Shown here: piece after piece, positions 1 through 64,000 of the stretch
Layout: each line of letters begins with the position of its first letter
Numbering within the stretch: position 1 is the first letter of the stretch
Assembly (NCBI GenBank): GCA_964549595.1
Contig: CAZJWK010000001.1
Coordinates: 35,767-99,766, forward strand
Reading direction: 5' to 3'
DNA: 64,000 nucleotides
Origin: an uncultured Sphingobacteriales bacterium
GTDB lineage: Bacteria > Bacteroidota > Bacteroidia > CAILMK01 > CAYYUA01
The notes under the pieces: model-generated
The model's database searches: none
Seen by the model: only the letters and a program-made list of their open reading frames with translations
What the model was told of the DNA's origin: nothing
Program-made: the position numbers and the translations under genes

Positions 1-309
1 CTTTGCCCCATCCAACAGGGCGGCTTTTTACTGGGTATGGCTAAGCCTTTTGAATGGTTCAATCTTCGCCAAAATGCATTGAGTAACTTAACCATCAAAC
101 CCACTATGGTCATGGACCGAACCCTTCAAAAATACTTGGCTCTTAACCCAATGGAGGGATCTCAATATTTAGAAACCCTTTGGCAGACCACTTATAAGGT
201 CGGTGGGAAATTCATAATATTGCTTCACAATGAAGCCCTGAGCAATAAATGGGAATGGGAAGGTTGGCAGCCCATTTTCCAGGATTTTCTGGCTAAATTG
301 AACCAATAA
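1..309 (+). CDS. C-terminal fragment of an unknown protein; its 5' end is probably outside the window. A NodB-like motif-5 hint (FIILLHNE) weakly suggests a polysaccharide deacetylase.
   Basis: Frame 1 is open from position 1 to the stop at 309, and the ORF track starts at the first Met (37). A GKFIILLHNE stretch resembles the C-terminal LxH motif of NodB deacetylases. Confidence 0.3.
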   Translation, partial: LCPIQQGGFLLGMAKPFEWFNLRQNALSNLTIKPTMVMDRTLQKYLALNPMEGSQYLETLWQTTYKVGGKFIILLHNEALSNKWEWEGWQPIFQDFLAKLNQ

Positions 310-342
310 TCATTCATAAGTAAAGGCTATCGGCATAGAATA

Positions 343-1311
343 ATGGATGTAAAACGGCTTCCTAATGAACAAATAAACCGAAAAGCGTGGGATACTTTTG
401 TAGCCGGCTCGCCACAGGGTTCTGTTTATGCTTTGTCTTCCTTTCTTGATAAGGTATTCCCGGATTGGGAAGGCCTGATATACCCAAAAGAAGAAAAATG
501 GTTAGCCATATGGCCGATATTTCCTAACAAAAAGGGATTCATCAAAACAAACCTTCAACCCCCTTTCACCCAGCATGCCGGAATCATGTTTTGTCTTCCG
601 GAAGGTGATACCTCCCACCAACATTACCAAATAAAATGCGACATTTTAAAAGCTTTTTTACGCCAATTGCCTCCTTTTCATTTATTCAGCTTAAACTTTT
701 CTCCCCAATTTGATTACCCCTTGCCTTTTTATTGGGAGGGGTATAAATTACATACCCGCTACACCTACCAGGTGGATTTATTAAACGAGCCTCCTGCCTT
801 CCATCAATTACGCGAAAATCACCAGCGAACCATAAAAAAAGCCCTGAAAAAAAACCTTCAACCAGAGAAAATAAAGGAATTGAAAGCCTTCATGGGTTTA
901 GTGAGGAGTAACCTGGTTAAAAACCAAAAAGTCCTTGATCAAAAGGGCTATGCAGTCTTGGAAAAATTGACCGGTCAAATGCTTAAACAAGGCAAGGCTT
1001 TTTTAAAAGGCATCAGGAATGAAGATGGCTATTTAGAAGCAGCAATGCTTTTTATGGCTTTTGAAAATAAGCTTTATTACCTCATAGGAACAGCAACTCC
1101 CGAGGCTAAAAACAAAGGAGCCATGGCATTATTGCTTTGGCAGGCCCTTGAAGAAGCTTATGGTCAATATGAGGTCTTTGATTTTGAAGGGTCAATGATC
1201 CCATCCATTGAGCACTTTTTTCGGGGTTTCGGGGCAAAACCGGTTCCCTATCTTTGCATCTACAAAAATCAATTACCTTTGCAACCACTATGGGCAATGT
1301 TCGGGTATTAA
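343..1311 (+). CDS. GNAT / FemAB-like acetyltransferase family protein
   Basis: 322-aa ORF. The C-terminal region (YYLIGTATPEAKNKGAMALLLWQALEEA...FDFEGS) resembles the acyl-transfer core of FemAB-like GNAT-fold proteins. Confidence 0.45.
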   Translation: MDVKRLPNEQINRKAWDTFVAGSPQGSVYALSSFLDKVFPDWEGLIYPKEEKWLAIWPIFPNKKGFIKTNLQPPFTQHAGIMFCLPEGDTSHQHYQIKCDILKAFLRQLPPFHLFSLNFSPQFDYPLPFYWEGYKLHTRYTYQVDLLNEPPAFHQLRENHQRTIKKALKKNLQPEKIKELKAFMGLVRSNLVKNQKVLDQKGYAVLEKLTGQMLKQGKAFLKGIRNEDGYLEAAMLFMAFENKLYYLIGTATPEAKNKGAMALLLWQALEEAYGQYEVFDFEGSMIPSIEHFFRGFGAKPVPYLCIYKNQLPLQPLWAMFGY

Positions 1312-1940
1312 ACGAAACACCTAGCTACCTCAACAAAATCCTTGAGGAAATTCGTGACCAAAACATCCAGCAGGATAGGTTAAGGTTTCGGACTAACCTG
1401 GAAAAGGCCGGAGAAATCATGGCCTATGAGATCAGCCGGGATTTTGAATACAAACCCCGGCAAATTCAAACCCCTTTAGGCGATACGGAATTACAAGTAC
1501 CCAATGACGACTTGGTTATTTGCTCAATTTTGAGGGCAGCCATTCCCATGCACAACGGTGTTTTAAGAATACTGGATCAGGCAGATAATGGTTTCATTTC
1601 AGCTTATCGTCACCACACTGATGAAAAAAAGTTTGAAATACGATTGGAATATTTGGCCGCTCCTGAGATGGAAGGAAAAACCCTTCTCTTGATAGACCCC
1701 ATGTTGGCCACAGGCAGAAGCATGACGATTAGCTATCAATCATTGGTTGAGCAAAAAGGCACGCCTGATAAAGTTATACTGGCAGGGCTTATTGGTAGTG
1801 AAGAGGGTTTGGATTATGTCCAATCTAAAATACCAAAAGCCCAGGTTTATCTGGCTGCTTTGGACGGCGAGCTAACCGCCAAATCCTTTATAGTACCTGG
1901 ATTGGGGGATGCCGGGGATTTGGCATTCGGAGAAAAATAA
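1290..1940 (+). CDS. upp: Uracil phosphoribosyltransferase
   Basis: The N-terminus MGNVRVLNETPSYL... and a PRPP-binding loop (LLLIDPMLATGRSM) are typical of UPRTase, as is the length of about 217 aa. The in-frame ATG at 1290 is the likely true start, and it overlaps the upstream gene by about 20 nt. Confidence 0.9.
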   Translation: MGNVRVLNETPSYLNKILEEIRDQNIQQDRLRFRTNLEKAGEIMAYEISRDFEYKPRQIQTPLGDTELQVPNDDLVICSILRAAIPMHNGVLRILDQADNGFISAYRHHTDEKKFEIRLEYLAAPEMEGKTLLLIDPMLATGRSMTISYQSLVEQKGTPDKVILAGLIGSEEGLDYVQSKIPKAQVYLAALDGELTAKSFIVPGLGDAGDLAFGEK

Positions 1941-1985
1941 AACCTTTCAAAAGTATTCAAAAATTTTTTTCATAATTTTATCACC

Positions 1986-2459
1986 ATGTTGGCAGAGCTT
2001 TTAAAAGCGCTTTCAGTATTAGGCCTTTCCTCCACCAAATTCATGATGGGAACAGGATTGGTGATGGTCTATGCTTACAACTTTTGGGTATCATTTCTGC
2101 TGACTTTTCTGGGAGGAATGGGTGGTTTTTTTGTCTTCATTGTTTTCAGTAAATCCATGCTAAACCTGAACAGGCGCTGGCGAGCCAAACGTAACCTTCC
2201 GCTTTTTACCCGTCATCATCGCGTTCTGGTAAAAATACGTAAAAATTGCGGATTGCCCAGTATTGCTTTTTTAACACCCATTTTCCTGACAGTGCCGGTA
2301 GGCACCTTTATGGCCGTCTCCCTGGCTCCAAGTAGAAAAAGCCTTTTTTTCTACATGACTTCGGCTTTTTTGGTATGGTCCTTAATATTTAACGGAAGTT
2401 TTAGTTGGTTAGGGGTTGATTTACAAGCCTGGTTTTGGCAAATAATAGGCTTGGATTAA
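1986..2459 (+). CDS. Small multi-pass membrane protein, unknown function
   Basis: 157 aa with several hydrophobic segments (GLVMVYAYNFWVSFLLTFLGGMGGFFVFIVF...) and no recognisable catalytic motif. Confidence 0.4.
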   Translation: MLAELLKALSVLGLSSTKFMMGTGLVMVYAYNFWVSFLLTFLGGMGGFFVFIVFSKSMLNLNRRWRAKRNLPLFTRHHRVLVKIRKNCGLPSIAFLTPIFLTVPVGTFMAVSLAPSRKSLFFYMTSAFLVWSLIFNGSFSWLGVDLQAWFWQIIGLD

Positions 2460-2616
2460 ATACCCCTAAATACACTTCCTTTTTAGCATATGACCTTTAA
2501 CCAATCCTAAGTAAAAATCCAGGATTAAAAATGACCCAAGCTTCCATTGAAAGATTATCAAAAAATTCCTCCAGAGCCCCCCTAAAAACAAGATGAGCTT
2601 GGGCCATTTTCAGAAA

Positions 2617-2898
2617 TTATTCTTGTAGACTCTTCAAAATATCCCCTAAACCAATCCGCTTAAGATACGGGCTTTCCGGATTTAACTTTTTAAAACTTCG
2701 GATCTTTATGATAGACCGCCATTCCCGGTGGTACCACATTTCCACGTAGAAGTTCCGTACCGCATAAAGCGCAATACCATAGTAGTATTCTTCAATGCTC
2801 ATTAGAAAACGCCCAATTTGAGGGGTACAATGGCATTTGACACGTACCGGCAACCGGTTAAATTGTTCCAAATTCACAAGCACACATATTTTTGCCAT
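2617..2898 (-). CDS. Hypothetical protein, possibly spurious
   Basis: 93-aa ORF between metE and a membrane protein gene, with no recognisable motifs. Confidence 0.2.
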   Translation of the reverse strand: MAKICVLVNLEQFNRLPVRVKCHCTPQIGRFLMSIEEYYYGIALYAVRNFYVEMWYHREWRSIIKIRSFKKLNPESPYLKRIGLGDILKSLQE

Positions 2899-2935
2899 TA
2901 ACGCAACAGATTAGATTCAAACAGGAGCTTATTTT

Positions 2936-2971
2936 GGAAATGGTGCAAGGATGACCCATTACACCATTTCC
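2936..2971 (-). terminator. Hairpin downstream of metE (GGAAATGGTG / CACCATTTCC, 10-bp stem)
   Basis: A perfect 10-bp inverted repeat lies about 40 nt past the metE stop on the minus strand. The 16-nt loop is long for a classic intrinsic terminator. Confidence 0.3.
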
Positions 2972-3011
2972 TATTTCTGACAATTAAAATAACCCCCGAT
3001 TACTTACCCTT

Positions 3012-5330
3012 TTAAGCTTCAGTTTCAACGGTTTCCCGCAGTTCCCTGGCTGCTTGCACCATATTTCGCAAAGCGCCTTCAGTTTCTTCCCAATTACGGG
3101 TTTTCAAACCACAATCGGGATTAACCCATAAGTTTTCAGCAGGAAGCAAACTGGCTGCTTTTTGAATCAATTGCTCCATTTCGGCTTTGGTGGGAATACG
3201 GGGAGAGTGAATATCATAAACACCCGGACCGATCTCATTGGGATATTGATATTCAACAAAAGCATCCAGCAATTCCATCTGAGAGCGGGATGTTTCAATA
3301 GTAATCACATCCGCATCCAGGTTGGCTATGCTTTCAATGATGTCATTGAATTCGGCATAACACATGTGCGTGTGAATCTGTATTTCATCGCTAACCACAG
3401 AGGAAGCCAATCGGAAAGCATTGACTGCCCAATCCAGGTATTCCTGCCAATCTTCTTTTCGCAAAGGCAACCCTTCACGAAGAGCCGGTTCATCAATCTG
3501 TATGACTTTTATGCCTGCTTCCTCGAGGTCTTTTACCTCATCTCTTATAGCCAGTCCGATTTGGTAAGCCGTTTCAGATTTGGGTTGGTCATCCCGGACA
3601 AAAGACCATTGAAGCATGGTAACCGGACCGGTTAACATGCCTTTGACAGGCTTATCAGTGAGGGATTGGGCATACTTAATCCAATCAACGGTCATGGGGT
3701 TTTTCCGCTCGACATCACCGTAAATAATGGGCGGTTTAACGCAACGAGTGCCAAAGCTCTGAACCCAACCAAACTGGGTGAAAACGTAGCCTTCCAGTTT
3801 TTCTCCGAAATATTCGACCATGTCATTGCGCTCAAATTCACCATGAACAAGGACGTCCAAGCCAATGTCTTCCTGCCAGTCGATGGCTTTTTTAGTAGCA
3901 TCTTTCAGGGCTGCCTGATATTGGGCTTCTGTAATTTCGCCTTTCTTCCATTGCTGCCTTAACTTTCGAATATTCTGAGTTTGGGGAAAAGATCCGATGG
4001 TAGTGGTTGGGAATTTCGGAAGGCTAAGGTTTTGATGCTGTTGCTCCCTTCGTTCCGGGAAAGGATGTTCCCTTTTAAAATCCCTGGCTTTTACGCTACT
4101 GGCACGTTCCTTAATGCGGGCATTATGGATTAAATGACTCTCTTGCCTGCTTTTAATGGCTTTTCGGTTTGCTTCCAGGTGTTGTTGATAGTGATCTTTT
4201 TTGTCAGGATCAGCCAACGCACCAAGAATGGCTACTTCTTGTGATTTTTGCTTGGCAAAAGCAAGCCAGTTTTTAATTTCAGGGGTCAGTACATCTTCCT
4301 TACTTTCTAAGTCCAAATCATAGGGCGAAAGCAATAAAGAGCAGGAAGGAGCCACCATGACCCTTTCCTTGCCCAAATGTTTCACAGCTTGGTTAATAAA
4401 GGTGAGGGAATGGTCAAACTCGTTTTTCCAAACATTCCGGCCATTTACCACGCCCAGAGACAGGGACATGTTTTCAGGAAGTTGGGGAAGCACTTTATCA
4501 AGGCTTTCAGGTGCTTTCACCAGATCAATATGAAGGGCATCAACAGGGAGGGATGCTGCCAATTCAGTATTTTCTCGTAATCCCTGGAAATAAGTAGTCA
4601 CCATTATTTTTTGTTGGTCATTTTGCTTACCAAGGGATTGGTAGGCTTTTTCATAAGCTTTCCTTGTATCATCCCCTAAATTAAGGGCCAGGAAGGGCTC
4701 ATCCAGCTGAACCCATTCGGCTCCCGCTTCACTAAGCTTATCCAGAATTTCTTGATAAACAGGTAACAAGTTATCCAGGAGGGACAACCGGTTTACATCT
4801 TCTTCTTTTCCCTTGCTAAGCAGTAAAAAGCTGACCGGTCCGAGCAGGAAAGGCTTTGCATTGAATCCTTTAGCCTTCGCTTCTTTGAATTCGTCAACCA
4901 CTTTTTCCGAGTGCAGCTTAAATTCATGCTTATGGTCCAATTCGGGTACAATATAATGGTAGTTGGTATCAAACCACTTGGTCATTTCCATGGCGATCAC
5001 ATCGTGCTTTTCATCCTGATAGCCCCTTGCCATGGCAAAATAAAGGTCAAGATCGGCCATATCCTTATCCTGTTGAATCGATTTATACCGATCGGGAATA
5101 GCACCAACGGTAAAAGCCATGTCTAATACATGGTCGTAGTAAGAAAAGTCGTTAACAGGTATAAGGTCTATACCGGCTTCATACTGGGTTTGCCAATTGT
5201 GTTCCCGGATTTGCCTACCGGTTTCCACCAATTCGGATTGCTGAATTTTTCCTTTCCAATACTTTTCAGCAGCCTTTTTCAATTCTCTTTTGGGACCGAT
5301 TCGCGGATACCCTAAGTTGTGTGTAATCAT
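3012..5330 (-). CDS. metE: Cobalamin-independent methionine synthase (5-methyltetrahydropteroyltriglutamate--homocysteine S-methyltransferase)
   Basis: 772 aa. The N-terminus MITHNLGYPRIGPKRELKKAAEKYW and a C-terminal zinc-binding region (IQIDEPALRE, HTHMCY, DCGLKTR) are hallmarks of MetE. Confidence 0.95.
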   Translation of the reverse strand: MITHNLGYPRIGPKRELKKAAEKYWKGKIQQSELVETGRQIREHNWQTQYEAGIDLIPVNDFSYYDHVLDMAFTVGAIPDRYKSIQQDKDMADLDLYFAMARGYQDEKHDVIAMEMTKWFDTNYHYIVPELDHKHEFKLHSEKVVDEFKEAKAKGFNAKPFLLGPVSFLLLSKGKEEDVNRLSLLDNLLPVYQEILDKLSEAGAEWVQLDEPFLALNLGDDTRKAYEKAYQSLGKQNDQQKIMVTTYFQGLRENTELAASLPVDALHIDLVKAPESLDKVLPQLPENMSLSLGVVNGRNVWKNEFDHSLTFINQAVKHLGKERVMVAPSCSLLLSPYDLDLESKEDVLTPEIKNWLAFAKQKSQEVAILGALADPDKKDHYQQHLEANRKAIKSRQESHLIHNARIKERASSVKARDFKREHPFPERREQQHQNLSLPKFPTTTIGSFPQTQNIRKLRQQWKKGEITEAQYQAALKDATKKAIDWQEDIGLDVLVHGEFERNDMVEYFGEKLEGYVFTQFGWVQSFGTRCVKPPIIYGDVERKNPMTVDWIKYAQSLTDKPVKGMLTGPVTMLQWSFVRDDQPKSETAYQIGLAIRDEVKDLEEAGIKVIQIDEPALREGLPLRKEDWQEYLDWAVNAFRLASSVVSDEIQIHTHMCYAEFNDIIESIANLDADVITIETSRSQMELLDAFVEYQYPNEIGPGVYDIHSPRIPTKAEMEQLIQKAASLLPAENLWVNPDCGLKTRNWEETEGALRNMVQAARELRETVETEA

Positions 5331-5479
5331 AGGTTTTCAATTTTTTGATTTGACAAAAAACCTACGATGCCCGCGAAAAAAAGTTACGATAAGGACGGCG
5401 AAGTGCTTTTAGGCAGGATTTAAAAGACTAAAAGCCAAGTCAACAATTCCTTAACGTTGCTTCGGATCGCGGAAGCATC

Positions 5480-5700
5480 GTTAACACAGGCAAGGCAAGT
5501 CTCCTGGCTTATAACCTTTTTGACCGCCTTCCCATCCGCCGGTTAGCGAACAGTGGCTTATATGGCCAAAAATCCGGTTAATCACAGTTGCGCGTCAGCT
5601 CAGGAATTTCCGACCAATGACGAATCACCTGATTCCTTTTTAATCCCTTGTTAAAAAGGGAACCCTCCCTGTCGGTTTTTAAAAGAACAATTTCATTTTA
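5480..5700 (-). promoter_or_regulatory. Cobalamin (B12) riboswitch in the metE 5' leader
   Basis: The minus-strand transcript contains AGGGAGGG...AGGTGATTCG...TCGGAAATTCC...GCTGACGCGCAACTGTGA...GCCACTG...GGGAAGGCGG. The core (GGTG..TCC..GCAACTGT) and the B12 box (GCCACTG, plus-strand cagtggc at 5551-5557) match the cobalamin riboswitch consensus. It sits 150-350 nt upstream of the metE start. Confidence 0.8.
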
Positions 5701-5806
5701 GTAACAAGCACAAATCTAAAGGGTTTCGTTGGAAAAGAAAATTCAATTAAAACATATTTTAGAAAAACCAGCATGCCCCTTCGATAAATCTCCCTGAAAA
5801 ATTCAC

Positions 5807-6523
5807 CTATTGGCGAAGGCTTGTTAAAAATTCCATAACATCAGACCTTTCCTCAAATTCCACCCGTTTATGAGTTTCCGGAACACGCATTGTGAAATAA
5901 TGCTTTTCCGGTTTTTCGTCCATTATCAATTGAGCCTTGAAACCCATAGAAAACCCTTTAGAGCCTTCTTTTTCTATAATGAGATGAAGGGGTAATCTAT
6001 TTATTTTATCCGGAAGAAATGGGAAGCATTGATTGGGAAGTTTGATTTTTTCTGCTACCCAAACCACTAAATTCGGTTCTTCCTCAGTGATGACACGAAT
6101 CCTTCGGGCCTTAAGCCCTGATATTTGCTTCTTATTTTTGGTTACTTGTATCCTTTTGAAATCCATTGTGAAAGTCTGAATAAATTGATCCAAAGCATAC
6201 TTCTGAGCAAACCTAAAGGTGTCAAAATTGACCATATACAATACGCTGTCATTGTTCGATACAAACTTCTTTTTAACATTCATACTGTAAGTACTAAACC
6301 ATCCATTTCTTTTCCAGCCATACTTTAAATAAAAGTGCTTTGTTAAAGGGTTAGAAGGTGGGGCCATATCATTTTTGAATTCTACTTTGTACTTAATAAT
6401 GCCAGTGTTCCAAGAGGAATCATTCTTCCGGATAACTTTTAAATCAAAAGAATTAGTATCCCATGAACGATAAATTAGGACAATGAAAACAATGATAGCA
6501 AGAAATGACAAAAATTTTTTCAT
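5807..6523 (-). CDS. Secreted / membrane-anchored hypothetical protein
   Basis: 238 aa with an N-terminal hydrophobic signal or anchor (MKKFLSFLAIIVFIVLIY) and no catalytic motifs. Confidence 0.45.
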   Translation of the reverse strand: MKKFLSFLAIIVFIVLIYRSWDTNSFDLKVIRKNDSSWNTGIIKYKVEFKNDMAPPSNPLTKHFYLKYGWKRNGWFSTYSMNVKKKFVSNNDSVLYMVNFDTFRFAQKYALDQFIQTFTMDFKRIQVTKNKKQISGLKARRIRVITEEEPNLVVWVAEKIKLPNQCFPFLPDKINRLPLHLIIEKEGSKGFSMGFKAQLIMDEKPEKHYFTMRVPETHKRVEFEERSDVMEFLTSLRQ

Positions 6524-6576
6524 GGCATTACCATGTATATGGATTTTTATTCAACCCATTGGCCCTAAAATACCCC

Positions 6577-7029
6577 TCATTCTCTCTGCTTAGAATCCAG
6601 CCAAATCGTAACCGGACCTTCATTGGTCAGGCTTACATCCATTTGAGCACCAAATTCCCCTGTGGCTATTTTTTTATCAATGGCCTCTTCGCATTGCTTA
6701 ATGAAAGATTCATATAATGGAATGGCCGTATCAGGATTGGCTGCCCTGATGAAAGAAGGTCGGTTGCCTTTTTTGGTACTGGCATGGAGGGTAAACTGAC
6801 TGATTATCATTAAATCACCACCGACTGATTTCAGGTTCAGGTTCATTTTGCCTTCCTCATCTTCAAAAATTCGCATGTTGGTGATCTTTTTAACCAACCA
6901 CCGGATATCTTCTTCGGCATCAGCTTCCTCAATACCAAGGAAGATAACAAACCCCCTTGAGATCCTGCCGTTTTCAGTACCCTCTATTGCCACATTAGCG
7001 GTTTTAACCTTTTGGATCAATGCTCGCAT
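6577..7029 (-). CDS. dtd: D-aminoacyl-tRNA deacylase
   Basis: 150 aa. The N-terminus MRALIQKV..A.V and the SQFTL motif (ISQFTLHA) are characteristic of Dtd. Confidence 0.9.
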   Translation of the reverse strand: MRALIQKVKTANVAIEGTENGRISRGFVIFLGIEEADAEEDIRWLVKKITNMRIFEDEEGKMNLNLKSVGGDLMIISQFTLHASTKKGNRPSFIRAANPDTAIPLYESFIKQCEEAIDKKIATGEFGAQMDVSLTNEGPVTIWLDSKQRE

Positions 7030-7082
7030 GGACTCCTTTTCTAATGAAGACCAAATGTCGTAATAATTGCGGATAGTGCAAG

Positions 7083-8330
7083 TTAGTATTCAGAAATAAA
7101 ATGCTGTTTTATCAACGCACTCCACAAAAAAAGCAAAATTCCGGTGATCAATAAAAAAGTAAAAGCCATTAACACCCATTCAAAAACCCAATAATTGATA
7201 AAAAATGGCTGAAAAATCCCTTTAAAAGCAAGTAAACCTTCCATAGTGGCAAATCCCACTAAGTAAAGCCATAATCCCATTTTGAAGCTTGTATTTTCGG
7301 GAATTAACCGGGCTTTCAAAAACCAAAAAACCAATCCGGAACTCACAAACCCCAACATGACCAGGTGCAAATACGCTACTATAATATCCCGGCTACCAAA
7401 AGCCAAAGGATAAAAGGCTGGTATTGCAGACATCGTTTGCAAGCAGAATTTGACCAAAACGCTTATCAAAGCAAGGTAGAATAATATTTTTGAGGAAAGT
7501 CCTGTGAAAGTTAAGCCCCTTTTTTTAGGATTTTTGAATAGGGCTAAGAGGAACAAAAAAGCGAAAAGCTGCACAATGGACGAAACAATGGCCAATCCTT
7601 CTACCATTAAAGGCAAATTAAAATTCAGCAAAGAAAGGAAATAGGCCGGTATGGTGGCCCAAAAAAGGAACCAAAAAGCCTTTTTGCCTTTCTTTAATGC
7701 TTTTTCTGTCAAAACCACATTAAAATGGTATAACCCCAAACCCATTAAGGCAAACGTAAACCAGCCATTATATTGGAAATGCAGATAAAAATAAATGGAC
7801 TGGTCGTACCAGTGCGTATCCTCCCATCCCTGGGCTCCTATGTAGGCCAAGGCCCAGGGCCCGAAAGAGGAAAAGACCATAAATACCAAGCTGCCCGCAA
7901 GGAATTTCCGCACCAAAGGGTTCAGGTGAAAAGTCTTTGGATTCCAATGTTTCCACAAATAGGCGGTAAAGCTGTAGGATAGCAAAATGTGGAGGGTTGA
8001 AAAAGCAATTGAATAAGTCCCGTATCCCTGAAAAGGAAAAGTAAATAACATCCCCAGTATGGCAACCTGGGTGAGCCCGAACAAAATTTTTACAGACCAC
8101 TTCTTAAACCCGTTTTCGCCAAAGATAACGCATATAATAGCAGTTATCAGGGCCATATAAACCCATCCCAGCATAGCCAAATGGGAATGGGTATGCAGGA
8201 AATAATCAAAAGTAAAACTACTCAAAAAGCCTGATTTCAAAGCCCTCAGGAATAAACCCAAAAGTGAAGTAATTAACCAATAAAGGAGGGCAACTCTAAA
8301 CCAGTTCAGGCTGGTTGAACGGAATAACAT
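7083..8330 (-). CDS. Polytopic membrane protein, NnrS-like (about 12 TM segments, His-rich)
   Basis: 415 aa, highly hydrophobic, with conserved-looking His residues (LHTHSHLAMLGW). It lies immediately downstream of an FNR-type regulator, as nnrS genes often do. The family call is tentative. Confidence 0.35.
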   Translation of the reverse strand: MLFRSTSLNWFRVALLYWLITSLLGLFLRALKSGFLSSFTFDYFLHTHSHLAMLGWVYMALITAIICVIFGENGFKKWSVKILFGLTQVAILGMLFTFPFQGYGTYSIAFSTLHILLSYSFTAYLWKHWNPKTFHLNPLVRKFLAGSLVFMVFSSFGPWALAYIGAQGWEDTHWYDQSIYFYLHFQYNGWFTFALMGLGLYHFNVVLTEKALKKGKKAFWFLFWATIPAYFLSLLNFNLPLMVEGLAIVSSIVQLFAFLFLLALFKNPKKRGLTFTGLSSKILFYLALISVLVKFCLQTMSAIPAFYPLAFGSRDIIVAYLHLVMLGFVSSGLVFWFLKARLIPENTSFKMGLWLYLVGFATMEGLLAFKGIFQPFFINYWVFEWVLMAFTFLLITGILLFLWSALIKQHFISEY

Positions 8331-8336
8331 GCGTTT

Positions 8337-9047
8337 TTAGATTTCCGGCTGACTAAGCCTGTACAAAGCTTTTTCATCCAGTAATTGAATAGACTTACCA
8401 CTTAAGGCAATATATTTTTCGGCCTCAAGGGCATTCAGAGAACGAATAACCGTTTCATAAGTAGTTCCTGCAAGACCGGCCAAATCCTTCCGGGTCATCC
8501 TCAGTTTAAGCAAGGATTTGTTTTCTTCCTGAACCCCAAAAACCTGTTTCACCATTAACAAAGCATCAGCAATTCTACTTTTCGCGCTCATGCGGACTAA
8601 GTTACGCATTCTTCGTTCTGCCAACTTAAGTTCCCCTGCGTAAAACATGAGTAATTGGTAGGTCAATGGCAGATTGGTTTTCAATAAACGGTCAAACAAA
8701 TCATTCCCGATAAAACAAATTTTAGAGGATTCAAGGGCAGTGGCTGAAACGGGATAGTACAATGCTCCGCCAAAACCCCGGTGTCCCAAAACATCACCGG
8801 ATTTTGCCAATCTTACGATATATTCCTTATTACTTTCCCACTTTTTATGCACTTTAACCTTGCCTTCATAAATGAAGAAAATGCCGTTTACCGAGCCGCC
8901 TTCTTCTATAATCCTTTCACCCTTTTTATACCTGTAAATGGGCTTGAAATGGCTTAAAAAAGCCCACCACTCCGGGTAAACAAATTGCTTGATAAAGCAC
9001 GCTTGGTTATCACAACTTTCGCAATCAAGGGGTTTAACAGGTTCCAT
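8337..9047 (-). CDS. FNR-type Crp/Fnr family transcriptional regulator (cNMP-binding fold plus C-terminal HTH) with an N-terminal Cys cluster
   Basis: 236 aa. The N-terminal CESCDNQAC (C-x2-C-x4-C) plus Cys111 (KICFIG) mirrors the four [4Fe-4S] ligands of FNR. The C-terminal HTH is RKDLAGLAGTTYETVIRSLNALE. Confidence 0.75.
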   Translation of the reverse strand: MEPVKPLDCESCDNQACFIKQFVYPEWWAFLSHFKPIYRYKKGERIIEEGGSVNGIFFIYEGKVKVHKKWESNKEYIVRLAKSGDVLGHRGFGGALYYPVSATALESSKICFIGNDLFDRLLKTNLPLTYQLLMFYAGELKLAERRMRNLVRMSAKSRIADALLMVKQVFGVQEENKSLLKLRMTRKDLAGLAGTTYETVIRSLNALEAEKYIALSGKSIQLLDEKALYRLSQPEI

Positions 9048-9094
9048 AAAAGTTTTTAAAACCTTTTTTAAGGTAAGTTTTTGTTAAGATAGCT

Positions 9095-10474
9095 TTAACT
9101 TACAGGTTCAAAATGGGCCGTAAAATGCCTTAAAAACCTGGGTTCTTTTATAATGCGGTAACCTTTCGCTTTATCCTTTTCTTTCAACACCTCCCGGAAA
9201 ATTTCCAGCACATAATCTACATGGCTTTGGGTATACACCCTCCGGGGTATGGCAAGACGGACCAGTTCCATATTGGCCGGAATCAACTCCCCTTTTTCAT
9301 CATACTTACCAAACATCACCGAGCCAATTTCAACACACCGAATACCTCCTTTTTTATAAAGCTCACAAACAAGGGACTGACCGGGATAGGCTTTTACCGG
9401 GATATGGGGAAATAGTGCTTTAGCATCTACATAAACAGCATGGCCGCCAATGGGCTTCACAACAGGAATACCCATTTTTTCCAAGTGTTCACCCAGGTAA
9501 GCTGTACTCCTTATCCGGTAATGTAAGTAGTCCGGGTCAAACACTTCTTCAAGGCCTTGGGCTGTTGCTTCCATATCCCTTCCTGACAAACCGCCGTAAG
9601 TGGTATAACCTTCGGTTATGATGAGGAGATTGCTACAAGCTTCGGCAAGTTCAGGATCATTCATTGCCAAAAAACCCCCTATGTTCACAAGGCCATCCTT
9701 TTTCGCACTCATGGTGGCGGCATCTGCCCAATTAAACATTTCTCGGGCAATGGCCTTGTAACTTTTATCGGCATACCCTTCCTCACGGTGTTTGATGAAA
9801 TAAGCATTCTCAGCAACCCGGCAGGCATCCAGAACCAAAAGCAAACCATTTTGGTCACAAATTTTACGTACTTCCTTGAGGTTCTCCAGGCTAACAGGTT
9901 GGCCACCACCTGTATTATTGGTGACCGTCATGATCACGGCCGCTATACGCTCAGGACCATAGGAATGAATCTGGTCAGTCAGATACGCTGTATCGATATT
10001 GCCTTTAAAAGGATACAGATCTTGAGGATCCAAAGCTTCCCTAATCGGGCAATCAACGGCTTCAGCACCGGAGAATTCTATATTGGCCCGGGTTGTATCA
10101 AAATGGGTATTGCTAAAAAACACTTTTTCTCTGCCCCCTAAATGGCCATATAATATTTTTTCGCCAGCCCTTCCTTGATGAGTCGGTAACACGTACGGAA
10201 AACCGGTTAATTCCGTAATAACCGATTGTAAGCGACCCCAGCTAGCGGCCCCTGCATAGGATTCATCTCCTTTCATTAGCCCGGACCATTGGTCCGTACT
10301 CATGGCAGATGTACCGCTATCCGTAAGGAAATCAATAAGCACTTGATCGGAGGTGAGTAAAAAAGGATTGTAATGGGCATTTTTAAGGTGTTCTATACGC
10401 TCTGATTCCGTAGATACACGGATAGGTTCCACCGACTTGATTTTAAAGGGTTCAAATATTACTTGTTTTTCCAT
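9095..10474 (-). CDS. tnaA: Tryptophanase / beta-eliminating lyase (tryptophan indole-lyase)
   Basis: 459 aa. Residues FLTDSGTSAMS and a PLP-lyase fold throughout give strong similarity to TnaA/TPL family enzymes. Tryptophanase versus tyrosine phenol-lyase cannot be resolved by eye. Confidence 0.85.
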   Translation of the reverse strand: MEKQVIFEPFKIKSVEPIRVSTESERIEHLKNAHYNPFLLTSDQVLIDFLTDSGTSAMSTDQWSGLMKGDESYAGAASWGRLQSVITELTGFPYVLPTHQGRAGEKILYGHLGGREKVFFSNTHFDTTRANIEFSGAEAVDCPIREALDPQDLYPFKGNIDTAYLTDQIHSYGPERIAAVIMTVTNNTGGGQPVSLENLKEVRKICDQNGLLLVLDACRVAENAYFIKHREEGYADKSYKAIAREMFNWADAATMSAKKDGLVNIGGFLAMNDPELAEACSNLLIITEGYTTYGGLSGRDMEATAQGLEEVFDPDYLHYRIRSTAYLGEHLEKMGIPVVKPIGGHAVYVDAKALFPHIPVKAYPGQSLVCELYKKGGIRCVEIGSVMFGKYDEKGELIPANMELVRLAIPRRVYTQSHVDYVLEIFREVLKEKDKAKGYRIIKEPRFLRHFTAHFEPVS

Positions 10475-10534
10475 TAATTACATTTTTAGGATAGGCAATA
10501 TTAAGTTACTTTCCAAGATTAAATTATGACATTT

Positions 10535-10550
10535 ATCACCAAATCTGTGA
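10535..10550 (-). promoter_or_regulatory. Candidate CRP/FNR-family operator in the tnaA leader (tATGA-N6-TCACc)
   Basis: TATGACATTTATCACC lies 60-75 bp upstream of the tnaA start codon. It has one mismatch per half-site to TGTGA-N6-TCACA. Confidence 0.25.
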
Positions 10551-10772
10551 AACCAGCTCTGCAACCAAAAACCCTTGTCACCGGCTTCCACAGGTTTTTG
10601 CTCCCTATTTTATTTCTGGGTGTATAAATAATAATTACTTTCGTCTTCAGGAAATCAGAGGGTAAAGCAAGGATTTAGCCATTCCCTCACTCTTTTTTTC
10701 CCCTAAAGGAAAGTCCTACTCCACAAATATTTTCATTAAACGCTTTGTGCCCTGTGGTCAAAAGGTGGGCTC

Positions 10773-11453
10773 TCAAAATGACCTCATTTTTTGAGGAGAA
10801 ATAATCCGGATGCACTTTTTTCGGCTTTCGAAAAGATTTTTTTCACGAAAAGATGGAAGAAGTTTCCGCATATAAGTTTTGGATATACCGGAAAGATCAG
10901 CAAGCTCTTCAGGACTTAAAGGAATCTTCAAAAAATTATTAGCATCTAAACCAAAATCGCTTATCAGTTTATTTAATAACTGTAAAATCTTCTTCCGGGC
11001 ATTCCAATGATGGGAAAAATCAGATTGGTCTTCCATTCTTTCTATCTGCCCGTTCAGCCGGCTGAGAATATCCATTGAAAATTGGGGATTTTCCTTAATG
11101 AGGGTAAAATAATGCTCGGTAGAAAGAAAGCCCGACTTTGTAAGCGTTAAAGCCTGGGCATTAACGGTATGGGTTGCGGAATAGTGGAAAATATCATTCA
11201 GTCCTAAAAAATCCCCATCTCTGGCCAAATAAAAGGTGAAAGGTTCACCCCCTTCAATATTTTCCAATTTTACTACACCGCTAAAAATATAATATATACC
11301 CGATAAAGGGTGTCCGGATTTAAACAAATAATCTTTTTCACGAAAAGTCATCGGGTAATTTGCCAATTCCCCCAATAAAGGATCCTGGCTATGATTCGAG
11401 GATTGATGCCGGGCTGGATTATTGAAACCTGAATGACTCATACCTCCGTCCAT
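10773..11453 (-). CDS. Crp/Fnr family transcriptional regulator (no Cys cluster)
   Basis: It carries a cNMP-binding beta-roll (GVVKLENIEGGEPFTFYLARDGDFLG) and a C-terminal HTH (ELADLSGISKTYMRKLL). The N-terminal 30 aa are low-complexity, so the true start may be the internal Met (MTFREKD). Confidence 0.75.
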   Translation of the reverse strand: MDGGMSHSGFNNPARHQSSNHSQDPLLGELANYPMTFREKDYLFKSGHPLSGIYYIFSGVVKLENIEGGEPFTFYLARDGDFLGLNDIFHYSATHTVNAQALTLTKSGFLSTEHYFTLIKENPQFSMDILSRLNGQIERMEDQSDFSHHWNARKKILQLLNKLISDFGLDANNFLKIPLSPEELADLSGISKTYMRKLLPSFREKNLFESRKKCIRIISPQKMRSF

Positions 11454-11491
11454 TTTAAATTCAAAGAACGAAGCTTAGGCACCCGGATTCA

Positions 11492-11505
11492 ATGATTTAA
11501 ATCAT
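11492..11505 (-). promoter_or_regulatory. FNR-type box (aTGAT-TTAA-ATCAt, a 14-bp perfect palindrome) upstream of the Crp/Fnr gene 10773..11453
   Basis: ATGATTTAAATCAT matches the TTGAT-N4-ATCAA core. It sits about 40-50 bp upstream of the annotated start of the downstream minus-strand regulator. Confidence 0.4.
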
Positions 11506-11756
11506 ACTTGCAGGAGAGCTAAAGACCTGGCAAAATCAAAATGAAAAGGGATCCACGGAATAAATATTTCTTCCCATCAAACCAGGGAAATTCAACCTTT
11601 TTTGGTTTACAGGCTTTTTATAATTATCTTTAAATGTAAGGGTGGTAAGTGGCCGCTTAATAAAAAAAATTGAAACCACAAGTAAGAAAAGTTTGATAAG
11701 CCATCCAAATAAAAACAGGATGTATCAACCAATTGAAGGATAGAATAACTTTTTAA

Positions 11757-12158
11757 TCAAGCCAGGCTTTTTTCAATCGCCCCAAGCAATTCTTCTTTTT
11801 TGACGGGCTTAGCCAGATAATCATCGAACCCTTCTTGCAGAAAAGTTTCCTTATCTTCAGGCATGGCATAAGAAGTCAAAGCAAAAATAGGAGGATCCCC
11901 GTATTTCCCTGTAGTCTTAATATGCCTCATAATTTCTGTGCCACTCATTGAGTCTTCTCCAAGGTTAATATCCATCAGGATAATGGTAAAATCCTGCTGA
12001 TTAAGTACTTGAAAAGCCTCTTCACTGTTCCGGGTTAAAATAACCTGATAATGATTACCCAACATTTTTTGAAGCACAAACTGGCTAATATCATCATCCT
12101 CAACAATCAAAATTTTTGGTTGGCTATCACTATCATTGCTTTCCCTGACCATAAGCAC
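11757..12158 (-). CDS. Stand-alone response regulator receiver (CheY-like)
   Basis: 133 aa. ILIVEDDD ... ILMDINLGEDSMSG ... ALTSYA ... DDYLAKP is the canonical REC domain, with the phospho-accepting Asp in MDINL. Confidence 0.85.
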   Translation of the reverse strand: MLMVRESNDSDSQPKILIVEDDDISQFVLQKMLGNHYQVILTRNSEEAFQVLNQQDFTIILMDINLGEDSMSGTEIMRHIKTTGKYGDPPIFALTSYAMPEDKETFLQEGFDDYLAKPVKKEELLGAIEKSLA

Positions 12159-12209
12159 AGTGCCTAAACAAATTAATTTCTTTAAATAACAAAAATCGAA
12201 GCTAAAGGT

Positions 12210-15200
12210 TTAATCTGACTCTTCCAAAGACCGTGTCAATGGCATAGTGATTTGAAAAGTACTTCCTTCCCCTTTTTTACTTGTAACCTTAATGGTTCCT
12301 CCGAATAGTTCAACGTACTTTTTGACAATGGACAATCCCAGACCTGTTCCTTCATAATCCCGGCCATGACCCTCACTTTCCTGTTCAAATGGGGAAAATA
12401 TCTTTTCAATATTTTCTTCGGAAATACCTATTCCGGTATCAATTACTTCAATAATAAATTTTTCCTTCCGCTCATCCTTAATTCTTGTCCTGATTTTTAC
12501 ACATCCTTCTTCAGTAAATTTAACCGCATTTCCTACCAGGTTATTCAGTATCTGCTCCAGGACATTTTCATCAATTTGAACGTAATATTGACCACCGGCC
12601 AGATCATTAATGAAATCAATGCCTTTTTTGTCAGCCAAAACTTTCAAATGGGGCTGAAGCGCGTTTATCTTGCTATTCACTTCAATGATACTGGGCCTAA
12701 GGTTAACCTCTTTTGCTTCGAGCTTTGAAAAATCCAGAATACTTGTTATGGTTTTAAGCAGCCTTTCGCTGCTTTCCCGTATCATCCTGGCATAGGAATT
12801 AACGCCTTCAACGTCACTATATTCATCTTCCATTACCTGGACTAAACCCATAATGCCATTAATGGGGGTCCGGATTTCGTGACTCATGTTAGCCAAGAAG
12901 TTCGTTTTAAGCCTATTCATTTCCTCAGCTTTTTCTTTGGCCTCCACGAGTTTATTTTCCACTTCCTTTTGCTTGGTTATATCCCTTACGGCCCCGTCAT
13001 AAAAAACTTTTCCGTACTCATCCAATAAGCGCTTGCTACTCAATAATCCCCAGAAGGTACTGCCATCTTTTCTTTTAAAAAGCACTTCCTGGTTCTGAAA
13101 CCCTCCCTCTTCTTGTTCCTTTTCAATGAGCCGTTCCCTTTCTTCCGGATCGGCGTAAAGTTCTAAACCTTGTGTTTTCAAAACATCCTCTGTAGAATCA
13201 TAGCCAAAAATTTTGGCAAATGGCTCATTAACATATATGACACCACTTTCAGGTGTGCTCCTAAAAATCCCCTCGTTGATATGCTGGTTTATAGACTCCA
13301 GCAGTTGTTTATGTTGCCTAAGCTCATGTTCGGCCTGCTTTTGCTGGGTTATATCCATTGCATACAGAAATACAAAGTCTCCTTCCTGGTTCGGATTTAT
13401 GGTTATTTGGTAATGACCATCCCCGATTTTAGATTCAAATACTTGACTATGCCCCTTTTTTAAGGCCTCTTGAATAACATTGTAAAAATCAGGGGGGAAA
13501 GACTGGTTATATTGTTCCTGCCAATAGGTAATAAATGGTTCCCCGACTGGATTGGCGTACAAGAATTCCCCATTTTCAGAAATGGTTAGGACGGGATTGG
13601 GGTTATCTTCCGGAAAACGGGATAATAACCTGATTTTCTTTTCATAATTCTTTCTTTCAGTAATTTCCCTGGAAGCGTTCTGGACCTGAATCAGGTTACC
13701 ATCATCATCAAAAATAGGTACAGTTACGGTTTCCACATAAGTATAATTTCCTTCTTTGGTTTTAACCCGGTATTCATGAGCAGAGGCTTTTCCCTCGGCT
13801 AAATATTTTTCTCCCTCTTGCTGAATAACTTTTAGATCTTCCGGGTGAATAAGATCATTAGCCGGCATATTTAACACTTCCTCAGGTTTAAAACCCAAAA
13901 TATCTTCTACACTTGGCGTAATATAGGTGATCAGACCTTCTTCATTTTGTAAGGTGATAATATCCCGGGTGTTTTCAGTAACCAACCTAAGTTTGGCCTC
14001 CCTTTCCCCCAATTCCTGTTTGGATTTTTCCAGTGCTTCATTGATCTCCCTCAGTTCCTGATTTTTTGAATTTAGCTCCTCATTTAAAGATTGCAGTTCT
14101 TCATTGGAAGTTTCCAATTCTTCATTGGCTGATTTAAGTTCTTCATTGGCTGATTGCAATTCTTCAGTAAGAGATTGGGTTTCAGCTTCACTGGCTTCCA
14201 GCTGTTTGCGGTAAGTTTCAAGTTGTTCTTTCGCTACTTTTAATTCTTCCCTTAAAGATTCAATTAAGAAATCTTTATTGGACAAATCTTTTTCCCCTGA
14301 ATCTTGTCGGTCGGGATCACTTACCTCAGGGGTTTTGGCCGACCCTTTAAAAATGATAAGGAAATATTCGACCGGCTCATCCCCATAAACAACAGGTTGA
14401 ATAACCATTTGAACCCGGTAATCCTTTTCAAATAATTTAAAATGTACTTCATTGGTGGTTATAGGTATTAAGTTCTTTTGACACTTAATTAGCCCGGTAT
14501 GAAGTTCATGGTGCAGCTCCTCATTAACCAATTCAAGAATATGCTTATCCCCATTGTTAAAACCCATGTAAGCCCTCAACTCCCCTTGTGTTTCAATGAT
14601 TTTGTGGTGGGAATTGACCACCACATAGGGATGCTCATAAGTTTTGGCGATGGTTTCTCTCGCCATTTCCAGAATTGTGGGCTTTTCATCTTCTCCTTTC
14701 CGATAAATTCCTTGTTCCCAGGAATAAAATTTTTGAAAATTAAAAAACTGAAGATCCCTGGATCCTTGATTTTCCTTATTCTTATAAATCTTATGCTTGG
14801 TATCGACCAGTTCCAAAAGGTCTCTGAAAGCTTCTATATTTTCCGATTTTCCAATCACCAAATAGCCATAATCGACCAATGAATAATTAAAAACCGGAAT
14901 AACTTTATTTTGAAGGTCAGCATTAAAATAAATCAACAAATTCCGGCAGGTAATCAAATCAATATTCAGGAAAGGGGGATCTTTAGTAATATCATGCCTG
15001 CAAAATACAACTACCTTTCTTAAAAACTCTTTCACCTCAAATCCATCTTCTTTCTCATTAAAATACTTGTCAATCTGATCTCGAGAAAGGTTTTGCAAGG
15101 ACTTCTCACTGTATAAACCTTTTCTTCCTGCGTTAATGGCATACTCGCTTATATCGGAAGCAAAAATTTTGATATCCCGTTTTTCAAAGTCCTCAAGCAA

Positions 15201-15551
15201 TTCAGCCAGTAAAATGGCTATGGAGAGGGGTTCCTCACCGCATGAACAACCAATTGACCAAATTCTGATGGGATCGTTCTTTTTTTTCCGGGCAATGATT
15301 TTCCCCAACCTTTCGCGGATTTTCTGAAAAACCTGGGGGTCCCGAAAAAACTCCGAAATCCCCAAAAGCATCTCACTAAAGGCTTGTCCTACTTCCTCCG
15401 GATTATTCCGGAGATAAGTGTAATATTCCTTATAGTCATCAAATCCTAAGGTATTTAAACGCTTTTCCAATCTGCGTTTTAAGGTGGACTTTTTATATTT
15501 CAGGAAATCAATGCCGGTTTGTTCACTAACCAACTGTAAAATGGCTTTCAT
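12210..15551 (-). CDS. Hybrid sensor: CheR-type MCP methyltransferase, coiled-coil NEEL repeats, PAS domains, then a histidine kinase (HisKA + HATPase_c)
   Basis: 1113 aa. The N-terminal CheR fold (IRIWSIGCSCGEEP) is followed by a heptad repeat (EELQSANEELKSANEELETSNEELQSLNEELNSKNQEL), multiple PAS-like segments, an H-box (NMSHEIRTPINGIMG) and a G-box ATPase (DTGIGIS...GTGLGLSIVK). Confidence 0.85.
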   Translation of the reverse strand: MKAILQLVSEQTGIDFLKYKKSTLKRRLEKRLNTLGFDDYKEYYTYLRNNPEEVGQAFSEMLLGISEFFRDPQVFQKIRERLGKIIARKKKNDPIRIWSIGCSCGEEPLSIAILLAELLEDFEKRDIKIFASDISEYAINAGRKGLYSEKSLQNLSRDQIDKYFNEKEDGFEVKEFLRKVVVFCRHDITKDPPFLNIDLITCRNLLIYFNADLQNKVIPVFNYSLVDYGYLVIGKSENIEAFRDLLELVDTKHKIYKNKENQGSRDLQFFNFQKFYSWEQGIYRKGEDEKPTILEMARETIAKTYEHPYVVVNSHHKIIETQGELRAYMGFNNGDKHILELVNEELHHELHTGLIKCQKNLIPITTNEVHFKLFEKDYRVQMVIQPVVYGDEPVEYFLIIFKGSAKTPEVSDPDRQDSGEKDLSNKDFLIESLREELKVAKEQLETYRKQLEASEAETQSLTEELQSANEELKSANEELETSNEELQSLNEELNSKNQELREINEALEKSKQELGEREAKLRLVTENTRDIITLQNEEGLITYITPSVEDILGFKPEEVLNMPANDLIHPEDLKVIQQEGEKYLAEGKASAHEYRVKTKEGNYTYVETVTVPIFDDDGNLIQVQNASREITERKNYEKKIRLLSRFPEDNPNPVLTISENGEFLYANPVGEPFITYWQEQYNQSFPPDFYNVIQEALKKGHSQVFESKIGDGHYQITINPNQEGDFVFLYAMDITQQKQAEHELRQHKQLLESINQHINEGIFRSTPESGVIYVNEPFAKIFGYDSTEDVLKTQGLELYADPEERERLIEKEQEEGGFQNQEVLFKRKDGSTFWGLLSSKRLLDEYGKVFYDGAVRDITKQKEVENKLVEAKEKAEEMNRLKTNFLANMSHEIRTPINGIMGLVQVMEDEYSDVEGVNSYARMIRESSERLLKTITSILDFSKLEAKEVNLRPSIIEVNSKINALQPHLKVLADKKGIDFINDLAGGQYYVQIDENVLEQILNNLVGNAVKFTEEGCVKIRTRIKDERKEKFIIEVIDTGIGISEENIEKIFSPFEQESEGHGRDYEGTGLGLSIVKKYVELFGGTIKVTSKKGEGSTFQITMPLTRSLEESD
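14091..14174 (-). repeat. Four tandem 21-bp repeats (ttnnanttcttcattggnnga) that encode the NEELxSx heptads of the CheR-HK
   Basis: Units sit at 14091-14111, 14112-14132, 14133-14153 and 14154-14174. They encode (A/S/L)NEEL(Q/K/E)(S/T) on the minus strand. Confidence 0.6.
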
Positions 15552-15660
15552 ATCTTTCCCATCCGTTATTTATTCCAAAAACAAGCGTTCCTTTGCAAAT
15601 AAAATAATTTTGAAAAATAAAAAACCAATGAGCCGTATTGAATAAATTAAAAGTTGCAAT

Positions 15661-17139
15661 CTATCCTTTATACGGCACATTGTTTTTTTCCTTTTGCTTG
15701 CTAATAAGCCATAACCCAAGGAAAGTAATGAGCCCGTTTATGATCAATAACTCAAACCCCACTTCATATCCGGCCAAAAAATAAGGGGAATACCACCCAG
15801 CCAGAAATGCCAGGAAAGGGGAAGTAAAACAAACGATTGGTATTAAGCGGTCCTTCGGGTTTCGGTGCATAAACAGCCCAAAACTGAAAAGGCCCAGCAA
15901 AGGACCGTAAGTATAGGAAGCGGCGTCAAAAATCTTACTGATCACACTTTTATCGTTCAAGTAGTGAAAAAATAAGATAATGCCCAATAAAAGGATCGTA
16001 AAACCTAAATGCACGAAATGCCTTGTTTTGGAATTTTGCGTCATTTTTTCCCCTTTAAAGCCCAAAAAATCCACACAAAAAGCAGTAGTAAGAGCAGTCA
16101 AAGCGGAATCAGCACTGGAATAGGCAGAGGCAGTCAATCCCAGAATAAAAGCTATGCTGGCGTACAAAGGAAAATGGTCAAAAGCTATTCGGGGATAAAG
16201 GTAATCTGATTTGTCAGGTATCCCAATGCCGTTCTGATTCGCATAAAGGTATAACAAAGCACCCAGCACCAGAAAAATAAATTTGATAACCACCAATCCC
16301 CCTGTAAATGTAAACATATTTTTCTGGGCATCCTTAAGATCAGGACAGCTAAGGTTTTTTTGCATCATATCCTGATCCAGGCCGGTCATCACAATGGCTA
16401 TAAAAGCGCCACTCAGAAATTGTTTAGGGAAAAAATTCTCCGATTTAAAATTATCAAAAAAGAAAATCTTGCTGTAATCACTATTAGCCACTGTTTGGGT
16501 TAGCCCGGCAAAGTCAAGCTCCATATTAATGGTAAGGTAAATGATGCTCACAAAAAGGGCAATGACCATAAGACCGGTTTGTAAGGTATCGGTATAAACG
16601 ATGGTTTTTATGCCTCCTCTATGCGTATAGACCCAAATCAGGGCAAGGGTAATCATAACAGCCAGAAAAAAGGGGAAACCCAATTCCTTGAATATGAAAA
16701 CCTGGAAAACTATAGCCACCAAATAAAGCCGGAAAGCCGCACCAATGGAGCGGGATAACAAAAAGAAAAAGGAACCTGTTTTGTAGGAAAAATGGCCAAA
16801 CCGTTTTTCCAGGTAGCCATAAATCGAAGTGAGGTTTAAACGGTAGTATAGGGGCATTAAAATGGTTGCGATAACCGTATAGCCAATAATGTAACCTAAA
16901 ACCATTTGGAAATAGGAGAATTGGGTGTCTCCAACCCAACCGGGAACCGAAATAAACGTTACACCGGAAAAAGTGGTGCCTATCATTCCGAAAGCCACTA
17001 CATACCAAGGGGATTGCCGATTGGCTAAAAAGAAAGTCTGGTTATCAACCTGTTTTTTGGTGGTAACCCTTGAAATAAAAAATAATAAACCAAAATAGGC
17101 AATGACAGCGATGATTGTGATAATCGTCACTAAGGGCAT
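15661..17139 (-). CDS. Sodium:solute symporter family transporter
   Basis: 492 aa with about 13 TM segments. The N-terminal region (FFLANRQSPWYVVAFGMIGTTFSGVTFISVPGWV) is typical of the SSF family. Confidence 0.75.
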   Translation of the reverse strand: MPLVTIITIIAVIAYFGLLFFISRVTTKKQVDNQTFFLANRQSPWYVVAFGMIGTTFSGVTFISVPGWVGDTQFSYFQMVLGYIIGYTVIATILMPLYYRLNLTSIYGYLEKRFGHFSYKTGSFFFLLSRSIGAAFRLYLVAIVFQVFIFKELGFPFFLAVMITLALIWVYTHRGGIKTIVYTDTLQTGLMVIALFVSIIYLTINMELDFAGLTQTVANSDYSKIFFFDNFKSENFFPKQFLSGAFIAIVMTGLDQDMMQKNLSCPDLKDAQKNMFTFTGGLVVIKFIFLVLGALLYLYANQNGIGIPDKSDYLYPRIAFDHFPLYASIAFILGLTASAYSSADSALTALTTAFCVDFLGFKGEKMTQNSKTRHFVHLGFTILLLGIILFFHYLNDKSVISKIFDAASYTYGPLLGLFSFGLFMHRNPKDRLIPIVCFTSPFLAFLAGWYSPYFLAGYEVGFELLIINGLITFLGLWLISKQKEKNNVPYKG

Positions 17140-17287
17140 TCCGGAACCTCCGGGTTTTTTAAAACTGTTTAAATTTTAATTTTGTCCATTATTGCTTAAC
17201 CCTGTAAAAGCAATCAAAATTAAGAGAAATTGCCTTGGAAATGGTAAAATCTTAACAACTTTGAAGATTAGCTAAAAAAGGGCATTC

Positions 17288-17893
17288 ATGGAATACCCGT
17301 CCAAATTTATTGAAGAAGCGGTGGAGGAATTTGCTAAACTTCCCGGTGTGGGTAAAAAAACAGCATTGAGACTGGTCCTGCACCTGCTTAAAGAAGACGA
17401 AGAGTCCGCCAAAAATTTAGGCAATGCGATTATTCAGCTTAAGGACAAAATTTATTATTGTAAAATATGCCATAACGTTGCCGATCAAGATATATGCTCA
17501 ATTTGTAATGACAATACCCGTGACCATACAGTGGTTTGCCTGGTAGAGGATATGCGGGATGTAATGGCTATTGAGGGAACCGGTCAGTACCAGGGGACCT
17601 ACCATATTTTAGGGGGTTTGATTTCTCCGATGGATGGCATTGGGCCGGAAAATTTAAACATTCAGTCTTTAATCGACCGTGTTAAGGAAAAAAGCGTCAA
17701 AGAAATTATTTTTGCTCTTAGCACCACGATGGAAGGAGATACAACCATGTTTTACATTGCCAAGCAATTAAGAGACCGGGATTTGCGAATATCTTCTATA
17801 TCACGTGGAATTGCCATCGGAGGAGAATTGGAATATACGGACGATGTAACCCTTGCCCGATCCATTGCGGAAAGGGTGCCTTATTCACAATAA
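17288..17893 (+). CDS. recR: Recombination protein RecR
   Basis: 201 aa. A helix-hairpin-helix (LPGVGKKTALRL), a C4 zinc finger (CKICHNV...CSICND) and a Toprim domain are present. Confidence 0.95.
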   Translation: MEYPSKFIEEAVEEFAKLPGVGKKTALRLVLHLLKEDEESAKNLGNAIIQLKDKIYYCKICHNVADQDICSICNDNTRDHTVVCLVEDMRDVMAIEGTGQYQGTYHILGGLISPMDGIGPENLNIQSLIDRVKEKSVKEIIFALSTTMEGDTTMFYIAKQLRDRDLRISSISRGIAIGGELEYTDDVTLARSIAERVPYSQ

Positions 17894-18005
17894 AAAAGCT
17901 TTAAAAAAGTTTTACATAAATCCGGGTAAGTTTTGGGGAAATCTTAAAATGAACGAATGGAAACACCCATTGAATGCCATGGGGGTTAGCTAATGAAAGG
18001 ATGGC

Positions 18006-19991
18006 ATGAAGCTATCAATTGTCATAGTCAATTACAATGTAAAGTATTTCCTCGAACAGACCCTGCTATCGGTGAGGAAGGCCACTGAGGAGTTAAAGGC
18101 ATTAGGCCCGGGTTACGAGGCAGAAATATTTGTGGTCGATAACAACTCAGTCGATGGCTCAATTTCCATGCTCCGGGAAAAATTTCCAGAGGTTACCCTT
18201 ATTGCCAATAAAGAGAATATCGGTTTTGCCCGTGCCAATAACCAGGCCTTGTCAAAAGTATCCGGGGAATTGAGTTTACTTTTAAATCCGGACACTGTGG
18301 TTGAGGAAGATACCTTTACCAAAGTGATCCGTTTCATGGATGAACACCCCGAAGCCGGAGGATTGGGTGTAAAAATGCTGGACGGTAAAGGCCGTTTCTT
18401 ACCGGAATCCAAGCGAGGCTTTCCTTCCCCTGAAGTGGCTTTCTACAAGGCCTTTGGGTTATCCAGTCTTTTCCCCAACTCAAAGGCTTTTGGCAAGTAT
18501 CACCTCGGATACCTCGATAAAGATGAGATTCACAAGGTGGATGTATTGGCAGGTGCTTTTATGCTGGTACGTACCAAAGTTTTGAATGAAATCGGTTTAT
18601 TGGATGAGACCTTTTTCATGTATGGGGAGGATATTGATTTCTCCTACCGGATCAAAAATGCCGGCTATGAGAATTACTATTACCCGGACACCCGTATCAT
18701 CCATTATAAGGGGGAAAGCACCAAGAAGCAAAGCATTAATTACGTTTTTGTCTTTTACCAGGCCATGATCATTTTTGCCAAGAAGCACTTTTCCGCTAAA
18801 AAGGCTGCCATCTTCTCTTTCTTGCTCAACCTTGCCATTTATTTCAGGGCTTCGCTCGCTATATCATTCCGGTTTGCCAAACAAATGGCCCTTCCTATAC
18901 TCGATTATACGCTGATCTTTATAGCGCTATACTTAACAGCTTCCTCCAATACCGTACTTTTTAAAGAAGGGACTGAAACCCTTCCTTCCAATTGGCTGGA
19001 TTACCAGCTTCCGATAGGCGTGCTGATCTGGATTCTGGGAAATGTATTTACCAGGAATTACCGAAAACCCTTTACGTTAGGTAAGATTGTCAACGGGACC
19101 CTTTTAGGCACGCTGGCGGTGGCTGCAGCTTATGCTTTTTTGCCGGATTCATGGCAGCACTCACGCGGGTTTATCCTGATAGGAGGACTTTACTCCGGTT
19201 TGATTTTCACCCTTAACCGGTTGGTTTTTCACTTCAAGGATTACAAAAATTTACGACTGGGGGCCAAGGGCCTGAAAAAGATCATCATTGTGGGTGGAAA
19301 GGAAGAGGCAGACCGCGTTGAACAATTGCTTGAGGATAGCCGTGTACGCTTTCAATTGGTGGGTTATGTAGATCCGAATGGTAACGGGCAAAGCAATGAA
19401 TACCCCTATATTGGTCAATTAAGCCAGCTCGGGGAAATCTCCACAATTTATGATGTTACGGAAATCATCTTTTGCGCTAAAGATATTGCCTCCCACAAAA
19501 TCATTAACTGGATGGTATACATCCAGGATCAACAGATCGACTTCAAGATTGCACCGGAAGAAAGCTTGTTTATCATCGGAAGCCGCTCAAAGCACTTACC
19601 CGGAGATTTTTACACCATTAATATTGAGCTGGGATTGGCTCAACCTACCAATCGTTTCAATAAATATGCTTTTGATCTGCTTTCTTCACTGGGTTTGATG
19701 CTGACCCTACCGGTTACCATCTGGTTTATTAAGGATAAAAAAGGGTTTATGCAAAATATTACCCGGGTGCTAACGGGCAGGAGCTCCTGGGTAGGATATG
19801 AGCGCTCCTCACAGACCTATAAACTCCCTGAACTCCGCAAAGGCGTTCTCAGTCCTTGCGATGAGCTCACCGAAAACCACCTCGACCAAGCCACCATTGA
19901 GCGGTTAAACTTCTTGTATGCACGCGATTATGAGCTAAGTAAAGACCTTAAGATCATCACCAGGAATTTTTCCCGCTTAGGTGAACACTAA
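18006..19991 (+). CDS. Family-2 glycosyltransferase fused to a membrane region and a truncated sugar-transferase (PGT-like) module
   Basis: The GT2 N-terminus (SIVIVNYN ... VVDNNSVDGS ... YGEDIDFSYR) is followed by TM helices, a Rossmann-like segment (KKIIIVGGKEEADRV) and the start of a Bac_transf-like helix (KYAFDLLSSLGLMLTLPVTIWFI). The canonical C-terminal catalytic part is absent. Confidence 0.65.
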   Translation: MKLSIVIVNYNVKYFLEQTLLSVRKATEELKALGPGYEAEIFVVDNNSVDGSISMLREKFPEVTLIANKENIGFARANNQALSKVSGELSLLLNPDTVVEEDTFTKVIRFMDEHPEAGGLGVKMLDGKGRFLPESKRGFPSPEVAFYKAFGLSSLFPNSKAFGKYHLGYLDKDEIHKVDVLAGAFMLVRTKVLNEIGLLDETFFMYGEDIDFSYRIKNAGYENYYYPDTRIIHYKGESTKKQSINYVFVFYQAMIIFAKKHFSAKKAAIFSFLLNLAIYFRASLAISFRFAKQMALPILDYTLIFIALYLTASSNTVLFKEGTETLPSNWLDYQLPIGVLIWILGNVFTRNYRKPFTLGKIVNGTLLGTLAVAAAYAFLPDSWQHSRGFILIGGLYSGLIFTLNRLVFHFKDYKNLRLGAKGLKKIIIVGGKEEADRVEQLLEDSRVRFQLVGYVDPNGNGQSNEYPYIGQLSQLGEISTIYDVTEIIFCAKDIASHKIINWMVYIQDQQIDFKIAPEESLFIIGSRSKHLPGDFYTINIELGLAQPTNRFNKYAFDLLSSLGLMLTLPVTIWFIKDKKGFMQNITRVLTGRSSWVGYERSSQTYKLPELRKGVLSPCDELTENHLDQATIERLNFLYARDYELSKDLKIITRNFSRLGEH

Positions 19992-20013
19992 TAAGCGATT
20001 CCCTTAAGCAAAA

Positions 20014-20039
20014 AAAGGCGATGTATAAACACCGCCTTT
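20014..20039. terminator. Bidirectional hairpin between convergent genes (AAAGGCG ... CGCCTTT flanked by A/T runs)
   Basis: A 7-bp GC-containing stem with A-tract and T-tract flanks lies between the GT2 gene (+) and rpoD (-). Confidence 0.3.
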
Positions 20040-20088
20040 AAAAAACACAGTTTTAAAATATTCTTGTCAATGCCTGATTAACAAAAAA

Positions 20089-20955
20089 TCATGCACCAAG
20101 GTAAGATTTAAGCAAACGACTTTTGGAAGACTTCCTCAACTTACGAAGGGCTTTTTCCTTGATCTGGCGTACCCTTTCGCGTGTCAAATTAACCTTTTCA
20201 CTAATGTCTTCATAGGAATGCGGAGCATTGCCTTCCAAACCAAAGAATAGCTTTACGATCTCCCGTTCTTTGTCAGCCAATAAGGAAATGACACGGCTGA
20301 TCTCTTTTTGAAGGGATTCGTGCAGTAAATCTACATCCGGGTTGGGTTCTTGATGATTGGGTAAGAGGGTTAACAAGTTGGCATCTTCTTCTTCATTAAT
20401 AGGCGCATCAATGGATAGATGACGACTTGAGGAACTAAGTGTGGTCTCGACCTCTTGGCCGGGAAGTTCCAACTTTTCTGCAATTTCGGTGGTAGTGGCT
20501 TCCCGTTCGTACTTTTGCTCTAGTTCAGCAGCCGCATTACCGATCTTGCTTAAAGACCCGACCTTATTAAGCGGTAACCTTACCAGGCGGCTTTGATCAG
20601 CCAATGCCTGAAGAATAGATTGGCGTATCCACCAAACTGCATAAGAAATGAACTTAAAACCCCTTGTTTCATCAAAGCGTTGAGCCGCTTTAATAAGGCC
20701 CAGGTTACCCTCGTTGATAAGATCGCCAAGGGTTAAACCTTGATTCTGATACTGCTTTGCCACTGATACAACAAATCGCAGGTTAGCGGTCACAAGCTTC
20801 TCCAGGGCAGCCTGATCATTTTCTTTAATCCTTTTTGCCAGTTCCACTTCTTCACCAGGAGAAATCATCTCCACTTTACTGATCTCGTTCAAATACTTGT
20901 CTAAAGATTTGTTTTCCCGGTTTGTAAACTGCTTGCTAATCTTTAGTTGTCGCAT
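20089..20955 (-). CDS. rpoD: Primary RNA polymerase sigma-70 factor (Bacteroidota SigA / RpoD type)
   Basis: 288 aa covering regions 1.2, 2 ([37 protein letters not shown]), 3 and 4 ([29 protein letters not shown]). The short length fits Bacteroidota SigA. Confidence 0.9.
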
Positions 20956-21438
20956 GTTTTAAAATAGTTTTAACATATTGATTTTGTGAGAAATTCTACA
21001 ATTCCGTTCATTCAAACAACGCCGTTTTAAGGAAAAGTTCACTTGCTTTTAACTTTTTCTCAAAAGCTGATGATCAGGGATCAGAAATCATCAAAATAAT
21101 TCTTGTTTCCAAAGCCAACAGAGCAAAAAGAAATGGTTTGCGGTAAAAGCCAAGCTTCTACTAAAGGCATCCCTTGATTTTAAGTGATGGTTTTAACAAC
21201 GACTTCTGATTTTACAGCTTTCTTTTCCTAATCGTTCCATTTATTCCATTAAAATTGAGGAAGGGACATTACTCAATATTCCCACGCTCATAGAAGAGAA
21301 TTCAAAGATGATCCCCCTTAATTTTGATTCCGGGGCTTAATTTCCTTAAGATTAAAAACCAAACACTCATTTTCTAAACCATAATTATCAAAAAATGTGT
21401 TTACTCTAAACAGTTAAATTATTAAAATCAAAAAAACC

Positions 21439-22122
21439 ATGTGCGGTCGTTATTCCATTTCAACCCCTGCCGAAGAGCTGGCCGGGCACTTTGATGCACA
21501 ACTACCTGAGGTGGAAGTCTCACCGGTATACAATGCCGCTCCCAGTCAAAATTTGATGGTCATACCTAATCAGGAAGGACCGAGAAAAGTCCACTTATTT
21601 CGTTGGGGCTTGATTCCTTTTTGGGCCAAATCAGAAGACATCGGTTACAAAATGATCAATGCCCGGGCTGAAAGCTTGATGACTAAACCAGCTTTCAAAG
21701 CGGCCTTTAAAAAAAGGCGTTGCCTTGTATTGGCGGACGGTTTCTATGAATGGCAAAAAACCAAATCCGGCAAGGTTCCTCATCGAATTTGTCTGACAAA
21801 TAACCAGCCATTTGCTTTTGCCGGATTATGGGAACAATGGAAGGAGCCAGAAACAGACAAAACCCTTGAAAGTTTCACCATCATAACCACTGAAGCCAAT
21901 GAAGCAGTGAAGCCTTTACATGAACGTATGCCGGTCATTCTGCCAGATGATGTAAAAGAGTCATGGTTAGCCAATGACCTATCCATAGAGGATTACCAAT
22001 CTTTATTACAACCCTATCCTTACCAATTGGCTATTTACCAGGTTTCCAAAAAGGTCAATACCCCAAAAAACAATGATCCCTCTGTTATTGAGCCGGTTAA
22101 GTCCGGTGACAGCCTGGTGTGA
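21439..22122 (+). CDS. SOS-response-associated peptidase (SRAP / YedK, abasic-site processing)
   Basis: The N-terminal MCGRYS places the catalytic Cys2. A conserved WNAR-like region is present (MINARAES), and the length of 227 aa fits. Confidence 0.85.
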   Translation: MCGRYSISTPAEELAGHFDAQLPEVEVSPVYNAAPSQNLMVIPNQEGPRKVHLFRWGLIPFWAKSEDIGYKMINARAESLMTKPAFKAAFKKRRCLVLADGFYEWQKTKSGKVPHRICLTNNQPFAFAGLWEQWKEPETDKTLESFTIITTEANEAVKPLHERMPVILPDDVKESWLANDLSIEDYQSLLQPYPYQLAIYQVSKKVNTPKNNDPSVIEPVKSGDSLV

Positions 22123-22364
22123 TAAGGCCGGAAAACGAATTCTAACAGGAGATCTGCGGTAAAACTGATGGTGATTTTCGCTTTTTAGGCAAAGGGGATT
22201 TTTCAATCGTTAAAATGGGACAATCCCTTTTCCCTTGCAAAAATAAAATCAATAAATTTGTCGGTCACCCTAAATCTTGGTCCATATTCAGAGGTATCGT
22301 AATAAAGGGCTTTGTTTGATAACCTTAAACCTCAATGCCCCGTTTATCCAATAAATTGACAACC

Positions 22365-25139
22365 ATGGCGCAACAACAAAAAAAGCTTTTTCTCCTGGAT
22401 GCAATGGCCCTGATTTACAGGGCTCACTTTGCTTTTATCCGAAATCCCATGTATAACTCGAAAGGCATGAATACATCTGCCTTATTTGGATTTACCAACA
22501 GCCTGCTGGAAATTCTTGAAAAAGAGAATCCCACTCATATGGGAATTGTGTTTGACACAAGCGAGCCTACCTTCCGGGAGGAGACCTATGAAGAATACAA
22601 AGCCAATAGGGAGGAACAACCTGAGGACATAGCAGTAGCCATACCAATGGTCAAGCAATTGGCAGAAGCGTTTCGCATTCCCACCCTGGAAAAACCCGGC
22701 TATGAAGCGGACGATATCATTGGGACCATTGCCAAAAAGGCTTCAAAAACCGGTTTTGAAGTGTACATGATGACCCCTGATAAGGATTTTGCGCAATTGG
22801 TTGAGGACCAAATTTACCTCTATAAACCGGCAAGAATGGGGAAACCCTCTGAAATCTGGGACACTGGAACAGTTAAGGAAAAGTTCGGAATTGATCGGGT
22901 TGATCAGGTGGTAGATATACAAGGGTTAACGGGAGATAGCATTGACAACATTCCGGGTATTGAAGGGATAGGCCCGAAGACGGCTGAAAAACTTATCAAG
23001 CAATTTGGCAGCGTTGAGGATTTGGTCCATAACACTGATCAGCTAAAAGGGAAACAGAAACAAAAAATAGAGGACAATAAGGATAATGCCCTGATGTCCA
23101 AAAAGCTGGCTACTATTTATACCGAAGTCCCTATAGATTTTGATGAAAAATCCCTGGAAAGGGAGCCCCCGGATGAAGAGTCGTTGAAAGCATTATTCAG
23201 GGAATTGGAATTCCGGTCTATTATACGGAAAATGTTCGGAGAGGAGCCGGGATCGCAAAATGGTCAGGGGGACCTTTTTAACCAAGAAGCGGATAAAACG
23301 CAAAAAGAGGAGCCTTCCCCTTACAAGACCCTGGAAGATGTTAGCCATGATTACCGGTTGGTACAGGATGCCAAAGAAAGGCAACAACTTGTTCAGTCAT
23401 TAAGCTCACTGAAGGCATTTGCTATTGATACGGAAACTTCTGCCATAAATCCCCATCAGGCTCAGTTAGTGGGAATCAGCCTCAGTACAGAAGCCGGCAA
23501 GGGTTATTACCTCCCTGTCAATGGAGACCCTGACCTTGCTGAGGCTACCATTAATGACTTAAAACCGGTTTTGGCCAATGAACAAATCACTAAGATCGGC
23601 CAAAATATCAAGTACGATTTACTGGTACTTAAAAACCGTGGGGTACCTTTAAATGGACCACTTTTCGATACCATGATAGCCCATTACCTCTTGGAACCAG
23701 AACTCCGGCACAACATGGATTACCTGGCTGAGACCTATCTTCAATACCAACCTGAACCTATTGAAAACTTGATCGGGAAGAAAGGGAAAAACCAAGGCAA
23801 CATGGGCCAATTGAAACCTGAAAAAATTAAGGATTATGCCTGTGAAGATGCGGATGTGACTTATCAACTTTACCAAAAATTCAACGAAGCCCTGGAAATA
23901 GAAGATTATACCAAGCTTTACCAGGAAATAGAAGGGCCTTTGATCTACGTTCTGGCGGAAATGGAACACGAAGGGGTCAAGGTAGATGAAGCACAGCTTA
24001 ACCATTTTTCCATTGAACTGGAGGAAGAAATGCAGTCCCTGGAAAAGACTATACATGGACTGGCCGGGGAATCTTTTAACATCAATTCTCCAAAACAGCT
24101 TGGCGATATCCTGTTTGAAAAACTCAAACTGGATCCCAATGCCAAGAAGACCCAAAAAACGCAGCAATACTCCACCAATGAGGAAGTGTTAACCAAGCTT
24201 GCCGCTCATTATGAAATTGCCCAAAAGGTGTTGGACTACCGGTCCGTTCAAAAGCTTAAATCCACGTATGTAGATGCGCTTCCTGAATTGATTAATCCCA
24301 ATACAGGAAGGATTCACACTTCCTATCAACAAGCAGTTGCGGCAACCGGACGGCTAAGCTCCACCAACCCTAACCTCCAGAATATTCCTATCCGTACAGA
24401 AAAAGGCCGCAGGATCAGGGAAGCCTTTGTTCCAAGGGAACCAGGCTATTCCATTTTTGCGGCTGATTATTCCCAGATTGAGCTTCGTTTGGTGGCTGAT
24501 ATCAGTGGCGATGAATCCCTGATCCAGGCTTTTAAGGAAGGGCAGGATATCCACGCTTCGACTGCGGCTAAAATTTATAAGGTCCCAATGGAGAAGGTCA
24601 CCGATACCATGCGCCGTAGTGCTAAAACCGTCAATTTTGGAATTATTTACGGGATTTCTGCCTTTGGGCTTTCTCAAAGGTTGGGCATTCCCCGGAAAGA
24701 GGCTTCCGAAATCATCGAAAGCTACTTTACGGAATTTCCGAAAGTCAAGGAATACATGAACGAGCAAATTGCCTTTGCCCGCGAGCATGGGTATGTCAAA
24801 ACTTTACTTGGCCGAAAAAGGACCTTGAGAGACATCACCTCGGGGAATAGCACGCAAAGGGGGTTTGCAGAACGCAACGCCATTAATAGTCCGATTCAGG
24901 GTACGGCTGCGGATATGATCAAGAAGGCCATGGTAGAAATCCATTATGCCATGAGAGAACAGGGCTTTTCTTCAGCGATGATCATGCAGGTCCATGATGA
25001 GCTGATCTTTGATGCCAGGGATAAGGAATTAGAGGCGTTAAAACCCTTAGTACAGGAAAAAATGCAAAACGCCCTGGAATTAAACGTGCCCATTGAGGTT
25101 GAAATGGGAGTCGGCCAGAATTGGTTGGAGGCCCATTAG
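22365..25139 (+). CDS. polA: DNA polymerase I
   Basis: It has a 5'-3' exonuclease N-terminus (KKLFLLDAMALIYRAHFAF), a 3'-5' exonuclease/ribonuclease H-like middle, and polymerase motifs (RRSAKTVNFGIIYGIS; QVHDELIF). The likely start is the ATG at 22365 (MAQQQKK). Confidence 0.95.
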   Translation: MAQQQKKLFLLDAMALIYRAHFAFIRNPMYNSKGMNTSALFGFTNSLLEILEKENPTHMGIVFDTSEPTFREETYEEYKANREEQPEDIAVAIPMVKQLAEAFRIPTLEKPGYEADDIIGTIAKKASKTGFEVYMMTPDKDFAQLVEDQIYLYKPARMGKPSEIWDTGTVKEKFGIDRVDQVVDIQGLTGDSIDNIPGIEGIGPKTAEKLIKQFGSVEDLVHNTDQLKGKQKQKIEDNKDNALMSKKLATIYTEVPIDFDEKSLEREPPDEESLKALFRELEFRSIIRKMFGEEPGSQNGQGDLFNQEADKTQKEEPSPYKTLEDVSHDYRLVQDAKERQQLVQSLSSLKAFAIDTETSAINPHQAQLVGISLSTEAGKGYYLPVNGDPDLAEATINDLKPVLANEQITKIGQNIKYDLLVLKNRGVPLNGPLFDTMIAHYLLEPELRHNMDYLAETYLQYQPEPIENLIGKKGKNQGNMGQLKPEKIKDYACEDADVTYQLYQKFNEALEIEDYTKLYQEIEGPLIYVLAEMEHEGVKVDEAQLNHFSIELEEEMQSLEKTIHGLAGESFNINSPKQLGDILFEKLKLDPNAKKTQKTQQYSTNEEVLTKLAAHYEIAQKVLDYRSVQKLKSTYVDALPELINPNTGRIHTSYQQAVAATGRLSSTNPNLQNIPIRTEKGRRIREAFVPREPGYSIFAADYSQIELRLVADISGDESLIQAFKEGQDIHASTAAKIYKVPMEKVTDTMRRSAKTVNFGIIYGISAFGLSQRLGIPRKEASEIIESYFTEFPKVKEYMNEQIAFAREHGYVKTLLGRKRTLRDITSGNSTQRGFAERNAINSPIQGTAADMIKKAMVEIHYAMREQGFSSAMIMQVHDELIFDARDKELEALKPLVQEKMQNALELNVPIEVEMGVGQNWLEAH

Positions 25140-25269
25140 CCAACCACTTCAACCAAATGCCGCGAAAATGCTTGAGTTAGGAATTGTGCCCTTTTACAAT
25201 GGAAAACTAATCAGTGAACAAACCACCCGATTAAAAATTAGGCTTTTACTCAGGCTCGTGCTAAGTTTG

Positions 25270-25344
25270 TCGGGGTGGCTGGATTCGAACCAGCGACTTC
25301 CACGTCCCGAACGTGGCGCGCTAACCGGACTGCGCTACACCCCG
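25270..25344 (-). tRNA. tRNA-Pro (anticodon CGG)
   Basis: The minus-strand sequence CGGGGTG TA GCGCAGTCCGGTTAGCGCG CCACG TTCGGGA CGTGG AAGTC GCTGG TTCGAAT CCAGC CACCCCG folds as a canonical cloverleaf with a 7-bp acceptor stem and a TTCGAAT T-loop. CCA is not encoded. Confidence 0.85.
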
Positions 25345-25465
25345 AATTTTATTTGGGTTTGCAGTTGAATGACCATTACCCAAAGAAGCTTTGCAAAATT
25401 AAAAAAACCAGACGGGTAAGCTCAACTTCCGTTCCTCTCCGCTAACAATCCTTTAACTTTGCCCC

Positions 25466-26569
25466 ATGCTCATCAAGGATTTGACATTACGTTTTTTCAA
25501 AAATTATGATCACCTTGTAATGGATTTTGATACATTAAAATTCGTGGGTTTAACAGGACCCAATGGGACCGGTAAGACCAATTTACTGGATGCCATCCAT
25601 TACCTCTCAATGGGGAAGAGTTATTTCAACCCAGTAGACCGGCAAAACATTCATCCTGATAGCTATTACTTCAACCTTCAGGGTACTTTTCTAAAACACT
25701 CAGAAAATCAACAAATTTTTTGTAGCTATGTCGAAGGGAAGAAGAAAACCATTAAGAAAAATAAGACGAATTATGACAAATTGGCCAACCACATCGGGCA
25801 ATTTCCCAATGTGATTATAACCCCTTATGATGTGAAGCTTATCAATGAAGGGGGCGAAGAAAGGCGCAGGTTTTTAGACCGGATTATCTCCCAAATGGAC
25901 AAAAAATACCTCGCCAATATCACCCAATACCAGCGTCACCTAAATCAAAGAAATGCCCAGCTCAAATCAATGGCGGATTCAGGAAGCCACGACCAAAACC
26001 TTTTAACGGTTTACAATCAGAAACTTACGGGTTTAGCAGAAGCCATTCATAAAAGGCGCGGCGCATTTATCGAGCATTTCAATCCTATCTTTTACCGTTA
26101 TTATGAATGGCTTTCCGGTAATAATGAAGTGGTTTCCCTGGCCTACAACTCCCATTTGAATCAAAATAACCTGGAAGCCCTCTTCAAAGAAAACTTTGAA
26201 AAAGACCTGAGCCTTCAGCGGACAAGTTGTGGAATACACCGGGACGACCTCGACTTCACCATTTTCACGAGATCATTAAAACGCTTTGGTTCCCAGGGGC
26301 AGCAAAAATCTTTCTTGATTGCCCTGAAATTGGCTCAATATGAAGTTATTAAACAACAAGCCGGCATTCCTCCTTTGCTTTTATTGGATGACATTTTTGA
26401 TCGTCTGGATGATAGCCGTGTCGGAAGGCTTATCGAAACCATCACTAAAGAAGATTTTAGCCAGGTCTTCATCACTGATACGTCCAAAGAACGGCTTCAA
26501 AAGGTACTGGAAACAAATGCAGACAATTTGGGTATATTTGAGATCGAAAATGGCAAGTTGAAACCTTAA
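25466..26569 (+). CDS. recF: DNA replication and repair protein RecF
   Basis: 367 aa with a Walker A (GPNGTGKTNLLDAI) and an SMC-like ABC ATPase signature and D-loop (LLLDDIFDRLD). Confidence 0.95.
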   Translation: MLIKDLTLRFFKNYDHLVMDFDTLKFVGLTGPNGTGKTNLLDAIHYLSMGKSYFNPVDRQNIHPDSYYFNLQGTFLKHSENQQIFCSYVEGKKKTIKKNKTNYDKLANHIGQFPNVIITPYDVKLINEGGEERRRFLDRIISQMDKKYLANITQYQRHLNQRNAQLKSMADSGSHDQNLLTVYNQKLTGLAEAIHKRRGAFIEHFNPIFYRYYEWLSGNNEVVSLAYNSHLNQNNLEALFKENFEKDLSLQRTSCGIHRDDLDFTIFTRSLKRFGSQGQQKSFLIALKLAQYEVIKQQAGIPPLLLLDDIFDRLDDSRVGRLIETITKEDFSQVFITDTSKERLQKVLETNADNLGIFEIENGKLKP

Positions 26570-26596
26570 AGCATTATTTCATTAAAACTTATTGGC

Positions 26597-27175
26597 ATGT
26601 TAGCCTTGAACAACACCCTCATTTCCGAAGACATTCTAAACAATGAATTTGTGTGTAACCTCGAGGCCTGCAAAGGAATTTGCTGTGTAGAAGGAGATTA
26701 TGGTGCACCGCTGGAACAATCAGAAATTGGCATTATTGAAGAATCCCTGGATGAGATTAAACCCTATATGAATAAAGCCAATCGGGAAAAATTGGAGAAT
26801 AAAGGTTTTTACGAACAAGATCCTGATGGAGATATGGTTACAAAATGCATGGGAGGAAAGGATTGTATTTTTGTCCGAAAAGAGTCGGACGGGGTTTATA
26901 AATGCACCATAGAGCGAGCATGGGAAGATGGAAAGATTAATTTTCAAAAACCCGTTTCTTGCCATCTATACCCCGTAAGGCTGGAAGAAGATGGCCCTAT
27001 GACCCAACTCCATTATGACAAAGCTGAAATGTGTGACCCCGCATGCACCTTAGGAAAGTCCCTCCAGGTACCCCTTTACAAGTTTGTCAAAGAAGCTTTA
27101 ATCAGAAAATTCGGGGAAGAATGGTATAACCAACTTGATTCAATAGCGGAGTCCTTGGGATCGAAAAAGCGTTAG
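26597..27175 (+). CDS. Cysteine-rich DUF3109-like protein
   Basis: 192 aa with the motif CNLEACKGICCVEGD plus additional conserved Cys residues. This is the usual Bacteroidota partner downstream of recF. Confidence 0.45.
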   Translation: MLALNNTLISEDILNNEFVCNLEACKGICCVEGDYGAPLEQSEIGIIEESLDEIKPYMNKANREKLENKGFYEQDPDGDMVTKCMGGKDCIFVRKESDGVYKCTIERAWEDGKINFQKPVSCHLYPVRLEEDGPMTQLHYDKAEMCDPACTLGKSLQVPLYKFVKEALIRKFGEEWYNQLDSIAESLGSKKR

Positions 27176-27219
27176 CATCCTTGTTAAGTTCCTGAATTAC
27201 CGGCCTGTAAAAAAGATCT

Positions 27220-29178
27220 ATGAGGACATCCACAGCCAACGGTTTATTATTCCTTCTGATCCTGTTTACTGGTATTTTTTTGAGGGCCTACAACTGGCAG
27301 GAGGTACCTTTTACCCATGATGAATACAGCGCTTTAATCCGTGCCCAGGTTGACAGCTTTAAAGCGCTTATTGAAAAAGGTGTTATGCCCGATGGCCATC
27401 CGGCTGGAGTACAGGTTTTCTTATTTTATTGGATAAGCACCGTAGGTACTCATCCGTTTTTTGTTAAATTACCCTTTCTTCTATTTGGCATTGCAGGCAT
27501 CTACTTGACTTTTAAGATTGGAAGTTATTGGTTTAATGACTCCGTGGGTTTATTAACAGCTGCTTTTATTGCTAGCCTACAATATACCATTTTTTACAGT
27601 CAAATTGCTCGCCCTTATGCCAGCGGATTATTTTTTATCCTTTTAGCCCTCTGGTATTGGAGTCTTTTAATATGGGAAGAAAAGGCTCTATGGCGCAATT
27701 GGACAGGTTGGGTTATTGGGGCTATCTTATGTTGTTATAACCATTATTTCTCTATGTTAGCAGTAAGCCTTATTGGAATTTCCGGTTTTTTCTTGGTAAA
27801 CAAAAATCGCTTAAGGCATTATTTCATCTCATTATTCGTCATAGCATTGGCTTTCATCCCTCATATTAAAATTTTTTTCCACCATCTTAACCAAAAAGGC
27901 TTAAGTTGGTTGAGTGAACCGGATTGGTACTTTCTCATCCGTTATATCCAATATTGCTTTCAATTTGCTTTATGGCCCCTCATTTTATTCTTTGGCTTAG
28001 GCTTACTTGGCATTATTTACCATTTATCCAAAACCGGTTTCAGTGGAAAAGTGCTTTTTTCCTCTAAAAGGATTCTCTTGTTCATTTGGTTTTTGCTCCC
28101 CCTGGTAATAGGATTGGGCTATTCCATCTGGGTACAACCAGTTATTCAATATTCAGTACTGATTTTTAGTTTTCCTTTTTTGGTGATAGGAGTTCTTTCT
28201 TTTCTACCAAGCTTTACGCCATCATTCAATACCGGCTTGGTAATAATCATTTTGGTGTCCAATATTTACGTATTGATTCACAACCGCCAGCATTACCATA
28301 TATTTTATGACAAAAACCGCTATAAAAATACTTTTAAGGAAGCCCAAAAGGATTCGAAACATTATGGAAAAGACAAACTTTCTTATTTCCTGGCATGTAA
28401 TGAAAATATATCTAATTATTGGTTTAAAAAGACAAGCTTAACTAACAGGTCGTTTACTTTAATGGATACTATAGATTTAAACCAATTTAACGGTATGCTT
28501 GCCAAAAACGACAAACCATTTATAGCAATGGCTTGGCCTGGGAAAATGAAATGGGACTTCTTTGCAGTAGCACACCAACATTATCCCTATTTGCTTAAAA
28601 GAAAAAAGTTTCATTCAGGAAGTTATTGTCTATTTGCCAAAAAACCCCACCCTGATACTGTGGACCCTTATTATTACACTTACAGAGAAGATTTTGAGAA
28701 AACGAACTTTTCTGAAAAGTTTAAGCAGGATAAAATTACCGGTAAAAAAGCCTTTAAAGGTAACCACAGCTATTTTATGAAAGCCGGGGAAAAATATGGT
28801 CCGACCATTAAAGCCAGGCCCGATACCATCTTAAAGACAATGAATGATATCATACTGGGTTCAGCCAGAATGTTAAAGGTGGATAGTACGCCATTGCCAT
28901 TACTTACCGTTGAACTCCTTAACAAAAACGGCGAGAATTTGCACTGGGATGCGGGTAAACCCTTTTTATCGGATGAAAACAACCAAAGTTGGTACAGGGT
29001 TGTCCGTTCTGTGCCATTGGCCATTCATGAGTTAGACCCCGCTTCTGACCTTTACAGGGTAGGGATATGGAATAAGGATGAAACAACTTGTTATGTGGAT
29101 AAGCTGGAGTTAAAAGTAATCAAAGGAAACCCCTATTATTACGCCAGGCATTACCCCATTGAAAAGCCCCTTAATTAA
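27220..29178 (+). CDS. GT-C fold membrane glycosyltransferase-like protein (ArnT/PMT family-39-like) with a C-terminal soluble domain
   Basis: 652 aa with about 11 N-terminal TM helices. An early loop containing HDEYSALIRAQ resembles the DE/DD motif region of GT-C enzymes, followed by a roughly 250-aa hydrophilic C-terminus. Confidence 0.4.
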   Translation: MRTSTANGLLFLLILFTGIFLRAYNWQEVPFTHDEYSALIRAQVDSFKALIEKGVMPDGHPAGVQVFLFYWISTVGTHPFFVKLPFLLFGIAGIYLTFKIGSYWFNDSVGLLTAAFIASLQYTIFYSQIARPYASGLFFILLALWYWSLLIWEEKALWRNWTGWVIGAILCCYNHYFSMLAVSLIGISGFFLVNKNRLRHYFISLFVIALAFIPHIKIFFHHLNQKGLSWLSEPDWYFLIRYIQYCFQFALWPLILFFGLGLLGIIYHLSKTGFSGKVLFSSKRILLFIWFLLPLVIGLGYSIWVQPVIQYSVLIFSFPFLVIGVLSFLPSFTPSFNTGLVIIILVSNIYVLIHNRQHYHIFYDKNRYKNTFKEAQKDSKHYGKDKLSYFLACNENISNYWFKKTSLTNRSFTLMDTIDLNQFNGMLAKNDKPFIAMAWPGKMKWDFFAVAHQHYPYLLKRKKFHSGSYCLFAKKPHPDTVDPYYYTYREDFEKTNFSEKFKQDKITGKKAFKGNHSYFMKAGEKYGPTIKARPDTILKTMNDIILGSARMLKVDSTPLPLLTVELLNKNGENLHWDAGKPFLSDENNQSWYRVVRSVPLAIHELDPASDLYRVGIWNKDETTCYVDKLELKVIKGNPYYYARHYPIEKPLN

Positions 29179-29182
29179 GAAA

Positions 29183-29854
29183 TTAAACCCAGAATCCTTC
29201 TTCTTGCAAATAGTGTCGCTTTAATAAAGGAGCCACTTTATACCGCTCGTCATGGGTATCTTCGTAAAGGGCTTCCAAGGTTTCGTAAACGTCTTTCACG
29301 CCAATTTTGTCAGCCCATTCAAACGGCCCCATTGGGTAATTGACCCCTTTTTTCAAACTTTTGTCAATATCCTCAATGCTACCGGTGCCCTCCTGAAGGA
29401 CGTAACAAGCTTCATTAATGATCATCATGATAACCCTCGGAGTAACCATTCCTACACGGTCTTCTACCAAATGGTACTCCCATTTCAGGGCCTGAAGGTG
29501 TTGCTCTAAAAAAGCTTTTTGGTCCTGGTTCCATATACTTACTTCCATATGGTCACGAAGGATAAGAGAAGGAAGCGCATTCATACCAAAAAGGTGGCAA
29601 TCCATTTCATTATTTCCATACGCAGCTATTTCCGCCAAGGAAAGTTTTACCGCACAGCCAAAGATGGGTTTTCCCTCTAAAGTTTTGTATTCATCAATGT
29701 TTTCTGGTCTTTCGTCCAGATGAAGGTCAAATATTAAATCATAATTTTCCAGGTTGGTATCGATGATTTCTGAATAGTACGTATCGGCTTTAGGAGGTAA
29801 AGTCCGGCTCAATGATTTAAAGCGGTTTTCGGGACCGGTCACGAATATTTTCAT
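29183..29854 (-). CDS. 3-hydroxyacyl-CoA dehydrogenase family protein with a degenerate NAD-binding N-terminus
   Basis: The C-terminal half matches the 3HCDH dimerisation domain (RVIMMIINEACYVLQEG...DIDKSLKKGVNYPMGPFEWADKIGVD). The N-terminus (MKIFVTGPEN) lacks the GxGxxG motif. Confidence 0.55.
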   Translation of the reverse strand: MKIFVTGPENRFKSLSRTLPPKADTYYSEIIDTNLENYDLIFDLHLDERPENIDEYKTLEGKPIFGCAVKLSLAEIAAYGNNEMDCHLFGMNALPSLILRDHMEVSIWNQDQKAFLEQHLQALKWEYHLVEDRVGMVTPRVIMMIINEACYVLQEGTGSIEDIDKSLKKGVNYPMGPFEWADKIGVKDVYETLEALYEDTHDERYKVAPLLKRHYLQEEGFWV

Positions 29855-29966
29855 AATGATCTTTTTATTACCTTTATTTAATAGGAACAAAATAATTAAA
29901 TTCCTAATAATCCTGCTAAATTTGCCTTAGCTTTTAAGGAAATGCCTCAAAAGCCCGGCTAATGGA

Positions 29967-31766
29967 ATGAATTACAAAAAATTAGGTCATGACATCCTTG
30001 CATGGCGGATAAGGCATGTCAGTAACAAAAATTTTTTACTCCTTCTAAGCTTTTTTATTGGCATAGCAGGTGGTTTGGCGGCAGTGTTGCTTAAGTCCTT
30101 TGTGCATTTTGTTCACTATACTATTCTTAACCTTCCGGATTTTCTTTTTCCATTCATTTACTTGGTTTTGCCGCTGGCAGGAATCCTACTTACGGTGGGA
30201 TACAAAGTTTTGGTCATGAAAGGCAAGCTTGGGCATGGCATCCCGAATCTTCTTTATACCATTTCCAAAAAATCCGGATTGGTAGAAAAGGATAAAATGT
30301 ATTCCCACCTAATTAGTGGTAGCATGACCGTTGGTTTAGGAGGTTCGGTAGGCCTTGAAGCCCCAATAGTGACTACCGGTGCTGCTTTTGGCTCAAATAG
30401 TGCCAGGATATTTCATTTAGGGTATAAACACCGGATACTTATGACCGGTTGCGGCGGTTCAGCAGCCATTGCAGCCATTTTTAACTCCCCCATAGCCGGT
30501 GTAATTTTTTCGCTCGAAGTGTTATTACTGGAATTATCCATTCCGGCATTTATTCCCCTTTTGATTTCGGCAGCCACAGGGACATTAATCTCTCAGTTTA
30601 TTCTGGGTAATGAAATCTTGTTTAATTTCTCATTATCAAGCCCTTTTAATTACAGCGAAATCCCTTACTACCTGATTTTAGGTGTGCTTACCGGTTTTGT
30701 TTCCCTGTATTTTACCAGAATGACTTATAAAGCGGAAGAATGGGTTTCTAAAATCAAACATATATACAACAGGGCTATTATTGGGGGTATTGCTTTAGGC
30801 ATCATGATTTTCATTTTTCCTCCCCTTTACGGGGAAGGGTACGATGCCATCAAACATTTATTAAATAACCAATCAGAAGCTTTATTGAGCCATAACTACC
30901 TATTTGGGGGCTATGCAAACAATGAAACCCTTCTTTTAGCCTTCACCGGGGCTTTGATCCTCGTTAAGGCTTTGGCATCCGCTTTCACTATAAGTGCAGG
31001 GGGAAACGGGGGAATTTTCGCACCCTCTTTATTCATTGGTGCCATTTCAGGTTTTTTTTTGGCAAGGATCATGAATGATTCCGGCATTTTCCCAACCGCC
31101 ATTTCAGAAGAAAATTTTGTGTTGGTTGGAATGGCCGGTGTTATGAGTGGTGTGCTCCATGCCCCTTTAACCGCCATTTTCTTAATTGCCGAAATCACCA
31201 ATGGCTACATGCTTTTTCTACCCTTAATGATTGTTTCCGCCATTGCTTATGCAACCATTTCCTATTTTGAACCTCATTCCCTTTACACAAAGCAACTAGC
31301 CCTAAAAGGCCACTTGCATACTCATGACAAAGACAAATTTGTGCTTACAAGGCTAAACCTGGAGCAAATGGTAGAAGATGATTTTACCCCAATCAAGGAA
31401 AGTGGTACCTTAAGAGACGTTGTGAATGCCATTCCCTATTCTCATAGAAATACTTTTCCGGTAATCGATCAAAACGACAATTACAAGGGTTTGATAAAAC
31501 TGGATGACATCCGGGAAATCATGTTCAAACCGGACTATTACGACAAGGTTAAAATCAATGACCTTAAACAAATGCCGGCCATATACATTCATTATGGAGA
31601 CACGATGGAGGAAGTTATGAGAAAATTTGACGAAACAGGGGATTGGCTCCTGCCAGTAATTGATAACGGAAAATATCTCGGATTTTTATCCAAATCAAAA
31701 ATATTCTCCCATTACAGGAATTCCTTAAAACGGGAGGCCAGAGAAGAAAATGAGCTTATTCAGTAA
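29967..31766 (+). CDS. ClC-family channel/transporter with C-terminal CBS pair (paralog 1)
   Basis: 599 aa. The ClC motifs are in divergent form: GHGIP (canonical GSGIP), GLEAP (canonical GK/REGP) and GIFAP (canonical GxFxP). Two CBS domains lie in the C-terminal 150 aa. Confidence 0.85.
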   Translation: MNYKKLGHDILAWRIRHVSNKNFLLLLSFFIGIAGGLAAVLLKSFVHFVHYTILNLPDFLFPFIYLVLPLAGILLTVGYKVLVMKGKLGHGIPNLLYTISKKSGLVEKDKMYSHLISGSMTVGLGGSVGLEAPIVTTGAAFGSNSARIFHLGYKHRILMTGCGGSAAIAAIFNSPIAGVIFSLEVLLLELSIPAFIPLLISAATGTLISQFILGNEILFNFSLSSPFNYSEIPYYLILGVLTGFVSLYFTRMTYKAEEWVSKIKHIYNRAIIGGIALGIMIFIFPPLYGEGYDAIKHLLNNQSEALLSHNYLFGGYANNETLLLAFTGALILVKALASAFTISAGGNGGIFAPSLFIGAISGFFLARIMNDSGIFPTAISEENFVLVGMAGVMSGVLHAPLTAIFLIAEITNGYMLFLPLMIVSAIAYATISYFEPHSLYTKQLALKGHLHTHDKDKFVLTRLNLEQMVEDDFTPIKESGTLRDVVNAIPYSHRNTFPVIDQNDNYKGLIKLDDIREIMFKPDYYDKVKINDLKQMPAIYIHYGDTMEEVMRKFDETGDWLLPVIDNGKYLGFLSKSKIFSHYRNSLKREAREENELIQ

Positions 31767-31778
31767 AACGGAGAATCT

Positions 31779-33566
31779 TTGAAACAGCCCCAAACAACCA
31801 TAGGTAAAATCCTTGCCTGGCGCGTCAGGAATATCAGTGACAGGAACTTTATTGTCATCTTAAGTATCCTGATTGGGTTCATCAGTAGTATTATTGCGAT
31901 TATCCTCCGTTTAGCCATTACGGAGATACACGAAATCCTGACCGGGGGCTTCAAGGAAGAACAACAAAATTACCTCTTCATTGCTTACCCTGTATTTGGC
32001 ATCTTAATCACATTAGCCCTATTAAAGTATTTTTTCAAAGAGTACTTTGATCACGGTATTACCAACGTGCTCAACGCCATAGCCCGTAAAAGCAGTATTG
32101 TTAAAGCCAGGGATACGATTTATTTCATTTTCGGAAGCCTTATAACCGTTGGCTCGGGAGGGTCCGTAGGAATGGAAGCCACACTGGTAATGAGCGGCTC
32201 TTCTGTAGGTTCCAATGTGGGCAGATATCTGCATTTGCCCTATCAATCCCGTATGTTGCTACTGGGTTGCGGAGTAGCAGGCGCATTGGCTGCATTCTTT
32301 CAAGCTCCCGTGGCGGGGATGATATTTGTGCTGGAAGTGCTCATGCTGGATTTAACCATGGGCTCCCTTGTCCCCCTTCTAATGGCTTCAGTCACCGGAA
32401 TTTTGGTGTCTCAGATTATCCTCGGAGACCGAACGGTGTTTGACTTTGTCCTGGCTTCCGAATTTTCTTCCGGGAATATACCATTCTATATCGTTTTGGG
32501 CGTCTTTTCTGCCTTGGTTTCGGTATATTTTACAAGGATCACGAATTACATGGAAGAATTGTTCAGCCGGTACTCACGAACATTTACCCGTGGATTAATA
32601 GGAGCTTTAAGCTTAGGGCTTCTTATATTTCTTTTCCCCCCGCTTTATGGGGAAGGCTATGCGGCCATCCGTACCCTTGAAAATGGTAACGAATTACAAT
32701 TGCTTAACAACAGCCTTTTTTATGACTTTAAAGAGGAGGAATGGATTTTACTGGCTTTTCTGGGTGGTGTGATCATTTTTAAAGCCTTTGCCGTAGCCAT
32801 TACACTGGGCAGTGGGGGTATTGGTGGCTATTTTGCCCCATCCCTTTTTATAGGCGGAATTTCCGGCTTTTTCTTTGCCAGACTTATAAACTTCATGGAA
32901 TTCACGGCTCCATTGTCTGAAAGCAATTTTTTACTGGTAGGTATGGCTGGTGTAATGAGCGGAATTTTTCATGCACCTTTAACGGGAGTCTTCCTTATTG
33001 CAGAGTTGACTGAGGAATATACCTTTATAGTACCCCTCATGGTAGTTTCGACCACATCTTACCTGGTTACCATTTTCTTTGAACCTCACTCCCTTTTCAC
33101 CAAGAAGTTAGCGCAAAAAGGCGACTTGATTACTCACCACAAGGACAGAGCCATCCTGACAATGATGAAATTGGATAAGCTAATAGAACAAGACCTTAAA
33201 ACCGTAGATCCCAATGATTCGCTCGGGGATATCCTGCGCTATAAGGTAGCAGAATCCACCAAAAATATTTATCCCGTTATTGACAGGGATAATAACCTGC
33301 TCGGTATCATCCTTCTGGATGACATTAGAAAGTTATTAGTCAAAACGGAAATGCACGAAGAAGTGTTTGCCAAAGATTTAATGCATGATCCACCCGCTTA
33401 CTTGTACGCCGATGAACCTATGGACAAGGTCATCAAGAAATTTGATGATTCAGGCGCCTGGAATCTGCCGGTTCTGAACAGCAATGGCAAGTTCGAGGGC
33501 TTCATCTCCAAGTCTAAGATTTTTTCCGCTTACAGGGGCCTTTTAGTCCAATTCTCGGAAGAATAG
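31779..33566 (+). CDS. ClC-family channel/transporter with C-terminal CBS pair (paralog 2)
   Basis: 595 aa, co-linear with the upstream paralog. Its motifs are DHGIT, GMEAT and GYFAP. Confidence 0.85.
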   Translation: MKQPQTTIGKILAWRVRNISDRNFIVILSILIGFISSIIAIILRLAITEIHEILTGGFKEEQQNYLFIAYPVFGILITLALLKYFFKEYFDHGITNVLNAIARKSSIVKARDTIYFIFGSLITVGSGGSVGMEATLVMSGSSVGSNVGRYLHLPYQSRMLLLGCGVAGALAAFFQAPVAGMIFVLEVLMLDLTMGSLVPLLMASVTGILVSQIILGDRTVFDFVLASEFSSGNIPFYIVLGVFSALVSVYFTRITNYMEELFSRYSRTFTRGLIGALSLGLLIFLFPPLYGEGYAAIRTLENGNELQLLNNSLFYDFKEEEWILLAFLGGVIIFKAFAVAITLGSGGIGGYFAPSLFIGGISGFFFARLINFMEFTAPLSESNFLLVGMAGVMSGIFHAPLTGVFLIAELTEEYTFIVPLMVVSTTSYLVTIFFEPHSLFTKKLAQKGDLITHHKDRAILTMMKLDKLIEQDLKTVDPNDSLGDILRYKVAESTKNIYPVIDRDNNLLGIILLDDIRKLLVKTEMHEEVFAKDLMHDPPAYLYADEPMDKVIKKFDDSGAWNLPVLNSNGKFEGFISKSKIFSAYRGLLVQFSEE

Positions 33567-33647
33567 GAGAGGCTTTAAATTTTTTAGGGCCTTTTGAAAT
33601 TAACAGCAAGGTTTTTGCCGTTATGAAACCTCACGATTTAAAAACTT

Positions 33648-34931
33648 TTGATTATGCGTAAATTCATTACAGGATTGTTGTTGATCGCTTTTGGCATTGC
33701 CGGTTTAGGTCAGAACCAAGCCTTTGGCGCCCGCATACTCATCCCTATGGATGATAAGCAAAAGGATCATTTAAAAGCCTACGGAATCACTTACTGGGTC
33801 CTGGAAAAAGGAAGCGAAGCCGAATGGTTATTAAATTACAGGGGAGGTAGCTTTTCCTTTCCTTACAAAAAAGCATTTGAAAAAGAGTGTAATATCCGTG
33901 GCGTGTCTTTTAAGGTTTTAGCCAATGCCCAATACAAAGCCATCCTTAATAAAATAAACCAACCCGATGCCAATCAGGATAATGTAAAGCTTGAAAAAGC
34001 GCCGGAAATTGCCGTCTACTCACCCAAATCAGCCAAACCCTGGGATGACGCTGTAACATTGGCCATGACGTATGCCGAAATACCTTATGATGTGGTTTAC
34101 GATGATGCGGTTATGGAAAATAAATTAGCCAAGTATGATTGGTTACACCTTCACCACGAGGACTTTACCGGCCAGTTTGGTAAATTCTGGGCCCGCTACC
34201 GGAATGCGGAATGGTACCAGCAAGAAGTAAAGGAAGATGAGGAAATTGCTTCGCGGTGGGGTTTCAATAAGGTTTCTGAGCTAAAACTGGCAGTCGCAAA
34301 AAAAATCCGGGATTATGTGCTTGGCGGTGGGTATCTGTTTGCCATGTGTTCGGCACCTGATACTTACGACATTGCATTGGCAGCAGAAGATGTTGATATC
34401 TGTAAACGCATGTTTGATGGGGATCCGATGGATCCGAACGCCCAGCAAAAACTGGATTTTTCGAACACTTTTGCATTCCAGGATTTTCAAATTTCCAAAA
34501 ACCCCTATGAGTACGAATATTCGACTATTGATGGAACACGGGACCATGATCAATTGAAAAAATCCGAGGATTTTTTCACCTTGTTTGAATTCTCAGCAAA
34601 ATGGGACCCTGTTCCAACCATGCTTTGCCAAAACCATGAGCGAATTATTCACGGGTTCTATGGCCAAACCACTTCTTTTCGTAAAAAGTACCTAAAACCT
34701 GAGGTCCTGGTCATGGGAGAAAATAAACGGCTCAAAAATGCTCGTTATATTCACGGAGAATACGGAAAAGGTATGTGGACATTTTATGCCGGGCATGACC
34801 CGGAAGATTACAAGCACATGGTTGGTGAACCCCCTACTGATCTTGAAATGCACCCTAACTCGCCCGGTTATCGGTTAATCCTCAATAACATCCTTTTTCC
34901 GGCCGCCAAAAAGAAAAAGAAAAAAACATAG
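33648..34931 (+). CDS. Secreted hypothetical protein, possibly with a class-I glutamine-amidotransferase-like (DJ-1/PfpI or ThuA-like) fold
   Basis: It has a signal peptide (MIMRKFITGLLLIAFGIAGLG). A VLGGGYLFAMCSAPD segment resembles a GATase1 nucleophile elbow, and the C-terminus is a poly-Lys tail (AAKKKKKKT). The fold call is weak. Confidence 0.35.
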   Translation: MIMRKFITGLLLIAFGIAGLGQNQAFGARILIPMDDKQKDHLKAYGITYWVLEKGSEAEWLLNYRGGSFSFPYKKAFEKECNIRGVSFKVLANAQYKAILNKINQPDANQDNVKLEKAPEIAVYSPKSAKPWDDAVTLAMTYAEIPYDVVYDDAVMENKLAKYDWLHLHHEDFTGQFGKFWARYRNAEWYQQEVKEDEEIASRWGFNKVSELKLAVAKKIRDYVLGGGYLFAMCSAPDTYDIALAAEDVDICKRMFDGDPMDPNAQQKLDFSNTFAFQDFQISKNPYEYEYSTIDGTRDHDQLKKSEDFFTLFEFSAKWDPVPTMLCQNHERIIHGFYGQTTSFRKKYLKPEVLVMGENKRLKNARYIHGEYGKGMWTFYAGHDPEDYKHMVGEPPTDLEMHPNSPGYRLILNNILFPAAKKKKKKT

Positions 34932-34964
34932 TTTTTGCTTTATGTAAATAAAAGTAGCAGCACT

Positions 34965-35615
34965 ATGAAATGGCTAATTTTAATCTTTTTGATGGCTTTT
35001 GGCAATCCATTGCTTGCTCAGAAAAACACCAATGAAAGGAAAAATGAAGTTGGGATAAACCTTTATAGCTACGTTACCAACACGGATACACGATATGTAG
35101 ATATTGACGGCGATAACCCGTGGAACAGCCATTTCATAAATGGCTTAGTTTATAAGCGGCATTTTAAACATTTCATCATTAGTATAGGTGGTGACTATTT
35201 AGCGGTAAATGAACCCAAAAATGATTTGAACAATTTAGAAGACGCTGATTTAGTCGATTATATTGGAAAATATGAAAGAATTACAGCCCGAATTGGAATA
35301 GAGAAACGGTTTTTTTCGGGTCCAGTAAAACCTTATGCCGGCTTGCAACTAAATTATTCCTATGGCAATTCCTCGGGTTCTTCATGTGGAGGTCTTTACA
35401 AAAAATGTCAATCTTATGAACAAGATATTGCCGTAGTGGGGGGAGGTCCGGTCTTTGGTCTCTATTTCCGTTTTCATGAGGCATTTTCAATGAATTTAGA
35501 GTCAACCATCCAAATCAATGATACGCAGTATTATGAAAACGGAATCAACAGGTTTTCACATATTTCTACCACCATCGATCCTGTAAGATCGGTCGCTATC
35601 AATTATCACTTTTGA
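34965..35615 (+). CDS. Putative outer-membrane beta-barrel protein
   Basis: It has a signal peptide (MKWLILIFLMAFGNPLLAQ), alternating hydrophobic beta-strand periodicity and a C-terminal aromatic residue (...AINYHF). The ORF track extends upstream to a TTG. Confidence 0.4.
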   Translation: MKWLILIFLMAFGNPLLAQKNTNERKNEVGINLYSYVTNTDTRYVDIDGDNPWNSHFINGLVYKRHFKHFIISIGGDYLAVNEPKNDLNNLEDADLVDYIGKYERITARIGIEKRFFSGPVKPYAGLQLNYSYGNSSGSSCGGLYKKCQSYEQDIAVVGGGPVFGLYFRFHEAFSMNLESTIQINDTQYYENGINRFSHISTTIDPVRSVAINYHF

Positions 35616-35634
35616 TGTAAAAAGGTAGGAGCCA

Positions 35635-36303
35635 TTAAGAATTTCCACTTTGCTTTTGCTGATTACCTTTGGCCTGTATGAGTTCAACTTTTTCTTCTTC
35701 CCTGGCAGCTTTATAGCCACCGGCCACGTGATAGAAATTGTGATACCCCCTTGCCTTGATTAAAGCAATTAGCCCCATAGAAAGATAACCATCATAACAC
35801 ATCACATAAAACGTCTTATTGGTCGGAAAATCTTCCAATTCACCGAGTAAGGTTTCGGGCTTTTTGTTGATGGAATCTTTTAAATGCTCCTGCTGGAAGC
35901 CTACCTCGGGCCTTAAGTCATATACTTTGATATCGGATTCATGCTTAAAATCCAGGGAAAATTCATGAGGACCAATGGAAATTACCATGTCCAATGGCTC
36001 ACCGGCATCGAACCAAGCACTCATTCCTTCTTTCAAGAAACCACCCACATTGGAAAAGCCCAGGTCTTTCAGGGATTGGCATTCTTCAGGTCCGTTATGG
36101 GCCACGAGGATTAAGCCGCGGTCACTTAGTACCAAGTGCTGTACATAGGCCCCGAAATCATCTTCATAAGGAATATTTACTGCTCCTGGAATAAATCCTT
36201 CGGAAAATTCTTGTGGACTCCGGGTGTCTACAACCAAAAATCCTTGTTCCCTGTAGTTTTTGAATGTTTCCAGGGGCAAGGGGGGTGATGCATCTTCTTT
36301 CAT
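35635..36303 (-). CDS. Rhodanese-domain sulfurtransferase
   Basis: 222 aa comprising an N-terminal inactive-like rhodanese module and a C-terminal active module with the catalytic Cys loop (YVMCYDGYLS). Confidence 0.7.
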   Translation of the reverse strand: MKEDASPPLPLETFKNYREQGFLVVDTRSPQEFSEGFIPGAVNIPYEDDFGAYVQHLVLSDRGLILVAHNGPEECQSLKDLGFSNVGGFLKEGMSAWFDAGEPLDMVISIGPHEFSLDFKHESDIKVYDLRPEVGFQQEHLKDSINKKPETLLGELEDFPTNKTFYVMCYDGYLSMGLIALIKARGYHNFYHVAGGYKAAREEEKVELIQAKGNQQKQSGNS

Positions 36304-36313
36304 AAGTGTGATT

Positions 36314-37030
36314 TTAGGATTTCAGGACTTTTTCAACTTTTTGACTTTGATTGGTTTTTATGGATTTTAAATAAAAGGGCTCAAATGTACTTATGTCCTC
36401 CACTTCACCAATATTTAACCGCCGAACGGCCTCATCCAGCATGAATGGCGCCGAAGGCCAAATATTCTCCAAAAAACGGGCATTGGCATACTTTTCCAGG
36501 TACTGTTTGGCTTTAGGCATACCATTTCCGGAAAAATATACCAAATCGTTTTCCAAATACTTCTCAAAACTATGCTCATCAATGACCCCGGCTTCCGTCT
36601 CCTGGTAAAAATTTAACCGGGCATCAAAAACAGCCGTAAAAACTTCCATTCGCCTGGCATCTAACATGGGTGCGAAAAAACCGCTTTTTTCTTCAACCTT
36701 TTCGCGGGTTTGGACAGCCATACTAAAAAGGGAATTAATCCCGACCAAAGGAATATTCAATGCGTAGCAAATAGATTTGGCAGTCGCCACCCCTATGCGC
36801 AAACCCGTATAAGATCCGGGTCCCTTTCCCACTGCCACTGCATGTAAATCTTTTGTGGCTATTCCCTCTTCAGTCAAAACCTCACGAATATAGGATGCCA
36901 GCTTACGGGAATGGATATGGGCTTCATTGACTTCTTTGAAGGCAACCAATTCACCATCCTTTGATAGGGCCACAGAACAATTAGGACTTGATGTGTCTAA
37001 AAGCAAACAATAATTCAGCAGATTATCCAT
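36314..37030 (-). CDS. tsaB: tRNA threonylcarbamoyladenosine biosynthesis protein TsaB (YeaZ)
   Basis: 238 aa with LLLDTSSPNCSVAL ... VAVGKGPGSYTGLRIGVATAKS, the classic inactive Kae1/YgjD paralog. Confidence 0.9.
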   Translation of the reverse strand: MDNLLNYCLLLDTSSPNCSVALSKDGELVAFKEVNEAHIHSRKLASYIREVLTEEGIATKDLHAVAVGKGPGSYTGLRIGVATAKSICYALNIPLVGINSLFSMAVQTREKVEEKSGFFAPMLDARRMEVFTAVFDARLNFYQETEAGVIDEHSFEKYLENDLVYFSGNGMPKAKQYLEKYANARFLENIWPSAPFMLDEAVRRLNIGEVEDISTFEPFYLKSIKTNQSQKVEKVLKS

Positions 37031-37039
37031 TTCATTATG

Positions 37040-37873
37040 TTACCCTTGAAAAAAGTGCTCAGAAATCATTTCTATCATGACAACAACAATCACAATGGCA
37101 AAAAGTACCCGGATAATGGCTCCGGGAATCTTTTGGGCCAGGTATACCCCTACCGGTGCAAATATAACCACGCCAATGGCCAAAGGTATGGCCATCGGTA
37201 AAATGATGTACCCAATGGTTAAAGGAATATTTATGACCGGAGAACCATGAGCCAATGCATAGAAAATACTCATGGCCAAAGTGTAAAAAGGCATAATACC
37301 CAGTGAAATAGATGAAGCCATACGAATGTTTAAACGCATAAAGCCTGATAAAACAGGAATTAAAATAATGCCACCCCCTAATCCCGATAATGCTGATAAC
37401 GTGCCACTAAAAAAACCGCTTGTTAAATAACTTTTAGCCGGTAAATCATCGCGAATAACAGTCCCACCTTTTTTAGATCCTTGCCTGAACATCCTGAATC
37501 CAAGGACTGCTAAAAGTAAAATAATCAGTATGCTGAATTTATCCCTGGAATACCAATCAAAATTTACGATCAGATAAGAAATGATCAATGCGCCGGCAAT
37601 CCCGGGACCTGCTGTAATGATTACTTCCCTGAAATAAAAATTTTTGTTCCTGATTTGTTTAATGGTGGCTGACAAGCCGGCAAAAAATACCGCAAAAATG
37701 GAGTTGGACACAATGAATTTAACCAATTCAACGCTACCTAACTCAAACCTTTGAAGAAAATACGTAAAAGCCACTACATAAACCAACCCACCGCCAATGC
37801 CCAATAGCCCTGCTAATACTCCCCCGGTGCTTCCCACCAGGAAGAGAATCAACAGGTCATAGAGGGAAAACAA
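37040..37873 (-). CDS. TauE/SafE (DUF81) family sulfite/anion exporter
   Basis: 277 aa with two repeated four-TM halves carrying G-rich motifs (GLLGIGGGLVYV; LSGLGGGIILIP). Confidence 0.75.
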   Translation of the reverse strand: MFSLYDLLILFLVGSTGGVLAGLLGIGGGLVYVVAFTYFLQRFELGSVELVKFIVSNSIFAVFFAGLSATIKQIRNKNFYFREVIITAGPGIAGALIISYLIVNFDWYSRDKFSILIILLLAVLGFRMFRQGSKKGGTVIRDDLPAKSYLTSGFFSGTLSALSGLGGGIILIPVLSGFMRLNIRMASSISLGIMPFYTLAMSIFYALAHGSPVINIPLTIGYIILPMAIPLAIGVVIFAPVGVYLAQKIPGAIIRVLFAIVIVVVMIEMISEHFFQG

Positions 37874-37880
37874 GATTCAT

Positions 37881-39548
37881 TTAGTTTTTGGAGTTACCTT
37901 GCAGAATTTCGTGATAGCGTTCAGGCTTGTTAAGAATCTCTACTGCTTTCTGAACGTAATCGTTATGGTCCAGTGATGCTTTGATGCGGCCATCCTGATG
38001 ATAATAGCGCATGATAATTTCACTTTCCAAAAGTTCAGAAATTTCTGCTCTATAGGTTTCGAGGTCATCAGCTTTATTGGCTTCCAGGTTGGATTTTAAA
38101 TTTTTTAAATCCCCTTTAATGGCATCGTAATAATTTTCTTTTTTAGCGTTTTCTTTAAGGGCTACAATCTTTTCTTCCGTTGCCGTCTGGTATTTGTAAT
38201 CTTGTTTTTTCAAATACGCTTTAAACTCATTATAAATATCGTCCGTAATCTCAAATTCACTGGGTGGGACTATGGAATCGTGGCGATTACGGTATAAAGT
38301 AGCAAAATCAAAATGGTGTTGCTCCCGGATCAAGTTTCTTATGATTTCCGGATAGCTCTCGGGTTGGACTTTCACATCCGGTGTGATGCCATCGGCATCG
38401 TAAACGGTACGGCCATTTTCGGTTTCAAAAGCCATTTTAGAGGAATCAGCAATTTTTTCCTCATTTTTGCCTGATATATCACGAGCTTGGATGCACCGGC
38501 CGCTGGGTATATAGTATTTGGCAATGGTTAATTTAATCTTGGAATTGTAAGGGAGATTCTTAGCCTGCTGTACCAATCCTTTACCATAGGTCTGTCTACC
38601 AATAACCACGCCACGGTCGTAATCCTGAACAGAGCCGGAAACAATTTCAGATGCTGAAGCGGATTTTCCGTTTACCAATACGGTTATTGGCAATTCCTTA
38701 GCAACCGGGCCGGTTGAAGTGCGGTATTCCTTATTCCACCGATCGATTTTCCCTTTGGTCTTAACCACAATTTTACCCCTTTCAATAAACCAAGAAACAG
38801 TTTTTACAGCTTCATTCAGAATACCACCGGGATTGTTTCTCAGATCAAGGATGAGACCAGAAAGCGTATCACTTTTCTTTTTAAGCTTTTGCAAGGCTTG
38901 CTTTACTTCTTCACTTGAGTTCTGGCGAAAACTTTGGTACTTAATATAGCCAATATTTTCACCCTCAACCATACCTGAGTAAGTCACATTAGGCATTTTC
39001 ACCTTTTGGCGGGTAAGGGTCTTAGTGAAATTTTTATCAACGCCGGGCCGTTCAATAGTAACATTTACTTCTGTACCAGGCTCACCCTTCAGTATCTGAC
39101 TAACGTCCTCAGTGCTTTTACCCTCAATGCTCTTTCCATCTACCTTTTTAATGAGGTCACCAGCCCTAAGATCAGCATTGTAAGCCGGAAATCCTTCATA
39201 AGGTTCCCTGATCTGGATAAATTTTCCCTGCTTACCAATAACGGCACCTATTCCGCCATATTCACCGGTTGTTTGCATCCGGTAATCTTCTATCTGAGAT
39301 TCGGAAATAAATTTGGTATAGGGATCGAGGTCTTTTAACATGGCATTAATACCGGTTTTAACCAGATCCCCGGTATTAATTTGATCCACGTAATAAGTGT
39401 GGAGCTTTTTCAAAAGGGAAACGTATATTTCCACATTCTTAGAAATCGCAAATTTGTCACCTGCATACCTCCATCCTCCGATAACCACAGAACAAAACGT
39501 AATAAACAAAACCGAAACTAAGCTTATCTTTTTAATCTTACTGTTCAT
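37881..39548 (-). CDS. ctp: S41 family C-terminal processing peptidase (PDZ domain)
   Basis: 555 aa with a signal anchor, a PDZ domain (GIGAVIGKQGKFIQIREPYEGFPAYNADLRAGDLIKKVDG) and an S41 catalytic region (LVNGKSASASEIVSGSVQD...GRQTYGKGLVQ). Confidence 0.9.
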   Translation of the reverse strand: MNSKIKKISLVSVLFITFCSVVIGGWRYAGDKFAISKNVEIYVSLLKKLHTYYVDQINTGDLVKTGINAMLKDLDPYTKFISESQIEDYRMQTTGEYGGIGAVIGKQGKFIQIREPYEGFPAYNADLRAGDLIKKVDGKSIEGKSTEDVSQILKGEPGTEVNVTIERPGVDKNFTKTLTRQKVKMPNVTYSGMVEGENIGYIKYQSFRQNSSEEVKQALQKLKKKSDTLSGLILDLRNNPGGILNEAVKTVSWFIERGKIVVKTKGKIDRWNKEYRTSTGPVAKELPITVLVNGKSASASEIVSGSVQDYDRGVVIGRQTYGKGLVQQAKNLPYNSKIKLTIAKYYIPSGRCIQARDISGKNEEKIADSSKMAFETENGRTVYDADGITPDVKVQPESYPEIIRNLIREQHHFDFATLYRNRHDSIVPPSEFEITDDIYNEFKAYLKKQDYKYQTATEEKIVALKENAKKENYYDAIKGDLKNLKSNLEANKADDLETYRAEISELLESEIIMRYYHQDGRIKASLDHNDYVQKAVEILNKPERYHEILQGNSKN

Positions 39549-39613
39549 ATACCCGATTTTTCATTTTCACACAACAAAAATAATGGTCTTAAAGCTACCT
39601 GTCTTAACGACCA

Positions 39614-39853
39614 TTAATTTTTCAAATTGTTTTTTGACCTTTTTTCCAATTCAGAACCCGGAACCGGATCAAATCCTGAGCCACCATAAGGATGACAGGA
39701 AAAAATCCTTCTGATAGCCAGCCAGCCCCCTTTCAATGGGCCATGAAGCCTTAACGCTTCTAAGCCATAAGCGGAGCAGGAAGGATAATAACGGCATGAT
39801 TGAGGCATGTATGGAGAAATGGCACCCCTGTAAAAGTTAATTAGCCCCATCAT
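39614..39853 (-). CDS. yidD: Membrane protein insertion efficiency factor YidD
   Basis: [52 protein letters not shown] is the YidD signature. The likely start is the internal Met (MMGLINF), and the gene overlaps the 3' end of rnpA. Confidence 0.85.
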
Positions 39854-40268
39854 CACAAGGGTCAATCCTTTGCTCAATATCGTTTTTAAGCTTTTGAAGC
39901 AGCTTCGAAAACTTTTCATCAAGGGTTTGAAAATCCATTGGTTGTTTGCCTGTATAAATCAACGCTAAAATAATCTGGCGGTTCCGTTCCCTTAAAAATC
40001 CATACAACTCAGGTTTATGCAGCCTATATATTTCCCGCAGTTGCCTTTTAACACGATTTCTTTTTGTAGCTTTCCGGGAAAATTTTTTGGAAACCACGAA
40101 TAAGGCCTGGGCAGGAAAGTGAACGGTTAGGGCTTCAAATTTCCAGGTCATTAAAAACGGGTAAGCCTTTACGACCCCGTCATATGCATTTCGGTCAAAT
40201 AATCGGGCTATGAGTTTTTTCCGGGTAAGCTTTTCCGCTTTCTTTAAGCTATACAATTTTGCTGGCAT
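39837..40268 (-). CDS. rnpA: Ribonuclease P protein component
   Basis: 143 aa. The RNR motif region ([19 protein letters not shown]) is typical of RnpA, and the gene lies between rpmH and yidD. Confidence 0.85.
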
Positions 40269-40410
40269 TTACTAACGAAAAGCTTTGTAGCATCCTTTTT
40301 AAAGAAGAAAAAGGGCAAATCCTTAAGCTGGAAAATCCATAGGAATTGCTTTTTCCCGGAAAGTATAAGTCATAAAAAGCCAAACCTTATCATAACAAGG
40401 CAAGTAAAAT

Positions 40411-40569
40411 TTACATTTTAGGCCTTTTTTCATCGGATACCGATAACTTCTTCCGGCCTTTCTTTCTACGCCTGGAAAGTACTTTTCGTCCATCCTTAGT
40501 GGCCATTCGAGCCCTAAAACCGTGTTTATTCCTTCTTTTTCTGTTAGAAGGTTGAAAAGGTCGTTTCAT
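40411..40569 (-). CDS. rpmH: 50S ribosomal protein L34
   Basis: The internal Met gives [44 protein letters not shown], a near-consensus L34. The ORF-track start at 40641 is an upstream extension. Confidence 0.9.
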
Positions 40570-40748
40570 AACCGCTTTTTGTTTTGGTTTGCTATCCCTA
40601 AAAGAAGATGCAAATTTAACAAAAACTTTATCAAAACCCATTGATTTAATGGTTTATGCCTACAGCGATGAATCAGCGAAAAATCGGGGTTTTAATAGGA
40701 GAGATAGGACAGCCTGAGCCCGTCCTTTTTCAATTCTGCTTTTTTTGC

Positions 40749-40756
40749 TACTTTTG
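40749..40756 (+). promoter_or_regulatory. Bacteroidota-type -7 promoter element (TACTTTTG, consensus TAnnTTTG) for the lipoprotein gene
   Basis: There is an exact match to TAnnTTTG 26 bp upstream of the ATG at 40782. No clean TTTG -33 element is evident. Confidence 0.3.
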
Positions 40757-40781
40757 TCAAAAACCTTAAAACCAATTGATT

Positions 40782-41696
40782 ATGCAAAAATTAACAAACG
40801 TCTTTTTATGCAGCTTTCTGGTAATCGCTACCGCATGCGGTTCAGGAAATTCCGGTAAGGATAATAAGCAAAACGACACAGCAAGTGCGAAGAAAGACAC
40901 CATGGAAAAGAAAGATTCCGAACAAATGGGCTCCGAAAAGGACACCATGGAAAAAGCGGGTTTGAAGGTATATCCTATTCAGACCAAAGATTTTCCTGAA
41001 GCTGAACTAAGCCTTGAAAAACCTGAAAAAATGGATTTGGAACCGGGAAAAGTTCAGTTCAAATTTGGTGTAAAAAATTATACCCTAAAACAAGCTACAG
41101 CAGACGCTAATAAAAATCAATTAGCAGAATCTGATAAGGGGCAGCATATCCATTTCATCGTTAACAATGGGCCTTACATGGCCAAATATGAACCCAGCTT
41201 TAAAGCGGAAATGAAGAAGGGTTATCATACCGTTTTGGCTTTCCTATCGCGTTCCTACCATGAAAGCGTGAAAAATGATAAAGCCTATGAGGTTCAACAA
41301 TTTAAAGTTGGACAACCCGATACAGCAGCAAAAGCAGATTTATCAAAACCTCATATCTTTTACAGCCGCCCGAAAGGAACTTATAAAGGAAAAGATTTCG
41401 AAAAACTGCTCCTGGATTTTTACCCGGTAAATGCTGAGCTTGGTCAGGATGCTCATAAAGTACGTGCCACCATCAACAGTACTGAGTTCACCTTTACCGA
41501 ATGGAAACCTTATGTCGTAGAAGGCTTGAAGCCGGGAAAACTTACTGTCAAGCTTGAATTATTAGACAGCAACGGGGAATTGGTTGAAAGCAAATTCAAT
41601 ACTGTAACCCGGGAAGTAACCCTCAAAAAAGGAGAAGATGAGATGGCGGAGAATGAAGAAGATGATAAGAGCGAAAACGAAATGAAGGATTCTTAA
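40782..41696 (+). CDS. Lipoprotein, unknown function, with an acidic C-terminal tail
   Basis: It has a signal peptide with a lipobox (LVIATACGS) and ends EDEMAENEEDDKSENEMKDS. The likely start is the ATG at 40782, and the ORF track uses the TTG at 40776. Confidence 0.5.
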   Translation: MQKLTNVFLCSFLVIATACGSGNSGKDNKQNDTASAKKDTMEKKDSEQMGSEKDTMEKAGLKVYPIQTKDFPEAELSLEKPEKMDLEPGKVQFKFGVKNYTLKQATADANKNQLAESDKGQHIHFIVNNGPYMAKYEPSFKAEMKKGYHTVLAFLSRSYHESVKNDKAYEVQQFKVGQPDTAAKADLSKPHIFYSRPKGTYKGKDFEKLLLDFYPVNAELGQDAHKVRATINSTEFTFTEWKPYVVEGLKPGKLTVKLELLDSNGELVESKFNTVTREVTLKKGEDEMAENEEDDKSENEMKDS

Positions 41697-41716
41697 AACC
41701 ATTTGGTGATTAAATG

Positions 41717-41767
41717 AGGGGTTTATCAAAAGGTTTTTGGATTTCAAAAACCTTTTGATAAACCCCT
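41717..41767. terminator. Long perfect hairpin (22-bp stem, 7-nt loop) acting as a bidirectional terminator between convergent genes
   Basis: AGGGGTTTATCAAAAGGTTTTT - GGATTTC - AAAAACCTTTTGATAAACCCCT. Runs of T follow the stem on both strands. It sits between the lipoprotein gene (+) and pyrE (-). Confidence 0.6.
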
Positions 41768-42412
41768 TTAGGTTATTCCCCAATTTTTTGGATCAGCACG
41801 CCACTCATTGAGGGTTTCCATAGCTGATTCAGGAATATAGCCCTTTTCTTTCGCCACTTTAATCAAAACCGAATAATTGGTTAAAGTGTCTACATGTAAG
41901 CTATGATCCCTGAAAAGCGAACTAGCCCGGTCAAATTCATAAGTAAAAATGGCTGTTAATTTTTTTACCTGGCACCCAATTTCCCGGAGTGCTTCCACAA
42001 CACTAATACTGCTTCGTCCTGTCGAGATCAAATCCTCAATAACCACGACCCTTTGGCCTTTCTTTAACCGCCCTTCCACTTTATTTTCCGTTCCATGTGC
42101 TTTAGGAGAAGACCGAACGTAAACCAAAGGTAAATTAAGGCTATCAGCCACCAAAGTTGCATGGGGAATGCCCGCAGTAGCTACACCCACAATGGCATCC
42201 AAATCCTCACTGATGTTTTGACAAGCATTAGTAAGTTCGTGCTTAAGCTGTTCACGAATTTCCGGGTAAGATAAAATTAGCCGGTTATCACAATAAATCG
42301 GGGATTTCCACCCGGAAGACCAGGTAAATGGTTTTTCGGGATTTAGAATAACACTTTGAATCGCTAATAATTGTTCAGCAAGTTGACGAGCATAATCAAC
42401 ATTTAAAACCAT
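41768..42412 (-). CDS. pyrE: Orotate phosphoribosyltransferase
   Basis: 214 aa with a PRPP-binding loop (VVVIEDLISTGRS) and a type-I PRTase fold. Confidence 0.9.
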   Translation of the reverse strand: MVLNVDYARQLAEQLLAIQSVILNPEKPFTWSSGWKSPIYCDNRLILSYPEIREQLKHELTNACQNISEDLDAIVGVATAGIPHATLVADSLNLPLVYVRSSPKAHGTENKVEGRLKKGQRVVVIEDLISTGRSSISVVEALREIGCQVKKLTAIFTYEFDRASSLFRDHSLHVDTLTNYSVLIKVAKEKGYIPESAMETLNEWRADPKNWGIT

Positions 42413-43049
42413 GCGGCAAAGCTATAAAATTTTCATCAATGACATACCCATAATCCTTACAGCTGAGGATTCTACTCCTTCCGGTACCGACAAAGATGCA
42501 CTTATCGTTACCAATGCCGATTCCCGGAACATCAAGGATGCCATCGAATACGCAGAGGCCCATCCTTTCCATTCTCACATTATACTTCAGAATTCTGACA
42601 TCCAAAACCTCTTTAAAGCATTCAAGAAATTTTTTGTGATCGTGGAAGCCTCAGGAGGTATGGTCTGGAGTAAAGAAAAAGCTTTGTTATTGATCTTTCG
42701 CCACAACAAGTGGGACCTCCCCAAAGGTAAAATTGAAGACGAAGAAGCGCCTGAAGAAACAGCATTGAGAGAAGTCAAAGAAGAATGTGGCATTCAGGAA
42801 CTAACGCTGAATGAATTTATCAAAACTTCCTACCATACTTATTGGCAGCATGATAACCGGTTCCTCAAGATCACTTATTGGTTTGAACTCCTTTGCAATG
42901 ACCCTCAAAACATCAATCCTCAAACAGAAGAGGGTATAGAAACCATCCGTTGGATGGATGCCAATGGCCTTCATAAAGCATTGGAAAATACCTTTCCCAA
43001 TTTGAGGACCCTGTTTCGGTTAGGCCTGGAAAAAATGAAAAAAGTTTGA
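42411..43049 (+). CDS. NUDIX hydrolase
   Basis: The Nudix box is GKIEDEEAPEETALREVKEECGI (Gx5Ex7REuxEExGu). Confidence 0.8.
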   Translation: MRQSYKIFINDIPIILTAEDSTPSGTDKDALIVTNADSRNIKDAIEYAEAHPFHSHIILQNSDIQNLFKAFKKFFVIVEASGGMVWSKEKALLLIFRHNKWDLPKGKIEDEEAPEETALREVKEECGIQELTLNEFIKTSYHTYWQHDNRFLKITYWFELLCNDPQNINPQTEEGIETIRWMDANGLHKALENTFPNLRTLFRLGLEKMKKV

Positions 43050-43066
43050 TACCCTTTTTAGGTGGT

Positions 43067-43516
43067 TTACCCCTGATACCATCGGAAGCCAAAATAATAT
43101 AGCAGATCATCCCAATTATACCATTCCTGAGCATCCAGAAAATAAATGCTGTCAAAATAGGTAATGGATAATTGTTCTCCTTTTAATTGGGCATTGGCAT
43201 AAGGCAATGGGAAAAATTCAGGCTTTTGATCAAAAATGACCTGGTAAACATTTCGCAAATAAAAATGGCCCTCGTGGAAACCAATTTCCGCAAGGTCTTT
43301 CCGCATACTGACAATAGCAAACATATTGGCCAAAAAAATCGTAGCAAAAACACCAATTATACCGGGGCCTAAAATTACACCCTGCCGGGCCAGCTGATAC
43401 AACAAAATTAACATTAAGGCCATGAAAAAACCCATGTAGTAACGCCACGCATATTCCTGAAAAATCATGAAAGAACCCCTGTTACCAGGATATTTTTCAC
43501 TTTTGATACGGACCAT
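43067..43516 (-). CDS. Hypothetical membrane-associated protein
   Basis: 149 aa with two hydrophobic helices followed by an aromatic-rich C-terminal domain. The family is unknown. Confidence 0.35.
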   Translation of the reverse strand: MVRIKSEKYPGNRGSFMIFQEYAWRYYMGFFMALMLILLYQLARQGVILGPGIIGVFATIFLANMFAIVSMRKDLAEIGFHEGHFYLRNVYQVIFDQKPEFFPLPYANAQLKGEQLSITYFDSIYFLDAQEWYNWDDLLYYFGFRWYQG

Positions 43517-43703
43517 AAAATTGTCGATATAATTGAGTTAGCAATTTTCTGCTGCAAGGTGAAAATTTTTTGGGAGTTACTTGCAACATTTACTTGATAA
43601 GTTGCTAAAATTGCCAAGCCATTCAGGGTAGCCTGATAGAAAAAAGCAAGGTTCATTACTGCTTTCAGCGTAAGTTTATAACTTTGAGTAAAATTTGTGG
43701 TGC

Positions 43704-44582
43704 ATGGCAACAAACAAGTCCAAATACCTGCTTTACAACAATAAGTTCCACACGGTGGATGAGCCGATTTTCAAGGTTTCAAACCGCTCATTCCGTTATG
43801 GAGATGGTATTTTTGAGTCCATCCGGGTATTAAAGGGGCAACTACATCTTATTGATTACCACCTTGAGCGTTTGTTCAACGGGATAGAATTTCTCAAAAT
43901 CGAATTACCCGCTAATTGGACAAAAGCCTTCTTCAAAAAGAAAATCTTGCAACTCCTTGAGAAAAACGGGGAGACTCGTAACGCCAAAATAAGGCTTTCT
44001 ATCTTTCGATCTGACGGTGGGCTTTATACACCCAAAACTTCAAAAGGCAACTTTTTGATAGAGCATGAAGAATGCAGCGGGGATTATTTCACACTTAATA
44101 AAAAAGGGCTCAAGATTGAAGTGTTTAGTGAAATGGAAAAGGCTTGTAACCTTTATTCCAATTTTAAAACCAGTAATGCCCTTATTTACGTCCTGGCTTC
44201 CATTTACAAAAAGGAGGAAGGGCTTGACGACTGTTTATTGGTTAATTCACAAAACCGGATTGCCGAAGGCATTAGCTCTAATGTGTTCATCATTAAGGAC
44301 GGCCAGATCATTACCCCACCGCTTTCAGAAGGTTGTGTAGAGGGGGTTATGCGTTCCCATATTCTGGACATCATGCAGGAAAATGACATTGATTACCGGG
44401 TTTCTCCTATTTTACTGGAGGACCTTTTTCAAGCTGAGGGAATTTTTCTTACGGATTCGATTAAGGGCATTCGTTGGGTCGGCTCCTATAAAGTAAAAAG
44501 GTTTGAAATGGGTGTTGCCAAAACCCTTACAGACCATTTAAACCAAATCATTGAAGCCAAGACCGAGCCCCAATCTACTTAA
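43704..44582 (+). CDS. pabC: Class IV (fold-type IV) PLP aminotransferase family protein, aminodeoxychorismate lyase-like
   Basis: The residues FRYGDGIFESIRV are an ADC lyase/BCAT N-terminal signature, and the length of about 292 aa fits PabC. The branched-chain amino acid aminotransferase alternative is not excluded. Confidence 0.65.
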   Translation: MATNKSKYLLYNNKFHTVDEPIFKVSNRSFRYGDGIFESIRVLKGQLHLIDYHLERLFNGIEFLKIELPANWTKAFFKKKILQLLEKNGETRNAKIRLSIFRSDGGLYTPKTSKGNFLIEHEECSGDYFTLNKKGLKIEVFSEMEKACNLYSNFKTSNALIYVLASIYKKEEGLDDCLLVNSQNRIAEGISSNVFIIKDGQIITPPLSEGCVEGVMRSHILDIMQENDIDYRVSPILLEDLFQAEGIFLTDSIKGIRWVGSYKVKRFEMGVAKTLTDHLNQIIEAKTEPQST

Positions 44583-44645
44583 GCCGTATTAAAGGGATAC
44601 GTCCCGGAAAGGCAGATAATCACAATGCCAATACATTACCGTTGT

Positions 44646-45590
44646 TCACGCTCCTAATATCATACCTTCCTCAACGTTAACCCCATTAAGAAATGCTTTA
44701 ACGTTCATCTTTGCTTTTCCTGCCAACTGAACTTCTAATAAATCCAAAAAGCCACCCTTCACAGCCACCTGCATGTAATTTCTATGATCTGTGAAAACTT
44801 TTCCCGGCTTTTCCCCATGAGAAGCGTATTGCTTCTCTGCCTTGAAAATTTTGAACGTTTCTCCCCGGAAGTAAGTCCACGCACCCGGATAAGGACTTAA
44901 GCCCCGGATAAAATTGTACAGGTAATCCAAACTGTTTTTCCAGTGGATCTGACAATCTTCCTTAAAAATTTTAGGGGCAGTTTTCTTATCAGAGGTCTCC
45001 TGTTGTTCTTTAATGGGAGCCCTATCCTGCTGAATGGCCTGTGCTGTTTTCACTACCAGATCAGCTCCCAGCTCGCTAAGCTCATCATGTAGTGACCCTG
45101 CTGTTTGGTCTTCCCGGATAGGGGTTTTTTGTTGAAAAATGATCGAACCTTTGTCAATTTCTGATCGCAGGAAAAAGGTTGTGACACCGGTTTCATTTTC
45201 GCCGTTTATGATGGCCCAATGAATGGGTGCCGCACCGGGATAATCCGGTAAAAGGGAAGCATGAAGGTTAAAAGTGCCCTTTGTTGGAAGGGCCCAAACT
45301 GCTTTGGGTAACTTCCGAAAGGCCACTACTACCTGAAGGTCGGGGTTGAAAGCTTCAAGCTGTTTTAAAAATTCCGGATCTTTGAGGTTATGAGGTTGCA
45401 AAACCGGGATCTGGTTCTCTTGAGCCACCTCTTTGACTGGTGGCGGCCTTAATTCCCGGCCACGACCTGCCGGTTTATCAGGTGCCGTTACCACTCCTGC
45501 TACACAAAAACCGGCTTCAAGCAGGGCCTTCAGGGAAGGAATGGCAAAATCCGGCGTACCCATGAAAATTAACCGGAAATCATTATCCAT
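44646..45590 (-). CDS. fmt: Methionyl-tRNA formyltransferase
   Basis: IFMGTPDFAIPSLKAL ... NLHASLLPDYPGAAPIHWAIINGE (the SLLP motif), followed by a C-terminal beta-barrel domain. Confidence 0.9.
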   Translation of the reverse strand: MDNDFRLIFMGTPDFAIPSLKALLEAGFCVAGVVTAPDKPAGRGRELRPPPVKEVAQENQIPVLQPHNLKDPEFLKQLEAFNPDLQVVVAFRKLPKAVWALPTKGTFNLHASLLPDYPGAAPIHWAIINGENETGVTTFFLRSEIDKGSIIFQQKTPIREDQTAGSLHDELSELGADLVVKTAQAIQQDRAPIKEQQETSDKKTAPKIFKEDCQIHWKNSLDYLYNFIRGLSPYPGAWTYFRGETFKIFKAEKQYASHGEKPGKVFTDHRNYMQVAVKGGFLDLLEVQLAGKAKMNVKAFLNGVNVEEGMILGA

Positions 45591-45733
45591 TGATGGTTAT
45601 TTTGGTTTAAAACGATTCGAAAGTTAGAGCGTTTAGTGATTTTTCCCCAAATAAAAAGTTTTTTTCCACTTTTGTTTTAAACCCAATTTAATATGTGTTA
45701 AATTAGCTATTCAGCCAATAACAGCCAATCTTT

Positions 45734-47455
45734 ATGAGTTACCCCGTAATTCCGAAAAGATGGATTCCAAAGCCCGAACCGGATACTGCTTTGGTTCAAG
45801 CCCTCACAAACTCCTTAAGGGTTAATGAAAGCTTGACCAAACTAATGATTCAAAGGGATATTAATTCCTATGAGGAAGCCAAAGCCTTTTTCAACCCTTC
45901 TTTGGAATCAACCCACGACCCATTCCTGATGAAAAACCTGGAAGGGGCTGTAAAAAAAATTCAAAAAGCCATCGACAATGAAGAAACCATCCTTATATAC
46001 GGGGACTACGATGTGGACGGTACTACCGCAGTGGCTATGGTTTATTCCTTTCTTAGGCCCCTTACGCCCAAATTGCTTTGTTACGTACCGGACCGTTTTA
46101 ATGAAGGATACGGCATTTCTTATCAGGGATTAGCCTACGCGCTGGAACAGGGAGTAAATCTTATATTGGTGCTTGACTGCGGTATAAAAGCCCACGAAGA
46201 GCTGGAATATGCTTCGGAGAAAGGAATGGATACCATTGTTTGTGATCACCACATGCCGGACGATAAGCTACCAGGGGCTGACTACATCCTGAATCCCAAG
46301 CAGCCTGATTGCGAATACCCCTACAAAGAGCTTTCCGGATGTGGGATCGGGTTTAAACTCCTGCAAGGATTGGAAAAGCAATGGGAAAACGGGGTGAAAG
46401 CAAAAAATTTCCTGGATTACGTAGCAGTAAGTACGGCTGCCGATATTGTTCAAATTAATGGTGAAAACCGGGTTTTAACCCATCAAGGTTTAAAGCAGAT
46501 CAATGAAGCACCTAATCCGCCGTTTCAAGCGTTGATCGAACTAAGTGGGCTCAAGGAAAAACTCACAGTCTCGGACCTGGTTTTCCGGATCGGCCCAAGG
46601 ATCAATGCAGCCGGGAGAATAGCGCATGCCAAAAATGCGGTTGACTTGCTGATCGCCCCCAACAAAGAGGAAGCCCTTCAGAGGGCACAATCCATTAATA
46701 GTCAAAATTCCACAAGACAGCAATTTGATCAAACCATAAAAACGGAAGCCATTGAGAAAATATCAGCCGATGAAAACCTTAAAAACCGTAAAACCACGGT
46801 TTTGTACAACCCGGATTGGCACAAGGGAGTCATAGGCATTGTGGCCTCACGCCTGATTGAACATTTTTACCGGCCAACCATTTTATTAACGCATTCCAAC
46901 GGGCTGGCGGTTGGTTCAGGCAGGAGTGTGCCGGGTTTTAACCTTTACGAAGCCCTTAAGGAATGTGATGGCCTCCTGGAGCAATTCGGGGGTCATGAAG
47001 CAGCTGCCGGATTGGCCCTTAAACCGGAAAACATCAACGATTTTGCTGATCGTTTTGAATCAATCGTTCAAGCCACTATACATCCGGACCACTTAATACC
47101 CACCATTGAATATGACCTGGAAATACCCTTATCAGTTATTTCCCATTCCTTTGTGAAAAGTATCCAAAGATTCGGGCCTTTCGGTCCGGGTAACATGAAA
47201 CCGGTATTAATGGCAAGGGAGCTTCAATTGGCTTATTCTCCGCGAATCGTGGGAGACCAGCACTTAAAGCTTGCGGTCAAACAAGGAAATTCAGAAACCT
47301 TTGATGCCATCGCATTTAACCAACACTTCCAATTTCAGAACCTAAAAGATGGCAAACCTTTTGATATTTGCTTCACCGTTGAAGAAAATACCTGGGACGG
47401 AAAAACCCGAATACAATTCAACATTAAAGACATCAAAACAGCAGAGGATCAATAG
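45734..47455 (+). CDS. recJ: Single-stranded-DNA-specific exonuclease RecJ
   Basis: DHH motifs (ILIYGDYDVDGTTA; VLDCGIKAHEE; DHHMP) and a DHHA1 domain (GGHEAAAGL). Confidence 0.9.
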   Translation: MSYPVIPKRWIPKPEPDTALVQALTNSLRVNESLTKLMIQRDINSYEEAKAFFNPSLESTHDPFLMKNLEGAVKKIQKAIDNEETILIYGDYDVDGTTAVAMVYSFLRPLTPKLLCYVPDRFNEGYGISYQGLAYALEQGVNLILVLDCGIKAHEELEYASEKGMDTIVCDHHMPDDKLPGADYILNPKQPDCEYPYKELSGCGIGFKLLQGLEKQWENGVKAKNFLDYVAVSTAADIVQINGENRVLTHQGLKQINEAPNPPFQALIELSGLKEKLTVSDLVFRIGPRINAAGRIAHAKNAVDLLIAPNKEEALQRAQSINSQNSTRQQFDQTIKTEAIEKISADENLKNRKTTVLYNPDWHKGVIGIVASRLIEHFYRPTILLTHSNGLAVGSGRSVPGFNLYEALKECDGLLEQFGGHEAAAGLALKPENINDFADRFESIVQATIHPDHLIPTIEYDLEIPLSVISHSFVKSIQRFGPFGPGNMKPVLMARELQLAYSPRIVGDQHLKLAVKQGNSETFDAIAFNQHFQFQNLKDGKPFDICFTVEENTWDGKTRIQFNIKDIKTAEDQ

Positions 47456-47458
47456 TGC

Positions 47459-48202
47459 ATGAAAGTTACTGCAGAGGATTTAGTCAAAGTGTACAAGAAG
47501 CGGGCGGTAGTAGACCATGTTTCCCTGGAAGTCAATCAATCCGAAATTGTCGGTTTATTAGGGCCGAATGGTGCCGGTAAAACGACCACTTTTTACATGG
47601 TGGTTGGCCTGATAAAACCGGATCAGGGCAAGGTTTTCCTTGATAACCAGGAAATCACCCATGAGCCCATGTACAAAAGGGGTCAGCGAGGCATAGGTTA
47701 TTTGGCGCAGGAAGCTTCTATTTTCCGGAAATTGACGGTAGAAGATAACCTCAAAGCCATTCTCGAAATGCTCGACATATCCAAAGAAGAGCAAAAAAAC
47801 CGGTTAGAGGGCCTGATCGATGAATTCGGATTGAGCCACGTAAGAAACTCAAGGGGCGACCTCGTTTCCGGCGGGGAAAGAAGACGAACGGAGATTGCGA
47901 GAGCCCTGGCTGTTAATCCCTCCTTCATTTTGCTGGATGAGCCTTTTGCCGGGGTCGATCCCATAGCTGTGGAAGACATCCAAGCCATCGTGAGCCGGTT
48001 AAGGACAAAAAATATCGGAATCCTCATAACGGACCATAACGTCCAGGAAACGCTCAGCATTACCGACCGGGCTTATTTGTTGTTTGAAGGTAGGATCCTG
48101 AAGTCAGGGACCGCTGAGGACTTAGCCGAAGACAAGCAGGTACGGCAGGTTTACCTGGGAGAAAACTTTGAATTGAAACCTAAAAAAGGCCAAAAAACCT
48201 AA
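47459..48202 (+). CDS. lptB: LPS export ABC transporter ATP-binding protein
   Basis: Walker A ([11 protein letters not shown]), ABC signature (LSGGERRR), Walker B ([11 protein letters not shown]), 247 aa. It starts 4 nt after recJ. Confidence 0.9.
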
Positions 48203-49299
48203 TTTCCGTGCCCCCTTGCTTCAATGATTAATGTGTCAATCAATTGCCCTTTTTCGACCAAATAAGCCTTGTCAAACAAATTCATGACCGGGCAAGCATG
48301 ATTGGGTAGTATTTGAACCATTTCTCCCACTGAAAAAGCAGTTTCTTTGGGGTCATAAGTAATTACTCCGTGTTCTTCCGACAACCTTTCAAGAAAACCC
48401 TTTTTGGCGTATAGCTTCCCAAAACCCTTTACTTGCTCTTTTCCATGGGCTCCTTGATCAACGGTTAAGCTTTTGCTGCCCGCATCAATCACAGCACGGC
48501 CAGGCTCTGGAATGCTTATAACCGTTGCCAAAACCGTTAAAGCACACGAAGGTTCCCCGGTAGAACCCAAAGCGACCTGGGTGCGGTCATAGAAAATGTA
48601 GTTTCCGACCCGTAGTTCGGATACTTCAGGATTTTTAACAGAAAAAGGGGCCGTAGGCGTTGATCCAACACTGACCTCACCGGATTGCAAACCAGCACCT
48701 TTGATCTGTTGGTCCAAATCTGCCATTTGATCGCCTTCCTGGTTACCAATCCGCTCGACTTCTTTCAGGGAATCGGCTCCATAAGCATGACCTGCATGGG
48801 TCATGAGTCCTACTCTTTGCAAAGCGGGCTTTTCATCAACATAACGAATGAATTCCAAAACATTACGATCCGGTTTCAAGCCTGTACGGGAAAGGCCGGT
48901 GTCTATATCAATCAATACTTTTGCCTTAAAACCACTTTCCTGAAAATAATCATTCAACGCATTCACTCCATCCCTGGAATCCACAGCACAGGTTATCCGG
49001 ATGGATTGATTCAATTCATAGAACCTTTCCAGAGAAATGGGATTGAGCACTTCATTAGCCACCTGGATATCCTTAATACCAGCATCAGCCATAATTTTAG
49101 CCTCATTTAAATTAGCCGTGGCAATGCCTACTGCACCTTTTTGCATCTGTAATAGTGCTAAAGCCGGTGATTTATGGGTCTTCACATGAGGGCGCAAATT
49201 CTTCCCGTTTTGATTTGCCAATGTCTGCATACGATCAAGATTAAGATGCATAGCAGGCCTGTCAATCAAAAGTGCAGGTGTGGGTAGATTCGGTAGCAA
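48199..49299 (-). CDS. Fold-type III PLP enzyme of the D-threonine aldolase / D-serine dehydratase-like (alanine racemase N-domain) family
   Basis: [16 protein letters not shown] ... [14 protein letters not shown] carries the PLP-Lys in a conserved KTHK context, followed by a C-terminal beta-domain. Confidence 0.7.
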
Positions 49300-49304
49300 T
49301 AACC

Positions 49305-51176
49305 TTACTTTTTAACCACTTTTTTAGTGGCAATCCTTTCTCCTTGATTTCGGACCGCTAACCAATAGATACCATTTGGTAAGGGTGATACGGAAAATTG
49401 AAAGCGGTTTTCACCGGGGCTGGCCAATTGTTTCCGCAGTGTTCGGATTTTTTGCCCCTGGCTATTGAACAATTCGAAACTCAGGTAACGATATTGGTCC
49501 AATTCAAAATTCACTTTGACTTTATCCTGTGCCGGATTGGGATAGGCAGATACATCTTGTTCAAATGATCTGGTATTGCTAATGCCAGCGGATTTCGCAA
49601 TGGCTATTTTGGTAATCCAGGTACCATTGGTGGGTGCATTAAATTGCCCTTCGTATCCATAATAGCCCGCAGCCCAGAATTTTCCTTTACTTTTCCCGTT
49701 TCGCTCCAAACCGGAATAATCCCCCCAACGTTGAGGTTCTTCCAATTGAACATTAACATGGGAACTCCCTTTTTTCAACATTTGAAATGCTGAATATTGG
49801 CCTTCTTTAAAGAAAATGCCTGAATAACCCGCATTTACGCTATCGGAAGTATGGTTTGCGATCATTAGCAGCTTGTTTTCTGATTTGGCATTGCCGGCCC
49901 ATTCCAGGGAAGGATAACCCAACTCCAAGCGCGGGTGATCAAGGATATTAAGTGTTATTTGCGGATTGTTTGGCAAATCCGTAATCTGACCATGATAAAC
50001 CGTAGCACGGTTGTTACGAAAATTAACGGAATTCCCGGCAAAATGAATACGGCCATTTTGAATAAAAGCGCTTAAAATACGGGCATCATTGGTCGCAAAG
50101 GCACCTCCCTTGGGTTGATTCGCCTCCGGAGGAACGCCGTAGGCATTATCGGACTTGATCATATCCACTTCCAAATCCGGGTTGTCATCCTTTTTAGCAG
50201 TTACCCTTAACAGGAAAAACGTATCGGTTTTTTCTGCAAAATTCTTATTGGAAATCAGGTAAATGCCAGGGCCTTTTAAACCCGGTTCACCCTCTACGGG
50301 TGTTAGGTTCCGGATAAAATGGCTTTTGTACTTGATATCACTGTAAAGCCGTGTATCCAACGTATCTCCGCTGTAAGCCTTTTGCTTGTCGATCTGCCAG
50401 ATAATACTTTGCCGGAATCCCTTCTGCCAAGTGGAATCATTGTAGATCAAGTTCACGGTAAGGAATAGTTCATCCTTGGTGAGTGCCATTGCAGGAAAAT
50501 CCGACCAGCTTTTATTGTTCAGGGGATCACCCGGCAGGGCATATAAGTGCCAATTTCCGGTAGGATCATTTGATTGGGAAAATCCCAGTATAATATGGCT
50601 GGTACTGTCCAATCTACCATTTAAGAAAGCAATCACAAATCGGTTTTTACCGGGGTCATAAGCCACCCTTGGATCGTATTTGCGGCCATCAATATTCAGG
50701 GTGTCTGCGAAAGCTTCCAGGGAATGGGCCTCTAATTTTTGACCCGAAGTATCAAAAATGGAAATCCTGGGATTCACAACCGACACGATTTTCCCTTCCG
50801 GAGAAATGGCCAGGTCATTGTCATTGGGGATGCCACCGGACTCATTACCACGGAAACCTTTAACCACCTCAGGCTTTTTACCCGGTTCTTTATCAGCCCG
50901 TTTATGAACCGCATCGAATATTTTGGTTTCCCGGTTGGACTTGATCTGTTTGAGCCTTTCCTGATAAGCTCCACCACCGGGTTTAGGGGCTATTTCGAGT
51001 ACATTGGGAAAAAAGTCCTGTTTTATCTTCCCAAAATTCACTGTTTGGGGAGCGACTTCCCCTATCCCTTCGTGGGATTGATGACCCTGACCGTTTGCCT
51101 GTAAGGCTAAAAATACAAAAATGGACACCCAACAAATGATAAAAAATTTCATAATACCAATCTTTTTAAAGCTCAC
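49305..51176 (-). CDS. T9SS-secreted protein (C-terminal Por sorting domain) with an uncharacterised N-terminal domain
   Basis: It has a signal peptide (MKFFIICWVSIFVFLALQA). The C-terminal roughly 80 aa (SAYPNPAQDKVKVNFEL...LPNGIYWLAVRNQGERIATKKVVK) match a type-A T9SS CTD. Confidence 0.7.
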   Translation of the reverse strand: MSFKKIGIMKFFIICWVSIFVFLALQANGQGHQSHEGIGEVAPQTVNFGKIKQDFFPNVLEIAPKPGGGAYQERLKQIKSNRETKIFDAVHKRADKEPGKKPEVVKGFRGNESGGIPNDNDLAISPEGKIVSVVNPRISIFDTSGQKLEAHSLEAFADTLNIDGRKYDPRVAYDPGKNRFVIAFLNGRLDSTSHIILGFSQSNDPTGNWHLYALPGDPLNNKSWSDFPAMALTKDELFLTVNLIYNDSTWQKGFRQSIIWQIDKQKAYSGDTLDTRLYSDIKYKSHFIRNLTPVEGEPGLKGPGIYLISNKNFAEKTDTFFLLRVTAKKDDNPDLEVDMIKSDNAYGVPPEANQPKGGAFATNDARILSAFIQNGRIHFAGNSVNFRNNRATVYHGQITDLPNNPQITLNILDHPRLELGYPSLEWAGNAKSENKLLMIANHTSDSVNAGYSGIFFKEGQYSAFQMLKKGSSHVNVQLEEPQRWGDYSGLERNGKSKGKFWAAGYYGYEGQFNAPTNGTWITKIAIAKSAGISNTRSFEQDVSAYPNPAQDKVKVNFELDQYRYLSFELFNSQGQKIRTLRKQLASPGENRFQFSVSPLPNGIYWLAVRNQGERIATKKVVKK

Positions 51177-51307
51177 TGCTACACGATATTAACGAAAAAT
51201 GAGCGAAAATGGTTAGCCAAAAGTTCCTAACCGCTTAAATCTTAAAGAATGCTTAAAGCGCCATTGATCAATTCATTCAAAGATTGCTAAATATTCAGAC
51301 CTCATCA

Positions 51308-52675
51308 CTAATGGAGAATTGAATAACGAATACCCAGCATTTTCTCTGTATTTTCCGTAACCTTAAACCTTTCATCAATCCTTGCACCCACTACCCAGGC
51401 AATCTGACCTTTTTTAGTGGCCAAAATTAAGGTCCGGGCTTTTTCCAGGCGAGCAAAATGTTTATCCACAAAAAAATCACTCAGTTTTTTGGGATTTTTC
51501 ATTCCCAGCGGATAAAAGCAATCTCCTTCTTGCCAGGTCCGGAATTTCGGGAAGTTCTCAAATTTATCCCAATCCAGGTAAACCGCATTTTGTGCTTGAA
51601 AATCGGGATTTTCTTTATGGCCAAGCAAGTCTATTTTGAATTCATAGCCACCTATTTGATGGGTTCCCGGAATGGCATCGATCAAATAATCCACCTCGGG
51701 TAAGGGATAAGGGCCAATGATCATCCATTCCCGCCCTACCTCCAATTGGTAATGCTCCGCAAAGAACATTTTCCCGGATTGATCATGCTTTTCCAACCCT
51801 GATTGGATGGCTTTTAATTGATCCGGATTAAAACCCAGGGGATACAAAAAAGCGTGTAAGTAGAGGCGCAAGGGGTATAAAGTCTTCAACCTCTGAAGGG
51901 GTAAATACCAAAAAATACCTTGTTCATGAACCAATTGATGCCAGGCTTTGCGGTATATACTTTCCCAAAAGGCATTTAAGTCACGAAAATGCTGAATGCT
52001 TTCGTAAAGTTTGGATTCAAAAGCGGGATTAAAGGACGCCAATCGAGGTATCACCTCGTGGCGGAGGTAATTGCGTTGGTAATGGGTGGATTGGTTGCTG
52101 ATATCTTCCCGCCACTGGATATTCTGCTCACGGGCATAAGCCATTAAGGTGGCTTTGTCAGCAAATAAAAGGGGCCGTATGGTTTGGCCCTGTTTAGGCA
52201 AAATTCCCTGTAAACCTTTTATTCCGGTACCCCTCGTCAAATTTATTAAAACGGTTTCAATCAGATCATCCCGGTGATGGGCAGTGACAATCCATTGGTA
52301 CCCGTGGGCTTTTCTTAGTTTTTCAAACCAATCATAACGCAATGTTCTGGCAGCCATCTGTAGGGAAATTCCTTTTTCCGCCGCATAAGCCTTAGGCTCA
52401 AAATTTTCCCGGAAAAAAGGGACATTTTGGGAATTAGCCCATTCTTCTACAAGCCCTGAATCGGCTTCTGAAGCCTCACCCCTTAGCTGGAAATTACAAT
52501 GGGCCACTGCCAAACGAAACCCGAGCCGGTTCAGGATGGAAACCAGCACCATAGAGTCCACGCCCCCACTTACTGCCACCAATAACCGATCATCCCATGA
52601 GGACACCAGCCCTTCTGAATGAATAAATGCTTCTGTTTGCCGTGCTAAAGAAGATTCCGATGATGCCATGAGCAA
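51308..52675 (-). CDS. tilS: tRNA(Ile)-lysidine synthetase
   Basis: PP-loop SGGVDS (LLVAVSGGVDSMVL), 455 aa. Confidence 0.9.
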   Translation of the reverse strand: MLMASSESSLARQTEAFIHSEGLVSSWDDRLLVAVSGGVDSMVLVSILNRLGFRLAVAHCNFQLRGEASEADSGLVEEWANSQNVPFFRENFEPKAYAAEKGISLQMAARTLRYDWFEKLRKAHGYQWIVTAHHRDDLIETVLINLTRGTGIKGLQGILPKQGQTIRPLLFADKATLMAYAREQNIQWREDISNQSTHYQRNYLRHEVIPRLASFNPAFESKLYESIQHFRDLNAFWESIYRKAWHQLVHEQGIFWYLPLQRLKTLYPLRLYLHAFLYPLGFNPDQLKAIQSGLEKHDQSGKMFFAEHYQLEVGREWMIIGPYPLPEVDYLIDAIPGTHQIGGYEFKIDLLGHKENPDFQAQNAVYLDWDKFENFPKFRTWQEGDCFYPLGMKNPKKLSDFFVDKHFARLEKARTLILATKKGQIAWVVGARIDERFKVTENTEKMLGIRYSILH

Positions 52676-52737
52676 GCCCGAATTAAAGCCGCCAAACCAA
52701 AGTTAGGGAAACGCTTTGGCATTGAGGTAACAACTTA

Positions 52738-54339
52738 TCAATCCCTGTAAATGAGTAATTCTTGCTTATAGGGATCACAATCCCGGACAAGCTGATTGAA
52801 AAAGTCCATTCCAAAGCGGGTATAGTAGGGTATAAAATTTTCATAACGCTCCTGGCTTATGCCTTCCGGGAACATGGCATCGTAGATTTTATGAATTTGC
52901 TTCAGATCCTTTTCATTCCGGTTTTTAACCAATTTCCGGGTATCCTTCTGCAATTTTTCAATGGCTTTCAAATGGTTTTTAGCCAGGTCAATAATGGGCC
53001 ATTTCATCTCATCATCGTAATCTTCGCAAAGCTTCATCAACGATTCATATTCTTCCCGGAGTACACTAATCTTATCCTCAAAAGGGGTAGTATCTTCTTT
53101 TTGGGCCAGATATTCCCGCACTACCTCCTCCGCTGGCCGGAAAAGGTCTCTGGTTTGCAAACCAAACTTATCCATTTTCTTGCGTATTCCTTTGCCAATC
53201 CACAACACCGATTTCCTAACCAACAATTGGGGGAAAAAAGCCTGATGATGGTTAAAAATGCCTTTTAGCTCAAGCCAATAAGCCACCTCATTGGTTCCTC
53301 CTATGTAAGCCAGATTGGGAAGAATCATTTGCTGGTAAAGCGGTCTGAGCACAACATTAGGGCTGAAGCACTCCGGATTTTCCTTTAGCTTTTCAATCAA
53401 TTCGGTTCGGGAAAAGGATTTATCCGTGTCTAACACCTCGAATCCCTTTCCATTTTGAACAATACGGGCCCTTAAGCCGGGCTCGGCATAGAAAATATTG
53501 ATCGGGCGCGGATTGACAGGCAGGTCATAATCCCCGATTTCCTCTTGCGAAGCCTTCACAATTTTTTCATGGGTCTGATGAATGAGGTCTTCCTCAAAAA
53601 CCGATTTCATGGTGGCTTTTAATCGTTCATCGGAGGGGTCAAGGATGACCAGGCCATAATCGCGGAAAAGTTGATTAAGCCAATATTGACAAGCCCTGGC
53701 ATAGCCGGCAAAATGGGTGAACGCATATTCCCATAGTTGAGCCAGGGGTTCAAATGCTTCTTGCTCCCTGATATCCTCTTTGATGGTTTCAATCACGCTA
53801 TAAAGGGACTCCGGATTAAGCTGACCTACAGGGCCATCATCCGGTTTTTCCCAGGTGTAGGTCTTACCGAATAAATGGACGTGATTGATCTCTTCAAAAT
53901 CATGGTCTTCCGAGCCCATCCAATAAACCGGTACAAAATGACAATTGGGGAAATATTCCTTTAGCTGATTCGCCAGGTGTATGGTTGAGGCGATCTTGTA
54001 AAAATAAAAAAGCGGACCGCCCAGGATATTCAACTGATGACCCGTGGTAACGGTAAATGTATGAGCCCTTTTTAGTGCCCTGATATTGGATGCAACCGGT
54101 TGATTGACACTGGTATTGAAAAATTCAGGATCCACTGCCTGGTACTGATCACCCAAAACCTCTACCAATGCTTCCCGGTCTACCGGATAGTTTTCCCGCC
54201 TTTTAATGGCCTCTTCCATGCCTTTGAGGGTAGGGGGATATTCCTGAAATTTTTGAACTTGATCCTTTTGATGCAGGTAATCTAAAGTAAGGGGACGCTG
54301 GATATTGGTTTCTTCATAAGGTAAACAATGGGGCTCCAT
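52738..54339 (-). CDS. bshC: Bacillithiol biosynthesis cysteine-adding enzyme BshC (YllA family)
   Basis: 533 aa. The N-terminal pattern (LTLDYLHQKDQVQKFQEYPPTLKGMEEAIKRR) and overall length match BshC proteins. Confidence 0.6.
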   Translation of the reverse strand: MEPHCLPYEETNIQRPLTLDYLHQKDQVQKFQEYPPTLKGMEEAIKRRENYPVDREALVEVLGDQYQAVDPEFFNTSVNQPVASNIRALKRAHTFTVTTGHQLNILGGPLFYFYKIASTIHLANQLKEYFPNCHFVPVYWMGSEDHDFEEINHVHLFGKTYTWEKPDDGPVGQLNPESLYSVIETIKEDIREQEAFEPLAQLWEYAFTHFAGYARACQYWLNQLFRDYGLVILDPSDERLKATMKSVFEEDLIHQTHEKIVKASQEEIGDYDLPVNPRPINIFYAEPGLRARIVQNGKGFEVLDTDKSFSRTELIEKLKENPECFSPNVVLRPLYQQMILPNLAYIGGTNEVAYWLELKGIFNHHQAFFPQLLVRKSVLWIGKGIRKKMDKFGLQTRDLFRPAEEVVREYLAQKEDTTPFEDKISVLREEYESLMKLCEDYDDEMKWPIIDLAKNHLKAIEKLQKDTRKLVKNRNEKDLKQIHKIYDAMFPEGISQERYENFIPYYTRFGMDFFNQLVRDCDPYKQELLIYRD

Positions 54340-54412
54340 AAGGAAGATTTTCGGTAATGATAAAAACAGAAAGGACTTAAAAGTTCGATCATACCTGGTA
54401 AAAACCTGTTAA

Positions 54413-55438
54413 TCAAGCAGAGGAAAATTGCTCAGCATTTTCAAAAAGGGATTCGACAAAATGCTTGCGGTCAAAAACACGAAGGTCTTGCATTTTTTCC
54501 CCGATGCCGATGTACTTAATGGGTATCTGGTATTGGTCAATGATTCCTATGACCACGCCTCCTTTGGCCGTTCCATCCAGCTTGGATAAGGTAAGGGTAT
54601 TTACCTCAGTGGTTTCCAGAAATTGGCGGGCTTGCTCGATGGCATTCTGACCCGTGGAAGCATCCAAAACCAGGTTGACCTCCTGAGGGCCATGCGGAAT
54701 CACCTTCTGGACCACCCGCTTGATCTTACCCAATTCCTCCATGAGGTGCTTTTTGTTGTGTAAACGGCCGGCCGTATCAAGGATTACCACATCATAGCCA
54801 TTTGATTGGGCTGAATTTATGGCATCATAAGCCACAGCACCCGGATCAGCACCCATTCCCCGATTGATCATCGGTACGCCAACCCGCTCGGTCCATTCCT
54901 TAAGTTGATCAACCGCGCCGGCCCTGAAAGTATCAGATGCCCCGACCAGGACATTATAGCCGTTTTGCTTGTATTGATGGGCCAATTTACCTATGGTGGT
55001 GGTTTTCCCTACCCCATTGACACCCACAACCATGATTACATAAGGCTTATCCCCTTCCGGTATTTTAAACCCCTCAAAATCATTCTGCTGCCTTTCCAGC
55101 ATAAGGTTTTGAATCTCCTCCCTGAGCATTTGATTGACTTCCTTCGCACTAAAGTATTTGTCCCTGGCAACCCGCTTTTCTAACCTTTCGATAATCTTTA
55201 CAGTCGTATCGGCTCCTACATCAGCAGCCACAAGGATTTCCTCCAGCTCATCCAGCACATCATCGTCTACCTGGGATTTGCCTACTAAGGCTTTACCAAT
55301 GCGGGAAAAAAAACTGGCCTTGGTTTTTTCAAGGCCCTCTTCAAGGGTCTTTTGGGATTGATTATCCTGGGATTCTTGCGGGGAGGGTTTATCTTGTTTC
55401 TGTGATTTTCCGGATTTAAAAGCATCAAAAATTCCCAT
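54413..55438 (-). CDS. ftsY: Signal recognition particle receptor FtsY
   Basis: SRP GTPase with G1 (GVNGVGKTTTIGKLA), G3 (DTAGR), an N-terminal acidic region and an NG domain. Confidence 0.95.
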   Translation of the reverse strand: MGIFDAFKSGKSQKQDKPSPQESQDNQSQKTLEEGLEKTKASFFSRIGKALVGKSQVDDDVLDELEEILVAADVGADTTVKIIERLEKRVARDKYFSAKEVNQMLREEIQNLMLERQQNDFEGFKIPEGDKPYVIMVVGVNGVGKTTTIGKLAHQYKQNGYNVLVGASDTFRAGAVDQLKEWTERVGVPMINRGMGADPGAVAYDAINSAQSNGYDVVILDTAGRLHNKKHLMEELGKIKRVVQKVIPHGPQEVNLVLDASTGQNAIEQARQFLETTEVNTLTLSKLDGTAKGGVVIGIIDQYQIPIKYIGIGEKMQDLRVFDRKHFVESLFENAEQFSSA

Positions 55439-55515
55439 AAATACCTTTCTTTAAACAAAAAAAGCTTCCTAAGCGGAAGCTTTTTAATTTTCCCAACCAA
55501 TTAGCAGAAAAAAGT

Positions 55516-55668
55516 TTACTTTTTCTTTAGGTATTCATTCACCTTTTCTTTGGGCACCATTTCTTCCTTGAAGTTATACCGACCCGTTTCCGGATTTTTA
55601 ACTGAACGAATCAGCTTAACCATATTTTTGGACTCTTTGCCCATTTTGGATACGTTCTTTTTAGCCAT
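55516..55668 (-). CDS. DUF4295-family small basic protein. It is below the ORF-track length cutoff.
   Basis: Hand translation of the minus strand gives MAKKNVSKMGKESKNMVKLIRSVKNPETGRYNFKEEMVPKEKVNEYLKKK. It occupies the conserved slot between rpmG and ftsY. Confidence 0.65.
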   Translation of the reverse strand: MAKKNVSKMGKESKNMVKLIRSVKNPETGRYNFKEEMVPKEKVNEYLKKK

Positions 55669-55672
55669 AGTG

Positions 55673-55861
55673 CTACTTTATTTCCTTGTGAATGGTGTGC
55701 CTTCTCAAATAAGGGTTATATTTTTTCAACTCGAGCTTCTCCGGTGAATTCCTTTTATTTTTGGAAGTATGATAACGGGACATACCCGGAACACCGGAAT
55801 TTTTCTGCTCAGTACATTCCAAAATCACCTGTTTCCTGTCACCTTTTGCTTTACTTGCCAT
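55673..55861 (-). CDS. rpmG: 50S ribosomal protein L33
   Basis: [62 protein letters not shown] is a near-consensus L33. Confidence 0.9.
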
Positions 55862-55864
55862 GGT

Positions 55865-56104
55865 TTAAAGAATTTTTTTGCCTTGTTTTTCCAAAGCTTT
55901 TATGTACTGATAGATGCCCTTCTTGTTAATGGTTCGAAGGGCTTTATTGGAAACCTTTAACTTGATCCAGCGATTTAACTCCGGGATGAAAAATTTCTTT
56001 TCATGAAGGTTCGGGTTGAATCGCCTCTTGTTCTTCTTATTGGAGTGGGACACGTGGTTACCCACCAATGGTTTTTTCCCTGATAACTCACAAACCTTTG
56101 ACAT
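55865..56104 (-). CDS. rpmB: 50S ribosomal protein L28
   Basis: MSKVCELSGKKPLVGNHVSHSNKKNKRRFNPNL... is the L28 signature. Confidence 0.9.
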   Translation of the reverse strand: MSKVCELSGKKPLVGNHVSHSNKKNKRRFNPNLHEKKFFIPELNRWIKLKVSNKALRTINKKGIYQYIKALEKQGKKIL

Positions 56105-56182
56105 AGCTCTTGATTTTAAGAGTGCAAATATCTAATAAATTGAATGTTTTCCCAAATCTTATTCCGAAGAAGTGTTCGGGAT

Positions 56183-57232
56183 TTACTCTTCTTTGCCTTT
56201 GTTGTTCCGAAAGTTAATGATAGAGAAATTAAGATACCTACCCGGATTTTCATTTAAATCCTTAACCAGGCGGTCAAGTGCCTTGGAGGTAGATTCCAGA
56301 TTCCGGTAAAGCGAATCATTATTGACCAGTTTGGCAGCGGTACCCTGCCCCTTATTGATCTTTTTTATGACCCGGTTAAGGCGGGAAGCAATGCTATCCG
56401 TTTTAGTAAGGGTTTGCTTTATATCGGCCTTAGCAAGGGAATCGGATACGCTGGAAAGGTTCTTAAGGGTATTGTCTATTTCCTTGGTATTCGCTTTCAA
56501 ATTTTCCGTTAGGGTTGCTGTGTTATCCAAAATACGCTGGAAATTTCCTTTTTCTTTCGATATAATGGTATCAATGGATTTTGTGGAGCGGTTAAGACTG
56601 GCAATGGATTGCCTAAAATCCTTCAAACTTTCCTGAAGGTCTTTCTTACCGCCTTCCTGAAAAATATCATTAATGGTTTTAATCATGGTATCCACCCTAC
56701 TGACAATACCAGAATTATTCTTATTATCACTATTTGAAAATTGATTACGCAGTGATTCTGCTAAAGACAAGTTTTTGCCTTTAAGGGTATCACCGGGTTT
56801 AAGAAATCCTTCGGACTTATCCTCCATTAATAATTGAATGGCTTTAGAACCCAATAAACTGGATCTATAAATCTCGGCTTTGCTCCCTTTGGGTATTTTG
56901 ATTTCCTTGTCCGCGGTAAACCTAACCATAAGACCGGATTCCTTTGGCTCTAAAATGTTAATTTCTTTTACCTTCCCAATTTGATACCCTTTTAACATGA
57001 CCGGGTGAGATACTTCCAAACCATTTATCTGCTCGTAACGGGCGTAGTAATGGTTATTTGAGGAAAAAATTTGGCTTCCTGAAATGACACTATAGCCAAA
57101 TACCAAAAGGCCTAATGCTACGATGGTTAATAAACCAATTTTGGTTTCATTTCTAATGGTCAAAATGGAGAAAATTTTTGCAAAATTAGGTACTATTTGA
57201 CAAAATGAAATCCAGGGGTTAAAGAACTTCAA
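56183..57232 (-). CDS. MlaD/MCE-domain protein
   Basis: An N-terminal TM anchor (ETKIGLLTIVALGLLVF) is followed by an MCE domain and a long C-terminal helical region. The start codon is uncertain. Confidence 0.7.
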   Translation of the reverse strand: MKFFNPWISFCQIVPNFAKIFSILTIRNETKIGLLTIVALGLLVFGYSVISGSQIFSSNNHYYARYEQINGLEVSHPVMLKGYQIGKVKEINILEPKESGLMVRFTADKEIKIPKGSKAEIYRSSLLGSKAIQLLMEDKSEGFLKPGDTLKGKNLSLAESLRNQFSNSDNKNNSGIVSRVDTMIKTINDIFQEGGKKDLQESLKDFRQSIASLNRSTKSIDTIISKEKGNFQRILDNTATLTENLKANTKEIDNTLKNLSSVSDSLAKADIKQTLTKTDSIASRLNRVIKKINKGQGTAAKLVNNDSLYRNLESTSKALDRLVKDLNENPGRYLNFSIINFRNNKGKEE

Positions 57233-57295
57233 TCAATGAGGTCAGAATTCGCTATTCACGGGAGAAAAGATTAGACCCCGAACAGGGGTCAGCAC

Positions 57296-58081
57296 CTAAT
57301 TTAATTTTTTATTCATAGCCTCTTTGTAATTCCGGAAAGCCCTGAAAATTCCAGAAGCTATGTACACTTGGCCTTTTTCAGAAGTCAAATACTGGCGTTC
57401 TTTAGGGTTAGTCAAAAAGCCGGCCTCAACAAGAACACTTGGCATTGTAGTTTTCCAAAGCACAACAAAACCGGCCTGTTTCACTCCTCGATTATGCCTG
57501 TTAACCCTTTCATCGAATTGGTGTTGAATATTGGACGCAAGGTTTAAGCTTTGATCCAGGTTATTGTTTTGCTGCAGATTAAATAAAATGTGACTTTCAG
57601 GAGATTTGGGGTCGAAATGCTCATAATTCTCTTCATAGTTTTCTTCCATCAATACCACAGAATTTTCCCGCTTAGCGACTTTTAGGTTTTCTTCAGACTT
57701 GTGTACACCCATGGCAAAGGTTTCTGTTCCATAAACCCGGGCAGAACTAGACGCATTGACATGAAGAGATATAAAAACATCGGCATTATTTCTGTTGGCA
57801 ATTTGGGCGCGTTCATAAAGTTCCAGAAATTTATCTTTTTTACGCGTATAAATGACTTCGACATCATCCAAATGCTCCTTAATAATTTTGCCTAACTTTA
57901 AGCCAATGTCCAGCACAACGTCTTTTTCCATAACGCCCCCGCTTTGGCAACCTGAATCATATCCCCCATGGCCCGGGTCAATCACAACCGTGTCCACCTT
58001 AAGGGTAGGTTCATTTAAAGGCTTAAAGGCACTGAACACAAAAAGGAAAGCCAGAAAAGCAAATAATTTAAACCAATTCAT
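57296..58081 (-). CDS. N-acetylmuramoyl-L-alanine amidase (Amidase_3 family)
   Basis: It has a signal peptide, and VVIDPGHGG...DSG...SLHVNA...GTETF carries the zinc ligands of Amidase_3. Confidence 0.85.
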   Translation of the reverse strand: MNWFKLFAFLAFLFVFSAFKPLNEPTLKVDTVVIDPGHGGYDSGCQSGGVMEKDVVLDIGLKLGKIIKEHLDDVEVIYTRKKDKFLELYERAQIANRNNADVFISLHVNASSSARVYGTETFAMGVHKSEENLKVAKRENSVVLMEENYEENYEHFDPKSPESHILFNLQQNNNLDQSLNLASNIQHQFDERVNRHNRGVKQAGFVVLWKTTMPSVLVEAGFLTNPKERQYLTSEKGQVYIASGIFRAFRNYKEAMNKKLN

Positions 58082-58142
58082 AGTTTATACTTGTTGTCCA
58101 GAACGCTGGTCAGCATATTCAAATTGTGATAAACACTGAGCA

Positions 58143-60710
58143 TTGCCATTTCACAAAAATATAAAAATTTTTTTTATCGGTTTGATCCTTTCTTTTGGCC
58201 TTTTCTTACCCTCCCACTTGAAAGGTCAAAAGGCAGACAGTGTTACCAATCATTCCAACAAAGCAAATTCCGGAATTGATTCCACCATTAACGTTTCAGA
58301 TACCCTCCAGCCGGATACGACCAAAATAACCCAATCAGATACCCTGATCAGTCCCTCTGCCCTGGAGAGTACCGTCAAGTACAAAGCCAAAGATTCAGTC
58401 CAGTTCAAAATTGGTGAAAAAACGGCAAACCTTTTTGACCAGGCCAAAATCCATTACAAGGAAATTCAAATGACCTCCGGGAAGATCCTTATGGATTGGG
58501 GCACTAATACCATTCATGCCCGTGGTCTCAGGGATTCAACAGAAGCATTAAACCAAAAACCGGTTTTCCAGGAAAAGCAGCAAAAATTCGAGGCCGATAG
58601 CATGGATTACAATTACCAATCCAAAAAAGGGAAACTCTATGGGCTTCAGACCCAGAAAGCTCAGGGCTACCTGCATGGTGAGGAGGTCAAAAAAGATCAA
58701 TACAATGTCACTTATGCCAGTAAAGCCAAATACACTACTTGTGATAAATCGCATCCCCACTTCTATATAGAGGCCAATAAAATTAAAACCATACCCAACG
58801 ATAAAATCATCTCCGGACCCGCACACCTGGTTATTGGGGATGTACCCCTTCCCCTTTACCTGCCCTTTGGTTTCTTCCCGAATACCAAAAAACATTCCTC
58901 GGGCCTCATTTTGCCCAGTTACGGGGAAGATCCGCAGCGTGGATTTTTCTTAAAAGGTTTGGGGTATTATTTTGCCATCAATGATAAAATGGACCTCAAG
59001 CTGGAAGGCAACATTTTCTCTAAGGGCAGTTGGCGCCTCCGTGGCGAAAGCAATTATAAAAACCGTTACCAATACCAGGGCCGTTTAGCCCTGGAATATG
59101 GAGTGGATAAAATCGGTGAGCCAACCGATCCCAATTTTTCCAAACAAAAAGCCTTTTTAATCAAGTGGAACCACAGACAAGCCCAAAAAGCAAGACCCTT
59201 TTCCAACTTCAGAGCAGATGTAAGCATCGCAAGCAATGACGCATTAAACCGGAAAATAGGAAGTTTGGATAAAACCCAAAAGAACCTCTTAAATTCTTCC
59301 ATAGACTACAGCACCCAATTTCCGGGCACGCCTTTTCAACTAAGCGTTAGTTCAAGCCACAGCCAAAACCTGGCTGATCATTCTTTCAATGTGACTTTAC
59401 CTTCTGCCGACCTGCAGATGAGCCGGGTGAATCCTTTTCCGGCCGCTGACAAAAGTTTTATCAAGAACATTGGCATTGATTATCAAGCTGGGTTTAAAAA
59501 CCGGCTGCAAACAAAGGATACCAGCCTTTTTCAAAGGCAAACCTGGCAACAATGGAATAACGGTATTCGTCATCAAGCCAATTTTTCAACAAGTGCCAAA
59601 GTTTTTAAATATTTCAGTTTTAGCCCCAACATTAGTTACCGGGAAAGTTTCTTTTTCGAAAAGGAAGCCCGCCAATATGACCCTGAACAGGATACCACGT
59701 TATCCTTTCAACGTAATGGTTTTTTCAGCGTCAGGAGTTATAACTTCAACAGTGATTTAAGCACCAATATTTACGGGACTTTCAACATCAATAAATTGGG
59801 AATACTGGCGGCCAGACACGTGATAAACCCCAGGCTCAACTTTACTTACAGCCCGGATTTTAGGGATCCTCGTTTTAACAATTTTACTTATTACAAAGGC
59901 GAAGGGGGCGAACAAAAATCCTATTTCCCGCATAAAGGCCCTTATAGCAAAAGGCCTGGTAGGGAACGCGGATCCCTGGGTATAACCATCGACAATAATC
60001 TGGAAATGAAGGTGAAAAATAAATCGGATAGCGCAAAAGACACCAAAAAGGTCAGTATTCTGGACCGGTTTACGATTTCTACCAATTATAATTTTCTGGC
60101 AGACTCGTTCCCTTTAAACGCCATTCGCTTTAACGCCAATACCCGGATCCTTGAAATGATCGATCTCAACCTTCGGGGTTCTATCGATCCCTATTATTTG
60201 GACCCCAACGATACCAATCGCGTAAACCGATTAAGCATCAATGAAAACGGAAAACTTGGCCGGGTTACCAACCTTAACGTCAGATTAAGTACCAGCCTGA
60301 ACCCAAAACTGCTCAAAAATGGTAAAAGCAAACCGATGCATTCAAGTTTTTACAGGCCTTTGAGCAGTATTCACTACGTGGATTTTGATATTCCATGGGA
60401 TCTTAGGCTTAATTACAACCTCAATTATAGCAAACCCAGTCTCAAAGGGGAAATTACCCGGAACAATCTGGGTTTGGACGGGGATATCAAGCTAACCGAT
60501 AAATGGAAAATAAGGGGCCAAACTTCCTTTAACTTCAGTGAAGGGGAATTTGCTCCTTCAGAAATCTCCATACACAGGGATTTGCATTGCTGGGAAATGA
60601 GCTTTCGCTGGCAACCGTTTGTGGAAAATGGTTTTTACATGTTCCGGATTAATGCCAAGTCTTCTGTACTCAAAGACCTGGAATACGAAAAGAAAAAGCA
60701 GAATTATTAA
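58143..60710 (+). CDS. Large outer-membrane protein, putative LptD-like LPS-assembly beta-barrel
   Basis: 855 aa with a signal peptide, an N-terminal beta-jellyroll-like region and a long amphipathic beta-rich C-terminus. Its size and cell-envelope neighbourhood fit LptD/OstA, but the family call is tentative. Confidence 0.4.
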   Translation: MPFHKNIKIFFIGLILSFGLFLPSHLKGQKADSVTNHSNKANSGIDSTINVSDTLQPDTTKITQSDTLISPSALESTVKYKAKDSVQFKIGEKTANLFDQAKIHYKEIQMTSGKILMDWGTNTIHARGLRDSTEALNQKPVFQEKQQKFEADSMDYNYQSKKGKLYGLQTQKAQGYLHGEEVKKDQYNVTYASKAKYTTCDKSHPHFYIEANKIKTIPNDKIISGPAHLVIGDVPLPLYLPFGFFPNTKKHSSGLILPSYGEDPQRGFFLKGLGYYFAINDKMDLKLEGNIFSKGSWRLRGESNYKNRYQYQGRLALEYGVDKIGEPTDPNFSKQKAFLIKWNHRQAQKARPFSNFRADVSIASNDALNRKIGSLDKTQKNLLNSSIDYSTQFPGTPFQLSVSSSHSQNLADHSFNVTLPSADLQMSRVNPFPAADKSFIKNIGIDYQAGFKNRLQTKDTSLFQRQTWQQWNNGIRHQANFSTSAKVFKYFSFSPNISYRESFFFEKEARQYDPEQDTTLSFQRNGFFSVRSYNFNSDLSTNIYGTFNINKLGILAARHVINPRLNFTYSPDFRDPRFNNFTYYKGEGGEQKSYFPHKGPYSKRPGRERGSLGITIDNNLEMKVKNKSDSAKDTKKVSILDRFTISTNYNFLADSFPLNAIRFNANTRILEMIDLNLRGSIDPYYLDPNDTNRVNRLSINENGKLGRVTNLNVRLSTSLNPKLLKNGKSKPMHSSFYRPLSSIHYVDFDIPWDLRLNYNLNYSKPSLKGEITRNNLGLDGDIKLTDKWKIRGQTSFNFSEGEFAPSEISIHRDLHCWEMSFRWQPFVENGFYMFRINAKSSVLKDLEYEKKKQNY

Positions 60711-60851
60711 GAATGCCTTTAAACCGGCTATGACTTTCAAAAGACCCACGGTAACGACTGTTCAGGAACATTTTTCATTAAAGAAGAATAGGAAGCGTTC
60801 GGAATTTTACCGATCTTTGAAACCATGGAATGAGCAGCAAAATTAACACAG

Positions 60852-62117
60852 ATGAAAAACGCCTATATCATCATCATTGGGGATGAGATCCTTTATGGTT
60901 TTACCCACGATCACAATTCCCATTACCTGGCTTTTCACCTGAACCAGGCTGGTTTGCAGGTACAAACCGTTAAGGTGATCAATGACGATAAGGAAACAAT
61001 CAAGGAAACATTCAGGGAAGCCCTTGCAAAAGCTGACGTCATCGTTGCAACGGGGGGTTTGGGGCCTACCCGGGATGACATTACCAAATCAACCCTTGCA
61101 GAAGTTTTCGATTGTGAAATCGTTTACAGTGAAAAAGCCCGGGAATATGTCGAAGCCTTTGTTCAGCAGCGTAATATGAATTTGGACAACCGAAATATCG
61201 GCCATACCTACATTCCTGCCAAAGCGAAGCCCCTGAAAAATGAACATGGCATGGCACCCGGCCTGTTGTTTGATGAAAACGGACAGATCACGGTCGCTTT
61301 ACCGGGTGTCCCATCGGAAATGCAGTACCTCACTGATGAGGAGGTCATTCCCTATGTGAACGACCATTTGAATCTACCGCCAACCCAACACACCCAATTT
61401 TTGACTGCCGGTATACCAGAAGTCATCCTACATGAAAAAATTCAGGACATGGAGACCCTTCTGCCTCAGGATATCAGTCTGGCATATTTGCCCGAATGGG
61501 GGATGGTCAAATTGCGCTTAACAGGCAGGGGCTATACCCATGAAGCTTTCCGGGAAGCCATTAAACCATTTTCAGACCAATTACACCAAAAGGTGGGAAA
61601 GTACATTTTCGGCTATGATGATCAAACCCTGCCTGAAGTGGTGGGTAATAAATTGCAAGCGCAAAATGCCACTTTGGCCACCGCGGAAAGTTGCACAGGC
61701 GGTTATCTGGCCCATTTAATCACCAGTGTTTCCGGTAGTTCGGCCTACTTCCGGGGAAGTGTCATTTCTTATACCAACCAAGTTAAAGCACAGGAGTTAG
61801 GCGTAAGTGACGCCACTTTAGAAAAGCATGGGGCCGTAAGCGAACCGGTCGTCACCCAAATGGTCAAAGGTATGAACCAAAAATGGGGTACGGATTATGC
61901 AATCGCCACCAGTGGAGTGGCAGGTCCGTCAGGCGGAACACCTGACAAGCCGGTCGGGATGGTTTGGATTGCGGCTGGTACCACTGACCAGGTGAGTACC
62001 CATTGTTTTCATTTTTTCAAAGACCGCTTTAAGAATATTCATTTTTCGGGAATCATGGGATTAGATATGTTGAGGCGTGTACTGGTATACGGGGAAGCGA
62101 ATTACAAAAAATCATGA
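60852..62117 (+). CDS. cinA: Competence/damage-inducible protein CinA (MoCF-biosynthesis-like N-domain plus C-terminal PncC-type NMN deamidase domain)
   Basis: MKNAYIIIIGDEIL ... ADVIVATGGLGPTRDDITK forms the N-domain. The C-terminal CinA domain is LATAESCTGGYLAHLIT. Confidence 0.9.
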   Translation: MKNAYIIIIGDEILYGFTHDHNSHYLAFHLNQAGLQVQTVKVINDDKETIKETFREALAKADVIVATGGLGPTRDDITKSTLAEVFDCEIVYSEKAREYVEAFVQQRNMNLDNRNIGHTYIPAKAKPLKNEHGMAPGLLFDENGQITVALPGVPSEMQYLTDEEVIPYVNDHLNLPPTQHTQFLTAGIPEVILHEKIQDMETLLPQDISLAYLPEWGMVKLRLTGRGYTHEAFREAIKPFSDQLHQKVGKYIFGYDDQTLPEVVGNKLQAQNATLATAESCTGGYLAHLITSVSGSSAYFRGSVISYTNQVKAQELGVSDATLEKHGAVSEPVVTQMVKGMNQKWGTDYAIATSGVAGPSGGTPDKPVGMVWIAAGTTDQVSTHCFHFFKDRFKNIHFSGIMGLDMLRRVLVYGEANYKKS

Positions 62118-62245
62118 GCCGGCATAATCTGCTTTTGAGTAGCAAAGGTATGCGGAGAGGTTAGGCATTGCATTTCACATTTATTGCAATAACATTTAAT
62201 TTTACACCTTCAAATGAGACGGTTTTAAAAAGAAAACAACACACA

Positions 62246-63682
62246 ATGACTAAGAAGGTTGAACTTTTGATGCCACAGCTTGGGGAAAGCATCCAGGAAG
62301 CCACCATTTTAAAGTGGCTTAAGCAGGTAGGCGATACTGTGGAAGCTGATGAATCGGTACTGGAAATATCCACTGATAAGGTGGATTCTGACGTGCCGGC
62401 ACCGGTTGGCGGGAAGATCGAAGAAATCAAATACAGCCCTGAGGATGTGGTGAAGGTCGGGGAACCTTTAGCGGTTATTTCAACGGATGAGGAAGTAGGT
62501 GATGATGTCAATGTGATTGAAGATGACGGAGGCGCTGCTGCCGAACCCAAAGAAGAACCTGTTCCGTCCGGGGACGGTGAAAAAACAGCAGCCGAAGCCA
62601 GTGCTGGTGAAGCAAAAGAAGCCGTTACAGCTCCTCAGCCTGAATCTACTGCTGCACCCGAAGCAGAGAAGCCCGCCAAAGGTTCCGGTAACCGATTTTA
62701 TTCGCCCTTAGTCCGCAATATAGCCCAACAGGAAAATATCTCCATGGGTGAATTGGACCAGTTGGAAGGCACCGGCAAAAATGGCCGGGTTACCAAGCGA
62801 GACATTTTACAATATGTAGAAGATAAAAAAGCAGGCAAAGTGGCTGCACCAAAAGAAGAAGCCCCTGCTGCGGCCCAGCCGAAGCCGGACGGCCAAAAAG
62901 CAGCCGCCGCCTCCACTGTGCAGTCAGGGCCTCAGCCCCAAGCGCCTGAAGAACCTGAAGTGCCAATCTACGAGGGGGATGAAGTTGTGGAAATGGACCG
63001 CATGCGGAAGATGATCTCGGAACACATGGTCCGTTCCAAACGAACATCACCCCATGTAACCTCTTTCGTAGAGGTAGACATGACACCCATTGTCCAATGG
63101 CGGGATAGCGTCAAAAAGGACTTTGAAAAGCAGGAGGGCGAAAAACTTACCTTCACACCCATTTTTGTGGAAGCCGTTGTGAAAGCCATGAAGGAAATGC
63201 CTGGACTGAACATTTCCGTTGCCGGTGATAAGATCATCAGGCGCAAGCAAATCAACATAGGAATGGCTACTGCCATGCCTTCCGGACATTTAATCGTTCC
63301 GGTAGTCCATAATGCGGACAATATGAACCTTATCGGCCTTGCCAAGAAGGTTAATGACCTGGCTAAACGCGCCAGAGACAACAAACTGAAGCCGGAGGAA
63401 ATACAAGGCGGCACTTTCACCCTTACCAACGTGGGAACTTTTGGTAATGTGGCCGGAACGCCTGTTATCAATCAACCTCAGGTAGCGATCCTGGCAACAG
63501 GCGCCATTCAGAAAAAACCGGATGTGGTAGAGACTGAATACGGGGACACCATTGCCATACGCCACAAAATGTTCCTTTCGATGTCCTATGATCATCGGGT
63601 CATAGATGGCGCTTTAGGGGGTGCCTTTATCCGAAAGGTCGGTGATAACCTGGAAAATTTTGATACTTCCCGGGCATTTTAA
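62246..63682 (+). CDS. 2-oxoacid dehydrogenase complex E2 component (dihydrolipoamide acyltransferase)
   Basis: It has a lipoyl domain (LEISTDKVDSDVPAPVGGKI), an Ala/Pro-rich linker, a PSBD (SPLVRNIAQQENI) and a catalytic domain with DHRVIDGA. The ATG at 62246 is the likely start. The substrate class (OGDH, PDH or BCKDH) cannot be resolved by eye. Confidence 0.9.
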   Translation: MTKKVELLMPQLGESIQEATILKWLKQVGDTVEADESVLEISTDKVDSDVPAPVGGKIEEIKYSPEDVVKVGEPLAVISTDEEVGDDVNVIEDDGGAAAEPKEEPVPSGDGEKTAAEASAGEAKEAVTAPQPESTAAPEAEKPAKGSGNRFYSPLVRNIAQQENISMGELDQLEGTGKNGRVTKRDILQYVEDKKAGKVAAPKEEAPAAAQPKPDGQKAAAASTVQSGPQPQAPEEPEVPIYEGDEVVEMDRMRKMISEHMVRSKRTSPHVTSFVEVDMTPIVQWRDSVKKDFEKQEGEKLTFTPIFVEAVVKAMKEMPGLNISVAGDKIIRRKQINIGMATAMPSGHLIVPVVHNADNMNLIGLAKKVNDLAKRARDNKLKPEEIQGGTFTLTNVGTFGNVAGTPVINQPQVAILATGAIQKKPDVVETEYGDTIAIRHKMFLSMSYDHRVIDGALGGAFIRKVGDNLENFDTSRAF

Positions 63683-63890
63683 ACAAATACGCCTATCAGG
63701 TTCCCTGAAAAGCAATGAAAGCTCACTGCATGTAGTCGCTTAACCCATAAAAAAGTCCGAAGGCGACTGATCCATAAAGGCAAAATCCTGACTTAAGGGC
63801 AGTCCGGTAAAAAGAGGAATGCTTCCTGGCTTAGCTTTTGCGCCTGTATGGTTTCATTGCTAATTTTTTGTGTCCACTAAAGTTGTGCTT

Positions 63891-64000
63891 ATGACCGATT
63901 CCTATCCATTTTATCAAGTCAATGCCTTTACCTCCGAAGCTTTCAGGGGCAATCCGGCTGCGGTCTGCTTGTTAAATGAATGGCCTAAAAATAACACCCT
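63891..64000 (+). CDS. PhzF-family (DAP-epimerase-like) protein, 5' fragment truncated by the window end
   Basis: MTDSYPFYQVNAFTSEAFRGNPAAVCL is the typical PhzF N-terminus. Confidence 0.55.
   Translation, partial: MTDSYPFYQVNAFTSEAFRGNPAAVCLLNEWPKNNT

Follow-up and report, generated by a model that had tools for sequence, protein, structure and literature searches.

Gene content and organization of the tryptophanase locus

The window, that is, the whole 64-kb stretch of DNA analysed here, contains a block of six genes (7083–15551) that, according to the ORF calls, all lie in the same direction on the minus strand: a sensor histidine kinase, a stand-alone receiver, a Crp-like regulator, tryptophanase (tnaA), an FNR-type regulator (fnr) and an unnamed membrane protein (Table 1). 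Pfam matches of the kinase include CheR (E = 1.2e-53), PAS (3.5e-28), HisKA (5.2e-17) and HATPase_c (1.4e-30), and the gene adjoins that of the receiver across the 51-bp gap; the two have the makings of a two-component system in which cognate pairing is putative. The Crp-like protein has an HTH_Crp_2 match (E = 9.2e-6, 26.0 bits) barely below the 27-bit cut-off, shares 19% identity with its FNR-like paralog, and is encoded between intergenic regions of 303 bp and 298 bp. Kinase and receiver probably form a transcription unit of their own, and the Crp-like gene is probably monocistronic.

The gaps within the trio are 47 bp (tnaA-fnr) and 6 bp (fnr-membrane gene), the latter close enough for translational coupling. 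Folding found no terminator-like hairpin and a motif search no -7-like element in these spacers, and the gene order recurs with the same 6-bp spacing in a second organism (see below), all of which agrees with the operon proposed in the original prediction; co-transcription and shared regulation of the three genes are predicted on these grounds. The dtd gene is a possible tail of the operon; its position is not conserved, since in locus L094 nadA takes this place and in L086 a radical SAM gene that runs convergently. Generic scans for sigma-70 promoters and for terminators gave background counts (25 versus 28.7 expected and 17 versus 14.9 expected, respectively), an Rfam scan of positions 6400–17400 detected no riboswitch, leader or other element, and no nos, RIC, Rrf2 or cbb3 genes were found in the window.

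Table 1 Genes and candidate regulatory sites of the tryptophanase locus, in the order of transcription
Feature	Position	Strand	Remarks
Cytoplasmic sensor histidine kinase, 1113 aa	12210..15551	-	CheR_N + CheR methyltransferase, coiled coil (~415-520), two PAS, HisKA, HATPase_c
Stand-alone receiver, 133 aa	11757..12158	-	Response_reg 5.3e-22; 51 bp 3' of kinase
Perfect 14-bp palindrome ATGATTTAAATCAT	11492..11505	.	Crp/Fnr-type TGAT-N4-ATCA; centre 45.5 bp 5' of Crp-like ATG
Crp/Fnr-family regulator without Cys cluster, 226 aa	10773..11453	-	cNMP_binding 2.1e-9
Candidate Crp/Fnr box GTGATAAATGTCAT	10527..10540	-	Centre 59.5 bp 5' of tnaA ATG
Tryptophanase tnaA, 459 aa	9095..10474	-	
FNR-type regulator, 236 aa	8337..9047	-	C9-x2-C12-x4-C17 + C111; recognition helix ETVIR
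12-TM membrane protein, 415 aa	7083..8330	-	Unnamed heme-copper oxidase superfamily branch
D-aminoacyl-tRNA deacylase (dtd)	6577..7029	-	53 bp 3' of membrane gene; terminator-free gap

A heme-copper oxidase fold with an incomplete ligand set

The membrane protein belongs to a family of more than 1,250 homologs, none of them with a name, and shows the 12-TM fold of subunit I of heme-copper oxidases (HCO). Residues H48, H50, H184, H322, E364 and S233 are invariant in the family and H46 nearly so, the conserved His being confined to TM2 (H46/48/50), TM6 (H184) and TM10 (H322). The set of six canonical HCO His (one each in TM2 and TM6, two each in TM7 and TM10) is incomplete: TM7 contains no conserved His, the canonical HH aligning with L232/S233, and TM10 has one of the two, with AYLH in place of AHVH. 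The ligand map combines an hhalign alignment (1.9% probability) with helix positions; the count of His per helix is independent of the alignment. Given that TM7 lacks conserved His and TM10 has a single one, a canonical CuB/FeB-heme binuclear centre is impossible, and the protein would bind, at most, a bis-His heme via H48/H322, plus further conserved His/Glu. Murali et al. 2024 (PMC11214002) report that, apart from gNOR, every HCO family conserves the active-site His. The window protein combines a complete HCO/NO-reductase subunit I fold with an incomplete set of ligands.

COX1 (PF00115) does not match the window protein and matches 8 of 37 family members weakly (best E = 2.5e-7); DUF2871 gives weak matches to 5 of the 37. 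No NCBIfam match was obtained for the window protein, a PDB search with the sequence profile of the family found nothing, and the literature searched on DUF2871 and the NnrS fold contains no prior account of the family.

The protein had been taken for an NnrS-like heme/copper protein, and the traits reported for NnrS do resemble it in size (~400 aa), in the 12 TM helices, in the conserved His and in the NO-related, specifically NO-stress, genomic context. However, PF05940, the match to which had been set in advance as a test of this identity, is absent from the window protein (E<=0.01) and from diverse members of the family (0/37 at E<=1), in which the weak matches are those to COX1 and DUF2871. 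With no HMM-detectable sequence relationship, the protein is not placed in the NnrS family, membership in which we regard as extremely improbable, and that identification is withdrawn. An NnrS-like role is plausible.

The membrane family travels with NO and N2O genes

In other genomes, genes for NO or N2O metabolism are neighbours of the membrane family at 63 of 82 loci, across 24 of 31 lineage labels, which identifies the family as an NO/N2O-associated module. At these loci, the neighbours are nosZDFYL, RIC/ScdA, Rrf2, hemerythrin, globin or Crp/Fnr genes; in other Bacteroidota, the Rrf2 gene is of the NsrR-like kind, the globin is a truncated one, and cbb3 oxidase genes are neighbours as well. 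There, the family gene can come directly after genes in the order nosZ-nosL-nosD-nosF-nosY; in nos clusters of the Flagellimonas/Allomuricauda/Maribacter type, it is located immediately 3' of nosY (43-113 bp). At L003 the neighbourhood is nirK-senC-ric-Rrf2. Among the Ignavibacteria homologs, such context was found in none of eight. The company of nos, RIC and Rrf2-type genes suggests that the membrane protein functions in NO/N2O-related electron transfer or in NO stress, and lends strong backing to the oxygen/NO theme of the original prediction.

A divergent FNR-type regulator

The FNR-type regulator consists of a cNMP-binding-like domain (PF00027, 1.6e-15) and an HTH domain (PF13545, 3.7e-15), and its C111 aligns with the Cys equivalent to C122 of the crystallised A. 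fischeri FNR. With an offset of 11 residues, C9/C12 correspond to C20/C23, and C17 falls one residue short of C29. The FNR-style Cys set noticed originally holds up in 5 of the 7 close relatives examined (P0122, P0123, P0124, P0126 and P0128), which have all four residues; in P0125, also a close ortholog, Trp occupies the C17 position. C111 is at least 90% conserved across 32 sequences, and the wider Bacteroidota family has a different N-terminal pattern, C-x4/5-C-x2-C-x2-C. The regulator is predicted to bind, through C9/C12/C17/C111, a [4Fe-4S] cluster that is labile to O2 and NO. The proposed HMM check had a mixed outcome: the domains and the Cys register conform to FNR, but the score against the NCBIfam FNR model NF008365 is 73.9 bits, below the curated cut-off of 228, so that the protein represents a distant paralog family and not an FNR ortholog. 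Its best solved relative is 2gau, an uncharacterised Crp/Fnr-family regulator, and a metagenome scan with the protein detected no close relatives (<=48% identity).

The tnaA product is a genuine tryptophanase

Tryptophanase cleaves tryptophan to indole, pyruvate and NH4+. The tnaA product scores 670.4 bits against the tryptophanase family model NF009709 (cut-off 285), below the cut-offs of the narrow equivalogs TIGR02617 (492 < 826) and NF053783 (556 < 750), and likewise below that of the tyrosine phenol-lyase (TPL) equivalog (515 < 721). The PLP-Lys motif SAKKD is present, and the nearest solved structures are the tryptophanases 8sij and 8sbg. The protein has Asp (FDTT) at the position of TPL Thr124 and His (LRHFTA) at that of TPL Phe448, two positions that determine tryptophanase versus TPL specificity. 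These residues, together with the best PDB matches, rule out a TPL. Thus, by its sequence, the protein is a genuine tryptophanase.

Candidate Crp/Fnr boxes

Two Crp/Fnr-type sites lie 5' of the Crp-like gene and of tnaA, respectively (Table 1). The exact 14-mer of the palindromic site, ATGATTTAAATCAT, also occurs 5' of the nadA gene that adjoins the fnr-membrane pair in L094, and ~940 bp 5' of the membrane gene in L065. The sequence TGATNNNNATCA has a single exact match in the window against a chance expectation of 1.3, a count not above chance. At the tnaA box, GTGATAAATGTCAT is followed, after 22 nt, by the -7-like TAATATTG, which would place the box at about -41, in a class II-like position; the alternative -7 element, TAATCTTG, would place it inside the core promoter. 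The search for Bacteroidota -7/-33 elements thus yields two mutually incompatible candidate tnaA promoters, and with them the position of the box is ambiguous and the site could act with either sign. The TGAT-N4-GTCAT variant present at tnaA is also found 5' of fnr in L094 (position 606) and 5' of the first gene of a Trx9-...-fnr-membrane operon in L091 (position 198). Around genes of the membrane family, TGAT-N4-ATCA is ~2-fold enriched upstream and ~4-fold just downstream. Here as at the tnaA box, function and sign are putative.

Integrated cluster, chance neighbours or three transcription units

The partnership of tnaA with the fnr-membrane module could be followed in relatives. In a second organism, represented by L090 and L089 (21-nt overlap), the order is tnaA-87 bp-fnr-6 bp-membrane gene, with 85/70/51% identity to the window proteins; P0242, P0123 and P0004 are all assigned to one 6785-bp NCBI contig. 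The synteny that the original prediction asked about is partly borne out: the order recurs in this organism, and at other loci fnr (L086) or tnaA (L094) is missing. The comparison reaches the tnaA-fnr-membrane part, the contigs of close relatives being too short upstream.

One explanation is fortuitous adjacency: an ordinary catabolic tnaA would have come to lie 5' of a self-contained fnr-membrane module with which it has only its position in common. The fnr-membrane pair is a widespread two-gene module; it occurs without tnaA in L094 and L091, tnaA was found within 10 kb at 1 of 85 membrane-anchored loci and is missing from the other 84, and a tnaA from Saprospiraceae (69% identity) has no NO/N2O neighbours and lies in an unrelated context. 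Moreover, L090 has a perfect FNR box, TTGATTTGAATCAA, between tnaA and fnr, which would give the fnr-membrane pair a regulated promoter of its own and make co-transcription with tnaA dispensable there. Against this reading, the trio and its 6-bp spacing are kept at just 51-85% protein identity, and tnaA adjoins the membrane gene even without fnr: in L086-88, the membrane gene (55%) is the next one after tnaA (78-82%), with fnr missing in L086. In addition, two differently organised loci place tnaA in or beside nos and RIC genes: L102, where a tnaA 72% identical to that of the window is inserted in a nos cluster between ywiC and nosD, and L064, with a nadA-nadB-tnaA-scdA (ric) operon beside nosZ. 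Mere chance is an unlikely explanation.

The original prediction went further, joining all six genes in one signalling cluster; spelled out, the kinase would phosphorylate the receiver, the latter would act through or together with the Crp-like regulator, and this branch would, along with FNR, govern tnaA and the membrane gene. The six genes are co-directional, as claimed, and Crp/Fnr-type sites stand 5' of two of them, a perfect palindrome at the Crp-like gene and a related box at tnaA. Furthermore, there are parallels in distant genomes: in L064, genes for a PAS kinase and for one REC-cNMP-HTH_Crp fusion protein lie no more than 6 kb from those for tryptophanase and the membrane protein, and REC-Crp/Fnr fusions recur in the vicinity of family members (L063, L037, L023, L029 and L079), in the manner of a 'Rosetta stone' at the domain level. 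However, the window REC and Crp proteins share 21-25% identity with the fusion proteins, so that the receiver and the Crp-like regulator are not split orthologs of such a fusion, the parallel being one of domains only. The ~300-bp gaps set the Crp-like gene apart, matches to histidine kinases and receivers, both very common families, occur within 10 kb at 9 and 7 of the 85 loci, respectively, and the region 5' of tnaA extends beyond the short contigs of relatives. We therefore consider the integrated cluster unlikely; the comparison does not support a tie of the kinase, the receiver and the second Crp/Fnr gene to tnaA.

On balance, the locus probably comprises three units rather than one six-gene signalling unit: kinase plus receiver, the Crp-like gene, and an FNR-controlled, O2/NO-switched tnaA-fnr-membrane operon, perhaps with dtd. 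No paper connecting tryptophanase with nos clusters was found in the literature searched, nor any, by title and abstract, tying tnaA to FNR or NsrR, in line with the suggestion that such wiring had not been described.

A possible role in N-oxide metabolism

Under the three-unit organization, tryptophanase would have been placed at the head of the fnr-membrane module in the lineage of the window, behind a TGAT-N4-GTCA Crp/Fnr box, and tryptophan cleavage would be switched along with the module upon a drop in oxygen or the arrival of NO, the FNR-type regulator controlling its own gene. That the link of tnaA to the module has no dedicated role is the likeliest single reading, though short of probable. 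Control of tnaA by a signal of anaerobic respiration has a precedent in TorRS (PMC10662104). By analogy with TorR→tnaA in E. coli, we tentatively suggest, as the next in likelihood, a metabolic 'anticipation' in which tryptophanase might buffer protons, offsetting the proton consumption or alkalinisation caused by N-oxide respiration, or supply pyruvate and NH4+. Its indole might also serve, under nitrosative stress, as a scavenger or as a signal, which seems unlikely to be the reason for the link. Quite unlikely, in our view, is a link through sulfide: TnaA with Cys desulfhydrase activity has been described (PMC6401616), and such a side activity might feed the CuZ [4Cu:2S] centre or Fe-S repair with RIC.

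The oxidase-fold protein, which dozens of genera encode immediately 3' of nosY or next to RIC/NsrR-like genes, stands out as a candidate for an accessory role that is still missing, be it in electron delivery, in maturation or in protection from NO. It could be dedicated to the clade II N2O reductase clusters and NO-stress regulons of Bacteroidota, for example as a new enzyme acting on NO or as a carrier of electrons to NosZ. This is testable in cultured Flagellimonas, Aequorivita, Pontibacter and Polaribacter. For N2O, a major greenhouse gas, no biological sink other than N2O reductase is known, and the Bacteroidota that carry clade II nosZ are abundant among N2O-consuming organisms. The recurrence of tryptophanase in such surroundings suggests that oxygen and N-oxides may influence how much indole environmental Bacteroidota produce, a control different from the enterobacterial tryptophan/catabolite logic and of consequence for indole signalling in soils, sludge and sediments. 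The combined proposition, that a new HCO branch with a remodelled metal site and, in several Bacteroidota lineages, a tryptophanase are both functional parts of N-oxide metabolism, is doubtful. As a natural HCO fold without the canonical binuclear centre, the family is informative on the evolution of the superfamily.

Comparison with known systems

Compared with subunit I of characterized HCOs (cbb3 CcoN, cNOR NorB and qNOR), the window protein shows 10-16% identity; it is shorter (415 aa) than CcoN and NorB, and no gene for a partner subunit adjoins its own. In Bacteroidota, clade II nos clusters (nosZ-nosL-nosD-nosF-nosY together with RIC/Rrf2) can include the same membrane family, whereas the window contains a regulator-membrane module with tnaA and zero nos genes within 64 kb. 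The regulator shares with the FNR of E. coli and Aliivibrio the cNMP-like sensor and HTH_Crp domains, the E and R of the E--SR recognition motif (ETviR matching ETisR) and nearby boxes of the TGAT-N4-ATCA type, but differs in the spacing C12-x4-C17 instead of x5 and in the replacement of S212 by Ile.

In E. coli, tnaCAB is controlled by TnaC attenuation, CRP activation and TorR induction. The window locus resembles this system in its enzyme, which carries specificity residues of the tryptophanase type, and in having an upstream Crp/Fnr-family site, here a candidate. It departs from the textbook TnaC/CRP arrangement, as originally noted: the window has neither a tnaC-like Rfam element, the one uORF being an unsupported 37-codon GTG ORF, nor an adjacent tnaB permease gene. 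Unlike tnaCAB, the tryptophanase gene of the window is followed by regulator and membrane genes and is set in a Bacteroidota-type promoter context.

Organization of the tryptophanase locus

ORF calling returned the six minus-strand genes at exactly the positions of the original prediction, and Pfam and NCBIfam profiles recovered five of the six identities, the exception being the "NnrS-like" label of the membrane protein, here called X. From the kinase to X, the intergenic gaps are, in gene order, 51, 303, 298, 47 and 6 bp; a sodium:solute symporter gene precedes the kinase by 109 bp, and dtd is 53 bp downstream of X. Beyond dtd, there is a 238-aa ORF with a hydrophobic N-terminal segment and no match in Pfam or NCBIfam.

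Positions of features in the window and in compared loci (window positions carry no locus prefix)
Feature	Position	Strand	Evidence or remark
Sensor kinase, 1113 aa, cytoplasmic: CheR_N/CheR, coiled coil, two PAS, HisKA, HATPase_c	12210-15551	-	Pfam/NCBIfam
Receiver, 133 aa	11757-12158	-	Pfam/NCBIfam
Palindrome ATGATTTAAATCAT	11492-11505		45 bp upstream of Crp-like gene
Crp-like gene, Crp/Fnr family without Cys cluster, 226 aa	10773-11453	-	Pfam/NCBIfam
GTG uORF MEAGDKGFWLQSWFHRFGDKCHNLILESNLILPILKM, 37 codons, two Trp codons	10478-10591	-	ends 3 nt before tnaA ATG
tnaA, tryptophanase, 459 aa	9095-10474	-	NF009709, 670 bits (cut-off 285)
fnr, Crp/Fnr family with C9, C12, C17, C111, 236 aa	8337-9047	-	Pfam/NCBIfam
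X, membrane protein, 415 aa	7083-8330	-	sub-threshold DUF2871 match only
ORF, 238 aa	5807-6523	-	
Copies of ATGATTTAAATCAT	L094:2787-2800; L065:7609-7622		
tnaA-X spacer	L086:462-927		466 bp
REC-Crp/Fnr fusions	L064:19571-20665; L063:11242-12300; L037:6904-7950; L023:4601-5650; L029:4627-5682; L079:4646-5698		
Thioredoxin_9 and small-protein set	L001:4844-5997; L091:263-1242		also Pontibacter loci
Radical SAM genes	L102:1168-2280; L094:2-553 (-); L086:2151-3242 (-)		
Three small membrane proteins	L102:17808-19187		160, 150, 134 aa
Lyase paralog locus	L103:8501-13336		460, 458 aa

The original observation is confirmed in part, and its interpretation is supported in part: the locus reads best as a tnaA-fnr-X operon under FNR-type regulation. 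The short gaps between these three genes, together with the absence of a terminator, support the operon originally proposed, with co-transcription as a prediction: neither terminator-like hairpins nor -7-like elements were found in the tnaA-fnr, fnr-X and X-dtd spacers. Close relatives are rare, with none in a JGI metagenome scan or among reference genomes. Nevertheless, among short contigs found through the protein database, two fragments that overlap by 21 exact bases repeat the order tnaA-fnr-X and the 6-bp fnr-X spacing. L090 carries the tnaA 3' end (85% identity) and, after 87 bp, fnr (70%); L089 carries X (51%) 6 bp after fnr; and the three proteins are each listed on a single 6,785-bp NCBI contig.

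Elsewhere, the synteny holds only in part. Three loci (L086-88) have tnaA (78-82%), 466 non-coding bp and X (55%), with no fnr, and the L086 spacer contains neither an ORF nor an fnr remnant (tblastn, E<=1e-3); this arrangement could have arisen by fnr deletion or by an independent fusion of tnaA to X. Relatives of L086 carry fnr between tnaA and X. L094 lacks tnaA and has fnr (72%), 5 bp, X (55%) and then nadA, and in L091 the order is Trx9-ORF-fnr (56%)-X (42%)-hemerythrin-Rrf2. Given these gene orders, fnr-X is the conserved core, to which tnaA is attached in a sub-lineage. In Hymenobacteraceae as well as in L091, a conserved partner set lies ahead of X: a Thioredoxin_9 protein and one of 123-146 aa that has no Pfam domain.

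The upstream genes, which had been proposed as a two-component input to tnaA, share with it orientation alone. The Crp-like gene is set off by about 300 bp on each side, and the parallels to the receiver, Crp-like gene and kinase near tnaA or X come from distant genomes and concern domains only. We consider it unlikely that the kinase, receiver and/or Crp-like gene feed into tnaA control; the kinase-receiver pair and the Crp paralog are best described as separate units, unrelated or loosely related to tnaA-fnr-X. Single polypeptides of ~350 aa that combine REC, cNMP_binding and HTH_Crp, domains encoded by separate genes in the window, recur within 5-10 kb of X; the one in L064 directly follows a PAS histidine kinase.

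A membrane protein family with the heme-copper oxidase fold

X matched neither PF05940 (NnrS) nor any NCBIfam model, and its DUF2871 score (20 bits) is below the cut-off of 27.4. When 37 family members were scanned singly, none matched NnrS, eight weakly matched COX1 and five matched DUF2871, so the NnrS-like label fails by these profiles. Most of the more than 1,250 homologs are from Bacteroidota or Ignavibacteria, and Paenibacillus and other groups hold some as well; all are unnamed and none has a precomputed Pfam domain. In an alignment of 37 diverse members, R29, H48, H50, Q88, H184, S233, H322 and E364 are invariant and H46 nearly so; the motifs are LHxHSHxAxLGW, IYFYLHFQYNGWF and GYLHLVMLGF.

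A sequence search of the family profile against PDB found nothing. The AlphaFold2 model of X is confident (pLDDT 92.5, pTM 0.92), with 12 transmembrane helices, and the conserved histidines are on TM2, TM6 and TM10, the ligand-bearing helices of heme-copper oxidases (HCOs). In HCOs, TM7 provides two of the three CuB/FeB histidines. A collinear, low-probability hhalign alignment with CcoN genes from the fetched loci places H48 at the low-spin heme His, H184 at the TM6 CuB His, L232/S233 at the TM7 HH pair and AYLH322 opposite AHVH. Because TM7 lacks a conserved His and TM10 has one rather than two, X has the HCO fold but no canonical binuclear centre, unlike the HCO families, in which these active-site histidines are conserved in all except gNOR (Murali et al. 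2024, PMC11214002). The cofactor content of X is predicted. Both fold and genomic context support the broader idea of an NO-related heme/copper-type membrane protein, as opposed to the NnrS assignment.

We compiled 80 X loci from reference genomes and five others (82 non-redundant). All ORFs in a ±5-kb range around X were grouped into clusters, and recurrent clusters were named by Pfam. Among the 82, the neighbours are ScdA/RIC (42), NosD (31), NosY-like permease (27), NosF, NosZ and Rrf2 (26 each), NosL (21), small hemerythrin (20), cbb3 oxidase (18), truncated globin (15) and Crp/Fnr (13); 63 loci carry one or more NO/N2O-related neighbours, and these loci cover 24 of 31 lineage labels. At least four kinds of gene order exist: nosZ-nosL-nosD-nosF-nosY-[X]-Rrf2-RIC-globin in Flagellimonas and relatives, where 43-113 bp separate nosY from X; hemerythrin-RIC-[X]-ccoI-cbb3 in Aequorivita; Rrf2-[X] adjoining nirK-senC-ric in Polaribacter; and Crp/Fnr-[X] divergent from nosZ (L055, L060, L068). 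By sensor type, the Crp/Fnr regulators adjoining X fall into three groups: some bear Cys, some are ~200 aa long and lack Cys, and some are fused to REC. Ignavibacteria, which hold the closest genome-collection homologs of X (39-42% identity), are the exception, with such neighbours at 0 of 8 loci (L004, L006-L011, L015); unlike in Bacteroidota, X there neighbours, for example, OmpA/PD40 and DinB genes. Radical SAM genes adjoin Crp/Fnr or X in three loci, the L102 protein being ThiH/HydG-like with a BATS domain, and fasciclin-domain lipoproteins recur (L086, L064, L102).

No description of this family was found in the literature searched, relative to which its HCO fold, degenerate ligand set and strong nos/RIC/Rrf2 association are new.

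The regulator and its candidate operators

The predicted FNR-style Cys cluster is largely borne out. Among the closest homologs (51-73% identity), P0122, P0123, P0124, P0126 and P0128 keep C9, C12 and C17, whereas in P0125 Trp replaces C17 and the Cys pattern of P0127 is shifted; C111 is at least 90% conserved, and the broader Bacteroidota family has an N-terminal C-x4/5-C-x2-C-x2-C. C111 aligns with the Cys corresponding to C122 of the crystallised Aliivibrio FNR, and the same 11-residue offset places C9/C12 on C20/C23, with C17 falling one residue before C29. In the recognition helix, ETVIR stands where FNR has ETISR. Against the curated FNR model, the regulator scores 73.9 bits, far under the cut-off of 228; it therefore belongs to an FNR-like paralog family and is not an FNR ortholog. 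It would bind an Fe-S cluster and sense through it.

A candidate box, GTGATAAATGTCAT, lies in front of tnaA, with its centre 59.5 bp from the gene. Depending on the -7-like element chosen, it lies at about -41, which would imply activation, or within the core promoter, which would imply repression. The TGAT-N4-GTCAT variant seen at tnaA is also found ahead of two other genes, fnr in L094 and the one that opens the L091 operon. The consensus TTGATTTGAATCAA occurs in the L090 tnaA-fnr spacer, so fnr-X can have its own promoter. The count of the perfect palindrome upstream of the Crp-like gene is, taken by itself, no higher than chance. It recurs as an identical 14-mer before nadA, directly after the fnr-X pair, in L094, and about 940 bp upstream of X in L065; tnaA in L064 likewise has nadA/nadB at its flank. 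For TGAT-N4-ATCA boxes, the enrichment is about 2-fold within 750 bp upstream of X family genes and about 4-fold just downstream, the latter in a phylogenetically redundant set. All these boxes are putative operators.

Tryptophanase in NO/N2O gene clusters

Among solved structures, tryptophanases score best against TnaA (8sij, 473 bits; 8sbg, 450 bits), and TPL is not far below (440 bits). The PLP-Lys motif is present, and FDTT and LRHFTA place Asp and His where TPL, in the sequence that we assume for it, has Thr124 and Phe448, positions whose role we likewise presume. As anticipated, the wiring differs from the textbook tna operon: there is no Rfam leader and no tnaB at the locus, and the GTG uORF, which overlaps the candidate Crp/Fnr box, could be a chance ORF or a putative TnaC-like leader without conservation support.

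The link between tnaA and N-oxide genes is recurrent but limited to some lineages. On the 500-kb contig L102, a 72% identical tnaA, with gaps of 38 and 128 bp on its two sides, lies within the co-directional cluster Crp/Fnr (N-terminal Cys)-radical SAM-Rrf2-RIC-cyt c-NosZ-...-NosL-CtaA-fasciclin-YwiC-tnaA-NosD-NosF-NosY. In the Chitinophagales MAG L064, tnaA (62%) is part of nadA-nadB-tnaA-scdA, which adjoins X and nosZ; a PAS kinase and a REC-Crp fusion are encoded a few kb from these genes. However, tnaA is within 10 kb of X at only 1 of 85 X-anchored loci, and a Saprospiraceae ortholog (69%) has no NO/N2O neighbours at its locus. At the end of the L102 cluster, past a TonB-dependent receptor, three small membrane proteins may be fragment-sized HCO-like/DUF2871-like proteins, as the middle one weakly matches COX1; next come two rhodanese genes on the opposite strand. 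L103 (Saprospiraceae), a different, possibly anaerobic, tnaA context, has two divergent beta-eliminating lyase paralogs head to head, then a 4HBT thioesterase, a U32 peptidase-family protein and a small ferredoxin.

The literature searched contains no paper combining tryptophanase with nosZ or nos clusters or, judged by title or abstract, tying tnaA to FNR or NsrR, and the recurrent recruitment of tryptophanase into NO/N2O clusters is new relative to it. The tnaA-fnr-X operon is best described as built on a widespread module of NO/N2O metabolism, a regulator with an oxidase-fold membrane protein. Any physiological role of tryptophan cleavage at this operon is putative; by analogy, classical nitroso-indole chemistry, TorRS control of tnaA and cysteine desulfhydration are precedents that could explain the tryptophanase-N-oxide link. 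TnaA has L-cysteine desulfhydrase activity (PMC6401616) and, in the account of Bordi 2003 given in PMC10662104, TorRS-dependent tnaA induction pre-empts alkalinisation in TMAO respiration.
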